From positions 257,362,001 through 257,426,000 of the forward strand of contig OZ024742.1 of assembly GCA_964016885.1 (NCBI GenBank): 64,000 nucleotides of DNA, read 5' to 3'. This DNA comes from Eledone cirrhosa. Taxonomy: Eukaryota. How positions within the stretch are numbered: position 1 is the first letter of the stretch; each line of letters starts with the position of its first letter. The notes beneath the pieces are model-generated. The model was not told the DNA's origin. It did not search any database and saw only the letters and a program-made list of their open reading frames with translations. Shown piece after piece: positions 1 through 64,000 of this stretch. The position numbers and the translations under genes were made by a program.

Positions 1-529
1 TATATATATATATATATATTAACGTGTTCGTGAATCCCTGAAAACCATTTTTACGGCTGAGGCAGCCGATAGCTCTTTATGCAAATGAAGATCATCAGTA
101 GATAAGTGTCAAAATTACACGTTACGCCTCTATTGATTTCGGCAGAGAACAGGGTAAGTGAGAACTGGCTTGATAACGGCAATAGGGAAAAACGACGTCG
201 TCGTAACTTACCCACGATTACCTTCTCTTGGAATCTTATAGATGGAGCTACGTCACAAGTTACCAAATTCATAGCCGAAGGCTTTCAAATTACTTATTCG
301 TCAACATACCCTCTATCACTAAATGCACAAAATACGCATGGTTATATGACACAGTATGTTAGAGTGAAAATCCTTATTCTACTTTCCGGCCGAGCCAGCC
401 TAGGGCTCTATATGCAAGTGAGTCTAGGCAGCCAATGTGCTTAAGTGTCAAAATTATGTTTTCGCTTATATAGAGTTCCAACAAAGGGCAGGATAAGGGA
501 CACTGATTGAGAACTACCAAAAGCACCCA

Positions 530-710
530 AACGACTCCAAACAAAATTAAATGGAAAACATGAGTGGAATATCAACAACATCACAAACAGTAATTAGAGA
601 GAAAACAAAGCCTTACAGAGACACAGAGGTACGAAACTAATAAAACAAACCAGACACACACAGATAGAACAAGCAACCAACTAGTAACATGTATATAAAC
701 ACATACATAA

Positions 711-750
<40 letters not shown>

Positions 751-1045
751 AAACAAACACACCCGGCTGTAACGCATGCACAAACCAAGTACACAGACCA
801 CACACACACAAAACAAGGTTTTGGAGACAAAACAAACGAGGGACACAAAATAAGACATCAGTCAAAATAAAAACCCAGCCACAGAGGATGTCATATAATG
901 TGTAACAAAAGAGCTTTGAGGATATATAAACAACCACCCGGTTATTCAACCAACACACTGGAAATGTATAACAATTTGAGTAAAAGCTCACTAGGTGCGT
1001 GTGTTTTATTGGCAAAATGACGCTACCAACGTATAACAACAGAGG
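530..1045 (+). mobile_element. Penelope-like element 3' tail remnant
   Basis: Encodes ...TKLNGKHEWNINN, resembling the GIY-YIG C-terminus PRLNRKNEWNNNN at about 22790. Followed by an (AAAT)n/CA-rich UTR and terminal motif GGTGCGTGTGTTTTATT..GGCAA, shared with about 12575 and 23285. Confidence 0.45.
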
Positions 1046-1049
1046 TTTC

Positions 1050-2930
1050 AACACACGTGTATCAGGTGTAATTATTTGGGGTCTGGTGTTGGTGAAGAGC
1101 AGTGAAATCAGGTCCTCAATTAAAACCATGACAGCAGGAAGGCTCTGCTCTGACATCCCTCTCGGCATCAGGATGTGATTGGTTGTTGACCTTCCCTCTC
1201 CGAAGCCATTCTGTTTGTTGCTGCGCTTCTTCTTCATTTTGGGCTGGATCCTGTTAAGAATCATCCTTTTGAGGGTATTTGCCACAAGTAACGTCAGTGA
1301 GATCCCACTGTAGTTGTTGATGTTAGAGCGAACTTCTTTTTTTGGCACTGGGACGATGTTACTGATCCTCTACTGATTCGGGGCAATTCATATCTGTGCT
1401 TGGTTACAGAACTCCAGGATGATATCATAAAAATCTCACTTTTTCTTCATCTCTGATGCCACTTCTACACGGGCCTTTCCCTCGTACATCTTCTTCTTGG
1501 CTCTCTGTAGTTCCCCTCTAGTGAAGGCTCATGTCTCAATATCCAGTTTCTCAAACAGCTGCCTGATCTCCCCAGTGTTCTTGGCTGTGGATAGCGGCTT
1601 TCCTAGTAGGGTCCTCAAATGGTCCACCCATCTTCCTATCCTCGGGCCTTTTCCCATGGATCTTACTCGAACTTCCTCTCGTCCTCCCATTGTAATCTCG
1701 CTGATGATCATCCATCCCTCTTTACACCTAGACCTGTCAACCCCTCTCTCCAAAATTCTGAACTTCTTATCAGCGCCTATTCTCTGCCGTCAGTATAGGT
1801 GGTACATACTTCTTTCTTCTTCACCTCCATACTCTCATTCCTCTCCTCCGTAGAATCAGCATGGAATTGGTTCTTGGCAGCTTTCAGGTGTTCTCTGGCT
1901 GTACACTGCAGAGTTAGAACCTTTGCATATGAAGCATCCCAAACATGGCAAAGCTATGGAAGGATCACGCTGTTAAGTGCCAGGATGCTTGAGTGGTCTT
2001 CTTTAAAGGGGATTAACAAAGGAAGCCATCGATATTTTGTTTTAACTCGAACATTGAACCACCTTCTATACTTATATATTTCCTGGTCTAGACAACCTCT
2101 TCGCAAATTCTCCTTTTCATATTGACACCCTCTAGAAACCAAACTAAATATTCAATGTTTACTATATCTATATGGTTTCTTTTACTTATCTATATGGTTT
2201 CTTTTAGGTCTGCAGAGATGACGTTCTTCTTTTCTCTCCTCGGCACCACAGCCTGACTTGCTTCTGACACTGCAGTAGTGAAGTACTCGTACCTACTTGT
2301 CACAGTCTCGTCAGTCCCTCCAAACTTTCTCTGGTCTGCCTCTCCACACAGAGTACTGAACTTATTCCTCACTTCTCCTATGTACGTCTCATTAAGCCTA
2401 TCATCTTCCTTGAAAGCTCGCCAGTCATAGATTGTTCTCCGGGACTGAGCCTTACTCCTTTTTAAGCTCACCTGGAACCCACTCATAACAAACCGGTGGT
2501 CACTGCCCATTGTACTGAAATAATTGGATTGTTCAAAGTTCAGGACTATATTCCGTTACCAGAAAGAAATCAATTTGGGACTTGCACAGGTGTATATCAA
2601 AGATGTTGGTCAGATCTGCCACGGATTCTTCCTAATCGTTAGGGTGGTTGCATTCAAGTTCGTCTCCATCAGAGTGTCCCCCAGTGCTCTCCCTTATCGG
2701 TTAGCGTTTTTATGGGAGTACGAACAAGAATCTTCACTGCTCTCCTTACTCAGATATGCATTGATGTTACGCAGAAAAAGAAGGATTTTATGAGGTGGTG
2801 TGGTGTTGACAGCTCTAAACACTTCCTCGTGGAACTCGTCTGCACTCACATCGCTGCCCCCTTACGTTGGACTATAGGAGAGCAGTGAACATCCTTGCTG
2901 GCACATCCATAACAACACCAAGCGAGATGG
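1050..2930 (-). mobile_element. Decayed RTE-group LINE (APE endonuclease + N-terminal RT), interrupted by a nested repeat
   Basis: Minus-strand fragments MGSDHRFV (APE C-terminal SDH motif, about 2510) and NYSGISLTLLVANTLKRMILNRIQ...QNGFGEGRSTTNHI (RT N-terminal motifs, 1170-1348); many stops and frameshifts. Confidence 0.8.
1910..2190. repeat. ~280-bp interspersed repeat, copy 1 (nested in the LINE)
   Basis: Clearly alignable to 3415-3686 (e.g. GTTAAGTGCCAGGATGCTTGAGTG, TTTTAACTCGAACATTGAACCACC, CTAGAAACCAAACTAAATATTCAAT). Confidence 0.8.
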
Positions 2931-3414
2931 CCATCAGTGTGTTAACTGATGTACAATATATTCGTCGGATTTTCATTTCCTGCCAACAAGTAACCCGAGT
3001 TTCTGAATACCCTGGTAAATGGCGATGAGCGTAGGTGTACGATTACGACCCGGCGGACACTAAAATCTGTTGTCACAGATAAAGTACCTAAAGTCGCGAG
3101 GAACGGCAAAAGCACTTCAAGTGCAGAGCAAAATTAAAGTGATGCTGATAGTCTTCTCTTATGGGCGGGGCACTGGAAACCAGGAATAATTACCAGAAAA
3201 GCAAATTTTAACATGAAATCCTGCAACGTCTTTTGGTGCAGTTTAGCGCAATGGCTACACAGTTTCTTTTTCAATAAATGCAATTCACCCATTCGACTTG
3301 CTCCCTACTCGCCATAAATTATGCCTTCTGATATGGTTGTTCGCAAAATGAAGATATTACGTAAGGGATTCCGTTTAGAGATCTTCGAAGCCATCATGCG
3401 CACTATCATTGCAG

Positions 3415-3686
3415 TTGTGAGAACCATTGCGTATGAAGCATTCCAAACATGGTAACACTATAGAAGAATCATGCAGTTAAGTGCCAGGATGCTTGAGTGA
3501 TCTTTTTTAAAGGGGATTAACAAAAGAAGCCATCGATATTTCGTTTTAACTCGAACATTGAACCACCTCCTATACTTATATATTTCCCGGTCTGGACGAC
3601 CTCTTCTCAAATTCTCCCTTTTCATATTGACACCATCTAGAAACCAAACTAAATATTCAATTTTTACTGGTTTCTTTTACTTATAC
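3415..3686. repeat. ~280-bp interspersed repeat, copy 2
   Basis: Direct-orientation homolog of 1910-2190. Confidence 0.8.
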
Positions 3687-5475
3687 ATATTATAATAAAC
3701 GACTGAAGTAAAGAAATAATTCTGTAAAATGATATATAGAAACGTACCATGTTACGAATCATATTCATAAGAAATGTGTTGTGAAATGTGTATCGAAATA
3801 AGCACATATCATTCTTTAACTTTTTATGAATGATATTTTATGGGAAATAAATATTTACATTCGGTTGACATAAACAGGGTAAATTTGAAATTTTAAATGT
3901 AGTGGACCCACCGTAAATAACCATAATAATTGCCGAAAACTATGAATACAATTTGTGAAAATCATGTAATGTAACTCTGGAGACGGAAAAGCGTGGATAG
4001 ACTCGTTTGCAATGACATAAACACTTTTTGTTACTAGCATAGATAAGAATATTCCCAGTTGAGGAGATAATTAAATTTAAATATATGGGAATAATTTCCC
4101 AAGCCCCTGGCAGTTTATGTTTTTCAGTATGTATCCTGATGAAAATGCCACTGAATACATGTGTATGTAACATGCTAGGTTAGCAGAATAAACATTTTTA
4201 TTCCTTCATGAATATTGTGCAAGTTATCACATAACATAACTCCTGTATAAAATAAGATATATATGTATCCTAATCGCAAATATTTCCTTACAAAAATTCA
4301 TAATAAAAGAGGAATATGGTTAATTAAATAAAAATAATATTAACGACGCTTGGGGAAGAAGGCGATGTTGGGTAATAAAATAAAGTCAATATATTATGAA
4401 TGATTTATTTTATCAAAGTTCTGATTTCAAATCCCCCTGGTATGAGCGTTGATATATATTACTTCCATATCGATAGATTATTGATCATATCTGATATAAT
4501 ATATTTTACCTACATTCTCTACCGAGAAATCAATATTTCTAACGATATTTATTTCCTCTATTTTGTTGAATTCGCAGCATTTATGTAAAGTGCGACAGAC
4601 CTAATGAATCAAACGTGGCTTCTACATTCAACTAGATATGTAGCTACTATTTCTTGATTTGTTTGTCAACCACATCTATCCGGCCCTCCGTCGTACTATT
4701 GAAGATTATAAAAACACCCCATCTAACAACAATCATACATGTTTTGTATTTCATCGAAGTATATGTAAAGAAGTGTTTATTTAACATTTCTCCGGCTAAT
4801 GTAAACTGACATGACTATGGGATATTAGAAAACGATTTGTATAAGTCATTATACTTCTTCGTGTCTGAAACCTACTATGGAATTTATGAAAATCATGTTG
4901 TCATGAGAATGAATTTACATAAAATCTAATATCTTCCATTAGTAAATATGGATGAAATGTTACTATCTGTTACCATTCAGGATTACAACAGAAAACATTT
5001 CACCATAGAAATAACGAATTAGAATAACAGATAAATCAATCTAGCTTGTATATATATATTCAAATGTCCTACAACTTATTAATTCTGAGCGACATACATA
5101 ATAAAATGCAGGTGTCTGTAATTATGTTCAGCTTTTATAAATATAGATGCATTTTAAAACTCTATGTTTGGCACAGTTATAACAACAGCATTTCCGTTTT
5201 CGTTAAATACGCACACAAACACGCATACGTAAACCCATATTAACTGCGCATATACACAGACATGCACACGCACACACACAAACAGCGACACACGCACAAA
5301 CACACACACACACACACATACTTAGTCCTTTAAGCAAGATAATTCATGTGTTTTATTAATCATAAACATGAATTTTCACAGAAATGGAACAATTTCGTTA
5401 AATCTTAATTTCAAACGAATGAAACATTTCTAGCTCTGTAGGAATCATTTATATCTGAAATAAATCACGTACAAA

Positions 5476-5485
<10 letters not shown>

Positions 5486-5569
<84 letters not shown>

Positions 5570-5690
5570 CACACACACATATATATACACACACACACAC
5601 GCACGCACGCACACACACACGCACGCACGCACGCACACACACACACACATATATATATATTGTGTATGTGTGTGTGTGTGTGTGTGTGCT
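5486..5690. repeat. (CA)n/(TA)n/(TG)n compound microsatellite
   Basis: Directly visible. Confidence 0.95.
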
Positions 5691-8452
5691 CGTGGGTGCG
5701 ACTTAGTTCAGATATAGATGACTCCTTCAAATCTATAACGGTTTTATTAATTTGAAATTAAGAATTAAGGAAATCGTCCGATTTCTGTAAAACGTATGTC
5801 AACGTGTAATGAAACACATATATTCTCTCGCTTAACTAATTTAGTATGAGTGCGTGTATACGAGTGAGTATGTGTGTGTATGTGCGTGTGTGCATGTCTG
5901 TGTATATGTGATTTACGCAGTCAATACGGGGTTACTGTAATTCGTTTAGTGGTTTAAATGTGTATATCTTAGTGTCTGTTATGTGCGTTGTTTTATAGTG
6001 TGAATTGAAAGGGCAAGTTGTATTGACTCTTGTCTCGGTGCTACATGTCAGCAGCGCACCAAGCAGATGCCGAATAATCATTTCCCCAGTGAAAACCCAG
6101 TGTTTATTACTGCAACAATCATTTCCTCCTTCAGGAAGATGCACTCCTCAACAAAGCATAACGCCAATATTTATATCCACCATACCATCGTTACTAACAA
6201 CACCTAAACTACGCTAACTTAAAGCGTATTTGTTATTTGACTATGGCATGTGGCTGTTAGATTCATACCAAAGTCACGCTGTGTTTAATGACCAACAGTT
6301 GTGTAGTTCATAATTGTTTAATTTTCAAGAAAACGCATATTTAAAATGCAAACAATAATTAAATGAGGAATTGGTTAATGATATTGCCATAAATGGCAGT
6401 TATGGATAAGAACCCCAAAATAAAATATAAAGTTAATATTTATTAAAGAGAATTGTGTTGATATGGATGGATATAGAAGTCATATTTTATGCATAAAATG
6501 TTCTCGAGAGTATTGAGATGAAATCTATTCTTGTTTAACAAACATATTTAGCAAAGTATATGGTGATCAATTTATCAGAATAGTTCATCAGAATATTTCA
6601 AATAATTCCTTGCATGTTAATCATACAAAGTACATTTCTATTTGTGCCAATATCAAGAAGCATTGCATTTAAAATACATTGTTAACTGTGGACGAAGTAT
6701 GATGAAATGGTTATGGAGTTCGCTTTGTAATCAATTGGTTGCGAGCTCGTTTCCAATGCAAGACATATTGGGTAAGTTTCATTTGCCATTACCTCTGGTC
6801 GACGCAAACAGTTTGCGTCTAATAGCGTGGATATGAAATGGTTGGAACCTTCTAGCATTGAATCTATCTGTAATTCAAAGGGCCAGGGTTGTCTCACATT
6901 ATGTCGTGGTGAATATCCCGAAATACATACATAGGTTGCATGTCTGTGGAATGCTCACGTTAATTACATGTTAATTTTCACATTGTTTCTCCCGTTGATG
7001 AACAAATGGGACATAACTTATCGAAACTACAGAGCTACATTCCATTCTAATTCATATGGTCAGCGTGAAATGTTCAGTTCCAACTCCATTTGTTGCGGAG
7101 CAGAGAATTATTTATGCAATTCTAGATATAATGGGTCGGCGCCACCAATAAAACCATTGATGTACCCGCTTGGGACATAGATCTCAAAGACGCGAAACCT
7201 TAAATGATTGATGTTTTATACAAATTTGTATAAATAATTTAAAAATATGAAAAACATCCTACCATAAATAAATAAAACCGTAAATATATTTGCTTCGTAT
7301 ACGTGTTGCGTAAATACCCAAACAAGTAGAGAGGAATGTATGGTCTTATAACTTGTCACATGATTAAGCATGGGTAAGTATGAGCTCTGTAGTGGTAATT
7401 TCATCTTTAGTAATTTTGATATTGTTCTTAGAGCAAGAGTAGATTTTTCAGCTTAGCAAATTAAATGAAAATTATTTTTATTTTGGAGAATGGGGAGCAT
7501 AATTAGGAGATGGAGCAATTAGCGTTAGACACGCAGGCTCTGTGTCAGTAGATATAAGGATGGTTCCTCCGATTTATGTTTGATCAAGATATGAGTTTTT
7601 TCTTTCATAATTGTGGCATATAAGGTAAAGAGAGAACACATACCATTTGTTTTCCTGCAATGAGTTCGAAGTAATGAGGTGTGCATTTTAGGCCAGTCTT
7701 ATATTAAGCTCAATACGCAGTCACCGGGGCATTATGCAGCATACGGAGGAGTTACTGAACATTAAAGAATCATAATTGTATTTTAATGTGTTTATCTGAA
7801 TAACATATATTATAACTGTCTGCGATCAATACATACATCACTTAACATTTTTACCGCATGTATTCTATTTTGGAGTATGTGGTGTATAACTGAAGGGATG
7901 AGTGCGCTGAGCACCCATGTTCTGGACTGGCGTATAGAAATGTTTTTGATTTTCTCAATAAGCATTAAAAGCAGCCATGTGTTACATGAGACAGGAATAT
8001 GGGTGTGCGCACTTGCGATGTAAAAATTTACCTTGAAGAGTTTTGTCAAATGTGTGAAGTAAAAAATGTATTTTTTGTTGAGTTAAAATATCATAATTAT
8101 TTATATATAATATCTATAATATTCGATGAAACTCAGACGGCTTCGACCATGAGTGTTTCACCTGTACATCAACGTGAGAATGTGTCCATAAAATTAATGT
8201 GTCTGAGCATTCATTGGAATAGAGTAATCTAACATATTTCACAGGAAGATTAAAAACCGACACTTTATATAACAGATACAACATTTCTCTAAATAAGGAT
8301 GGGCCAAACCGAGGTTATGGTTCATTTCATTTCGTCGGGATGCCTTAGCGTTTGAGCGAACCCAGGACCGAATGATTTGATGCGGACGATTTAACATTAG
8401 GCCTACTCGAAATACAGAGGCTATGGGAAATCATGTATGCTGCTGCTGCTGT

Positions 8453-8641
8453 TTCTTCTTCTTCTCTTCTTATTATTATTATTTCTTCTTCTTCTTCTTC
8501 TTCTTCTTCTTTTTCTTCTTCTTCTTCTTCTTCTTCTTCTTCTTCTTCTTCTTCTTCTTCTTCTTCTTCTTCTTCTTCTTCTTCTTCTTCTTCTTCTTCT
8601 TCTTCTTCTTCTTCTTCTTCTTCTTCTTCTTCTTCTTCTTC
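8453..8641. repeat. (TTC)n microsatellite = (GAA)n 3' tail of the adjacent minus-strand RTE
   Basis: Directly visible; abuts the LINE 3' end. Confidence 0.9.
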
Positions 8642-8642
8642 A

Positions 8643-10700
8643 CTTCCTTATACCTAAGAGGACCATGTAGGAAGAGTCCTTGAATACTCATTTTGGAAGC
8701 AACCGTCTGTAATTGATCCAACTGAATCTCTAGTAAAGACCAGCCGAGCTCATGGACGTTATCGAACCACATTTCACGAGGCCTACGCCTGTCTCCTGTC
8801 GGCTGATTTCGACCGTAAAATATATCCAGCGATTCATTGCTGATATATTCTATGCAGATTCCTTTAATATGAGTGCTGTGATCTCCCACTTCGAAGAAGT
8901 AGGGGCTCTTTGTGGGGCGACACTCTGATCTAAAACCTACGCACTCGTGTAACATTTGTTCAGATACCTGCCATAGGAACCCCATTTCGAACGCTCGCAT
9001 TCGCAATTATATTCAATCGGTCACTACCCAAGATTCATGACGATTCATAAGTAAGGGTTGGAACGAATATCGAAATGAGGATACACAGTTTTGCTTTTAC
9101 ATATACCTCCCTTAATGTGATTACAGACTGCTAAAGATGGCGCATTAGTGTAACAGCTCCTGCAATTTTTGGCCCCTTAATTCAGCCTGAAGCCTTCCAT
9201 ATTTCGTAACCACAACACGATGTTTCTTGAAATTCGTCACCTGCTTCAGTGGAGGGCACTGCACAAGATTATTAGTGTGGACGAGTATCATAGTCTTCCC
9301 AGCATCCATTTTCTTTCCAGCCATGGGGCACTTGGCATCAAACCTTTCAAGTCTATGTCTGTGACCACCTTCTCACGAGATAAATAGCATCATTTCCTCT
9401 GCAAATTCCAGCCGTCTGATGTTATAGCCACCAGTCACGATAGCACTTCCAACGCATCATTGCATGCCAATCATGCTCAGGAAAATAATGAACATGAGTG
9501 GTGAGAGTACGCACATTTGGCAGAGTCCTATTCGCACACACATTCTTTTAGAAATATCAGTAATGCAAGAAGCTGATCAACGATCATATACTCCTGCAGC
9601 AGCTTCCCCAACATGTTGCGTTGAACGTGGACATATGCCTTTTTAAGGTCTAGTAAGTAAGTATACACTTCTTGGTATTCCAGCGTAATCCCAAGGTCTT
9701 CCCATATGTTAATTTTGGACGGCTTTACTGCCTCTGTTGCGACCTTTCCTGCCTGGCTGTACCGCAAATAGAAGGAATAATTATTTCCAAACCAATATTT
9801 GTAAGGCTTCCTTCCAAGCCCACATGGCATGTGTAACCTCTTAATTGACCTCATGAAACCTGGCACCACAACACACATCATTCTGACTAAGCATTTAACA
9901 GCCGAAACGTAAACTGCTTAGCTGAAAATTCTCCACTCCATTTCACCGTCCCCGGTTTGCCGAGAGAGTTTGCAATAGTATCTGCAGACCTGGTACTGGC
10001 TTCCCTATCCACCATCGCTTCATACCTTATCCTGTATATCAACCTGAACTTGCCAGTTTAGTAAGCTCTCTTGGCTTTATGTAGTCTCAAGTCTTAGACT
10101 ACTAGATGGCGATCAATTAACAACTCGGCACCTCTCTTAACACGAACATCCAGGACAAAATCGAAGAGATTAGAGACAAAAGCAATATTAATTATTAATC
10201 CCTGTCCCTGATTTCCCTTATACCATGTATATTTATGGAAATATATGTGCTGAAAGAAGGCGTTCATAATAGAGGTTCCATTTCTAGAACAGATGTCTAA
10301 TGAGGCCTTTCAATTCATATTAAGATAGGGATCAACGTTCCTTCCAATGACTATTTTCCATGTCAGGTGAGACGTTCCAACATGTGCATAGAAATCTCTC
10401 ATTGGGTACGTGACTCAGTCTCAACTACATCTAATGCTTCAGTGAATTCATCATGGAATGAACTGTATTCGAACTCATTGTTTGGTCCATTAATTTGCAT
10501 CACCCACATAGACTTATCTTTCAGCCTTGCTCCCAATCTTAACCAGTCCAGAAAACATTCTAACATCTGGGGACTTGTGAGTATCCATACCCCCGCTTGT
10601 GCCATACATTCTGGCTCCTCTCCTGAATAATGGATGTTCCATCGTCCTTTCAAATATACAGTACTACAACCACGAAACACTGTTGAGTAAAACGCGACTA
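8643..10700 (-). mobile_element. Decayed, internally deleted RTE LINE
   Basis: APE N-terminus IHYSG...AQAGVWILTSP...QINGPNNEFEY (10399-10719), VLDVRVKRGAELLIDRHLVV (about 10100-10160), RT DLKKAYVHV (about 9640), C-terminal MRAFEMGFL and RRRPREMW; ends in a (GAA)n tail. Confidence 0.85.
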
Positions 10701-10714
10701 TACACACACACACA

Positions 10715-10763
<49 letters not shown>

Positions 10764-11737
10764 AGAGTGAGGTGGGGAGAGAGATGGAAACGCATATATA
10801 TACACATACATGGGTGTGTAGAGTACGTGGAAGTGAGGTCCGTACTTATAAAAAGTGGGATGCAACGAAGCAATTCAAAATGTGTTTTTACATGCAATAA
10901 TTATTTTACACTTTTATGATAGCATTTTTAGCATGTATATTGTAGGCTTGTGGAATATATTTTCCCTCTCCCTCGTCTCGAATGCATTACTGGTTTCCAA
11001 GTCAGGTGATAGATGTCTCATGCTTTATGTATATAATGTAAACTTGTTTCTATATAATTTATTACATTCTAGGCATTATATTGAGCCGCTTCAAAGAAGA
11101 AAGACAATTGATTTGCTCTCATATATTTACCATTGCTATCAGATCAAACGAATATTGTTACTTCAAAACACATGTTATACACTGGAAAATGGCACTCTGT
11201 GATAACCACAATTTCTCATAAATGCATATTTCTTATAAGGATGTAGTCTTGTAAATATTTTGTTTCATTTTTTCTTCAGGTGTCTTTTTTCGCACATGCC
11301 TGCCATGTCAATGCATGTTTGTACTGCATGTTTGTGCGTTTCTGTACATTATTATATGTATATATAATTACATGAAAAATATTTATGTGTATACATTTAT
11401 ATACTTTTGCGTGTGTGTTCGTATTTGTATGTGCGCACATCAGTACAGACACCCACTTAAACCCAACTACACATATGTATATATATATATATATACAGTG
11501 AGAGAGAAAGAGAGAGAGGGAGAGATTGCGAGTATTAAATAGATCGAAGACGATACGCAGTTGTGTTTAGGTTTATTTTTATCTCCAAGATACATATTGG
11601 CTGAAGTCTACGGTTATGTATGTATGTATATATATAAGCGGGCCCTTGTGTGTTGCGTTTGGGTTACTGTCCCTCAAACATTTGTCTGTAAATAAGGATC
11701 TACCTATACGTTACCCATGTTCTTTATCCCTCTTTCT

Positions 11738-11786
<49 letters not shown>

Positions 11787-11999
11787 GGTGTGTGTGTGTG
11801 TATACTCTACTCACACATCTATTTGATAAAAATATAATCCATCAAACACTGGAGAAACAGTTAGTATCTCAGGAGAAATGATGAAGAGGATCTGGTGAAA
11901 GTTCAAAGACAAAAACCGTCAGTGAGGCCAAACTAGAAAAGGGTGGCTCGCTAGAAATCATTGAGATAGCATTTATATCTACACAATGCACACATGCTA

Positions 12000-12625
12000 T
12001 GCTCAAATAGATTGGGGAAGCCATGCATATAACCGATTCAAGACCCACACATATTATAAGTCATGAATAGCAACGACTCTAGAGCATCGCGATTGATTAC
12101 AATATGAAGAATTTCAATACATATAATAACACATACTTGGTAGACTAATAGAAGATAAATGTAACTGCCTAGTTACGGATGAGATGACTGATACACACGA
12201 ACACATATGCACAAAAAGATATATGTTTGCGGAAAGAAAAGACATAAATTCACATCGATACGTGCAGAAACATATAACATACAGGCATACCAAACAGAGA
12301 AGGTTCTGGATGAACCAATAAATATATACAATTGCACCCAAAACGAGCAAAATTCCACATACACTCCACTGAAATAAAGGCTTTAGGAAATAGAACAAAT
12401 ATATGACAATATGTGAAACATGTGGGAACAGTAACATTGATTAGTTATCACAGAATGCCTGATGAAAGCGCATTGACAATTCAATACGACAATTGAATAA
12501 CCACCATTTGACTAGATTATGCGTGGGATAAATTGATTTCCCAACAAGAAAAAGAATTCATATGAATTACTACTGGTGCGTGTGTTTTATTCTGGCAACA
12601 CGACTCGTCCGTAATATAAATATTT
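12000..12625 (+). mobile_element. Probable Penelope-like 3' tail remnant
   Basis: CA-rich UTR ending in GGTGCGTGTGTTTTATTCTGGCAAC, the terminal motif shared with the tails at about 1000 and 23285. Confidence 0.35.
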
Positions 12626-12817
12626 ATATTTAACACAGGATTTCAGCTCAGAAATATTGCAAAGTAAATACAATTACGAAGTATATATTCGTCTGATGTT
12701 CCCGTGCGGGCACTGATGAAACACCAGACAAACAGGACTCTACAACTATCATTCATAAAGGATATTTAATGCCTTTGGTTCCGACCACTTATTGTCACGT
12801 CCATCGGTGACACATAC

Positions 12818-12848
<31 letters not shown>

Positions 12849-13150
12849 AATTGAAACAAAATGAAAACGAAATTTCATTTCTCACTCTTAGTATGGCACT
12901 TACTTAAATGTAAGTATGCATGTATACGTACATACATATATGTATACAGACGTACAGTAGCATGCACATATATATATATATATATACATATATATATACA
13001 TATGCATACAGGTACACATACATATATGCACGTATCAGTTTAGCGGCGCTAACGTCGCTTTGTTCGTTTGTAAACAAACTGAACAGCCTGAATTTATGCC
13101 ATACGGTGTTAAGGCAACCACGTCACCTTTTTGTTCAACACTGACACAGG

Positions 13151-13195
13151 AACGATGTACTAGTTTCAAGCTTGTTAGCTATCATCAGCACCGTT
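13151..13195 (-). ncRNA. Minimal type I hammerhead ribozyme, copy 1
   Basis: RNA AACGGUG-CUGAUGA-UAGCU(AACA)AGCUU-GAAA-CUAG-UA^CAUCGUU: 7-bp stem I, stem II, palindromic ACUAGU stem III, GUA cleavage triplet. Confidence 0.9.
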
Positions 13196-13616
13196 TACCC
13201 ATCTGCCAGATAGTTGAACGTTCGAAAGTATATACTTTCCTTATGAAAATTAACGGCTGAGCAGCCTAATTTGCATATTGAGTGAGTTAAATCGGTCAGG
13301 CATACCGAAAACGATAAATTGAAACAAAATGAAAACGAAATTTCATTTCTCACTCTTAGTATGGCACTTACTTAAATGTAAGTATGCATGTATACGTACA
13401 TACATATATGTATACAGACGTACAGTAGCATGCACATATATATATATATATACATATATATATACATATGCATACAGGTACACATACATATATGCACGTA
13501 TCAGTTTAGCGGCGCTAACGTCGCTTTGTTCGTTTGTAAACAAACTGAACAGCCTGAATTTATGCCATACGGTGTTAAGGCAACCACGTCACCTTTTTGT
13601 TCAACACTGACACAGG

Positions 13617-13661
13617 AACGATGTACTAGTTTCAAGCTTGTTAGCTATCATCAGCACCGTT
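13617..13661 (-). ncRNA. Minimal type I hammerhead ribozyme, copy 2
   Basis: Identical to copy 1, offset 466 bp. Confidence 0.9.
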
Positions 13662-14082
13662 TACCCATCTGCCAGATAGTTGAACGTTCGAAAGTATATA
13701 CTTTCCTTATGAAAATTAACGGCTGAGCAGCCTAATTTGCATATTGAGTGAGTTAAATCGGTCAGGCATACCGAAAACGATAAATTGAAACAAAATGAAA
13801 ACGAAATTTCATTTCTCACTCTTAGTATGGCACTTACTTAAATGTAAGTATGCATGTATACGTACATACATATATGTATACAGACGTACAGTAGCATGCA
13901 CATATATATATATATATACATATATATATACATATGCATACATGTACCCATACATATATGCACGTATCAGTTTAGCGGCGCTAACGTCGCTTTGTTCGTT
14001 TGTAAACAAACTGAACAGCCTGAATTTATGCCATACGGTGTTAAGGCAACCACGTCACCTTTTTGTTCAACACTGACACAGG

Positions 14083-14127
14083 AACGATGTACTAGTTTCA
14101 AGCTTGTTAGCTATCATCAGCACCGTT
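14083..14127 (-). ncRNA. Minimal type I hammerhead ribozyme, copy 3
   Basis: Identical to copy 1. Confidence 0.9.
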
Positions 14128-14548
14128 TACCCCTCTGCCAGATAGTTGAACGTTCGAAAGTATATACTTTCCTTATGAAAATTAACGGCTGAGCAGCCTA
14201 ATTTGCATATTGAGTGAGTTAAATCGGTCAGGCATACCGAAAACGATAAATTGAAACAAAATGAAAACGAAATTTCATTTCTCACTCTTAGTATGGCACT
14301 TACTTAAATGTAAGTATGCATGTATACGTACATACATATATGTATACAGACGTACAGTAGCATGCACATATATATATATATATACATATATATATACATA
14401 TGCATACAGGTACACATACATATATGCACGTATCAGTTTAGCGGCGCTAACGTCGCTTTGTTCGTTTGTAAACAAACTGAACAGCCTGAATTTATGCCAT
14501 ACGGTGTTAAGGCAACCACGTCACCTTTTTGTTCAACACTGACACAGG

Positions 14549-14593
14549 AACGATGTACTAGTTTCAAGCTTGTTAGCTATCATCAGCACCGTT
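14549..14593 (-). ncRNA. Minimal type I hammerhead ribozyme, copy 4
   Basis: Identical to copy 1. Confidence 0.9.
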
Positions 14594-14873
14594 TACCCAT
14601 CTGCCAGATAGTTGAACGTTCGAAAGTATATTTAGCGCCGCTAAACTGATACGTGCATATATGTATGTGTACCTGTATGCATATGTATATATATATGTAT
14701 ATATATATATATATGTGCATGCTACTGTACGTCTGTATACATATATGTATGTACGTATACATGCATACTTACATTTAAGTAAGTGCCATACTAAGAGTGA
14801 GAAATGAAATTTCGTTTTCATTTTGTTTCAATTTATCGTTTTCGGTATGCCTGACCGATTTAACTCACTCAAT

Positions 14874-14881
14874 ATGCAAAT
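14874..14881 (+). promoter_or_regulatory. Octamer motif ATGCAAAT within the array unit (also as ATTTGCAT in three direct units)
   Basis: Exact consensus match about 75 nt upstream of the hammerhead; function is inference. Confidence 0.3.
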
Positions 14882-14954
14882 TAGGCTGCTCAGCCGTTAA
14901 TTTTCATAAGGAAAGTATATACTTTCGAACGTTCAACTATCTGGCAGATGGGTA

Positions 14955-14999
14955 AACGGTGCTGATGATAGCTAACAAGCTTGAAACTAGTACATCGTT
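14955..14999 (+). ncRNA. Minimal type I hammerhead ribozyme, copy 5 (inverted arm)
   Basis: CTGATGA at 14962-14968, GAAA at 14983-14986, predicted cleavage after A14992. Confidence 0.9.
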
Positions 15000-15300
15000 C
15001 CTGTGTCAGTGTTGAACAAAAAGGTGACGTGGTTGCCTTAACACCGTATGGCATAAATTCAGGCTGTTCAGTTTGTTTACAAACGAACAAAGCGACGTTA
15101 GCGCCGCTAAACTGATACGTGCATATATGTATGTGTACCTGTATGCATATGTATATATATATGTATATATATATATATATGTGCATGCTACTGTACGTCT
15201 GTATACATATATGTATGTACGTATACATGCATACTTACATTTATATATATATATATATATATATATTGGAAAATATGTGAGATCCTTGGTACAGTTAGGT

Positions 15301-15450
15301 ATATTTGAAAAAAAGGAAAGAATTACTTTACTTGTAGTGTTAAAAAGTTGTTTATGATTTAATGTTATAATATAAAATTATAACATTAAATCATAAAAAA
15401 AAGTGTTAACACTACAAGTGACGTCATTCTTTTCCTTTTTATTAAATATA
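15301..15450. repeat. Imperfect ~150-bp foldback (inverted repeat)
   Basis: ACTTGTAGTGTTAA / TTAACACTACAAGT and TTTATGATTTAATGTTATAAT / ATTATAACATTAAATCATAAA arms centred near 15375. Confidence 0.8.
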
Positions 15451-15470
15451 TATATATATATAAATATATA

Positions 15471-16607
15471 TATCAAATATATAGATTTACATATACATAA
15501 ACTAGACAGGGCCATAGATATATATATGTGTGGTTTTGACAAAAATTCCCGATGTCGCTCAATGACGAATTAATTAATTAAATAATCAACAATCAGAGCA
15601 ATATACAAGAAAGTACTTCCATAGAATGATTTGATAAAATATATACAGTATTTCCTCTCCCAATCTGCATAATCAACCACACAAAAAATCAATTAAACAA
15701 GGCTATAATAATAAAAGGCACCTATGAAGAAACAATAGATAAATCAACAACGGCTATTTTATTCGCGATCAAGAGCCACAGTATTACTAAAAGCCGTGGA
15801 AATCGATTAGATATATAGCCAATCCATACACAATTGTGTACAAAATCAAAGTTAGAAGAAAAAATGTATATAAGCATACCAAAATTATGTCTCTACCTCA
15901 AGGGATTTCATTCGCTTTTCGGAAATATCCGATCAAGGATAAATTTACGAGTTTTGAAATCATCAGGAAACACACTCAATTGGACAAATATTTTTCTTGA
16001 TTGATCCCCACCAGAAACGAATTCAAAATGGCTAAGAACTGTGACATGGCTAGTGGTCAAGTCAGAAAGTTTGTGATTGGTGCCTTACGTCAAATGGGCT
16101 GGTGGCTAGAAAGCACAGCCGAATACCGCCTAAAATTAATTCTCAACCATATGGGAGATTATCAAATATATAGATTTACATATACATAAACTAGACAGAG
16201 CCATAGATATATATATGTGGTTTTGGCAACCATTCAGCATGTGGCTCAATGACGAATTAATTAATTAATTAATCAACAATCAGAGCAATAATCAAGAACG
16301 TACGTCCATAGAATCATGTGATAAGATATATACAGTATTTTCTCTCACAATCAGCATAATCAACCACACAAAAAATCTATATATCTAATCGATTTCCACG
16401 GGATATTAGAAATGCTGGGTAAATATTCAGTGGCTGTTGATCACGAATAAAATAGCCATCGTTTATTTATCTATTGTTTCTTCATAGGTGCATTTTAATC
16501 TTATAGCATTGTGTAATTGATTTTATGTGTGGCCGATTATGCTGATTGTGAAAGGAAATACTGTATGTATTTTATCAAATGATTCTATGGATGTACTTTC
16601 TTGTATA
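15471..16607. repeat. ~690-bp-period non-coding element with terminal redundancy and inverted segment, (TA)n-flanked
   Basis: 15471-15690 recurs at 16160-16377; 16378-16607 is the diverged reverse complement of about 15603-15818. Confidence 0.8.
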
Positions 16608-16609
16608 AA

Positions 16610-16655
<46 letters not shown>

Positions 16656-16689
16656 GATGTTGACTTGTTCTTCTTTTTGGTATATATCA

Positions 16690-16974
16690 TCTTGGTTAAG
16701 AGAGTGGGACTGGCTTTGTGCAGTGCCTTTGCTTACTATAAAAGCTTCACGGCACAGGCATTGCTTTATATCTGGAGATCTCTCTGCACTTGTCGTCACA
16801 TGGTACCATGGGCCCAACACTATGTGTCAATAATTGTCACAAGTGTAGTGTTTGTACCAGAGTTTTCAAGTCGCTGGCTGGACTAAAAAGTCACACTCGT
16901 TCAGCGCATCGGTAAGGGTTCTCCTACAAGGATATAAAGTAGTGGCCGTACTCGAAAACGAGTTGGCAGCCACC

Positions 16975-16976
<2 letters not shown>
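16690..16976 (+). mobile_element. 3' end fragment of an RTE-like LINE with C-terminal C2H2 zinc finger
   Basis: 16829-16915 reads NNCHKCSVCTRVFKSLAGLKSHTRSAHR*, followed by a 3' hairpin (GTGGC..CTCG AAAA CGAG..GCCAC) and a (TA)n tail. Confidence 0.6.
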
Positions 16977-17026
<50 letters not shown>

Positions 17027-17878
17027 TTTTGTCTCTTCCTTGAAGTACTGTTGAATAGGAAACACAAGTTTAACTATTGAAAACCAAAACAATGCGCATG
17101 AAGAATGTTAAATTGCCAAGATAACAAAATAACCTTACCCTAGCAAATTGAACGATCCCAATATATATATATCGGTACGGTTGCCATGACGTATTGTGAG
17201 AACGTAATAAGCAGATCATAGGGTACAGTGAGAGCCGGAACAATGTGAATAGGGGTGGGTTAAAATGAGTCGGAAAAACAAAACGGTATAATGGAAGCAT
17301 TGCCAGGAAGATACACATGAATGGAAAAGGCCGGTCGACCACTATTGCTTATTCTGTACGAAAACACCAAGAGAATTGCAGCATTCTAGATTCAGATGTC
17401 ACCATAGAAGATACTGAGCGAAACGTGGGTAATTTGGGGATAAAATAAACCCTTCTTAAAAGCAACTCTAATCAAAAGATCATTTATAAATTTCAGGTAA
17501 ATGGAACAGTCAGTATCTTATGTCCGGTCTACTTATGTCACATTTTAACTCACATATAAGCATTTACTCACCCATACACACAGAGATAAATAAAATTCGC
17601 GTACACTTGATTTTCGGAGGATTGTCACAAATCACACTCACATAAATTTAAACAGTTTACAGTCAGAGCCTTATATTTTGCATTAAGTGAAAATAAATAT
17701 TCTATCCCGTGAGATACCAGACACATAGTGGGACAGAGATGCATCTCTCCATCTTGCTTAACATTTGAAAATCCTAAAATTTTAAAACCGTTAAAATTAT
17801 TATTAAATGAATTTCAAAATCTTCAATTGTATGTTCAACTTCTTTTCTCTATGATATGATATAATAACATGACATAAT

Positions 17879-17923
<45 letters not shown>

Positions 17924-18223
17924 AGAACAAAAGATGGTTAAAAGAGTTTTTGTTCTTATATATTATGTATACTTCAGTCCTACAAACTGTAGAGTGCTTC
18001 TTATCCGATATCTGCATTGCTTTATTGTACTAAAATAAAACTCACCTCTTACATATATATATATATATATATATATATAAATGTTGAGTTGTTTACCGAT
18101 ACCTCAGTATGCAGATTGCAGCACTCGACGAGTAGGCAAGTTGGTTTGTTTACTCCGGAGTAATGTAAAATAATTAATTTAAATATGTTAAATTTGGCTT
18201 CATTTATTATAAATTATAGATAT

Positions 18224-18278
18224 ACTGGTATATATATTTCGGTGACAGCCATCATTGGCTGTGACCTCTTCAGGCAGT
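18224..18278 (-). ncRNA. Type I hammerhead ribozyme in the PLE pLTR (slightly decayed)
   Basis: ACUGC-CUGAAGA-GGUCACAGCC(AAUGAU)GGCUGUCACC-GAAA-UAUAUA-UA^CCAGU; one mismatch each in stems I and II (the sister copy has the pairing GCAGU). Confidence 0.75.
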
Positions 18279-18652
18279 CCGAATTGGTGTGGGGAAGACA
18301 GGTACACAGGTTGTTGAAGTGTGTTTTACTCTATAAATATATCGATATGTCCAGCTCCTTGTTGTGTTGTTATTTCCTTGAGGAATTGGATTCATATGAG
18401 TTAGAAAAAACTAATTGCGGCGTCATAGGACACGCTTGCATCCCATTGGTCAGTTGTGAGAACATTCCTAAGTCAGAAGTCTATAGAAATGTTTCTGAGG
18501 CAAGCAAATCTGTTGAAGTTGTTTTTGTTTAAGTACAGCTGACCTCCTTCATTGTGTTGGTAGTGGTAGTGGGAACGCAAACAGACCCAGAAAACTACCC
18601 TATATTACGCAACGACAACCCCACATTAGGCACTGTGTGATCGACCCCGTCC

Positions 18653-19060
18653 TGCAAATGCAAAACCCCTATATTATGCCCCCTTAGTAATGAATGCCTA
18701 AGGAATAACTTAATATACGGATGTAGATTATAAACCCACAACTCTGAGCACATTTACATAGGAGCCACATCAGCGAGCTTCAAAGACCGATGGTATAGCC
18801 ATCGCCATTCCTTTAATAGGGAGGACAAAAGGAAAAGTACGGCTCTTTCCGAACTGATCTGGAAGCTCAAACTGGACAGCACCCTGTACTCTCGGCCTGG
18901 TCCCAAATCAGGAAAGTACCACCTTATAGAGGGGGATCTGGCATCTGCAAACTATGTCTGAGCGAGACCCACAAGATACTCAGCGGTGGAAGCAGCCTTA
19001 TAAATCTCAGGACCGTCTTCTTTGGTACATGTAGACACCTCATTGCCAGGAACTTCCTCA
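18653..19060 (+). pseudogene. Penelope-like GIY-YIG endonuclease remnant (Cys-rich, Naiad/Neptune-like)
   Basis: CKC...CPL...CL..NLIYGC..*...IYIGATSASFKDRWYSHRHSF...STALSELIWKLK, a frameshift, then CKLCLSE...LINLR...CRH. Confidence 0.85.
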
Positions 19061-19263
19061 AGCTATATGGATAATAACAACATATTGGGATGGGAACTTC
19101 CCTCAAGCTATAAGGGCAGTTACCCCGCCACACCGAGCCCAAAGTAAACCACCACCTACACAGTCACCAATCGACTCCTGTAGCTACACATACATATATA
19201 TATATGTCCATACATAGATACTGTTGTTTAAAATTATACATACATAGATACTTACATGTATGT

Positions 19264-19352
<89 letters not shown>

Positions 19353-19362
19353 ATATGTGTAC

Positions 19363-19414
<52 letters not shown>

Positions 19415-20139
19415 GGAATGCACCTGAGCCTGTGTGTGTGCGTGTGTGCTTACAACGTTGTGCGTTGACATACACGCATATATACTTCATGCCGAAATAG
19501 GAACTGTAGTCCTTTGCATTTCCGGATTCTGACACTCAGGTTTTTGGTGTTTTATACTCCACTTTTATCACATTCGCTCTTAAAACGCACCACTCGATGA
19601 TATTTTAAGAATTGCAATTCTTTCCACCTCTCGATTTTGACACACAGGTTTTCTACTTCAGTTAATATTTTTCAAATCTTTAAATGTTGATATTGGTTGT
19701 AACACACATGCATTTTTTATTTTTTATTTCTTTGGCACACCCACCACGGAAAATGGTGGCAGGGTAGATGCCAACCTACACACACACATTCTTCTGAACA
19801 TAGCAGCAGCGCACTGAAGCTGACCTGCCAGCTGACCCCTTAACACCACTACCACTAGCAGCACAATGGAGGAGGTCAGCTGTACTCAAACAAGACAACT
19901 ACAACAGATTGGCTTGCCTCAGAAAGATTTCTATAGACTTCTAACTGAGGAATGTTCTCACAACTGACCAATGGGATGCGAGCGTGTCCTATGACGCTCA
20001 AATTCGTTTATTCTAACTCATATGATTACAGTTCCTCAAGGAAATAACAACACAACCAGGTTGCTGGACATATCGATGTATTGACGGAGTAAAACACACT
20101 TCAACAACATGTGTACCCGTCTTTCCCACACCAATTTCG

Positions 20140-20185
20140 ACTGCTGAAGAGGTCACAGCGAATGATGGCTGCCATATATAGCAGT
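20140..20185 (+). ncRNA. Defective hammerhead (GAAA deleted) in the second PLE arm
   Basis: CTGAAGA-GGTCACAGC...GGCTG..TATATAGCAGT, homologous to 18224-18278 but lacking CCGAAA. Confidence 0.5.
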
Positions 20186-20231
20186 ATATCTATAATTTAT
20201 AATAAACAAAGGCAAATTTTACATTTTTGAC

Positions 20232-20335
<104 letters not shown>

Positions 20336-20943
20336 ATCCGTTGGGGGTGACATTTTATATTCTGATTCCACATACGGCTTGGTGTTGATTTTGGAAATAA
20401 ATTAACAAATATTAATAAGTATACGATCCCGCCTATACCTCGCATCGCGCGCCACCCTTATCTCTGCGTTTTGAATACTGAAGGTTTAAGGAACTGTAAA
20501 CTTGTTTTAATGCTATTAACTTTGTATTGATGAAATATTAATTATATAACTATATACAAATAATATGCATTCCGCCCGACCCCACCTGAAAAATCGGTTA
20601 TTGGAATCTATTTATTTATATAGTTTGTATAATTTTTTTAAATAATAAAACCTATATTAAGAAAAAGAGGTTCAGCGTATAAATAACGTAAATTCTTAAT
20701 GACTATTATGATATGCATAAAAAAAAGCATGCTCGAACCTAAAACGAAATACATAAACACTGAACACCATAAATTAAGCATTAATAGTATTTTCCAGTCG
20801 AAGTAATGTAAACTTTCTCTTGAGGTAAACTTGCTATGAATGTGTGCCTATTTTCGTAGCCTATACTGACTTCAGAATCTTTTGTCTCTAAATGTATAGC
20901 AGGTCCGACTCATTGGCTATGAGAGGAAAGAGGTACTGCTGTA

Positions 20944-21012
<69 letters not shown>

Positions 21013-21014
21013 TA

Positions 21015-21852
21015 TATAATTATACGTTTGAAGAATAGTCAGTCAAAATATATCCAATGTGTTCTAGTTAGTCTTAGAAATTAACTTGATAAATAATCAT
21101 TTAAACGGAGTTATGTTAAACATGTAACATTGAAGAGATGACAGATAAATGTTATCGATATTCCTTTATGAGTATCAGTCAGATAACATGTACCTCATCG
21201 TTCCTCTGTTCCGAGAAAGCAACTAGACGAATAATCATTTCAACTGAGCTACGTCTAAAACAAGTTTAAAGAAAATATATAGATAAACGTTACCAAATAT
21301 TCTCCCATTCAGGATAGCTTTTCTCGTAATTTGTGGGAATGTCTAATAGTTGCATTATCGATGTGGCTTAGAGATTTTCAATAGACTCCCACAGTTAGGA
21401 TCAAAATTTCCTAATTGATCGCCGTCAGTAACGAATTCTAAAGGGGTGAAGATCGTCACGTGGCTTTCAATCAAGAGAGAATTGTTGTGAAGGGTAGGCC
21501 GGTGTCAGGTAAGTTCATTGCTAGAAGAAGCAGTTAATTACCGTTTAAGTTTTACTCAACCGTATGGGTGTATAGGATAAAGTCATAAGGACGTATGTAT
21601 ATTTAAACATAATTACAGACACATATATGAGTGTTGGCTACATTCAACGGTTTGGCTCGATGACTGATGAATTAAATAGATAATTATCAAACAGAGGTAT
21701 AAAAAATTATATGTTTGAAGAATAGTCACTCAAAGTTTATCCCAGTTTTTCTTCTTAGTCCATATCAATTAACTAGATAAATAATAATTTCAAAGAAGTT
21801 AAAATGTAAATTTGATGAAATAACTGATAAATGTTTTCGATGTTCCTTTATG
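21015..21852. repeat. ~687-bp-period element with terminal redundancy, microsatellite-flanked; related to 15471-16607
   Basis: 21021-21170 recurs at 21708-21852; 21625-21697 resembles 16215-16285. Confidence 0.65.
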
Positions 21853-21861
21853 ATATATATG

Positions 21862-22001
<140 letters not shown>

Positions 22002-22027
22002 CGGCGATGAATCGTGTGTCGAAACAA

Positions 22028-23344
22028 ATATTGTTATACTTTGAGAGGGTCATATTTGTGTAATATTGCCAGAATTAATAACAGAACAAACTCACTGTTT
22101 GGTTGGTTTTCGCTTGTCGCTTCTGTATCTTTTATATCGGTAATCTAACTTACTCTGTTCTCAATGTTGCCATTGACTGACCGACGGTAAAAAATAATAC
22201 AGATACAATATAGACACAAACACATATATATAGTTTATCATAAATCTTTCGGTGCACATCTGCAACATCGTCAGTGGTGTTATATTTTCCTCCTGTTGTA
22301 TTGTATGTCTACGCCATTTTTATTCAGTCTGTCTATATATTTATTTTTTTTTTATTTCCTTGTTTGTTTATTTTATTTTGTCTTCTTTGCGCATGCGTTT
22401 GCGTGTGTGTATAGTGTTTTGTTTGCTGTGTGATGGGTGGCTCGTGTGTGTTTATGTGCTTGTTGTTATTGTGGTTGTGTATGTATTTATTTATTTATTT
22501 ATTTTATTTTATTTACTTATTTATACTTCTCTTAGGTCAGTGTTGTTTTTTTGGGTGTTTTTGTTATTCCATTCATTCTTTCTGTTTAGCCTTGGTCTTC
22601 TAATTTCTATGTTGTCTATGTTACCGTCGTGTTGTTGTCTAGCATGTTCGTATAGTATACTATACGAACATGCTAGACATCAACATGACAGTAACATAGA
22701 CAACATAGAAATTAGAATAATATCTAAACATAGAAATGACCCAGCAGATAGGCAAATCAGAGAGGCCAGTGATATAGAAATTAGAAGACCAAGGCTAAAC
22801 AGAAAGAATGAATGGAATAACAACAACACCCAAACAAACAACACTGACCTAAGAGAAGTATAAATAAAGTAAATAAAATAAAATAAATAAATAAATACAT
22901 ACACAAGCACAATAACAACAAGCACATAAACACACACTAGCCACCCATCACACAGCAAACAAAACATTATACACACACGCAAGCGCATGCGCAAAGAAGA
23001 CAAAATAAAATAAACAAACAAGCAAATAAAAAAAAATATATATAGACAGACTGAATAAAAATGGCGTAGACATACAATACAACAGGAGGAAAATATAACA
23101 CCACTGACGCTTTTGCAGATGTGCAACGAAAGATTTATGATAAACTATATATATATGTTTGTGTCTATATTGTATCTGTATTATTTTTGACCGTCGGTCA
23201 GTCAATGGCAACATTGAGGACCGAGTAAGTTAGATTACCGATATAAAGGACACAGAAGCGAGAAGCGCGAAAACCAACCAAACAGTGAGTGTGTTCTGTT
23301 ATTAATTCTGGCAATATTACACAAATATGACCCTCCCCAAGTAT

Positions 23345-23349
<5 letters not shown>
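22028..23349. mobile_element. Palindromic Penelope-like insertion (two inverted 3' ends) between (TA)n tracts
   Basis: Arms of about 630 and 690 bp with scattered substitutions, centred on CTAGCATGTTCGTATAGTATACTATACGAACATGCTAG (about 22656). The right arm encodes a GIY-YIG C-terminus (IEIRIISKH...RQIREASDIEIRRPRLNRKNEW). Degenerate CTGACGA...GAAA motif at about 22240-22280 (-) and 23100-23140 (+). Confidence 0.75.
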
Positions 23350-23387
<38 letters not shown>

Positions 23388-24334
23388 TAAATACATAGTA
23401 ACATTTATCAAGGCCCGTCTACTATTACAAATGTAAGAATTTGAAGATGTGCGCATTCCAAGCGCAAAATGTATCTGTAATATTATGTGATCATTTATGA
23501 TGATTAAGTTAAGCACGAAATATGACTAGAGTTGTCTACTAAAACCTTTTCATTACAAAAAGGAAAATTTCCAAAGCAGCATGTTCTCCCAATCGCCTAA
23601 GTAATGTTATTGATATTCTTTATAAACCACTGTGTACCTACATACCAACATTCATTCCGAATGATATTGATTTGTTGGTACATCTATGGAAACCATCAGA
23701 AACAAATTCAGTGATACTTTTGATGTGATAAACTGCTACATTATTACACATGATCTGAGAAAACAGCGATGAAATATTGGATGGAAAATACGGAGATATG
23801 ATTTCCAGTAGATTTACAATTTACAACATATTAAATGTTATTATTATTCTTGGTGATTGACTGATGTATCGGTGGAGCGTTGGACAACATGCGTTTCGGC
23901 ATATTGTTACGTCTTTTTACAAATAGGACGTACATACATGAGAACCACATTTGCTCCATCATTTAGTAAGCGGATATTCAGCAAATATATCAACACAAAT
24001 TACACAATAATAATATTTATATATACAAATGTAACTTTAATCGCTAATTTCTCACTGTATCAAATATCCACATTGTGAGGAATTCTACATTCGTCACAGG
24101 AAGAGACTACCGCCATTGTATTAGCAACAAATAAAAATAAATACTGAGCCTAAAAGGAGTGTTATCTCACTTAAAAAGCTCGTACATGATCCAGTAGACA
24201 TCCACGTTTTCGTCGTACCTTCTCAGAACAACACTACTGCTTATTAATTCAAATCAACCGGCTTTTGCTCTGTATTCAAATGAGTATCAGCGGCCGATGT
24301 TCATAATTATATACGTTGTAGTATACACACACAC

Positions 24335-24411
<77 letters not shown>

Positions 24412-24438
24412 GACATACATACACTCACACACACTCTC

Positions 24439-24495
<57 letters not shown>

Positions 24496-24757
24496 GTTCT
24501 TTTCGTCTTTTGTAAGCCTGAGTACACATTGTACCTTTGTATAGTGTTTGAATACAATGTTTTTTTTTTGTATGCAAAATAACAGTTTCTCGTGTCTCTC
24601 CCGAGGACGTACCGATCTGAGACGGAATGGAATTCAAATATTAATTTAAACTATTTGGTTCATTGATTATATGTACTGGCTCGGTATAAAGAAACAATTG
24701 TTGAGAGGAATGAGTAATTGGGATTAGCAACCTTGTTTTTCATTCTGTATTATGTAT

Positions 24758-24867
24758 ATAATTGTTTCTACTTTAGGCACAAGGCCAGCAATAACCCAGT
24801 GCATTACTGGTACTTTATTTTATCGACCCCGTAAGGATGAAAGACAAAGTTAACCTCGGCGGGGTTT
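24758..24867 (-). mobile_element. tRNA-derived SINE family A, 5'-truncated
   Basis: Reverse complement of the core TTTCATCCTTACGGGGTCGATAAAATAAAGTACCAG...GGCCTTGTGCCTAAAGTAGAAACAATT, as at 42412 and 52181. Confidence 0.85.
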
Positions 24868-25138
24868 CTATTATGTATATAATACAAACAAACGATGTTT
24901 CTTTTGCAGGTTTTATTAAATTCAAACCCACCGGCTTTTGCTCTGTATTCAAATGAGTACGTACGTTCCACAAATGATTGAGTGAAAGTCAACTAGCCAA
25001 CGTACCGACCACTCTCCAGCATCAATCTTTTCGTCAGACTTGGTAATTCAAGTTTCGTTTGCATGTTAAAAGAAAAACATTAGATTTTTTTTTTTAACAT
25101 GTAATAATAATAGAATATAAATCCAAACATTTAATAAT

Positions 25139-25424
25139 GTAAACTAACACGAGAAACAGAACCTTAGCGTCGTATGAATCATCAGCTACCTTCTAGACCA
25201 ACATGTTTTCTCGTGTGAAAAGGAAGGAGCGTGTATATAAGGATAGCCCCGTGCTCTCTTGTTCCCCTATTCCAGAGTCAAAACAACAAAAATTTAGATG
25301 TTGTTGCCTGGTCTAGCCCTGTATACATAATCCAACCTTTTTTTTGCGACGAGAAACCATGCTGGTCTAGAAGGACGCTGATGATTCATATGACGCTAAA
25401 GTTCTATTCTTCTTGTTAGTTTAC
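25139..25424. mobile_element. MITE-like element with ~76-bp imperfect terminal inverted repeats
   Basis: 25139-25215 is the reverse complement of 25349-25424 (GTAAACTAAC...GTTAGTTTAC); about 130-bp spacer; no clear TSD. Confidence 0.65.
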
Positions 25425-25689
25425 TTTCTTCATCCTTTCTTTTATATTTTAATTCATTTTTCAAAATTCTCCAAATATTCTGCTCCATCGATCTGATACC
25501 ACTTTTTCCTTCTCCTCTCTTACGATTTCTCAGACTCTTTTTCTTTTCCAATGGCTTAAAATAGGGATACATTTTAACTCCTACGCATTTTAGCATGGTA
25601 TTCTTTTATACTTGTTGACGCTTACAGAGACACCAACACATGTGTAAGTATCAAATACAATTTTTTTTTAATGGCATCTATAACTTCAT

Positions 25690-26480
25690 CAGATTCATCG
25701 GCAAGAAACATAGCAAGGGGAGATGGCCCGATACATTTTTCCGATTATTTTGAAATCAGTGCTAGCTGAGAAAGTGATATGCAAGCGGGCTTGGGTGTAT
25801 ATTCCCAAGTCTATAACGATTTGAGTCTCACTACAAACAGCATGAAATCCAAAGTGATGCAGCGACCCACACCTGACATCTCCTACAATAAAGCCATTAT
25901 CATCATAAAAGGAAATAAAAACAAAGAATATTTGATAACTTCGTCAACCTGGGTAACAATCTCTACAAAAGAGTAAATATTGGTGAAGTAGATTGCAGGA
26001 TCTGTAGAGCCAGGTCAGCATTTGTCAGTATGATGCAAAACGTATGGAACAGGAATGGCCTCAGCTTCAAGATTTAAAAATCTTCAAACCCGTCATTGTT
26101 CTCTCTCTTCTCTATAGAGGTGAGACCTGGACAATCGACAGCGATCAAGCTGGGAAGATCAAGTCGTTCTATATGCGATGCTTTGGGAATATTATCATGG
26201 TCAAGGAAAAAGAAAGTAATTCCGATGTTAGAGAAGGCGGTATTAGAAAGTAAAAAGGTATTCACAACATTCTCAAAACTTCTGTGTGCCGTATCAACGG
26301 AAACCATCTTGCAAAGAAGCTTTGATTTGCGACTTTCCATAGAGAATACCTTATCAGGGAAGAACAGTGGAGCACAAGAACGACTTTCTAGAAAGCTGCA
26401 ATATCATGCATGGTGAGTGTGAATTTGCACCTCATGCGAGATTCCGATGGAGGGACATTGGTTCCCAGGAACAACCTTTT
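25690..26480 (+). mobile_element. Decayed RTE (BovB-like) LINE RT/C-terminal fragment
   Basis: KIFKPVIVLSLLYRGETWTI...FYMRCFGNI motif (26044-26253); upstream RICRARSAF. Confidence 0.7.
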
Positions 26481-27327
26481 CATAGAGTAACAGATAAAAG
26501 GATGGAAAAGAAAAAAGAGAAAGCTGCATGTTCAATATCTCAAATTGGCCCCCAGTCAAATATCCCCTTCTCTGATTATATAAGATATTGAAAGTGAAGT
26601 TCACCTAAACCAACCCTCATTACACACCTCTATGTTTATTTCTCTAATTTTCGTTTAAAATGTATGAGTGGGTGCTCATCTTTGATAATGAAGACAAGAC
26701 ACATATACACACATGCACACACTCACACAGGCAGAAACAGACAAACATGTATAAATGTGCGTGTGTGTGTGTGTATGGGTGTGTATGTGTGTGTAGTGTA
26801 TGTATGAGTGAGTTTAGTACATTTTTTTCTATCCACTATACTCTACCTCCTTCACGAATATTTTACATTCCGATACGTTCCTGCTAAGGATATTTTCACA
26901 AAATGCCATACGTGCATCCGAGAAGATACAGTTTTCTATTAAAAGACATGTATGGAACAAATAGACTAAATATTCAATATAATGATCATAGAATATTGAC
27001 AATATTCAGTGAATTAGTTAAGAAAGAAGAGCAAATTTAGCCCTCGTATTGAATCATTTTTCTATTTGCATCATTGCTCGCAGGTTTTTACTAAAGCACG
27101 TTCTAAGTATAATTTACATGAATTTGCCCCATTAAGAAATGTTAAGCCAATGCCTTTAATTTCGGTTATCATTCAGTTATATATTTCCATATTTCTCTCC
27201 TTCATACTGCATGAACTTCTCTGCCAAACACAGACGCATATTTATACACACACACATACATACTTATACACACCCACACACATACACATATGTATAGACA
27301 CACATATGTATACACACACATATTTAT

Positions 27328-27383
<56 letters not shown>

Positions 27384-27404
27384 TATTTTAATAAATATAT
27401 ATAT

Positions 27405-27561
27405 GTCTGACTGTAATATTGGTTTCCTTCTTTAGAATATTCACGAATTTATGAAAATCACTTTTTGCAGACTTTTCAGTATCTAAATTCCGAGCAAGGT
27501 GCATTTTACGAGTACATATATATATCTCCTACATATATATATATGTGTGTGTGTGTGTATG

Positions 27562-27652
<91 letters not shown>

Positions 27653-27873
27653 ATCCTAATGAATAAAACTTTGGGGCTAGTGGTACTTCATAAAACGCCT
27701 TTTTTATCGATTTCTATTACGATATTATTCTCCTCCGCTGTCTGACTGTAATATTGGTTTCCTTCTTTAGAATATTCACGAATTTATGAAAATGACTTTT
27801 TGCAGACTTTTCAGTGTCTAAATTCCGAGCAAGGTGCATTTTACGAGTACATATATATATCTCCTACATATAT
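27405..27873. repeat. ~135-bp direct duplication (27405-27540 / 27740-27873) around a (TA)n tract
   Basis: Near-identical GTCTGACTGTAATATTGG...CTCCTACATATAT copies. Confidence 0.9.
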
Positions 27874-27874
27874 A

Positions 27875-28043
27875 ATAATTGTTTCTACTTTTGGCACAAG
27901 GTCAGCAATTATCCTGTGCATTACTGGTAGTTTATTTTATCGACACCGGAAGGATGAATGGCAAAGTTATCCTCTGCGGGATTTGAACTCAGATCATACA
28001 GGGAGGTAACTCTATGCTTCAAAGCAGGGCATCCGACGCTCTA
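27875..28043 (-). mobile_element. tRNA-derived SINE family A
   Basis: Same core; B-box GAGTTCAAATCCC on the minus strand. Confidence 0.85.
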
Positions 28044-28070
28044 TAATAATAATATATAATAATAATAATA

Positions 28071-28679
28071 ATTGTATCCGAGTGTAAACACCTAGCCCAG
28101 ACTCACTCTAAAGGCTGGAAACATGATGTGATGGGCAGGGTGATCCACTGGCACCTATGCAAAGTAAACAATTTACCACATTCTGAGAAGTGGTATGAGC
28201 ATAAGCCAGAGTCGGTGATAGAAAACGATCAGGTGAAGGTGCTGTGGGATTTTAGGATACAGACGGACAAGAAACTGGAACACAATAGACCTGACCTGGT
28301 GGTTGTGGACAAAGAAAAAAGATCGTGCCTGATTGTGCATGTGGCCTGCCCATTCGACACGAGAGTGCAAGAGAAGGAGAGGGAGAAATTAACCGATACC
28401 AGGACTTAAAGTTGGAGGTAAACAGGATTTGGAACTGCCATGAAGTCAAAGTAGTCCAGATTGTTATAGGCGCACTAGGGACTATCTCAAAACGTTACCA
28501 GGGAGGTTAAAAGAAAATTGGCCCCGCCCCGCTTTTTGGAACACTTCAAAAGCATGCTTGCTGGGAACAGCAAGAACCCTCCGATACGTCCTAAATATCT
28601 GAGGCTGCAGGTAGTGGCTTGATATTCATTTCAACAAACTTTCCAGTTAACTAACATCAATGACTGAGACTCAAAGAAC

Positions 28680-28680
<1 letters not shown>
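28071..28680 (+). mobile_element. R4/Dong-clade LINE 3' fragment (restriction-like endonuclease), family 1
   Basis: IHWHLC...KWYEHKPESVIENDQVKVLWDFRIQTDKKLEHNRPDLVVVDK...VACPFD; bounded by (AAT)n. Confidence 0.9.
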
Positions 28681-28738
<58 letters not shown>

Positions 28739-28759
28739 TAACAATAATAATAATAATTC

Positions 28760-29419
28760 AATGTGCAGTCCTATAGCTCCAACCGAATACCTAAACAGGC
28801 ATGACAGAGCTGCACAATACATACATTGGATAATGTGTAAGCATTTTGACCTACCCCATCAAAAGAATTGGTGGGAGATTCAACCACCTCCCATACTTGA
28901 AAAAGATCACATCTCAATCTTGTGGAACTTTAGCATACAAACAGACAGAAAAATAGATGCAAATAGACCTGATATAATATTGAAGGACTTTCAAAGGAGG
29001 GTATGCCTGCTAATTGATATGTCTGTTCCAATAGACAAGAATGTATCTATAAAAACATTTGAAAAATAGAGCAATTATAAGGACCTGGAGATAGAAATTG
29101 GAAAAATGTGGAAATTGAGAACTAAAACAATACCAGTGGTTGTAGGCGCTCTGGGAATGATACCTAAGGGGTCTAACGACCACTTATCGCAAATCCCAGG
29201 AAACCCGCGTATAGGAGAAATACAAAAGATAGTACTAATGGGAACTGCCCATATACTAAGGAAGATCCTGTCAATATAAGTACATCACAAGTCTAAACAC
29301 TAAGGATGCATGTGTGAATATGTATGTTCTTTCTTGAACATGGCGGACCTTGTTGTCTCTTGAGGTCACTGGTTGTGACTTGGTGATAACTCGTATAAAC
29401 ATAAAGCAAGATAAATGCA

Positions 29420-29420
<1 letters not shown>
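28760..29420 (+). mobile_element. R4/Dong-clade LINE 3' fragment, family 2
   Basis: EYLNRHDRAAQYIHWIMC...ILWNFSIQTDRKIDANRPDIIL...LIDMSVP; bounded by (AAT)n. Confidence 0.9.
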
Positions 29421-29476
<56 letters not shown>

Positions 29477-29477
29477 G

Positions 29478-29860
29478 TATGAGGTCCTGGAAGTTAACAT
29501 CAGGCGGAGAATCCTTGTGAGGCGTGAGGAGCAAGAGAGGTATCTTCCCGGGAGATAGTTTGACCCCTCTGTTGTTTGTCCTTGCCCTGATCCCCCTGCG
29601 AATAGTGAGAGCAGGATACAAGTTGGGAAAGGGAGAGCTTACCATCAATCACCTCCTATTCATGGACGATCTTAAGCTCTTCGGGAAGAGTGAGAAGGAG
29701 TTGGATGTGCTTGTGGACACTGTCCGTATTTTCAGCTACGATATATGTATGCAATTTGGTATTAGTAAGTGTGGTGCCCTTGTTAGTTGATGTTAGTTAA
29801 CTTTCCAGTTAACTAACATCAATGACTGAGACTCAAAGAAAAATAATAATAATAATAATA
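29478..29860 (+). mobile_element. R4/Dong family 1 RT fragment fused to its 3' UTR and (AAT)n tail
   Basis: RGIFPGDSLTPLLFVLAL...INHLLFMDDLKLF; 3' UTR identical to 28638-28678. Confidence 0.85.
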
Positions 29861-30064
29861 GCTGCTAAAAAAGGGAAGAATACGCACGTGGTGGATAGAA
29901 TATTACAGAATCTCTCCCGTAAGTCTTTGATTTTTTACATATTTAAAATAATTGTGATAGAATAATTCTTTTTACATATAGGCACCAGTCTTAACCCTAA
30001 GGAAATGAGGCCAATAGTACCCTGACGTATGTCTCAAATATTTAATATTTTAGTAGACATTTTA

Positions 30065-33000
30065 TCTATATATATAAAACAGAAGATTTCTGTCTGTTAG
30101 TGTAACCGCATGCATTTCAACATTTCACAACCGATTTGCATCAACTTTTATACATAGGTTTCTGAAGTAGTAGTACGCGTCATAGGGTATTTCATTTGTC
30201 CGTACATCGATTGTGGGGGGCCCCAGGGTCCGGTAGTACCATTAAGCCTCTCCCACAACCGATTTGCACCAAATTTCATACATGGAGTCCTATTACGCGT
30301 CGTAGGCTATTTTATTTTTCCATACATCGATTGTGGGGGGGGGGGGGTTCAGGCGCAGGTGGCCCCCTTAAGCCTCTCCCTTCAACTTATCTATTGAAGT
30401 TCACATTAACACTGCATTAGTACATGATAACTTTTGAAGTTTACGTTCGATCTTCGTTTTCACTTTCAAAGCACCAATCATTGTCGGATAAAATTTCAGA
30501 AATGTAAACATCTGATTCATTTGAAGATAAATCACTAATATTATCTGCTTTTTCTTGTTCATTTCGAATGTCGTCGAGTGTAAAAACTTGAAAATCGGTA
30601 TCGCTACATTCATAAGCCATGTTGATACAAAAAAAAATTCTGTTCTACTTTCAAAGTTAAAAAAATCACGTGATGTTTTAAGTTGTTTCACTATATTATA
30701 TTTTCGTGGTAAGGGCCTAATCTCGCAGTAATCTCGAATTGACGAGATTTTGATGAAGGTATTGTTTATTTTTAGAACGATATTTAAGTGTGGGTGTTCG
30801 GGTGGTTTTGGGCGGTTTCAACAAATGAAGGAGAAATAATTTCGGCTGGTTTGAAAACTAAAGGGTTAAAGTATGTTTAGTTAATGTGTTTATGGTCATA
30901 AGGTTCCAGTTTATCATGCTGTGATTTTTCGGCCATTTTGCCTTATCATGGTAAGTACTTACTTTGCGTTGCCCCTAACTTAAAAACTGAAATTTGACTG
31001 GTACACAAAATCTTGCAAAAAATACCCACTTTCTCAGACCACATAGATTTATCACATTTTTTCACAATTTAAATCCGTGATTTTTGGCTTACTTAAACGT
31101 TATTTGTCCACTATTTATCGTTCTCCCTGGTTAATTTTCTAAAAACAATGCCCTCCAAGGAAAGACACATCATTGGTTGATTATCTAATGATGCAAGTAG
31201 GTCTAAGCGAAGGTGTCTCACCGAAAATGTAAATACAACTGCAATCAGGCTCCCACCGAATGGTGTGCAGACGGCAACTGCAAGAGCGGAGGAGGATGAT
31301 AGTCGGCGTGAACTTCGATGGAACAAAAGTGCTGCCGCGACTGCTGCTGCTTGCGCACGAGGGGATGGAGGACGACGTGCCGTTCGACGTAGCAGGGACG
31401 CCGCTGCAACATTCGCTGCACGTCACGAGATGATGAAGGAGGACGCGCAGTTGACGAAGCAGGGATGCCACTGCCACTGCTTCTGCACGAAATACTGAAA
31501 CCATAGAGCAACGACTTTGCCGACTTCTGCAAAATGAACAGCGGCGATCATCGTTATATGTCATTTTTAGGACTTGCAATTCACGATGGCTGTTGAAGGC
31601 CTTTAACTACTGCCCCTCCTCCTACTACGCCGTCCATGCAGATATTCAAATTGGGGAAATGACCTCTACTTGCCAGTTTTGGTGTACGAAAAAGTGGCCA
31701 GGGGAGAGAGATGGAATATGCTGTTCAAACGGTAAAGTTAGACTACCTCCTATTCACGACCCTCCAGAGACATTGCAACTCCTTTTGACAGACACGACGA
31801 AGGTATCATCGAAGTTTCTGCGTAATATCCTCCGCTACAATTCCGCGTTTCAGATGACATCCTTCGGAGTAAATCCTGCCTCGGAACCTTTCAAGGTCCA
31901 GGGGCAGATTTACCACTTGATTGGTTCTATTCAGCCTCTTGAAGAAAAAGGATCCTCAATTTCTTCAGTTATACTTCGTTGGAAACTATCAGGTGCAGGC
32001 AGAGATGCAAAACTCTATTTCGTTCGAAACTAACATTGGAACCATAATAAAACTTCAAGAAATGCTTCACGACAAAAACAGCTATGTTCGCAGTTTCAAG
32101 TACGCTTTGGAAACAGCCACCGACGAAAACTTTAGTGTGGTCATACATGCTGACCGAAGGCCATCTGGAGAACACGCTGGTCGGTTCAACGCACCAACAT
32201 GTAATGAGATTGCTGCGATTATTTTTGGTGAACAGCACAAGAGAGATATCATTCTAAAGCACTGAGACAGCACATTACAGCGTATCAATGAGACATACAG
32301 GTCCTAGGATGCACTCCAGTATCCATTGCTATTTGTCAACGGGGAGGACGGATAACATTTCTGCATTGCTCAACATTCGGCAGGCAATGGTGAAGCACAT
32401 CTTAGGAAAACTGTCACCTGCATGGATTTCTACGCTTTCCGATGTATGGTAAGGGACAATTCATTCAACCATCTACACCGTTCTCGGGACCTTTTACAAC
32501 AATTTGCTGTTGATATGGCCGTTAAAATGGAGTGCGGGAGATTATGGTTCATTAAATTAAATCAAAAGAAACTTTGATCTGAATGCTACATTCGTCTACG
32601 CGATGGAATTAACAACGACGTATCCCCAGACAATTTAGGGCATGTGTGTATTTTGCCTTCAACGTTCACAGGGGGACCCTGATACATGCACGAGAGTCTC
32701 AGGACGTCATGTCCTACGTACGACACTATTGGCGGCCCGGCCTTTTCATAACGTTTACATGCAATCCCAAGTAGAAGGAGATTACAAACGAACTGTTCCG
32801 CGGTCAAGCGCCAAGGCACATGCACGATCTCATAGCAAGAGCTTTTCGCCCCTGAAATTATCCAAATTAATGGATTTATTAAAGAAAGGACAGATGTTTG
32901 GGCCTGTCAGGTACGACATGTAGATGGTTGAATGGCAGAAACGAGGGCTGCCGCATGCCAATATCTTGATTTGGTTGGTTACAAAAATTAGTTCAAACTA

Positions 33001-34988
33001 CATCGACAATTTCATTTCTGCCGAACTACCTCATCTGTCGATTGACAAGGACCTCTTCTCTCTAGTCACATCAAACATAATCCATGGTACTTGCGGACAT
33101 GGACTCAATATGAAGTCCTCGTGCATACACGACGGTAAGTGTACAAAACGATATCCCAGGCCGTTTTTACAGGAGACACAGACTGGCTATGACGGATGTC
33201 CGTTGTATAGGCGCAGGAAACCTGAAGACGGTGGGTTCAGAACAAAAGTTGGTGAACGCGAAATCGACAACAGCTGGATAGTGTCATATCCCCACCCTCC
33301 TTTTGAAAGCGTTCGAATTTTGCAACTCAGTAAAATCAATTAAATACGTTTGTAAGTACGTAAACAAGGAATCAGATGCTGCCTTCTTTGGTCTTCGTCA
33401 TGAAAACTGTAGAGACGACGTAGCTGACTACCAAGCAGGCCGATACATTAGCATCAATGAAGCTTTTTGGCGCGTGTTTAGCTTCCCACTGCACCAACGA
33501 CACCCCGTCATTAAACATCTTGCCGTTCACCTTGAAAACGGTCAACGGATGTATTTCAATGATGCAACAGCTGCTCAGCTAGTGATCTCTCCAAAGGAAA
33601 CTACACTCACCGCTTTTTTTCAAATTTGACAACTCGAACTCTGATGTATTCTGAAATACCGTCTTACTATACATGGAACCGGACAAAATGGTTACGAAGG
33701 AAGGTAGGACAAGAAGTGGTTGGACATTCAGGCATCAAATTCGACAATTGCCTTGGGCGAGTTTATACAGTCCACCCTACCCGACACGAATGCTTCTACC
33801 TGCTACTTCTGCTTCATGAGGTAAGAGGGCCGGCTAGCTTCACTCATCTGAGAACCGTCGATGGATACGCGGAACGTACAGGGAATCCTGATTGAGGCGT
33901 GGACTTTTAGAAGATGACGCAAATTGGATGCAACCTTGACGGAAGCTGCCATTTCACAATCATCCCGTAGTCTAAGAGCACTTTTTGCTATGCTCTTGCA
34001 CGTCTGTGAATTGAGCGATGCTTACTCTTTATGGCGAAAGTTTAAAGATGATTTCGTAGACGAATATAGGCGTCTCGCTCAATTGCAATCTCAAAACTTA
34101 GATGTCGGCTTTTCAGACGCTATATATAAAAGAGCTCTGATCGATATTGAAGACAGAGTGGATTCAATGGGTGGAGATGTCTTGGAGAAATATGGGTTCC
34201 GCAAAAACTTCGAGATGCGCCATCTTACATTCCCAACGACATTATACGTGAAACGTCATATGTCGACGAACTCAAATGGTATGTTGAAAAGGTATGTTGA
34301 AGCAAGCCTACAACATTGTCGTTGATTCCATCCGTAATCGGGGAGGGGGTATATTCTTCCAGGATGCACCTGCAGGAACGGGCAAAACATTTGTAATCAA
34401 ACTTTTACTCGCTGCAGTGATGCAACACGGAAACATCGCATTGGCCGTGGCTTCTTCCGGTATTGCATCAAATTTGCTGCCTGGTGGCAGGACGGCCCAG
34501 CCTTCCTCTCAACGTGGGATCATCTGAGACACCCACGTGCAAAATCAGCAAGTCTTTCAGAAAAGCGCCGGTGTTAAAGCGCTTCCTACCAATTGTTTGG
34601 GACGAATGCACAATGGCCCACAGGGCGGCTTTCGGGGCATTAGAACGGTCACTCAGAGACATCAGGGACTGTCAAGAACCAATGGGAGGTGTCACTTTCC
34701 TGTTAAAATCGGATTCATCTTTGCTGGCACCACCGCCGCTAAGGTATTTCAAAGTGAACGGTAAAAGATCCTCTTTAGGGTCACCAACTTTAAATTGTTA
34801 CCATCGGATTCGTCTTTACTGGCAGCCCCGCCACAGATATATTTCAAAGTGAACGTTCAAAGGCCATCTTTAGGGCCAACAGCTATGAATTGTTCCTTCT
34901 ATAGTCGTGTTTAACGGAAGTCGTTCGGTTCATCTGAACGACTACTCCATTGAGAGTTATACCGGGCAACGCCGGGTACCTCTGCTAG
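30065..34988 (+). mobile_element. Helitron with canonical ends (A|TC ... hairpin ... CTAG|T), degenerate RepHel
   Basis: TC at 30065 after A; hairpin CCGGGCAACGCCGGG at about 34962-34976; CTAG at 34985-34988 followed by T; RepHel motifs inside. Confidence 0.9.
31148..34705 (+). pseudogene. Helitron Rep/helicase (HUH endonuclease + Pif1), frameshifted, helicase 3'-truncated
   Basis: CCSNGKV, YNSAFQMTSFG, VEWQKRGLPHANILIWL, SIKYVCKYVNKE, DAPAGTGKTF, IVWDECTM; motifs after MGGVTFLL are missing. Confidence 0.9.
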
Positions 34989-35889
34989 TAAAAAAACTAA
35001 AATTTCAACTGAGATGACGAATAATCGTTATCTATCGCTAGGCTGTCATGATGAAGCCCCAGAAATAAGCATACAACATGGCATGACTAAACTATGTGTC
35101 CCCTCCTTCCCTTCTACAAGCTCTCCCCAGCATCTAATCTATCTTCCCGATTGCTGCACCGACTTCCCATGCTGCCTCCATCACTACTCATTAGTTATTC
35201 TCCCTCTAACAACCTTAGTTGCTACTAACTCTACCCTTTATGATTTCCAGACCACCATCTCTTACCTATCTCTCCATCATATCATTGCCACCTTCCGCAT
35301 TTCCCACGTCACTACATCCTCCTCCGAATATATTATCGGCCAAACGTTCTCGTTACTCATCGCCCTTAGAATCGCTACATACATTTATCGCTACATACAT
35401 GTATTGCTCCATACATTTCTCCCTCAATGGTTGCTTAGTAATGTGACATCAAACAACAAAAAGACCGTTATAATTCAAATGTAACACTTTCTTTAACCGA
35501 AGTTATACACATTACAACTCATGACGTTCCAATAATTCTAAACATGAACATTTCTAGGCAGAGAGTATAAGAAGTAAATGACTAGCGTTAAGCTAGTATT
35601 TGGAAGATAATTTGAAACTTCTCATATAAATTTATGTTTAAATGAAAGATAAATATGATCTTTCCTTTTCCATAATTTTAAGAAAATCACTGACTATTAT
35701 TTTCAAATAACTGTGAAAATAATCACGAATTTGGAGAGATTTAGTAAATTGATTAACTGTATTGGGTAAAAGGGGCTGGAGTAGTGTGATATCATGAAGA
35801 AAGAGTATAAAATTTTATATACACTAACACAGAAATATATATTGTCAAAATTCCGCATTTACGAGATTCATCAATGCAAGATAGGAAAC

Positions 35890-37120
35890 ATGTATGTCGA
35901 TCGGAATGAAAATCATGGAAGGAGGGTATAGTAGTGGTAAGTATAGGTGATGTAAAGAGCTATTGGAAGGTAAAGAGGGTGCACATAGATTGGTCAAGTC
36001 ATACTGTATGCTTGTGTCCGGTTACTATCACCACAGCCTAGCGATGGCGCTCGCGAACATGTGTTATGTCGGTAAACTCTATACTAAGAGTCTGGCAAAG
36101 AGATGGAGGGAGATTGTTCAGTCCCAACTAGCTGATGAACAGTGTGGTTTCCTGACGCAGCACAGCCGACTAAATATTCAAACTGCGAAAGGTGTTCCAG
36201 AAATCGTTGGTGTATTGCCAAGAGGTATCTTCTTGTTTTGTCGACCTTTAAAAGGCATATCACAGCGGGACTCTGAATCTACTGTAGAAGGTTCTGCAGT
36301 TTTATGGCATCGATCGTCAGCTTCGAGCTGCTCTGATGTCGCTATACGAATGACGAATATATGTGTTTGGATAAATGGGGTTAAATCGAAACCATTCAAT
36401 ATGAAAGTCTGACTCCGCCAAAGGTGCGTACTGTAACCTTTCCTATTTAGTATTTACATGAATGGGATTAACATGTGCAACTGTGCTGGAAGTTGTATAC
36501 TGACTCGCAGGTGTAAAATCAGTCAGCTGCAATTTGCAGGCATGTTGTTACATAACTCGACAGGAAGTGATCTCCGACTTCTTCACTCGATAGGTTTGAA
36601 GCCGAGTACTGTATGGTTGGAATCAAAATCACAGCTGCGCACACTGAGACACTCATCTTCGCACGATACACAGTGGAATCTACATGTGAATGGTGTTCCA
36701 CTGGAGCAGGTAGAGAGTTTAAAGTATCTAGGGGTGGTGTTCATGAGTGATGGACGACAGGAACATGAGGTTGCTGCAAGAATTGCAGGAATTGGTTCAA
36801 TAAAGCATCAGCGTCAGCATTCAATAGCCAAACGTAGGGTGGTAGGTACTAAAGCCAAACACGCTATCCCAGTATTCGTGCAAAATATTAACAAATTTTC
36901 ATGAATCATTCGGGATAAATAGGCCGAAATGAGATTCCTACGATAGAGTACGTACCTTAGAGATCAGAGCGTCACTCCAGGTAGAGAAGGAACTTTTCCA
37001 AATTGAGAGATCACAGTTGCGATATGGTTGTGCGGTTAGAATGTCCGAGTTGTAAACGATTGTTTCTGACAGGATCCGGGGTAAGGAGTGTCTGTGAACT
37101 CTGACCCACGGCCCGTGACA
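35890..37120 (+). mobile_element. Decayed RTE LINE RT/3' fragment
   Basis: ADEQCGF, VWINGVKSKPFNMKV*LRQ, VNGVPLEQVESLKYLGVVFMSDGR; ends in (GAA)n. Confidence 0.85.
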
Positions 37121-37317
37121 AAGAAGAAGAAGAAGAAGAAGAAGAAGAAGAAGAAGAAGAAGAAGAAGAAGAAGAAGAAGAAGAAGAAGAAGAAGAAGAA
37201 GAAGAAGAAGAAGAAGAAGAAGAAGAAGAAGAAGAAGAAGAAGAAGAAGAAGAAGAAGAAGAAGAAGAAGAAGAAGAAGAAGAAGAAGAAGAAGAAGAAG
37301 AAGAAGAAGAAGAAGAA
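37121..37317. repeat. (GAA)n microsatellite, LINE tail
   Basis: Directly visible. Confidence 0.95.
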
Positions 37318-37785
37318 CTGTTCGCAAAGCTACGATGTGAAACAAGCTTGCCCCAAGTATTTAAATGATGTTGTTGTAGGATCTCCCGGAACTAACCTGA
37401 TGTTTGGAGTATAACTAGAAATTACTAATTTTAAATATATAATGGAAGGGTTTTAGATAAACACCAAGACAAATAGGATTTTATAAGATTAACATCAAGA
37501 TAAACAACATTTTATTGTCGAAAGAATGCTAGTTTCATGAGATTTTGTATCAAAAAGTAAACTGTTAAACTGAATCGCATATTTCTTTTGAAATCTTAAG
37601 TATTTCAATCTGTATTACATAATATATGGGGGTTATGGCGAATAATTTCGGAACAAGGAATTTAATCGCCGCAGAGAATGAATATTATTTGTGAGTTATT
37701 TGTGAGATATCACAAAATACATTGTTACTGTTAGTCCAATCTCTTTAGTTCATTTGATATATAAACCCACAATATGATGATACTG

Positions 37786-37846
<61 letters not shown>

Positions 37847-37924
37847 GTAATAAAAAATGTGAAGACTAAAATACAAAGAGGGCTCGATAAGGATAAATAT
37901 ATATCAAATATATAAGAACCGTAG

Positions 37925-38100
37925 AGCAAATATTTATTAAAATAACAGATTAAAATTTAAGCAAAGCATCGCTGCTTTCACCCTTAACGGGATCTTCTGA
38001 AACTAAAAATATAAATCTGTGAACACAGAAGTAAATATTTCGAAAAACGTTGCAACCCGAGGAAGACAGGAAGACGATACTTTGGTTCATGGAAACGTTC
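37925..38100. repeat. Interspersed repeat shared in inverted orientation with ~54035-54190
   Basis: GTTTCAGAAGATCCCGTTAAG..GAAAGCA.CGAT.CTTTGCTTAAA and CATGAACCAAAGTAT.GTCTTCCTGT present in both. Confidence 0.7.
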
Positions 38101-38103
38101 CAT

Positions 38104-38368
38104 GGCAAAGAACGGAAAAAAACGAAGATAATACGTCATTATTTGGAACGTTGAAAACAATTACACGCAAAGACAAAACCACGTTTATGGTGTAAATGAA
38201 GTCGTAGACTAATATTCTATTAGGTAGTTCTTGTAGACGTACTCTAGCAATGAACGGAAAAAACGAACATAATACGTCATTATGTGGATCGGTGAGAACA
38301 ATTACACGCAAAGACAAATCCACAGTTACGGTATAATTGAAGTCTTAGTCGAAAATTCTATATAGGAA
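38104..38368. repeat. Diverged tandem duplication, ~143-bp period
   Basis: GAACGGAAAAAA..ATAATACGTCATTAT..ACAATTACACGCAAAGACAAA occurs twice. Confidence 0.8.
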
Positions 38369-39254
38369 ACCGAATGATTCTCGGTTTCAGAGTTAAGAAT
38401 AATCTAAATAAATTACAGAGGTAATTGAAATTAAATATATACATGCACGCATCCATATACGTACATACACATGCATACGCGAAAACACCGGCCATGAATA
38501 TGCTAAAACAAGCACGTACACAAAGAAAACACGCACGCACATACAGAACCTACGCAACGCCTGTACCGGCGCACATACGAACTTATACACCAAATACACC
38601 TAAACATATATATAAAATAAGATACATATATATGTGTCTGTGCGTGTATACATATAATTACATAAACGTATATAAATATACACACATAAATACGTATATA
38701 ACGCGCGCACACACATACCTACGTGTAAATGCACATATGTTCGCAGACTACGTCAACCAAAACACAAAGTACACACATACACACACCTTTCATACGTACG
38801 AACCCGCATACTCACACAGACGCAAAACTCACGTATGCACATAACCATATGCACATGATAAATATATATATGTGGAAACACAACAGTTCGTTCATCATAC
38901 CGAGAACAATTGTTTCACGTTAGCGGATCCTCATCTCGTAATGGTCATGGTTATACGGAACAGGAAGTAGAACCGTATGAACGCGCTTGCGCAGAAACAG
39001 TCACTTCACCCAGGCTATCCAAAACTGCGAGCGAGAGGTGTAAGGGAGATAACTAAGAAAGTCCAAAATGTTCTAATGGAAAGGAAAATTAGGATGTTAT
39101 TCAATCCGGAGCTTTGTAGTTATGTAAGAGGTGTTTCCGACATGTGGACAATCTGTGAAGATTTCATTACTTGAGTTTAGGCAATCCCTTGTGTTTAAGC
39201 AATCTTTAGAATATTTATCCGTTCATCAATACATAGTCCAGAAGACGGATTACA

Positions 39255-42110
39255 TGATCGTTTTATATCACTGATTCTGGCTTATGCTCTTACCACTTCT
39301 CAGAGTGTGGTAAATTGCTTACTTTGCATAGATGACAGTGGATCACCCTACCTATCACATCATGTCTCCAGCCTTTATAGTGAGTCTGGGCTAGGTGTTT
39401 ACACTCGGATACAATGTGAGCCAGGGTCTCCTCTCTCTCTCTCCACAGATCCTACACAGTGGGCTAGCCTCGTCCTTGTAAATATGGTGTTTCATCACTT
39501 CGTTCTGAGGGCCTGCTCTTGCGCAGCCATTAGCATTCCTTCTGTAGCATTTTAAAGCTTTCCCCTTTTTAACCAGTTCCATGTCTGTGGATCTCTAAAT
39601 TCAGTTTTCTCAAAGAAGCTACTATGAAGGGATTTTTCATGAAAGTTGCTCTACCTCCTTTTTGTTATTTCCTCCTTGGACATCCCCTGACCTATTGTCC
39701 TCTTCTTCAGAACAATCCTGACCATTGGCTCCCTACTGTCAGTCACATATTTGTGTAGGTTCTTTTTCTCCATCTTAACACAGTCCTCTATGCTGATAAG
39801 ACCTCTTCCACCTTCAGATCTCCTTAAGTAGAATCTATCGACATCACTCCTCTTGTGGAGCATGTTGTAGATAGTCAATAGCTTCCTAGTCTTCCTATCC
39901 ATTTGTTTTTGTTCAGCAACATTCCATCTCAGAATTCCTGCACTGTACCTAATAATAGACACAGCTCGGGAATGTACTGCACTTATAGCATTCCTACTGT
40001 TCAGATGTGACTTTAATACGCTCCTTACTCTCCGAATGTATTCACATCTTATCAATTCCTTCGTTTTTTTTGTACTTGATTCATCTGCCTCCAGAACACC
40101 TAAATATTTGTATCCTTCTTCAGTGTCAATTTCCTTTATCATCTCACCTGTTGGTCCTTGGATTCCGTTGCTTCTGCTCAATTTACCCCTCTTTATCACT
40201 AGGACTCCACAATTACTAATACCGAATTGCATACTTATATCATTGCTGAAAATACGGACAGTGTCAACAAGCACATCCAACTCCTTCTCACTCTTCCCGA
40301 AGAGCTTAAGATCGTCCATGAAAAGGTGGTGATTGATGGTAAGCTCTCCTTTTCTCAACTTGTATCATGCTCTCACTGTTTGCAGGGGCATCAGGGCAAG
40401 ACAAGACAACAGAGGTGACAAACTATCTCCCTGGAAGATACCTCTCTAGACCTTCACGCCTCCCAGGGTTCGCCACCTGATGTTAACTCTGTTTTCCAGG
40501 TCTTCATACCTTTGCTCAACAACTGCCTGATGTTATCTGCCACCTTGAAGATCTCTAGGCTTTTGGTTATCCAAGAATGAGGTACCATGTTGAATGCCTT
40601 TTTATAATCTATCCATCCCATGGCAAGACCAATGTGTCTCCTCTTGCAATTCTTCATTACCATCTTATCAATAAGTAACTGGTCCTTTGTACCACGGGAC
40701 TTCTTTCGGCATCCTTTCTGTTCGAACGGTAGCAAGTTGTTTGTGTGGAGGTGATGGTAGATTTCCTCAGACACAATGCTTGTTAACAGTTTCCACATTA
40801 CGGACAGACATGTGATAGGTCTACAGTTGGTAACATCATTACCCATAATTCGGTCTTTCATTACCAGAACTCTGGTACCTTTTGTCAACCACTCTGGTAC
40901 ATCACCCGACATCAAGCAGTCATTGAACATGGTTGTCAGTTTCGGGTGGAGGGATGTTATATGTTTAATCCAATACCCCTGCACACCATCTGGGCGTGGT
41001 GATTTCCAGTTGGTTAGGTTTTTGGCCTGTCCTTTAAGAGTTTCAACTGTGATACTCAAATCAGTTTGTTGGTGTGCTTGTTCACTAATCTCCTTTTTTT
41101 ACTGTCTCAATCCACACTGCCTGACCATTATGTTCAACACCCTGCACCCATATTCCTCTCCAGAATGTCTTGTCTGTTCCGCCTCAGGATTCAAGTCGTT
41201 GCCTCTTTCTTTCCCTTCAAGCTGTCCAAACAGCATCTGGTTATTGTCAAACATGCGGTTCTGTCTATACTGACTGACTCTGCTCTAATACCGCCTAAAC
41301 TTTGCACTTGTTGCTACAATGCGTTGCTTCAGTTCCTCTGTGATAATATTTAGCTTTTCACCCCTAGTTTTGTACTTTATTTCCAATCTATTTTTAGTTT
41401 CTATGTTTTGCAATGTCCCATTCAGTGGGGACACAAGCTTTCCAATGTCTTTTCTTATTTCCTTGATTTGACCATTCAGTCGTTTCTTCCACCTAGGTTC
41501 TGATCTTTCTTGTTTGTCGTTACCTCTCGCTTTTATGCCAAGTAATTTCCTCACCGCATTGGCTGTTGCTTTGAGGATACTGTTGCATTGGTGAAGGTTC
41601 CTCGCCTCAAATTATAGGATGACTTTGTTTACCTTAGGTGTTGTTTCTTTTAACTTTTTCCTGTCTACAAACTTAGGTTCATAGGTTTCCCACTATCATT
41701 GTTCATTTCATCTACCTCTAATTTCAGGATATCAACCAAATCTTGTCCTAGCCCGTAAGTATTCATTTCCACATTGGCCGTATCTTTGTTCCAGATGTTA
41801 TGTATCCGTTTCCTATAGCCTTTTTTCCATGTGGTTACTCTTCAGGTAGCATTCAATGACAGTTCTATTCAATTTTTTCGTCCAGTTGGTTCGTGTGCCT
41901 TCCCCCCTTCTTCTTCCTCCAGCACTAGCACTTGCTGGGTGAGAGACTTTTACATGACGTTCCAGTCTCCTCTTCACCGTCACTCGAACTGTTTAGGTTC
42001 GACATTTAAACACTCATATCGAGGATTGGTGAATGTATGGTTACATAACCATCGTTGATTTCCTCACTCCCAGTGATTTCATCACCCCCGGTGATTTTAG
42101 TGTGGCACCA
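39255..42110 (-). mobile_element. R4/Dong family 1 LINE, long decayed copy, 3'-truncated
   Basis: RPITCLSVMWKLLT, EQKGCRKKSRGTKDQLLID, WIDYKKAFNMVPH, HLFMDDLKLF, YKYLG, CRIC zinc knuckle; matches 28071-28230 and 29478-29780. The 5' boundary is approximate. Confidence 0.9.
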
Positions 42111-42411
42111 TCACGCTGTAGACGAACATAAATAAATAAACAAACAAATCGATACAAACTTAAACAAATAAACATAAGTTTCATCGTAATGTTTGAATAT
42201 CTGAGATAGTATCTTTTTTTTTCTTTTTGTTTTTCAAGGCCAGTAACATCAGTTACTAGTGTTGTTGTTGCTGCTGCTGCTATTTTTGATTTTAGCTACG
42301 AGGGAAGTAGGGGTTGTTGCGTTCAAAACTTTTGAAATTTGTTTTCCTTTTGTTGTTGCATTTGTTTTTGTCTGTGTTCCGTTCTGTAATGTTTCGACTT
42401 GTTGCTTATCA

Positions 42412-42578
42412 TTAGGGTCAGATGCCATGCTTTCCGGCATAGTTACGTCCCTTTACGATCTGAGTTCAAATCCCGCCGAGGTTGACTTTGCCTTTCATCC
42501 TTACGGGATCGATAAAATAAAGTACCAGTAATGCACTGGATAATTGCTGGCCTTGTGCCTAAAGTAGAAACAATTATT
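42412..42578 (+). mobile_element. tRNA-derived SINE family A
   Basis: B-box GAGTTCAAATCCC, conserved core and tail. Confidence 0.9.
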
Positions 42579-43445
42579 ATATTATAGTTTAGATTTGACC
42601 TCGTTGAAACGAAACATTTTGAGAGAGTTTAGAGATACAACAACAATAATTATTGTTATTTTTTGGTGTTGTTGTTAGCTGTTTCATCGGGTGACTAAAT
42701 CAGTCTATTTATATATTTTTATATCTTTTGGTGACTTCCCCGCTTCTAGTCATGTGCCGTGGCACTACTACCTTCCTTCTCTTAACATTATGTTATATTA
42801 TCAAATACTAAATATTATTAAATACTAAATAAAATCGATCTATGGAGCGCCAGAACGAGGCTGTTTATAATGCGCTGCTATAATCTTTAAATTTACTCCT
42901 GTTCTGTTATTTTGATTATCATTTGTCTCGATTGAAATTTGAGTTATACATATATTTTAAATGTCAGTTAATGAATAATGTATTAAGACATTTTAATGTT
43001 CTCGTTGATATGTAATATTCAAATAATCTTTTGTCTCTATCACAATACATTCCAATTTATATTTGCCATAGAAATGTTTCGCAATATTTAACTCACCTCT
43101 GTAAAGTTTTCATGGAATCCTGTCCTTCGGTTCTATGAGGCAGAATCATAAACACCAGTCTCTATAGAACTGGTCAGAAATGAATTTAATAAGCGGCTTC
43201 AAGACCATAAAACACTTCGTAATATGTTCGAGGAGAAAATGCCGTCGCTATAATGTTCACCGTTGAGCTGACACCTCCCTCTTCAAAAGTTCAGTTCAGA
43301 CAACAACAATCATGCAGGGCGAAGAATATTTGCATATGTGTGCATTCTTTAAATGTTTGAGAAAAGAACCGAAACAATTACACTGTTACATATTGTACCA
43401 ACATCGATTCTGACTGTCGAGACTTCTCCAAATATATATGAGACC

Positions 43446-43533
43446 TTCTTCTTCTTCTTCTTCTTCTTCTTCTTCTTCTTCTTCTTCTTCTTCTTCTTCT
43501 TCTTCTTCTTCTTCTTCTTCTTCTTCTTCTTCT
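43446..43533. repeat. (TTC)n microsatellite
   Basis: Directly visible. Confidence 0.95.
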
Positions 43534-45712
43534 CCCTGTCCTTATTTCCTCTCCCCCCCCTCCCTCACTAAAATAAATATTTGACTGTCCACCATTAGTT
43601 ATCGAGTTTTATTATTTTCAGTATATATTTGTTTTTAAGGATTGAAACGAATATATTTCTTACTGTGTAACGCTTACGCCATTCTACGCACATGGACCAA
43701 GAAAAGATTGTTTTAAAGGGATTCTGCACCAGTGAGAGGTTTCTTTCATACTGACCAGGCGTGTATCTTTACTGAAACATACACACGGACATTCAATCAC
43801 ACACACATGCATAAAAATACACACCCAACAGCAGAAACACACGGTACTTGTTGACCTTTTAAATTCAAATAGGAAAAGATATTTAAGAAAGAGGGAGTAT
43901 GAAAACATTAAGAGATGATTTATGTTTTGCTCAGAAAATGATTTAGCATTTATTAACATGTTCAATAATAGAAATATAACAATACATGTCCAATCCACAG
44001 TCAACGTCTCTGTTATTATCAGACGTAACATATTTAGTGATATTCTAAAAGCTGACAGCCACTCATTGTATTACATAATAGTATACCTTTCCTTGGGTGT
44101 ATCAATTGATATCCGTTTCGTGATATACTTTCATTATGCTATAATTAATTTGTTTTCGCTTCACACACGTTTCATGTGCAGAAATAGCCCTGCATTTTCA
44201 AATGTGTTTTATGTATTTTCATTGCTCAGTTTTAAATTCAATTGACGCAGAATGGGTGAAAGCATAGGAGATTGTTTCGCTATCATTTGATTTCGAATTC
44301 GATCCCATTGTGTGTGTGGCATCTTGGAAAATGCCATTTGATATAGGCCCTAGTCGTATCATGCTCTTGATTAAAACTGGATAGACGGAAACTATTCGGA
44401 ATTACGTAGCTGGACATGTTACATACTGTGTAATACTGAATGTCAGTAACAATTACCTTCAGTGGGCGTTAGACATGCCTGGTATTGCCCACCACATTTT
44501 AAAATACTCAATCATTCACTACATTTATCAACCAAGCAGACGTGGGTGGAGCTGACTAATTATGTATGTGGGACATCAAACTGGTCTCTATATTCGAATC
44601 CTAGATTTTACGATAATGTACCTTTAAATCAATGATATATACTATATGGTTATGTGACATAATTCATATTTTTATTCATTAACATTTTAATATATATTTA
44701 TATATATTACTGATCCTTGATTTCTCAACCCCCAATGGACAGGTGTTATGACATGCAGCAAATATTAAGGATTATAGCCTTAAAGCTGGTGATTTTTATC
44801 ATCATTGAATCTTGGCAATTTGTTCCTTCTAGAGAGAAAGAGGGATTAGTTTGATAAAGAGAGATATAGAAATGGAGAACGAGAATGCAATACTGGATTT
44901 GTAGTTCATATATCGAACCCGAAATGGAGGAATTGAAATTAGCCTCGGTGATATTTGAACTCAGCGTATGAATAGATAACGCAATTATTTAAACCAATGC
45001 TCTAATTATTCTGCTAAGTAGTAGCATTTTTAATGCATAAAATAGGCTAACATAGGACTTGAATGCTTCTCATATAACGTGAGATCGTGATATCGATAAC
45101 CCGTGGGATGTTTTATACTTGAGCTAGACAATATATTTCAACTCAGCAGATAAATCTCTATTGTACCTGTAATATTAAGGGTTAATCATGTCGTAAACGC
45201 TGTCATAATGGCAGTACCCGAGAATTACATTAAGTGAATATATGACGGTGGAATGCACAGCCATTTACAAGAAAATATACTTTAATTCTCTGCTGATTTA
45301 TGTGCAGAGAACAAACTGTATAACAGAATGATTCTCCAATGTGAAGCAACTACGCACACAATCGAAAGAGCTTTGATAATAACAAAACAAGACTTGAATT
45401 TCATACTTTTATTAAACAAACTTCGTCTCTATTCAATATGTTTATCTTGCTATTGACCATATTGGCTTCCTTCTTCTTGATTGTCGGAGCTATACAGCTG
45501 TTTAGATATGCTTCGGGAAATAGACATTAAATGAACAACTCATTAAACTACATCACATTCCATAATGCCCTTAATATAAAGTTGTATTGTAACTACACAT
45601 AAAACTCCGATGTTTCATTCAAAATGTATTCATCTAAAAACACTCACACACACACATGTATATAAACGTTCCATATACTGTAACGATTGTGTTGTTATTT
45701 CTGTTTACCTGT

Positions 45713-45818
<106 letters not shown>

Positions 45819-46802
45819 AATGTATGTGTGTGTGTATGTGTGTATGTATGTGTGTGAGCAGGTGTGTTTCTGTATACATATACATCTACATATATATTCT
45901 TGTGTGCATTTTAAAATAACTATCAAATAGATGTGACGACACTTTGTATAGCCGGAAATTGTAAAACAATTTTAAATAATTACACAAAAGAACTCCTTTC
46001 ATACGTGTTCCACTACCTTTAAACATGCCATATTCTGTGATGAATCTGCATAAATATCTCTTTCGAACTATCTAACTTTATAATGTTATATTCTATTGCG
46101 GCCACGTTGCAGCAAATTCTAAATGGATCTAGTGTATGTTTTTTATGTATTAATTTTTGTTTTCGTTTTACGTTTGGTACGTATATGACCGAAACTTTAC
46201 GGGTATAACACAATAAATAACACAATAATGTTGTTATTATATATGATCAGAAGCTGAGCTGGGCCTGAACAACAGCAATGGCCGATAAACATGCTGCCTC
46301 TAATTCATTCGATCAACTAGAAATAAAGAGTATATTTCAATCAAAACAGACTGTATCTTCACTAAGAACACAAGGCTAAACATTTAGTCTCTATATAACG
46401 TAAATAGTCATAGTTAAAACGGCATTAATCGTAGCACCTGTTGGACTAGTTTTTATTAACTTACATATAGACAACACAGTCGAACTAAATCAACTTCAAT
46501 TAACAAAGAAGAGACACTGGGATAATATAAATATATTAAACCATTACTGTGATTACTTAAATTAAAAGGCTACGTGTCTGTGGAATTTCAGGTACTTACA
46601 ACGATCATCGAAACCGACGGAGATCAATTCATTCACTGATCTAAACTGCATGACAAAAAATGTGTTATACATTCATGTCTCTGCATTATATGTAAAATCA
46701 AAGACAACGTTTCTTCAATGAATCAAATATACCAAATATAAACAAGACACGTCTAAATACGGACACACAGAGATGCACACACGCTCACACATAAACGTAC
46801 CT

Positions 46803-46850
<48 letters not shown>

Positions 46851-47515
46851 GCAGACACACACACATATATGTATATGATTGTTTACATAATCGTGTGTGT
46901 CTCGGTGCCTATGTAGATGTATGTATGTTATAAGCATATACGTGAGCGTGAGTCTCCGATACTTTCCGTGTGTGTGAATTGTATGATACAGATGCATCGA
47001 AAATATCTGTGTTTCACCGTTTTATTTTAGTCACAGGTGATGCAGTAGAATAGGCAAATCTACATAAGACACATATAAACTCACACGCATACACGCATGC
47101 ACATATATATGTACACACACACATATATATATAAATATATATATATATGTATGTATATATACATTTATGTTCTGAAATTCCTATTGAAATCAATACAGCT
47201 TTATGATATTCTGTATTATGTATAGTGTCTAAGTGTGTTGTTAGTTTGTTGCATGACACAACGTACGAGAAATCTAAGTACCTTTCAACTAAAACATAAA
47301 TAGACCCCGTCTTAATTACAAAATGTCGTGATAAAATAAAATCATTTTAAATTGCCTCCGTCTATAAATAAACATTACTATTTGTCAAATATTGAAGAAG
47401 TACTAAAGAAGAAATATATAATATTATTGATTTAAAAGACATCGGTGAAATTTAACGAGATGCAACCTAACTAATGCTACCAAGTTTTAGGAATAGACAA
47501 TTTTATTTTGATTCC

Positions 47516-47626
<111 letters not shown>

Positions 47627-48228
47627 TATTATATAATTGTGTGTTAGAGTCTGTTTCTGAATGTGAATGCGTTTGATTTGTATGTATGTGTGGATACACA
47701 TGTCATGTTTTATGTTCAATTTCAGGATTGTGTTGAATATTTCAATTTTAAATTCATATGAGTATTAGGGTCATTTGTAATCTTACAACATCTTAAAACA
47801 ACGACCGAATATAATATATTTTATTGTATAATAAAATTTTAATCAATATAATAACGTTCGATAATGTGCCTATTGCTTTTAGAGACCATATTCGACGTTT
47901 TTGTCTGATTGTCTGTAATAGGAAATTATCGTGTATAATTAGCATCTGATTTTAGCATGTTAGTAATGAGTTATATTAATTTTATGGTCCCCGGGATGCC
48001 ATTAGGACCGAATGAAATGAAAGCGAAATTATATTACGTTAATATCTATGAAATATTCTGGATAATAATTCATCCTAAGTGCAAATTAATATTCTAATTA
48101 TGTGCATATAAATGGGGTGCATTTCAAACAGAAAAAAAAAATGTCCTCATTACATAGAGATACTAATGAGGTATGCAAATGTGAGTGATTGTTTGTATAT
48201 ATATATATATATAATTTTATATATATAT

Positions 48229-48267
<39 letters not shown>

Positions 48268-48268
<1 letters not shown>

Positions 48269-48760
48269 ACACAACATTCTATCATGAAATGCCGTCAAAT
48301 ATAGACCACAACATTATGAAGAAGATCAACAAACTGTATGGCCGAACGAAAGTTCATAAGTCAAAAGAAATACAACTGGCAGTAAAAGAACAAAACAGTG
48401 AGTACATTAAATTACTACACCCAAAGACTTAAAACTTAGACCTATTATAGCTGGTCCAACATGCCCTACACACCGTCTAAGCAATGTTGTTGACATTATT
48501 TTGAAACCACTATGTATTCACATACACAGTTTCATCCGAGATGATATTAACTTCCTGTCCCATCTTCCCCAAACCCCGGAAACGAATTCACTTCTACTTA
48601 GTGTTGATGTGGTAAGGCTTTATACCAATATTACACAAGATTTAGTAATAAAGTCGGTTAAATACTGGGTGAAAAACATAGAGAATTGAATCCCACCAGA
48701 TTTACAGCGCCACATATATTAGACGCAGTCAAACTTATTCTGGAAAACAACATACACACC
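48268..48760 (+). pseudogene. Penelope-like reverse transcriptase fragment, (TA)n-flanked
   Basis: LYGRTKVHKS...LKLRPIIAGPTCPTHRLSNVVDIILKPL...SFIRDDINFL...LLSVDVVRLYTNI (PLE RT motifs), frameshifted. Confidence 0.9.
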
Positions 48761-48790
48761 TGTGTATATTTATTTATATCTATATATCTA

Positions 48791-48837
<47 letters not shown>

Positions 48838-49015
48838 GTGAGGTTTTTTTTACAAAATGAAAAATAACCGAGGTGTCCTACACGAGTCAAAGTATAAAGA
48901 AAAAGAGATGAAATCGAAAATGCAACTGGAGTCTTATTGTTTTTTTAAATATATAAGGAACCAGGTGGACCATAACGCACCTAAGTACTCAATACTTAGG
49001 GTAGTAGAGTGGGTA

Positions 49016-49126
49016 ATAGGAACAAGTAAGACCCCGACGGCTGAGCTCAAGCCGTTTCGACGACTAATTCAGTCCAGAATTAGCCGTCGAAACGGCTTGA
49101 GCTCAGTCGTCGGGGTCTTACTTGTT

Positions 49127-49204
<78 letters not shown>

Positions 49205-49260
49205 AACGAGTAGGACCCCGACGGCTGAGCTCAAGCCGTTTCGACGGCTAATTCTGGACT
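49016..49260. repeat. Triplicated ~55-60-bp GC-rich segment (A, inverted A, (TA)n, A) containing the 3' half of a hammerhead-like motif
   Basis: 49016-49070 pairs with 49077-49131; 49200-49260 pairs with 49071-49131. Confidence 0.85.
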
Positions 49261-49307
49261 AAATGAAAATGTTTAACCTTTAGCGGTTCCTTACCACATT
49301 TCCTTCG

Positions 49308-49396
<89 letters not shown>

Positions 49397-49431
49397 CATA
49401 TATATAAATTTCTATATATGTAATATATACT

Positions 49432-49488
<57 letters not shown>

Positions 49489-49535
49489 TTATGTGTGACT
49501 GTGTTTAGACACGCCACTCACTCACTCACTCACCT

Positions 49536-49611
<76 letters not shown>

Positions 49612-50774
49612 TCAAGTGCTGCCTATACATATACTTATTCAGAAAAAATAGAAATGAAATACTTTTAAATCAATACAATTTATTGAAATGACGTACGGTT
49701 AGTCATAGAGAATAAATTGATATATACTGACATAATAATTATGGTAACCTACCCTATAGTAACATGCCATTTTCATTCATTATATAGAATTTACTTTTGT
49801 GATAATGGTCTTCTGTACTCTGAAGAAAATGACTCGTTAGCAAAGGTTTCACTCACTTATAAAATGATGGTTTGGACTTGTTTGCTTTTCTTTTTTATTC
49901 CTCTTTTACTTCTCTAATCAAAATCATATAGAATTGCTGATTATTCAGCAATTTCCAAATGTTTGTTTTCTTATGTACTGTTGATCATCCTTACTTAAAT
50001 AGCTTTGCAACTGTAAAAGATATGCTATGAATTAAAATGTTTCATTCTCGTCATATTGTATAGCTAATTTGAAATCATTTGATAAGGATATGATTTTTAG
50101 TATCATATTCATTGGCAGTCTTCATTGTTCTCGGAAGAGTGATTTCTTGCTAATTGGGTGTGATTAACCGAAACCTATAATGACTTGAAAAATAAAATTG
50201 TGCATTTCATTTTTCTTTTACTAAATATTTGTTTAGATTCAAATTTCGTTTGTGCTTTGTCTATCGTAATCTAATTGTTGTCCCCATCATATGGTTCCCA
50301 TTACTTTTAGCTTCTGCAATAGGAAATGTTTAATGTTTATAAAATTTCATTTCATTTCTGTTATATATATTAACTTATATTATGGATGTCTTACGAGATC
50401 AAGTTGAGTATACTCACACTTTTCACAATTTTGTTACCGGATATCTCATGAAGTAGGTTCTATATGTATGAATTAATTAACGATGATTTTGAGGGATATC
50501 CTGAAATTATTAATTACGATACTAATTCAATATTGTAGAAATTATTTGAGGATGTTTGCAAAAGTCCTTCATACAATATTAACACTATGCCTAGCATCCG
50601 TCTAGCAGACCACAACTATGAAATCTTTTCCTTCCAATAAGAAGGTGCATTTATAGTTTTTGTATAGCATAGACATTTTGTTGTGTCCTTTTATTAGTAA
50701 TATAGTAATTCATCTCGTTATTGTACGAAATTATGTTAACATATTCTAAATGACCGAGGAAGCCTTTGTATTCG

Positions 50775-52027
<1,253 letters not shown>

Positions 52028-52034
52028 TGACTAT

Positions 52035-52145
52035 ATGTTGGTTGATTGTAGACACCTCAGTATGTAGATTGGTGCACTCGATGAAGTACGCACTTTGGTT
52101 CGGAGTAATGTAAAATAATTAAGTCAAATATGTAAAATATATTTT
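52035..52145 (-). mobile_element. Extreme 3' tail of the PLE family seen at 18080
   Basis: ACCTCAGTATG.AGATTG..GCACTCGA and CGGAGTAATGTAAAATAATTAA match 18080-18190; also abuts (TA)n. Confidence 0.65.
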
Positions 52146-52180
52146 AGATATCCTTTCTTATATATTATTGTACTATAGTT

Positions 52181-52371
52181 AGGGCTATGGATTGGCAGTA
52201 TCGGTAGAGAGTCGGACGCCATGCTTTCCAGCATAGTTACGTCCCTTTACAGTCTGAGTTCAAATCCCGTCGAGGTTAACTTTGCCTTTCATCCTTACGG
52301 TGTCGATAAAATAAAGTACCAGTAATGTACTAGTTAATTACTGGCCTTGTGCCTAAAGTAGAAACAATTAT
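52181..52371 (+). mobile_element. tRNA-derived SINE family A, near full length
   Basis: A-box-like TGGCAGTATCGG, B-box GAGTTCAAATCCC, conserved core and tail. Confidence 0.9.
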
Positions 52372-52769
52372 TGTACTATAATAAGTATTTCCATCGCGCT
52401 ATAATCTTGATGATATCTGTTATATCAGAACATAGATTACATATAACTAGACTTAAAATCAATTGACAGAAAAAAAGAAACGACTGATGACAGGCACATC
52501 AATACTGTGTTAAAAATATTCTTAGCAAACACGCTAGGGTGTATGCCATTAATTTCCTGACATGCTCGTCTAATCCCATTTGGGCTTTTCCACTTTATTA
52601 GAGTGGATCACATTCAGGAAGCTACAGAAAACCATCGACCCCCCCCCCGATGGTACGCTCCGCACTTCCAACTATTTTGGAAGCAATTGATATGCTTATG
52701 TATGAGACCACGTCGCAAATGAGGCGGTCACAGATAGAGCCGGATAGAGTAATCTCTGATTCACAATCA

Positions 52770-52990
52770 ACATATGCCGGAAGAAGATGATTGGTTTTGT
52801 GTTACGATTGTCGGTATAGAGACTTTTGAGGAAAACCTACGAATGTAAAGAAAGGATTTTACAAAGCATGGCAGTCCTGTTAAGACATAATTGAGTTCAG
52901 ATATGGGACACGCTTAGGAGTTGGACTGTGATAGGTCTTGCGACTGTGGAGATTGCAGGAATGTTCCTCACCCAATTCTCCTTAGCGAAC
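52770..52990 (+). pseudogene. Possible PIF/Harbinger transposase remnant
   Basis: WF...ETFEENLRM*RKDF and a downstream LAT/GDCRNV-like segment resemble the N-terminus of HARBI1-type transposases; heavily decayed. Confidence 0.3.
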
Positions 52991-53084
52991 AACACAATTT
53001 AAAGTAGTACGGGTTGTTTACATTTTGAGTACTCTGAACGGTTTGTATCAATAAATTAAAGGACTTAAAAAATAAGTATTAGAC

Positions 53085-53925
53085 CATGTGTTCAGGGAAC
53101 ATTGAGGTCGCATATGAGACGTGGGTCAGGCTGGGACTTAGCCTGATAGGTGTCCCTCCTATTTCTCCCCAAACCGTATGAGATGCCATCCAGTGCAGCC
53201 TGGCCTCAGACAGGATCACGCGCCAACACGACCAACAACGCCTTGCCTGTTTTCGCGTGGCCTCCAAACCACACAATGATGCCTGGCCCCATGCCCTGCC
53301 ATCCTTCTCCACTGGCACGCAGCTGGATAACGATAGCCTGCGCATCAGCGTTTCCTTGAGGCATGGACTCTGGATCTGCGAACCGTATAAATGTCGCTGT
53401 GGATCCACCGTGGACTCTTTCGTTCTCCACCCGCTTTCCTGTTTCCACAGTGTCGGCCAACTTCCAGGCCATGCTGCCCTCAACGAGATCATCGACCATG
53501 GCTTGGGCGCTGCAGGCTTCCCCTCCCAGCTCGAGCCGGTGGAGATGGACCGAGGGGATGAAAAAAGGCCAAAGGTATGACCATCTTCCCGTTCCGCGGT
53601 GGCAAACCCCTCGTCTGAGATGCCACTTGCAGCGACACGTTCTCCAGCCGCAATCTGGTGCTGTTTACGACTAAACCAGGTACTGCTGCACGTCGGGATG
53701 AGGAGGTCAAACTCTTCGAGTAACGGTTGCTCGCCGACGGGTTCACAGTCGTGTCCTTGGCAGTGGAGACTTCTCGTGTCCTTAGCCTCCCCCCTATTCA
53801 CCACCATAGGCAACGAGCTAGCCAACCACAGGTGTTAGCCTCACGAGTTGAAATGGCTCTTCCAGCGCATCTCCCTCACCATCCTCCAGGGAAACGCCTT
53901 CTCCATCCTGTCCGCTTGCTCACTA
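53085..53925 (+). mobile_element. CRE-clade LINE 3' fragment (zinc knuckle + restriction-like endonuclease)
   Basis: AWPHALPS..GTQLD..SLRISVSLRHG..CRCG..HPLSC....HAALNEII...EP..MDRGDEKRP..MTIFPFRGGKPLV*DATC. Confidence 0.85.
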
Positions 53926-54360
53926 TACGGATTTATAGGCAACGTTATAAACTACTATGAATAAATGTGTGTGTATCTAACAAGCAAAAAAAAGGACGTA
54001 ATTCGGCTCGCTTTTTTTTCCGGTTAGTGCCAGGAAACATCTACATGAACCAAAGTATTGTCTTCCTGTTTTCGAAATATTTCCTTCTGCGTCCACAGAT
54101 TGATTTTCTTTTAGTTTCAGAAGATCCCGTTAAGAGCGAAAGCAACGATTCTTTGCTTAAACTTTAATCTGTTCTTATAATAAATATATATATATTTATT
54201 AATTTCAAGAACGTCAGTATTCCGTGTGTCATAATTCTCGATTATCATTGGTTCATAGGTTTCAAATGACTCCTCCCACCTCAACGACGCCAAACTGAAA
54301 TTAATATGAATAATGCCAATGAGGGAATGAGAGGGGAGAGTGTGAACGCTGTGTTCAATA

Positions 54361-55040
54361 ACTATTAACATGTGTGCGTGTGTATGTACGTGCGCGTATG
54401 TTTATGTGTGTGTGCGTGCGGGCAGCGTTCCACAGAAAGTAAAAACTATCAACATGTGTGAGTGTGTGCGTGTGTAAGTTTGCGTACGTGTGAGCGTTTC
54501 AATGCGTGTATGTGTGTGGCGTTCCACAATCGCCACGCAGTTTATCAGTCTGTGCGCCTGTCTGTCAGTCTAACATACACAGTGTTGTGAAGGGAGTAAG
54601 TAGGGACCTTTCTTTAAATTGACGGACATCTTTTATATTTATTATTTTGTCATTTTTTATACACTATGTATATGTGTCAGTGTAGAGACGTGTGTGTGTG
54701 TGATGTGTTCTGGAAATAAGAGGGGAAGGAAAGCAATAACTATTAACATGTGTACGTGCGTATGTACGTGCGCGTATGTTTATGTGTGTGTGCGTGCGTG
54801 CAGCGTTCCACAGAAATTAAAAACTATCAACATATGTGAGTATGTGCGTGTGTAAGTTTGCGTCAATGTGCGCGTTTCCATGCGTGTATGTGTGTGGCGT
54901 TCCACAATCGCCACGCAGTTTATCTGCCTATGTGCCTGTCTATCAGTCTAACATACACAGAGTTGTGAAGTGAGTAAATAAGGACCTTTCTTTATATTGA
55001 CGGACATCTTTTATATTTATTATTGAGTCATTTTTTGACA
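54361..55040. repeat. Tandem duplication (~378-bp period) upstream of the second RepHel
   Basis: 54361-54660 matches 54739-55036 closely. Confidence 0.9.
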
Positions 55041-55050
55041 ATTGCTCGAA

Positions 55051-58000
55051 ATGAATACTGATAATAAAAGCAATTCGAATTTATCAAACAGTGAACTACA
55101 GCGGCGACGGGGTGCAGCCAGCAATGAAAAAAAACGGGCCGAACAACGCCATCGGAACGCCGAACTTCAGAGGCGAAGACGTGCCGCCATGACTGAAGAG
55201 GACCTGGCTGAACAACCCCACCGAAACACTGGAGCCAAGCAGCGTCGGCGCGATGGTTGAAGAAGAACTGCCTGAGCATCATCAGCTGATGGCCGGAATT
55301 CAGCAGCAACGGCATGCTGCGATGGATGGAGAGGAGCTGGCTGAACAGCGCGAGTGCAATACAGAAGTTCAGAGAACCAAAGTGCTCCTCATTCCAGTAA
55401 AGAGGCCAGAAGGCGAATGGATGATATTAAAAATGGATTATGGCAACCATGTCATTTTCAGATTGGTGGACGAGCAGATTGCCCACATTGTGGAGCATTG
55501 CTTTGGAGACACGAAAAGACGTGGACCACAATGTGCTGTCATAAAGGAGCAGTTCAACTAGAACCCTTGCGAATGCCGGATGATGAGGAGTCACCGGAGT
55601 TTAAAATACTAAGTATGTGAGGTGATCAAGGAGACGGAGATAGATTACTGCGCAAATATTCGCGGCAAATTAAAAATTCATTAGCTTTAGCATCGCAGAG
55701 AGTTAGTGAGATGATTGAGAGTGGAGCATGGCAACCGAATGTAGTCATTCAAGGCCGTTTGTATCATTGTATCGGTAATTTACAAGTTACCCCAGGAGAG
55801 AGGCCACGATTCACTCAAATTTACGTTAACGATCCAGATTATATTGAATCGGAGGAGAATATCAGGATCGGTTGGATGAAGTTTCCGGGAAATATAACTG
55901 AACTTGAACGGCAAAGGTTAAGTGATTTGATCCGTGATTTGCAATCATGGCCTAGACAGTGTAATCCTTATGTTATGGATTTCATGTTGGTGGCTGAACT
56001 GCAAAATGTTCAGCTGTGCCAAGGAATCAATAGGAACGGCCATATAATGCCCCTGAAGTATTTCGTGAAGTTGCAGTGTTGATGGACGATAAGCCTGGAT
56101 CGAGAGATATCGTCCTCAATCGCAGAGAAGGTGGTCTCAAGATTATCAATGAGTCAAATAGGGCATACGATCCATTGCATTATGTTCTTTTATTCCCAAA
56201 AGGTGAAAATGGATGGAACATGTCTGTTTATTTAGATGATCATGAGAATCAGCATCAACAGGGAGGTGGCAATAGACACAATAATTCGATTCGCGACTTT
56301 TACGCTTCCATTTGAACGAGGGGAATCAACAGAGGAATACGCTATTTCAAGCCAGCAGATTGTTCCAGGAATACTGTTGTATGGCATTAGCAAATATCGA
56401 ATATCAAAGGCTAAATTATATAGCTACACATAAGCAACATTTCAGAGCTGAATTGTATAATAATATACAGGATGCGGTAACAGCCGATGATGCCAATTAC
56501 AAGCAAATTGGTCGACGCATCATTTTGCCATCGTCGTTCATCGGTGACGCGAGATATATGAACATTCGCTATCAGGATGCAATGGCTATTGTCAGAAAGT
56601 TTGGAAAGCCAGATTTGTTGATAACGGTTACATGCAATCCTGAATGGACTGATATTTAGGATGCACTTTTGCCAGGACAACAGCCAAACGACGGTCCTGA
56701 TATTGTGGCAAGAGTATTCAAAGGATATCTGAAAAAGATAATGGATGATGTGGAAAAAGAGGGAATCTTTGGAAGTATAGTTGCTTTTACATACGTAATT
56801 GAATTCCAAAAAAGAGGATTACCACATGCACATTTGCTGATCATTTTATATAGAGATTGCAAATTGGGATGTGCTGAGGATGTCGACAGCGTTGTGGGTG
56901 CTGAACTGCCGGAGAATGAGGCACTACACAACTTGGTGGCAAAGTCAATGGTGCACAACCAATGTGGAGTGGCAAATAGGAAAGCGCCTTGCATGAAAAA
57001 TGTCCAATGCAGTAAGCACTTTCCGAAATCTTTTGTCACGAACACTTCCTGGAACGATGGGGATGCTCATCCCTCATACAGGTGGCGGTTTGGTCGAAAA
57101 TGTAAACGGTCGACAGGTTACAAATAAATGGGTTGTGCCATACAATCCATATTTGATTATGAAATATCGTTGTCATATTAATGTGGATATTTGTAGCCCA
57201 GTGAAAGCTTGCAAATATCTATTCAAATATATTTACAAAGATCATGATCGGGTAATGAGCAATGTCAGGAATGAGGAAGCGAACCAAGGAGATGAAGTTG
57301 GCAGGTTCCAGGATGTTCGCTCGATTGGATCTAGCGAAGCTTGCTGGAAATTGTTCCAATTTGATCTCAATGAACGCAAACCCAGCGTTCCATAAACTGA
57401 CGGTTCACTTAGAGAATAGGCAAATGGTCTGTTTTCAGGACACTAGAAGAGGTGTCGAAAGAATTGCTGACGCACCACCTCCTAAAACGGATTTAACTGA
57501 GTGGTTCAAGCATAATAGGGAACATGCTTTGAACCCGGATCAAAGGCAACTCTACTGCGATTTCTCTTCGCATTATACGTGCGATAAAAGGGAAAGAAAT
57601 GGAATGATAGAAAACAAAAGTTGAGATTCATGACTATTGGTCTGGTTTGTAATGTCCTTCCAGCATCTGGTGATGTCTTTTATCTCCGAATTGTGTTGCA
57701 TAATGATTTTTCGAGAGGTAAACAGAGCTTCGCTGATTTGAAAACAATCAATGGCGTGGAATAAGAAACATACCAGGCTGTGTGTCAGCATCTGGGACTC
57801 CTTCAGGATGACGCTGAATGGAATAACGCCATTCAGATGCCAGCTCAAATAAGGCAGTTGTTTGTCACGATTCCAGTATTCTGCAATCCTGCCGATCCAA
57901 GAGAGTTATTTGAACACCATTGGGGAATTATGGCTGATGATTTTAGGCTTCATCTTCAGGTCGATGATGAACATTTGATGAAAGCTATTGTTTTGCTTAA

Positions 58001-59541
58001 TATTGACTAACTGCTTGAAGTTCATTTCAAATGTTTAACAGATTTCAATTTGCCAATTCCTGATGAAGAAATGCGACATCGTGTCTTAGCATTGAACATG
58101 AGATTGCAGCTTAGACGGTTGCCCCTTGATCGGAGGGAACTATTCCAGTTTGATCCACTGGAACAGCAACGTATTATGGATGGACGTATGCCAATATTGA
58201 CCCAATCTCAGAGAGAATTGTTCGATGGCGTTCTCCACTCGATTTCCACTAATGAGCAACTTTGTGCTTTCATAGATGCTTCAGGAGGCACCGGAAAGAC
58301 ATTCTGTTTCAACACTATGTTATCGGCAGTCAGAGCTCAGAGGAAGATTGCTCTCCCTGTGGCCACCTTTGTGATCGCTGCCACTTTGCCGAGTGCTTCA
58401 AGGCTCCATTGGCTCCGGGTGAGTTGAGTGTCTGTAACATTACAGGACAAAGTCGACTCGCGGACCTTATACGCAATACGTCTCTGATTATTTGGGACGA
58501 GCTTCCAATGGCACATAGATATTTGCTGGAGGCATGGGACAGAACTTTGAGAGATATCTGCGGTAGTGACCTGCCATTCGATGGTAAGACTATCGTTCTT
58601 GGTGGCGATTTCAGACAGGTGCTACCAATTGTTAGCTATGCTCAAAGAGCGCAAATTGTCGATGCATGTCTGAAAAAGTCCCCGTTGTGGCGCCATTTCA
58701 GAGTTTTGCGATTACACGATAATATGCGACTTTGTATGTTCGGGCAAAACGAAGAGGCTGAGACATACAGCCGATGGTTGATTCACTTGGGAAATGATGA
58801 ATTGCCACACGTTGGTGATAATCAGACTGTAAGAATCCCAGACCATTTGGTCATGCCACTGGACCGCCAAGCATTGATTGACTGGGTGTTCCCTAATTTG
58901 AATGCTTTTGGGCAGAATATCTCCTGGATATCTGAACGCGTTATTCTAACTCATACGAATGCAACGGTCGATGAAATAAATTCACAAGTAGCCGGAAAGT
59001 TTCCTGGAAAGGACTGGTTGACCGTGAGTGCGGATGCAATGGAGTCTAATCAGTAGAACAATATGGATGTTCCGACTGAGTATCTGAATTCACTTCAAAT
59101 ACCCGGATTTCCCCCACATATTTTGAGGTTGAAAAAGGGTATGCCGATTATATTGCTTAGAAATATCAATCATAGAGTGGATATTTGCAATGGCACCAGA
59201 TTGATTGTTGAGAGATTGATTAAGGGGAGAGTTTTAGAAGATAAACTACCAGGCAGAGAGGAATCGGTTCTCATTCCGAGGATCATGCTGAGACCAAATG
59301 AAGATCTGCTGTCATTCATTTGGCAAAGGAGACAGTTTCCCGTCAATTTGGCCTTCTCCATGACTGTCAACAAGGCACAGGGACAGAATTTCAAGCCAGA
59401 CGGTGTCTACTTGAATGATCCAGCATTCGGCCATGGGCAACTGTATGTTGCTTCATCTCGAGTGTGCGATCCTGATGGTATAAAATTTCCACTAACAGAG
59501 GAACGACCTTGAATATTGGCTATAACGAAGCTTTGAGCTAA
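55051..59541 (+). pseudogene. Second Helitron-type Rep/helicase, essentially full length but with stops and frameshifts
   Basis: N-terminal R/E-rich repeats, CPHCGALLW..E...CC, YDPLHYVLLFP, IEFQKRGLPHAHLLII, KYLFKYIYK, DASGGTGKTF, IIWDELPM, GGDFRQVLP, QFPVNLAFSMTVNKAQGQ, HGQLYVASSRV. Confidence 0.92.
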
Positions 59542-60093
59542 TGTATGAATATTTTTAATGCTATCAATAAACGACGTAAATGATTCGGACATTGATGTCC
59601 TTTGATCAGTATTGTGAGCTTTGACAGAGTTATCATTTATATTCAATGTAATTTAATGTCGTTATGAGCAATAAAAACCAACAAGTATTGATAAAAATTG
59701 CCTTCAAATTTATCGCTCCTGATAGCGGTGGTAATAAAACCTGATCCTATTCTGCGTCTGGCAAAAAGTTTGGATTCTATCACCGACCAGGGCTGGAGTA
59801 ATATTGAAAAACGATTCTATTTTCGAAGTAGAAGGATCCGCCATTTGGAGTTCAAACCAGGCCATCTCCCCGAGTTGAACTTTGGGCAATATTGACTGTC
59901 TATTACTCAGTGGCTAAAAGCCTGGAAATTACTGAATACATTTTTGTGTCATATAATTTGTTGTTTTATTATTACAGCTGACCACTTATATATAAGCATG
60001 TTATCCATATCCATATTAATTTGGCATTTGTATGAACCATTTCAAGTAAATAGGGACCTTTTTTACATTGACGGACATATTTTATATTAATTA

Positions 60094-60436
60094 TCTATAT
60101 CTATATCTACATATAATATAAAAGATTGGAACTTCCATCATCCTTTTGAGAAACGTGGAACAACCACGTCTATGCAATGATACACGTTTTACAGTCAGAT
60201 GAACCATCTCCTAGAGGTCACTATTCTAGGTGGGAGCACCTAGAACTGTTCATATATTATGCACAAACGGTACAACGAAGAATCTGGTATATCTGGAAGA
60301 TTTTTTTTACTGTTCTGTGTATCACACAGACACCACAGACTCGCCTCATACTGTAACTAGACAAATGTCCAATACAGTCATTTTCTCTTTTACCTGTCTT
60401 CTCTTATCATCGGGCGGAGCTGGGTACGTCAGCTAG
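60094..60436 (+). mobile_element. Short non-autonomous Helitron
   Basis: A|TC start (60094; 60100 or 60106 are alternatives), Pif1 C-terminal remnant SRVGAPRTVHILCTNGTTKNLVY, subterminal CGGGCGGAGCTGGGTAC similar to Helitron 1's end, CTAG|T at 60433-60437. Confidence 0.8.
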
Positions 60437-60736
60437 TATATATAATCACCATTTGTATGTGACACTGATTCAGTTTCATAATTATATTGAGAGTAGACGT
60501 TGTATTGAACGTTCAGGGACATACTATTTGGTTTCGTGAGCAGGCTATACCAGTACCCGAACATCAGGACCACACGTTGTACGAACCGGCGGGGATCCAA
60601 AACAAAATATTTATCACAGTGAAGTTGTGTTATTTAAATATCAAAACAATACGAAAAATAAATCTGATCCTTTAACGTTCAATAATATGAATCGCTGAGC
60701 TCTGCACCAGCATGTATTCTTATTAATATTGTTGAT

Positions 60737-61050
60737 TGGATCTCCGCCGATTTCGACAAAGATTGCCACTTTTGTTTGATCAATGGAACAGCCTGCCAGT
60801 GATTGAACATTCCACAAACACATACAACTATCACATATGCCTCATGGGGCTCCACCGTGTCCCAGATTCTGTGAAGATGTTGGGCCTTAGAATTCAATGT
60901 ACAGTCCATGTGACCGTTATCCAAAATGTTTCCATCTGCCCGGTAAGAATGCATAGTGCAACTCGAGGCTGTGTTAAATAATATATGTTTAAGATGCAAT
61001 GAAGTGGCATCGTAACCGGGACCTAATAGCTGCAAACAACGGTCAGGTAC
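60737..61050 (+). mobile_element. Second SINE-like family (B) fragment; related pieces at ~6740-6975 (-), ~46480-46640 (-), 61715-61860 and ~63615-63835
   Basis: Shared motifs CTCCG.CG.TTTCGAC, TTTGATCAA.GGAACAGCCT and CATTCCACA.ACA among copies; all decayed. Confidence 0.5.
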
Positions 61051-61392
61051 TGTAAGAATTCAATGTTGAATAAAATTGCTGTTTCTCTTGTCTCTGTAAC
61101 TAAGTCAAGATGCCCTTAACTATAACTGTGATAGTATTCAGAGAGACGTTATTTGCAAAGGAAGCTTTCAATTCATCAATTCAGCCACGCCATCCACCAT
61201 TGACGTCCTTGCCTACACACACAGAGCAGCCGCTCAAAGTAAATATTTCTGCATTAAATAAATCTTGCTGTTATTAATCAAATAAGATTTAATTGATTAT
61301 ATTTACACTAACGTCTACAGCATGCATATTGCGCACACACAATCACACGCACTCATATACAGGGTATTGCACACAAAGTCGAACAAACACGC

Positions 61393-61427
<35 letters not shown>

Positions 61428-61446
61428 AGTGTGTGTGTATGTGTGA

Positions 61447-61485
<39 letters not shown>

Positions 61486-62544
61486 TGTATGCAAATGTAT
61501 ACATACATGCATTCACACTTGTAAATTTCACAGTTCCCTGGGTGTGTATGTGTGTAGTCAATATAAAAAGAAAATTAGTAAAATATAGGAAATTGACAAG
61601 GCATCTCACATTGCTAACTAATGTTTAGATAACTTGGCATTGCATTAAAGTTGCATAGCTGCAAACAAATAGCATACACAAATATTCACACATGAAATGG
61701 GACTGACAATCAATGAACTTCCGTCGGTTTCGACGAGGTGTGTTCCAGTTGTTTGATCAACGGAACAGCCTACTCATGTAATTAATTTTTAATTAGATGA
61801 CCATTCCACAAACAAAACAATTCTCAGAGGAATTCAAGGAGGCATGTTTTTTAGCAAAGCTTCCCATTCGCCTGACAGGTGCCGTATATCCGACAGGCTT
61901 CCACAAAGTTTCTGTCAACAAAATTTCATTCACAATTCACGGTTCGTTTCAAGGCCATGTTCAATGAAAATTGTTGAAAAAGCCGTGAACTGCATCGACT
62001 ATGGGAACTTCTTGTATTGTTGACTATGCTTAGTCTACACCGACGATATGAGATAACTAATACGAGATGAATTTTTCCCTATGTTATCGTGTAAGTAATG
62101 ATTTATCAAATTTATATGAGCATTATTCATTTAAAATAAATTATTGTGTACATTTATGTAGAGTAAAATGAATTATCTCTGCAGGGTACAATTAATTGCT
62201 TTCGCAATGATCATTTCATAGGTACTGAATATTTCATTGGATTTCAACAAGCGGCAGGAGGAGGATAAATAATATGTCCCCTCCAATACATATATCTGGG
62301 CTTTCTCTCTCAAATAATATCCAATTAAAATATACAATGACAATAACAATACAATGTTTGTGGATTCTGAATAACCACACTTACATAGATACATACCATA
62401 TATACATACATGCATATATAAATACATGAAAAATATGTATGTAATACATACATATGTATGTATTGCTGATGATTTCTAACAAATACAACCGACCTTGTCA
62501 TTTCTACAACAACAACAACAACAACAGTAATCATAATAATAATA

Positions 62545-62750
62545 AAAATGTCTACTATAGGAACAAGGTCAGCAATTTTAGGGAGGAGAAATTCGATTAA
62601 ATCGACTCCAGTTCGTTATTGGTACATTATTTTATCGAACCCGTAAGGATAATAGGCAAGGCTACTCTCGGCGGGACTTGGACACAGACAGTAAAGGGAC
62701 TTAACTCTGTGTCGCTAAGCATTGCCTCCGATTCTAAAGATACTGCCAAA
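62545..62750 (-). mobile_element. Older SINE family A variant
   Basis: TTTTATCGA.CCCGTAAGGAT..AGGCAA.G...CTCGGCGGGA core on the minus strand. Confidence 0.7.
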
Positions 62751-62849
62751 TAATATATATGGGTAAGACCTTACTACTCAGGAAACTATCAGTGCCATCA
62801 TTCAATTGAATACTTGACACATTAATTGGGATATTATGTATGTACGTGT

Positions 62850-62947
62850 GGTTGACTTTGCCTTTCATCCTTACGGGTCGATAAAATAAAGTACCAGTAA
62901 TGCACTGGGTAGTTTGCTGGCCTTGTGCCTAAAGTAGAAACAATTAT
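62850..62947 (+). mobile_element. SINE family A, 5'-truncated
   Basis: GGTTGACTTTGCCTTTCATCCTTACGGGTCGATAAAATAAAGTACCAG...AGAAACAATT. Confidence 0.9.
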
Positions 62948-64000
62948 GTATGTACGTGTATGTCTCTGTTTATTGATATATCTATATGAATGTGTTATTC
63001 AACGTTAGCATATGTTACATACCCTTTATTACATGGAATGGTAGTTGCATTACGTAATGGTGTCCAACGTCTGATAAAAAGATACAATATTTGATTTCCT
63101 TATGTTGTTGTAGTGTATCATGATTCGGTTGTTTGGAGATGAATTAACCGTCCAGGATGGTGTTTTAAACTGTATGAGATTACGTTTTACTTCATTATTC
63201 ATCTTTTGTTACAATCTTCCACTGAATATAACTCTTAGTCATTGTCAATATTGTATCTTAAAGGAATCAATTAAGAACCGTTCGGCTCGCTTGTGTTTTC
63301 ATATTCTCTATTAGTATCTTCAGTTATAACGTATTTGTTAAACAGCAAATGAAGCCGATATATACCTTTCTGTCTATGACTGTCACATATTTAAAAATAT
63401 AATTTAAATGACAACAACTGTAGAATGGAACCACAGTAATGAAGGTTAAGTGTGTTGAAATCACCTTTAGAAACTAACACGATATCAAAAGAACAGGAAT
63501 TAAACCAACATCTGTATTGTGTCATTTATATACATATACGGATGAATCATAGTTAACCGATTTTGTTTTTATGTTACATTAAAACTGTCTCAGCAATATC
63601 ATTATACTAAAAGTGTAGAATTGTAGTTTCCTCGTGTGTCGAAGAATGTGTGTAGGGGATGAAGCTCTGGCGATTACAATGACAAGCGTTCCCGTTTATC
63701 TTGAAATGAAAGTATAACTTGCGGAGAATTTCACCTAAAAGTTTACTTTAATGCAATTCTCAGGGGCATTCAACGTGATACAGTGTGTAACAAGCCTGCC
63801 TTTTGAATTACAATACAGCATATTCGACGGTTTTCCAACTATTTATTACCCAATTTCACACACAAGGAAGAAGTAAATGGCAGTTGCTAAAAATGTTACC
63901 CAGTGAGATAGAACACAGAACATAATGTATGCGAATCGAACTACTTAACCAATTGACTACGCTGCATCAACCGTATTATAGTACTAGTTATAAATTTAAC

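What the first reader, a model, noticed from the sequence alone, without database searches (positions are those of the whole stretch)
12830..15266. Array endpoints look like rolling-circle reverse transcription primed from two (TA)n ends
Seen: in hammerhead-sense orientation the two arms diverge from the junction at 14631/14632, and each 3' end runs into a (TA)n tract. The two 3' ends stop at different unit positions, about 310 and 250 nt past the cleavage site, both on short AT-rich microhomologies. Neither arm begins or ends at the ribozyme cut, copy numbers are non-integer (3.8 and 1.3), and the junction joins two short palindromes (GAAAGTATATACTTTC and TTAGCG-C-CGCTAA). Inference: both ends of a break in a TA tract primed cDNA on a circular (religated) or multimeric RNA, with RT passing the ribozyme site repeatedly.
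Basis: inference. Interest (0 to 1): 0.75.

Follow-up and report, generated by a model that had tools for sequence, protein, structure and literature searches.

The report
Two-armed hammerhead retrozyme with Penelope ends
This is one young copy of a very abundant 466-base non-coding repeat with a predicted self-cutting RNA motif; its two back-to-back arms end at two fixed positions inside TA repeats, so a Penelope-type transposon enzyme likely copied one small, probably circular, RNA from both broken DNA ends.

Summary
The anatomy is real: a 466-bp hammerhead-motif unit, 3.8 copies on one strand and 1.3 on the other, diverging from 14631/14632 into (TA)n tracts. The genome holds 10,122 exact copies of the 40-nt motif. 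The endpoints are not random. The 3' ends sit at two fixed sites, 251 and 310 nt past the predicted cut: 2,415 and 1,475 exact matches run into (TA)n there, against 0 at the cut and 2 at a better-microhomology site. In 93 of 94 resolved two-armed copies (108 examined) one arm uses each site. This is the published Penelope-like 'tail' signature. Both arms share one template (0.9% apart, against 4.0% between loci), and joints at the cut are seamless. A circular template is likely but unproven: one array repeats an assembly-unique ribozyme-breaking deletion in 5 of 5 joints, while another fits a mixed multimer better. Palindromes are not enriched at junctions. No RNA or empty-site data were obtained. 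Verdict: a new family of a known kind (non-LTR retrozyme); rolling-circle copying is already proposed in print. The scan noted this pattern before on other DNA of this genome.

The parts
12812..12848 (.). left target microsatellite, (TACA)n(TA)n
12846..14631 (-). left arm: 3.8 units, 5' phase 391, 3' end at the long fixed site (phase 310)
12846..12904 (-). 59-nt terminal 'tail' (phases 252-310), present at this end only
13152..13194 (-). type I hammerhead motif, predicted cut after 13158
   Evidence: activity untested
13618..13660 (-). type I hammerhead motif, predicted cut after 13624
14084..14126 (-). type I hammerhead motif, predicted cut after 14090
14550..14592 (-). type I hammerhead motif, predicted cut after 14556
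14631..14632 (.). blunt 5'-to-5' junction of the two arms (phase 391 | phase 106), 0 nt overlap
14632..15243 (+). right arm: 1.3 units, 5' phase 106, 3' end at the short fixed site (phase 251)
14644..14756 (+). TA-rich long hairpin inside the unit (about phases 118-230; one per unit), length-variable between copies
14956..14998 (+). type I hammerhead motif, predicted cut after 14992
15242..15266 (.). right target microsatellite (TA)n

Best explanation
The locus is a single young insertion of a non-coding 466-bp hammerhead-motif repeat whose two divergent arms end at two fixed unit positions inside (TA)n, and it was likely made by a Penelope-like (PLE) reverse transcriptase acting in trans, which would prime from both strands of a cut TA tract and copy one probably circular RNA. 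Shown: the layout, the two fixed 3' ends used one per arm, variable 5' ends, seamless passage through the predicted cut, the shared template of both arms, and short overlaps at most arm-arm junctions. Inferred: a PLE GIY-YIG endonuclease nicks both strands of (TA)n; one 3'-OH starts cDNA at internal site 310 and the other at site 251; each RT runs on for a variable length and passes the cut site repeatedly; the two cDNA 3' ends are joined, mostly through 1-6 nt of complementarity, and filled in. Least certain: the template is a ribozyme-cut, religated monomer circle (about 55%) and not an uncut multimer. Confidence in the PLE-type two-site priming alone is about 0.9.
For: Fixed ends, genome-wide exact counts: site 310 into (TA)n 1,475; site 251 into (TA)n 2,415, reversed control 4; cut site into (TA)n 0; phase-394 site, which has longer TA microhomology, 2. 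In set 1 (picked on the ribozyme motif only) 78 of 95 arms end at phases 244-256 or 300-312. Pairing: 93 long+short, 1 short+short, 0 long+long and 14 unresolved among 108 two-armed copies (five calls of the script were corrected by reading the ends). PMC11167929 shows a PLE RT starting at two internal RNA sites with the 'tail' between them and cutting both strands; PMC8557442 describes the inverted 5'-truncated copy, the one-sided tail and the (TA)n bias. Coding PLE fragments in the same genome show the same two-end pattern. One template: divergence 0.82% within arms, 0.89% between arms, 4.0% between loci; 14 of 353 diagnostic sites differ between arms against 38% for random pairs. Rare variants are fixed across all covering units, for example L034 7 of 7, L117 4 of 4 (both arms), L095 6 of 6 and L035 4 of 4. 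Long arrays show no core differences (L135 14 segments, L116 12, L154 8). L154 carries a 7-nt deletion at the cut in 5 of 5 joints; these are all 5 matches in the assembly, and its four full units are identical. Junction overlap of at least 1 nt in 29 of 31 non-insertion junctions against 54% by chance, p=2e-6.
Against: No RNA evidence of any kind: transcription, cleavage and circles are untested. PMC11167929 found that hammerhead cleavage is not needed and that uncut RNA is the main substrate in vitro, and in the 2026 preprint only 1 of 9 retrozyme dimers self-cleaved. L080 repeats a three-unit variant pattern twice in one arm and once in the other, which a monomer circle does not predict; eight insertions have rare variants in some but not all units, besides the composite L103. 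Deletions are not enriched at the cut (7 loci against 10 and 9 at two control sites). L154 is the only array-wide lesion found; in the other multi-unit loci read, the lesion is in one unit, or in 2 of 3 in L216. Its breakpoint is ambiguous by one base. The excess of 5' ends just 3' of the cut (2.4-fold pooled, post hoc) did not reach significance in the pre-specified replicate (1.6-fold, p=0.28). No autonomous partner was identified. This locus's own junction has no overlap.
Confidence: 0.55

Rival explanations
1. Same PLE-type two-site priming, but the template is a linear, uncut multimeric transcript of an existing array; the hammerhead plays no part in making the template.
For: PMC11167929: ribozyme mutants insert equally well in vitro. 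Seamless joints (288 of 305 joints exact, the rest mostly substitutions) fit this equally well. The L080 variant pattern shared between arms fits a mixed multimer. Stops at phases 1-5 are rare (3 of 198 arms).
Against: Linear copying cannot turn one variant unit into many, yet rare variants are fixed across whole arrays and both arms. The L154 deletion has no donor array in the assembly; a donor could be lost or lie on another haplotype.
Confidence: 0.28
2. The template is a ribozyme-cut linear monomer, and RT jumps from its 5' end to the 3' end of the same or another monomer at each round.
For: Modest excess of 5' ends at phases 1-30 (23 ends, rate ratio 2.4 pooled, post hoc). L154 could be one trimmed molecule used repeatedly.
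Against: Joints are base-exact in over 10,000 copies, with only 12, 6 and 7 length variants found around the cut. Units within an insertion do not mix subfamilies. No 3' ends at the cut.
Confidence: 0.07
3. A short two-armed insertion was later expanded at DNA level by unequal crossover or slippage.
For: The preprint 10.64898/2026.07.22.740005 favours local amplification for satellites. L080 shows a repeated three-unit block.
Against: Copy number does not rise with internal divergence (Spearman -0.08, p=0.47, 81 insertions). Several of the longest arrays have no internal differences. Rare variants are mostly single-unit (129, against 24 partly shared, among sites covered by at least 3 units; 14 of the 24 come from one composite locus). 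Variants are fixed across inverted arms, which crossover cannot homogenise.
Confidence: 0.07
4. One reading: priming at arbitrary unit positions chosen by AT microhomology with the broken (TA)n end.
For: Both ends of this locus finish on ATTTA next to (TA)n.
Against: Ends are fixed at two sites and paired one each; better microhomology sites are almost unused.
Confidence: 0.02

Closest known systems
Animal non-LTR retrozymes (Cervera and de la Pena 2020, PMC7229834; Li et al. bioRxiv 10.64898/2026.07.22.740005)
   Same: Non-coding, low-GC tandem unit with a type I hammerhead in each unit; thousands of dispersed arrays. The papers propose circRNA templates, tandem cDNA and PLE mobilisation.
   Different: At 466 bp the unit is slightly above the 150-450 bp of PMC7229834 but within the 51-972 bp of the preprint. 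In what I read, these papers do not describe two-armed insertions with paired fixed ends. Expression and cleavage are shown there and untested here.
EN+ Penelope-like elements, insertion anatomy (Craig et al. 2021, PMC8557442; Frangieh et al. 2024, PMC11167929; Cervera and de la Pena 2014, PMC4209133)
   Same: Partial tandems, an inverted 5'-truncated copy at the 5' side, a tail at one end only, two internal RT start sites, AT-rich or (TA)n targets, and a hammerhead with palindromic helix III. PMC4209133 already suggests circles as templates for more-than-unit reverse transcription.
   Different: No RT or GIY-YIG ORF in the unit; the tail is 59 nt rather than 30-40; no sequence match to any PLE 3' region I could test.
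L1 twin priming (recalled, not from a call)
   Same: Two cDNAs primed from opposite target strands give an inverted 5' part joined by microhomology.
   Different: In L1 the second priming site varies and the pieces do not overlap; here both sites are fixed and both arms can exceed one unit.

Membership tests
non-LTR retrozyme | tandem unit of a few hundred bp with a type I hammerhead motif in each unit | tested here: met
   the motif is read from sequence, with no Rfam hit at gathering score
non-LTR retrozyme | non-coding, no LTR, low GC | tested here: met
   no ORF of 150 aa or more in the array; GC about 36%
non-LTR retrozyme | dispersed, high copy number | tested here: met
   10,122 exact 40-nt matches, reversed control 0
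non-LTR retrozyme | self-cleavage of the RNA | not testable with these tools
   local fold z -1.04 and not in the catalytic form; palindromic helix III suggests a dimeric form (PMC4209133 passages)
non-LTR retrozyme | expressed as linear and circular monomer RNA | not tested
   no read data were laid
PLE-mobilised non-autonomous element | [quoted passage not shown] | tested here: met
PLE-mobilised non-autonomous element | inverted 5'-truncated copy next to the 5' end; microsatellite target | tested here: met
   53 of 80 loci picked on the long end have an adjacent inverted arm; 70 of 76 ends run into (TA)4
PLE-mobilised non-autonomous element | shared terminal sequence with an autonomous PLE in the genome | tested here: inconclusive
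   many GIY-YIG PLE fragments lie in the fetched loci; none of their 3' regions matched the unit apart from nested copies; only 1.2 Mb of 3 Gb was examined
autonomous PLE | ORF with RT and GIY-YIG endonuclease | tested here: not met
   no ORF in the unit and no shared coding body upstream of 53 unpaired arms

The most novel reading that the evidence does not exclude
The family is a genomic record of rolling-circle target-primed reverse transcription: a PLE RT dimer starts at two fixed sites on one ribozyme-cut, religated RNA circle from both strands of a TA break, each half rolls on independently, and a circle trimmed at its ligation joint was copied five times into one locus.
Probability: 0.5. 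Interest if true: 0.65.

Novelty: new member of a known kind. Interest (0 to 1): 0.4.

Why it matters
How Penelope-like elements build their tandem and inverted insertions, and whether their hammerheads make the template, is stated to be open in PMC8557442 and PMC11167929. A small non-coding family with thousands of young copies gives exact predictions (start sites 251 and 310, one per strand, read-through of the joint) for an in vitro test of circle against multimer. It also ties retrozymes to PLE machinery by insertion anatomy, independently of sequence homology. The element class and the rolling-circle idea are both already published, and this locus is an ordinary member.

Tried and rejected
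DNA search of the genome with a 321-bp piece gave no candidates because the tool skips very common words; pattern searches replaced it. Rfam: no hit. Run search: no RNA holder listed. No reads or contigs were laid, so the empty site and expression are open. Random-phase ends: rejected. Palindrome preference of 5' ends: not seen, although 4 of 41 junctions join both arms within 2 nt of the same phase against 0.6 expected, three of them at palindromes. Enrichment of lesions at the cut: not seen. Pile-up of 5' ends next to the cut: seen post hoc in a sample that lacked 14 already-held loci; after adding them back p=0.05 for long arms and p=0.28 in the replicate, so it is suggestive only. The 5' phases for the replicate set were read by hand from the table, and ends inside the TA hairpin were left out of these tests. 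Autonomous partner: not found. Arm lengths within an insertion are uncorrelated (rho 0.17, p=0.26, 48 pairs), which argues against one arm being a fold-back copy of the other in general. A hammerhead variant tally returned nothing because my pattern was mis-sized; covariation was not tested.

Full report
Observation. The stretch 12846-14631 is a 466-bp tandem array of 3.8 copies with 99% matches, followed by an inverted 612-bp piece. Each unit holds a type I hammerhead motif, with predicted cuts after 14556, 14090, 13624 and 13158 on the minus strand and after 14992 on the plus strand. Counting from the cut, the left arm runs from phase 391 to phase 310 and the right arm from phase 106 to phase 251. 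Both 3' ends enter (TA)n, the junction has no overlap, and the arms differ from one reference unit by three substitutions and one TA insertion. The motif has no Rfam hit, and its local fold is no better than shuffles. The circular fold of the unit is strong (z -8 against 60 shuffles), and its longest helix is the TA-rich hairpin. Ribozyme activity is inferred, not shown.

Family. The genome (3.0 Gb) has 10,122 exact copies of the 40-nt hammerhead motif. I fetched three samples from contig C1. Set 1 is all 50 loci behind the first 100 motif matches. Set 2 is 80 further loci from the first 94 long-end matches; the other 14 were already in set 1. Set 3 is 40 further loci from the short-end list. 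The family has several subfamilies, and the window copy belongs to a young, nearly invariant one.

The 3' ends are fixed. In set 1, picked without regard to ends, 44 of 95 arms (the window's two included) end at phases 300-312 and 34 at 244-256; the other 17 end elsewhere, many of them at alignment breaks in the expanded TA hairpin. Genome-wide, 1,475 long ends and 2,415 short ends run into (TA)n, against 0 at the cut and 2 at phase 394, where the unit offers longer TA microhomology. Among 108 two-armed copies, 93 pair one long with one short end, 1 is short+short, none is long+long and 14 are unresolved (with five script calls corrected by reading the ends; even uncorrected, 88 of 94 gives p<1e-19).

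This is the Penelope-like signature. PMC8557442 (passages read) describes partial tandems, an adjacent inverted 5'-truncated copy, a 30-40 bp tail often at one end only, and (TA)n targets. PMC11167929 (parts 1-2 of 4 read) shows a PLE protein cutting both strands of AT-rich DNA and starting reverse transcription at two internal RNA sites with the tail between them. GIY-YIG-bearing PLE fragments are common in the fetched loci, and the hammerhead-bearing ones end at two sites before (TA)n in the same way. None matched the 466-bp unit, so the partner is unidentified.

The 5' ends and junction. The 5' ends are spread over the unit. Among 198 arms there are 233 crossings of the cut, 23 stops at phases 1-30 and 3 at phases 1-5. 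The excess at 1-30 was noticed post hoc and did not reach significance in the pre-specified replicate (p=0.28). Of 82 junctions, 41 had both ends outside the TA hairpin and a measurable gap: 31 overlap or are blunt and 10 have inserts. Overlap of at least 1 nt occurs in 29 of 31 against 54% by chance. Palindromes are not enriched overall, but when both arms stop at the same palindrome they join through it.

Template. Divergence is 0.82% within arms, 0.89% between arms and 4.0% between loci, and the two arms agree at 339 of 353 diagnostic sites (sets 1 and 2). Rare variants are fixed across all units in several insertions. The 22 'both arms' sites include 12 from one locus (L083), so they represent 11 loci. 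Long arrays with no core differences exist, and copy number does not track age. These facts require a step that turns one unit into many at or near insertion. The best single case is L154: a 7-nt deletion that removes part of the ribozyme core at the cut, present in 5 of 5 joints of identical units and nowhere else in the assembly. It is one case; lesions are not enriched at the cut, and those in other multi-unit loci are nearly all single-unit. Against a pure monomer circle, L080 shares a three-unit variant pattern between its arms, and PMC11167929 found uncut RNA to be the main substrate in vitro. I put the circle at about 0.55 and the uncut multimer at about 0.28.

What is in print. PMC7229834 (abstract, passages and Discussion read) defines animal non-LTR retrozymes, shows their circles and proposes tandem cDNA copying by a PLE or LINE RT. 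PMC4209133 (passages) proposes circles as templates for more-than-unit PLE reverse transcription. The preprint 10.64898/2026.07.22.740005 (parts 1-3 of 5 read) links retrozymes to PLE pLTRs. Searches listed no paper that reports paired fixed ends in retrozyme insertions. The library lacks most subscription journals, and I read no supplements; Fig. S9 of PMC7229834, Fig. S2 of PMC11167929 and the preprint's tables may bear on this. The L1 twin-priming comparison is recalled.

Earlier scan notes (read after my analysis) describe the same two-armed pattern for several families in this genome, probably including this one. They are not independent support.

Verdict. Its value is as a clean, countable record of PLE-type insertion. 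No expression or allele data were obtained. Interest 0.4.

Noticed in passing
window 22001-23351: Inverted pair of PLE 3' fragments between (TA)n tracts, with endonuclease-end-like reading frames and a hammerhead-like motif (22274-22242, minus). It has the same two-armed layout, and relatives in fetched loci end at two sites about 45-50 nt apart.
   Followed up: partly
window 18080-19200: Broken PLE endonuclease fragment (Cys linker and GIY-YIG-like motif, with stops) and a hammerhead-like motif at 18273-18231 on the minus strand.
   Followed up: partly
window 55621-59512: Helitron pieces (Helitron_like_N, PIF1 helicase); a further Helitron-like stretch near 31455-32033 (not scanned).
   Followed up: no
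window 39651-41098: LINE-type reverse transcriptase fragments (RVT_1).
   Followed up: no
L154 (G000:C1:184444600-184450600): Young insertion with an assembly-unique 7-nt deletion at the ribozyme cut in all five joints.
   Followed up: yes
L080-L081 (G000:C1:69575200-69595000): 19-unit insertion in which a three-unit variant pattern occurs twice in one arm and once in the other; unexplained by a monomer circle.
   Followed up: partly
L037, L056, L095, L200: Both arms start at the same phase on a palindrome of the unit, giving a perfect fold-back junction.
   Followed up: partly
window 15480-15512 and 16169-16200: A direct repeat of about 30 bp flanks a 690-bp stretch right of the array; not examined.
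   Followed up: no
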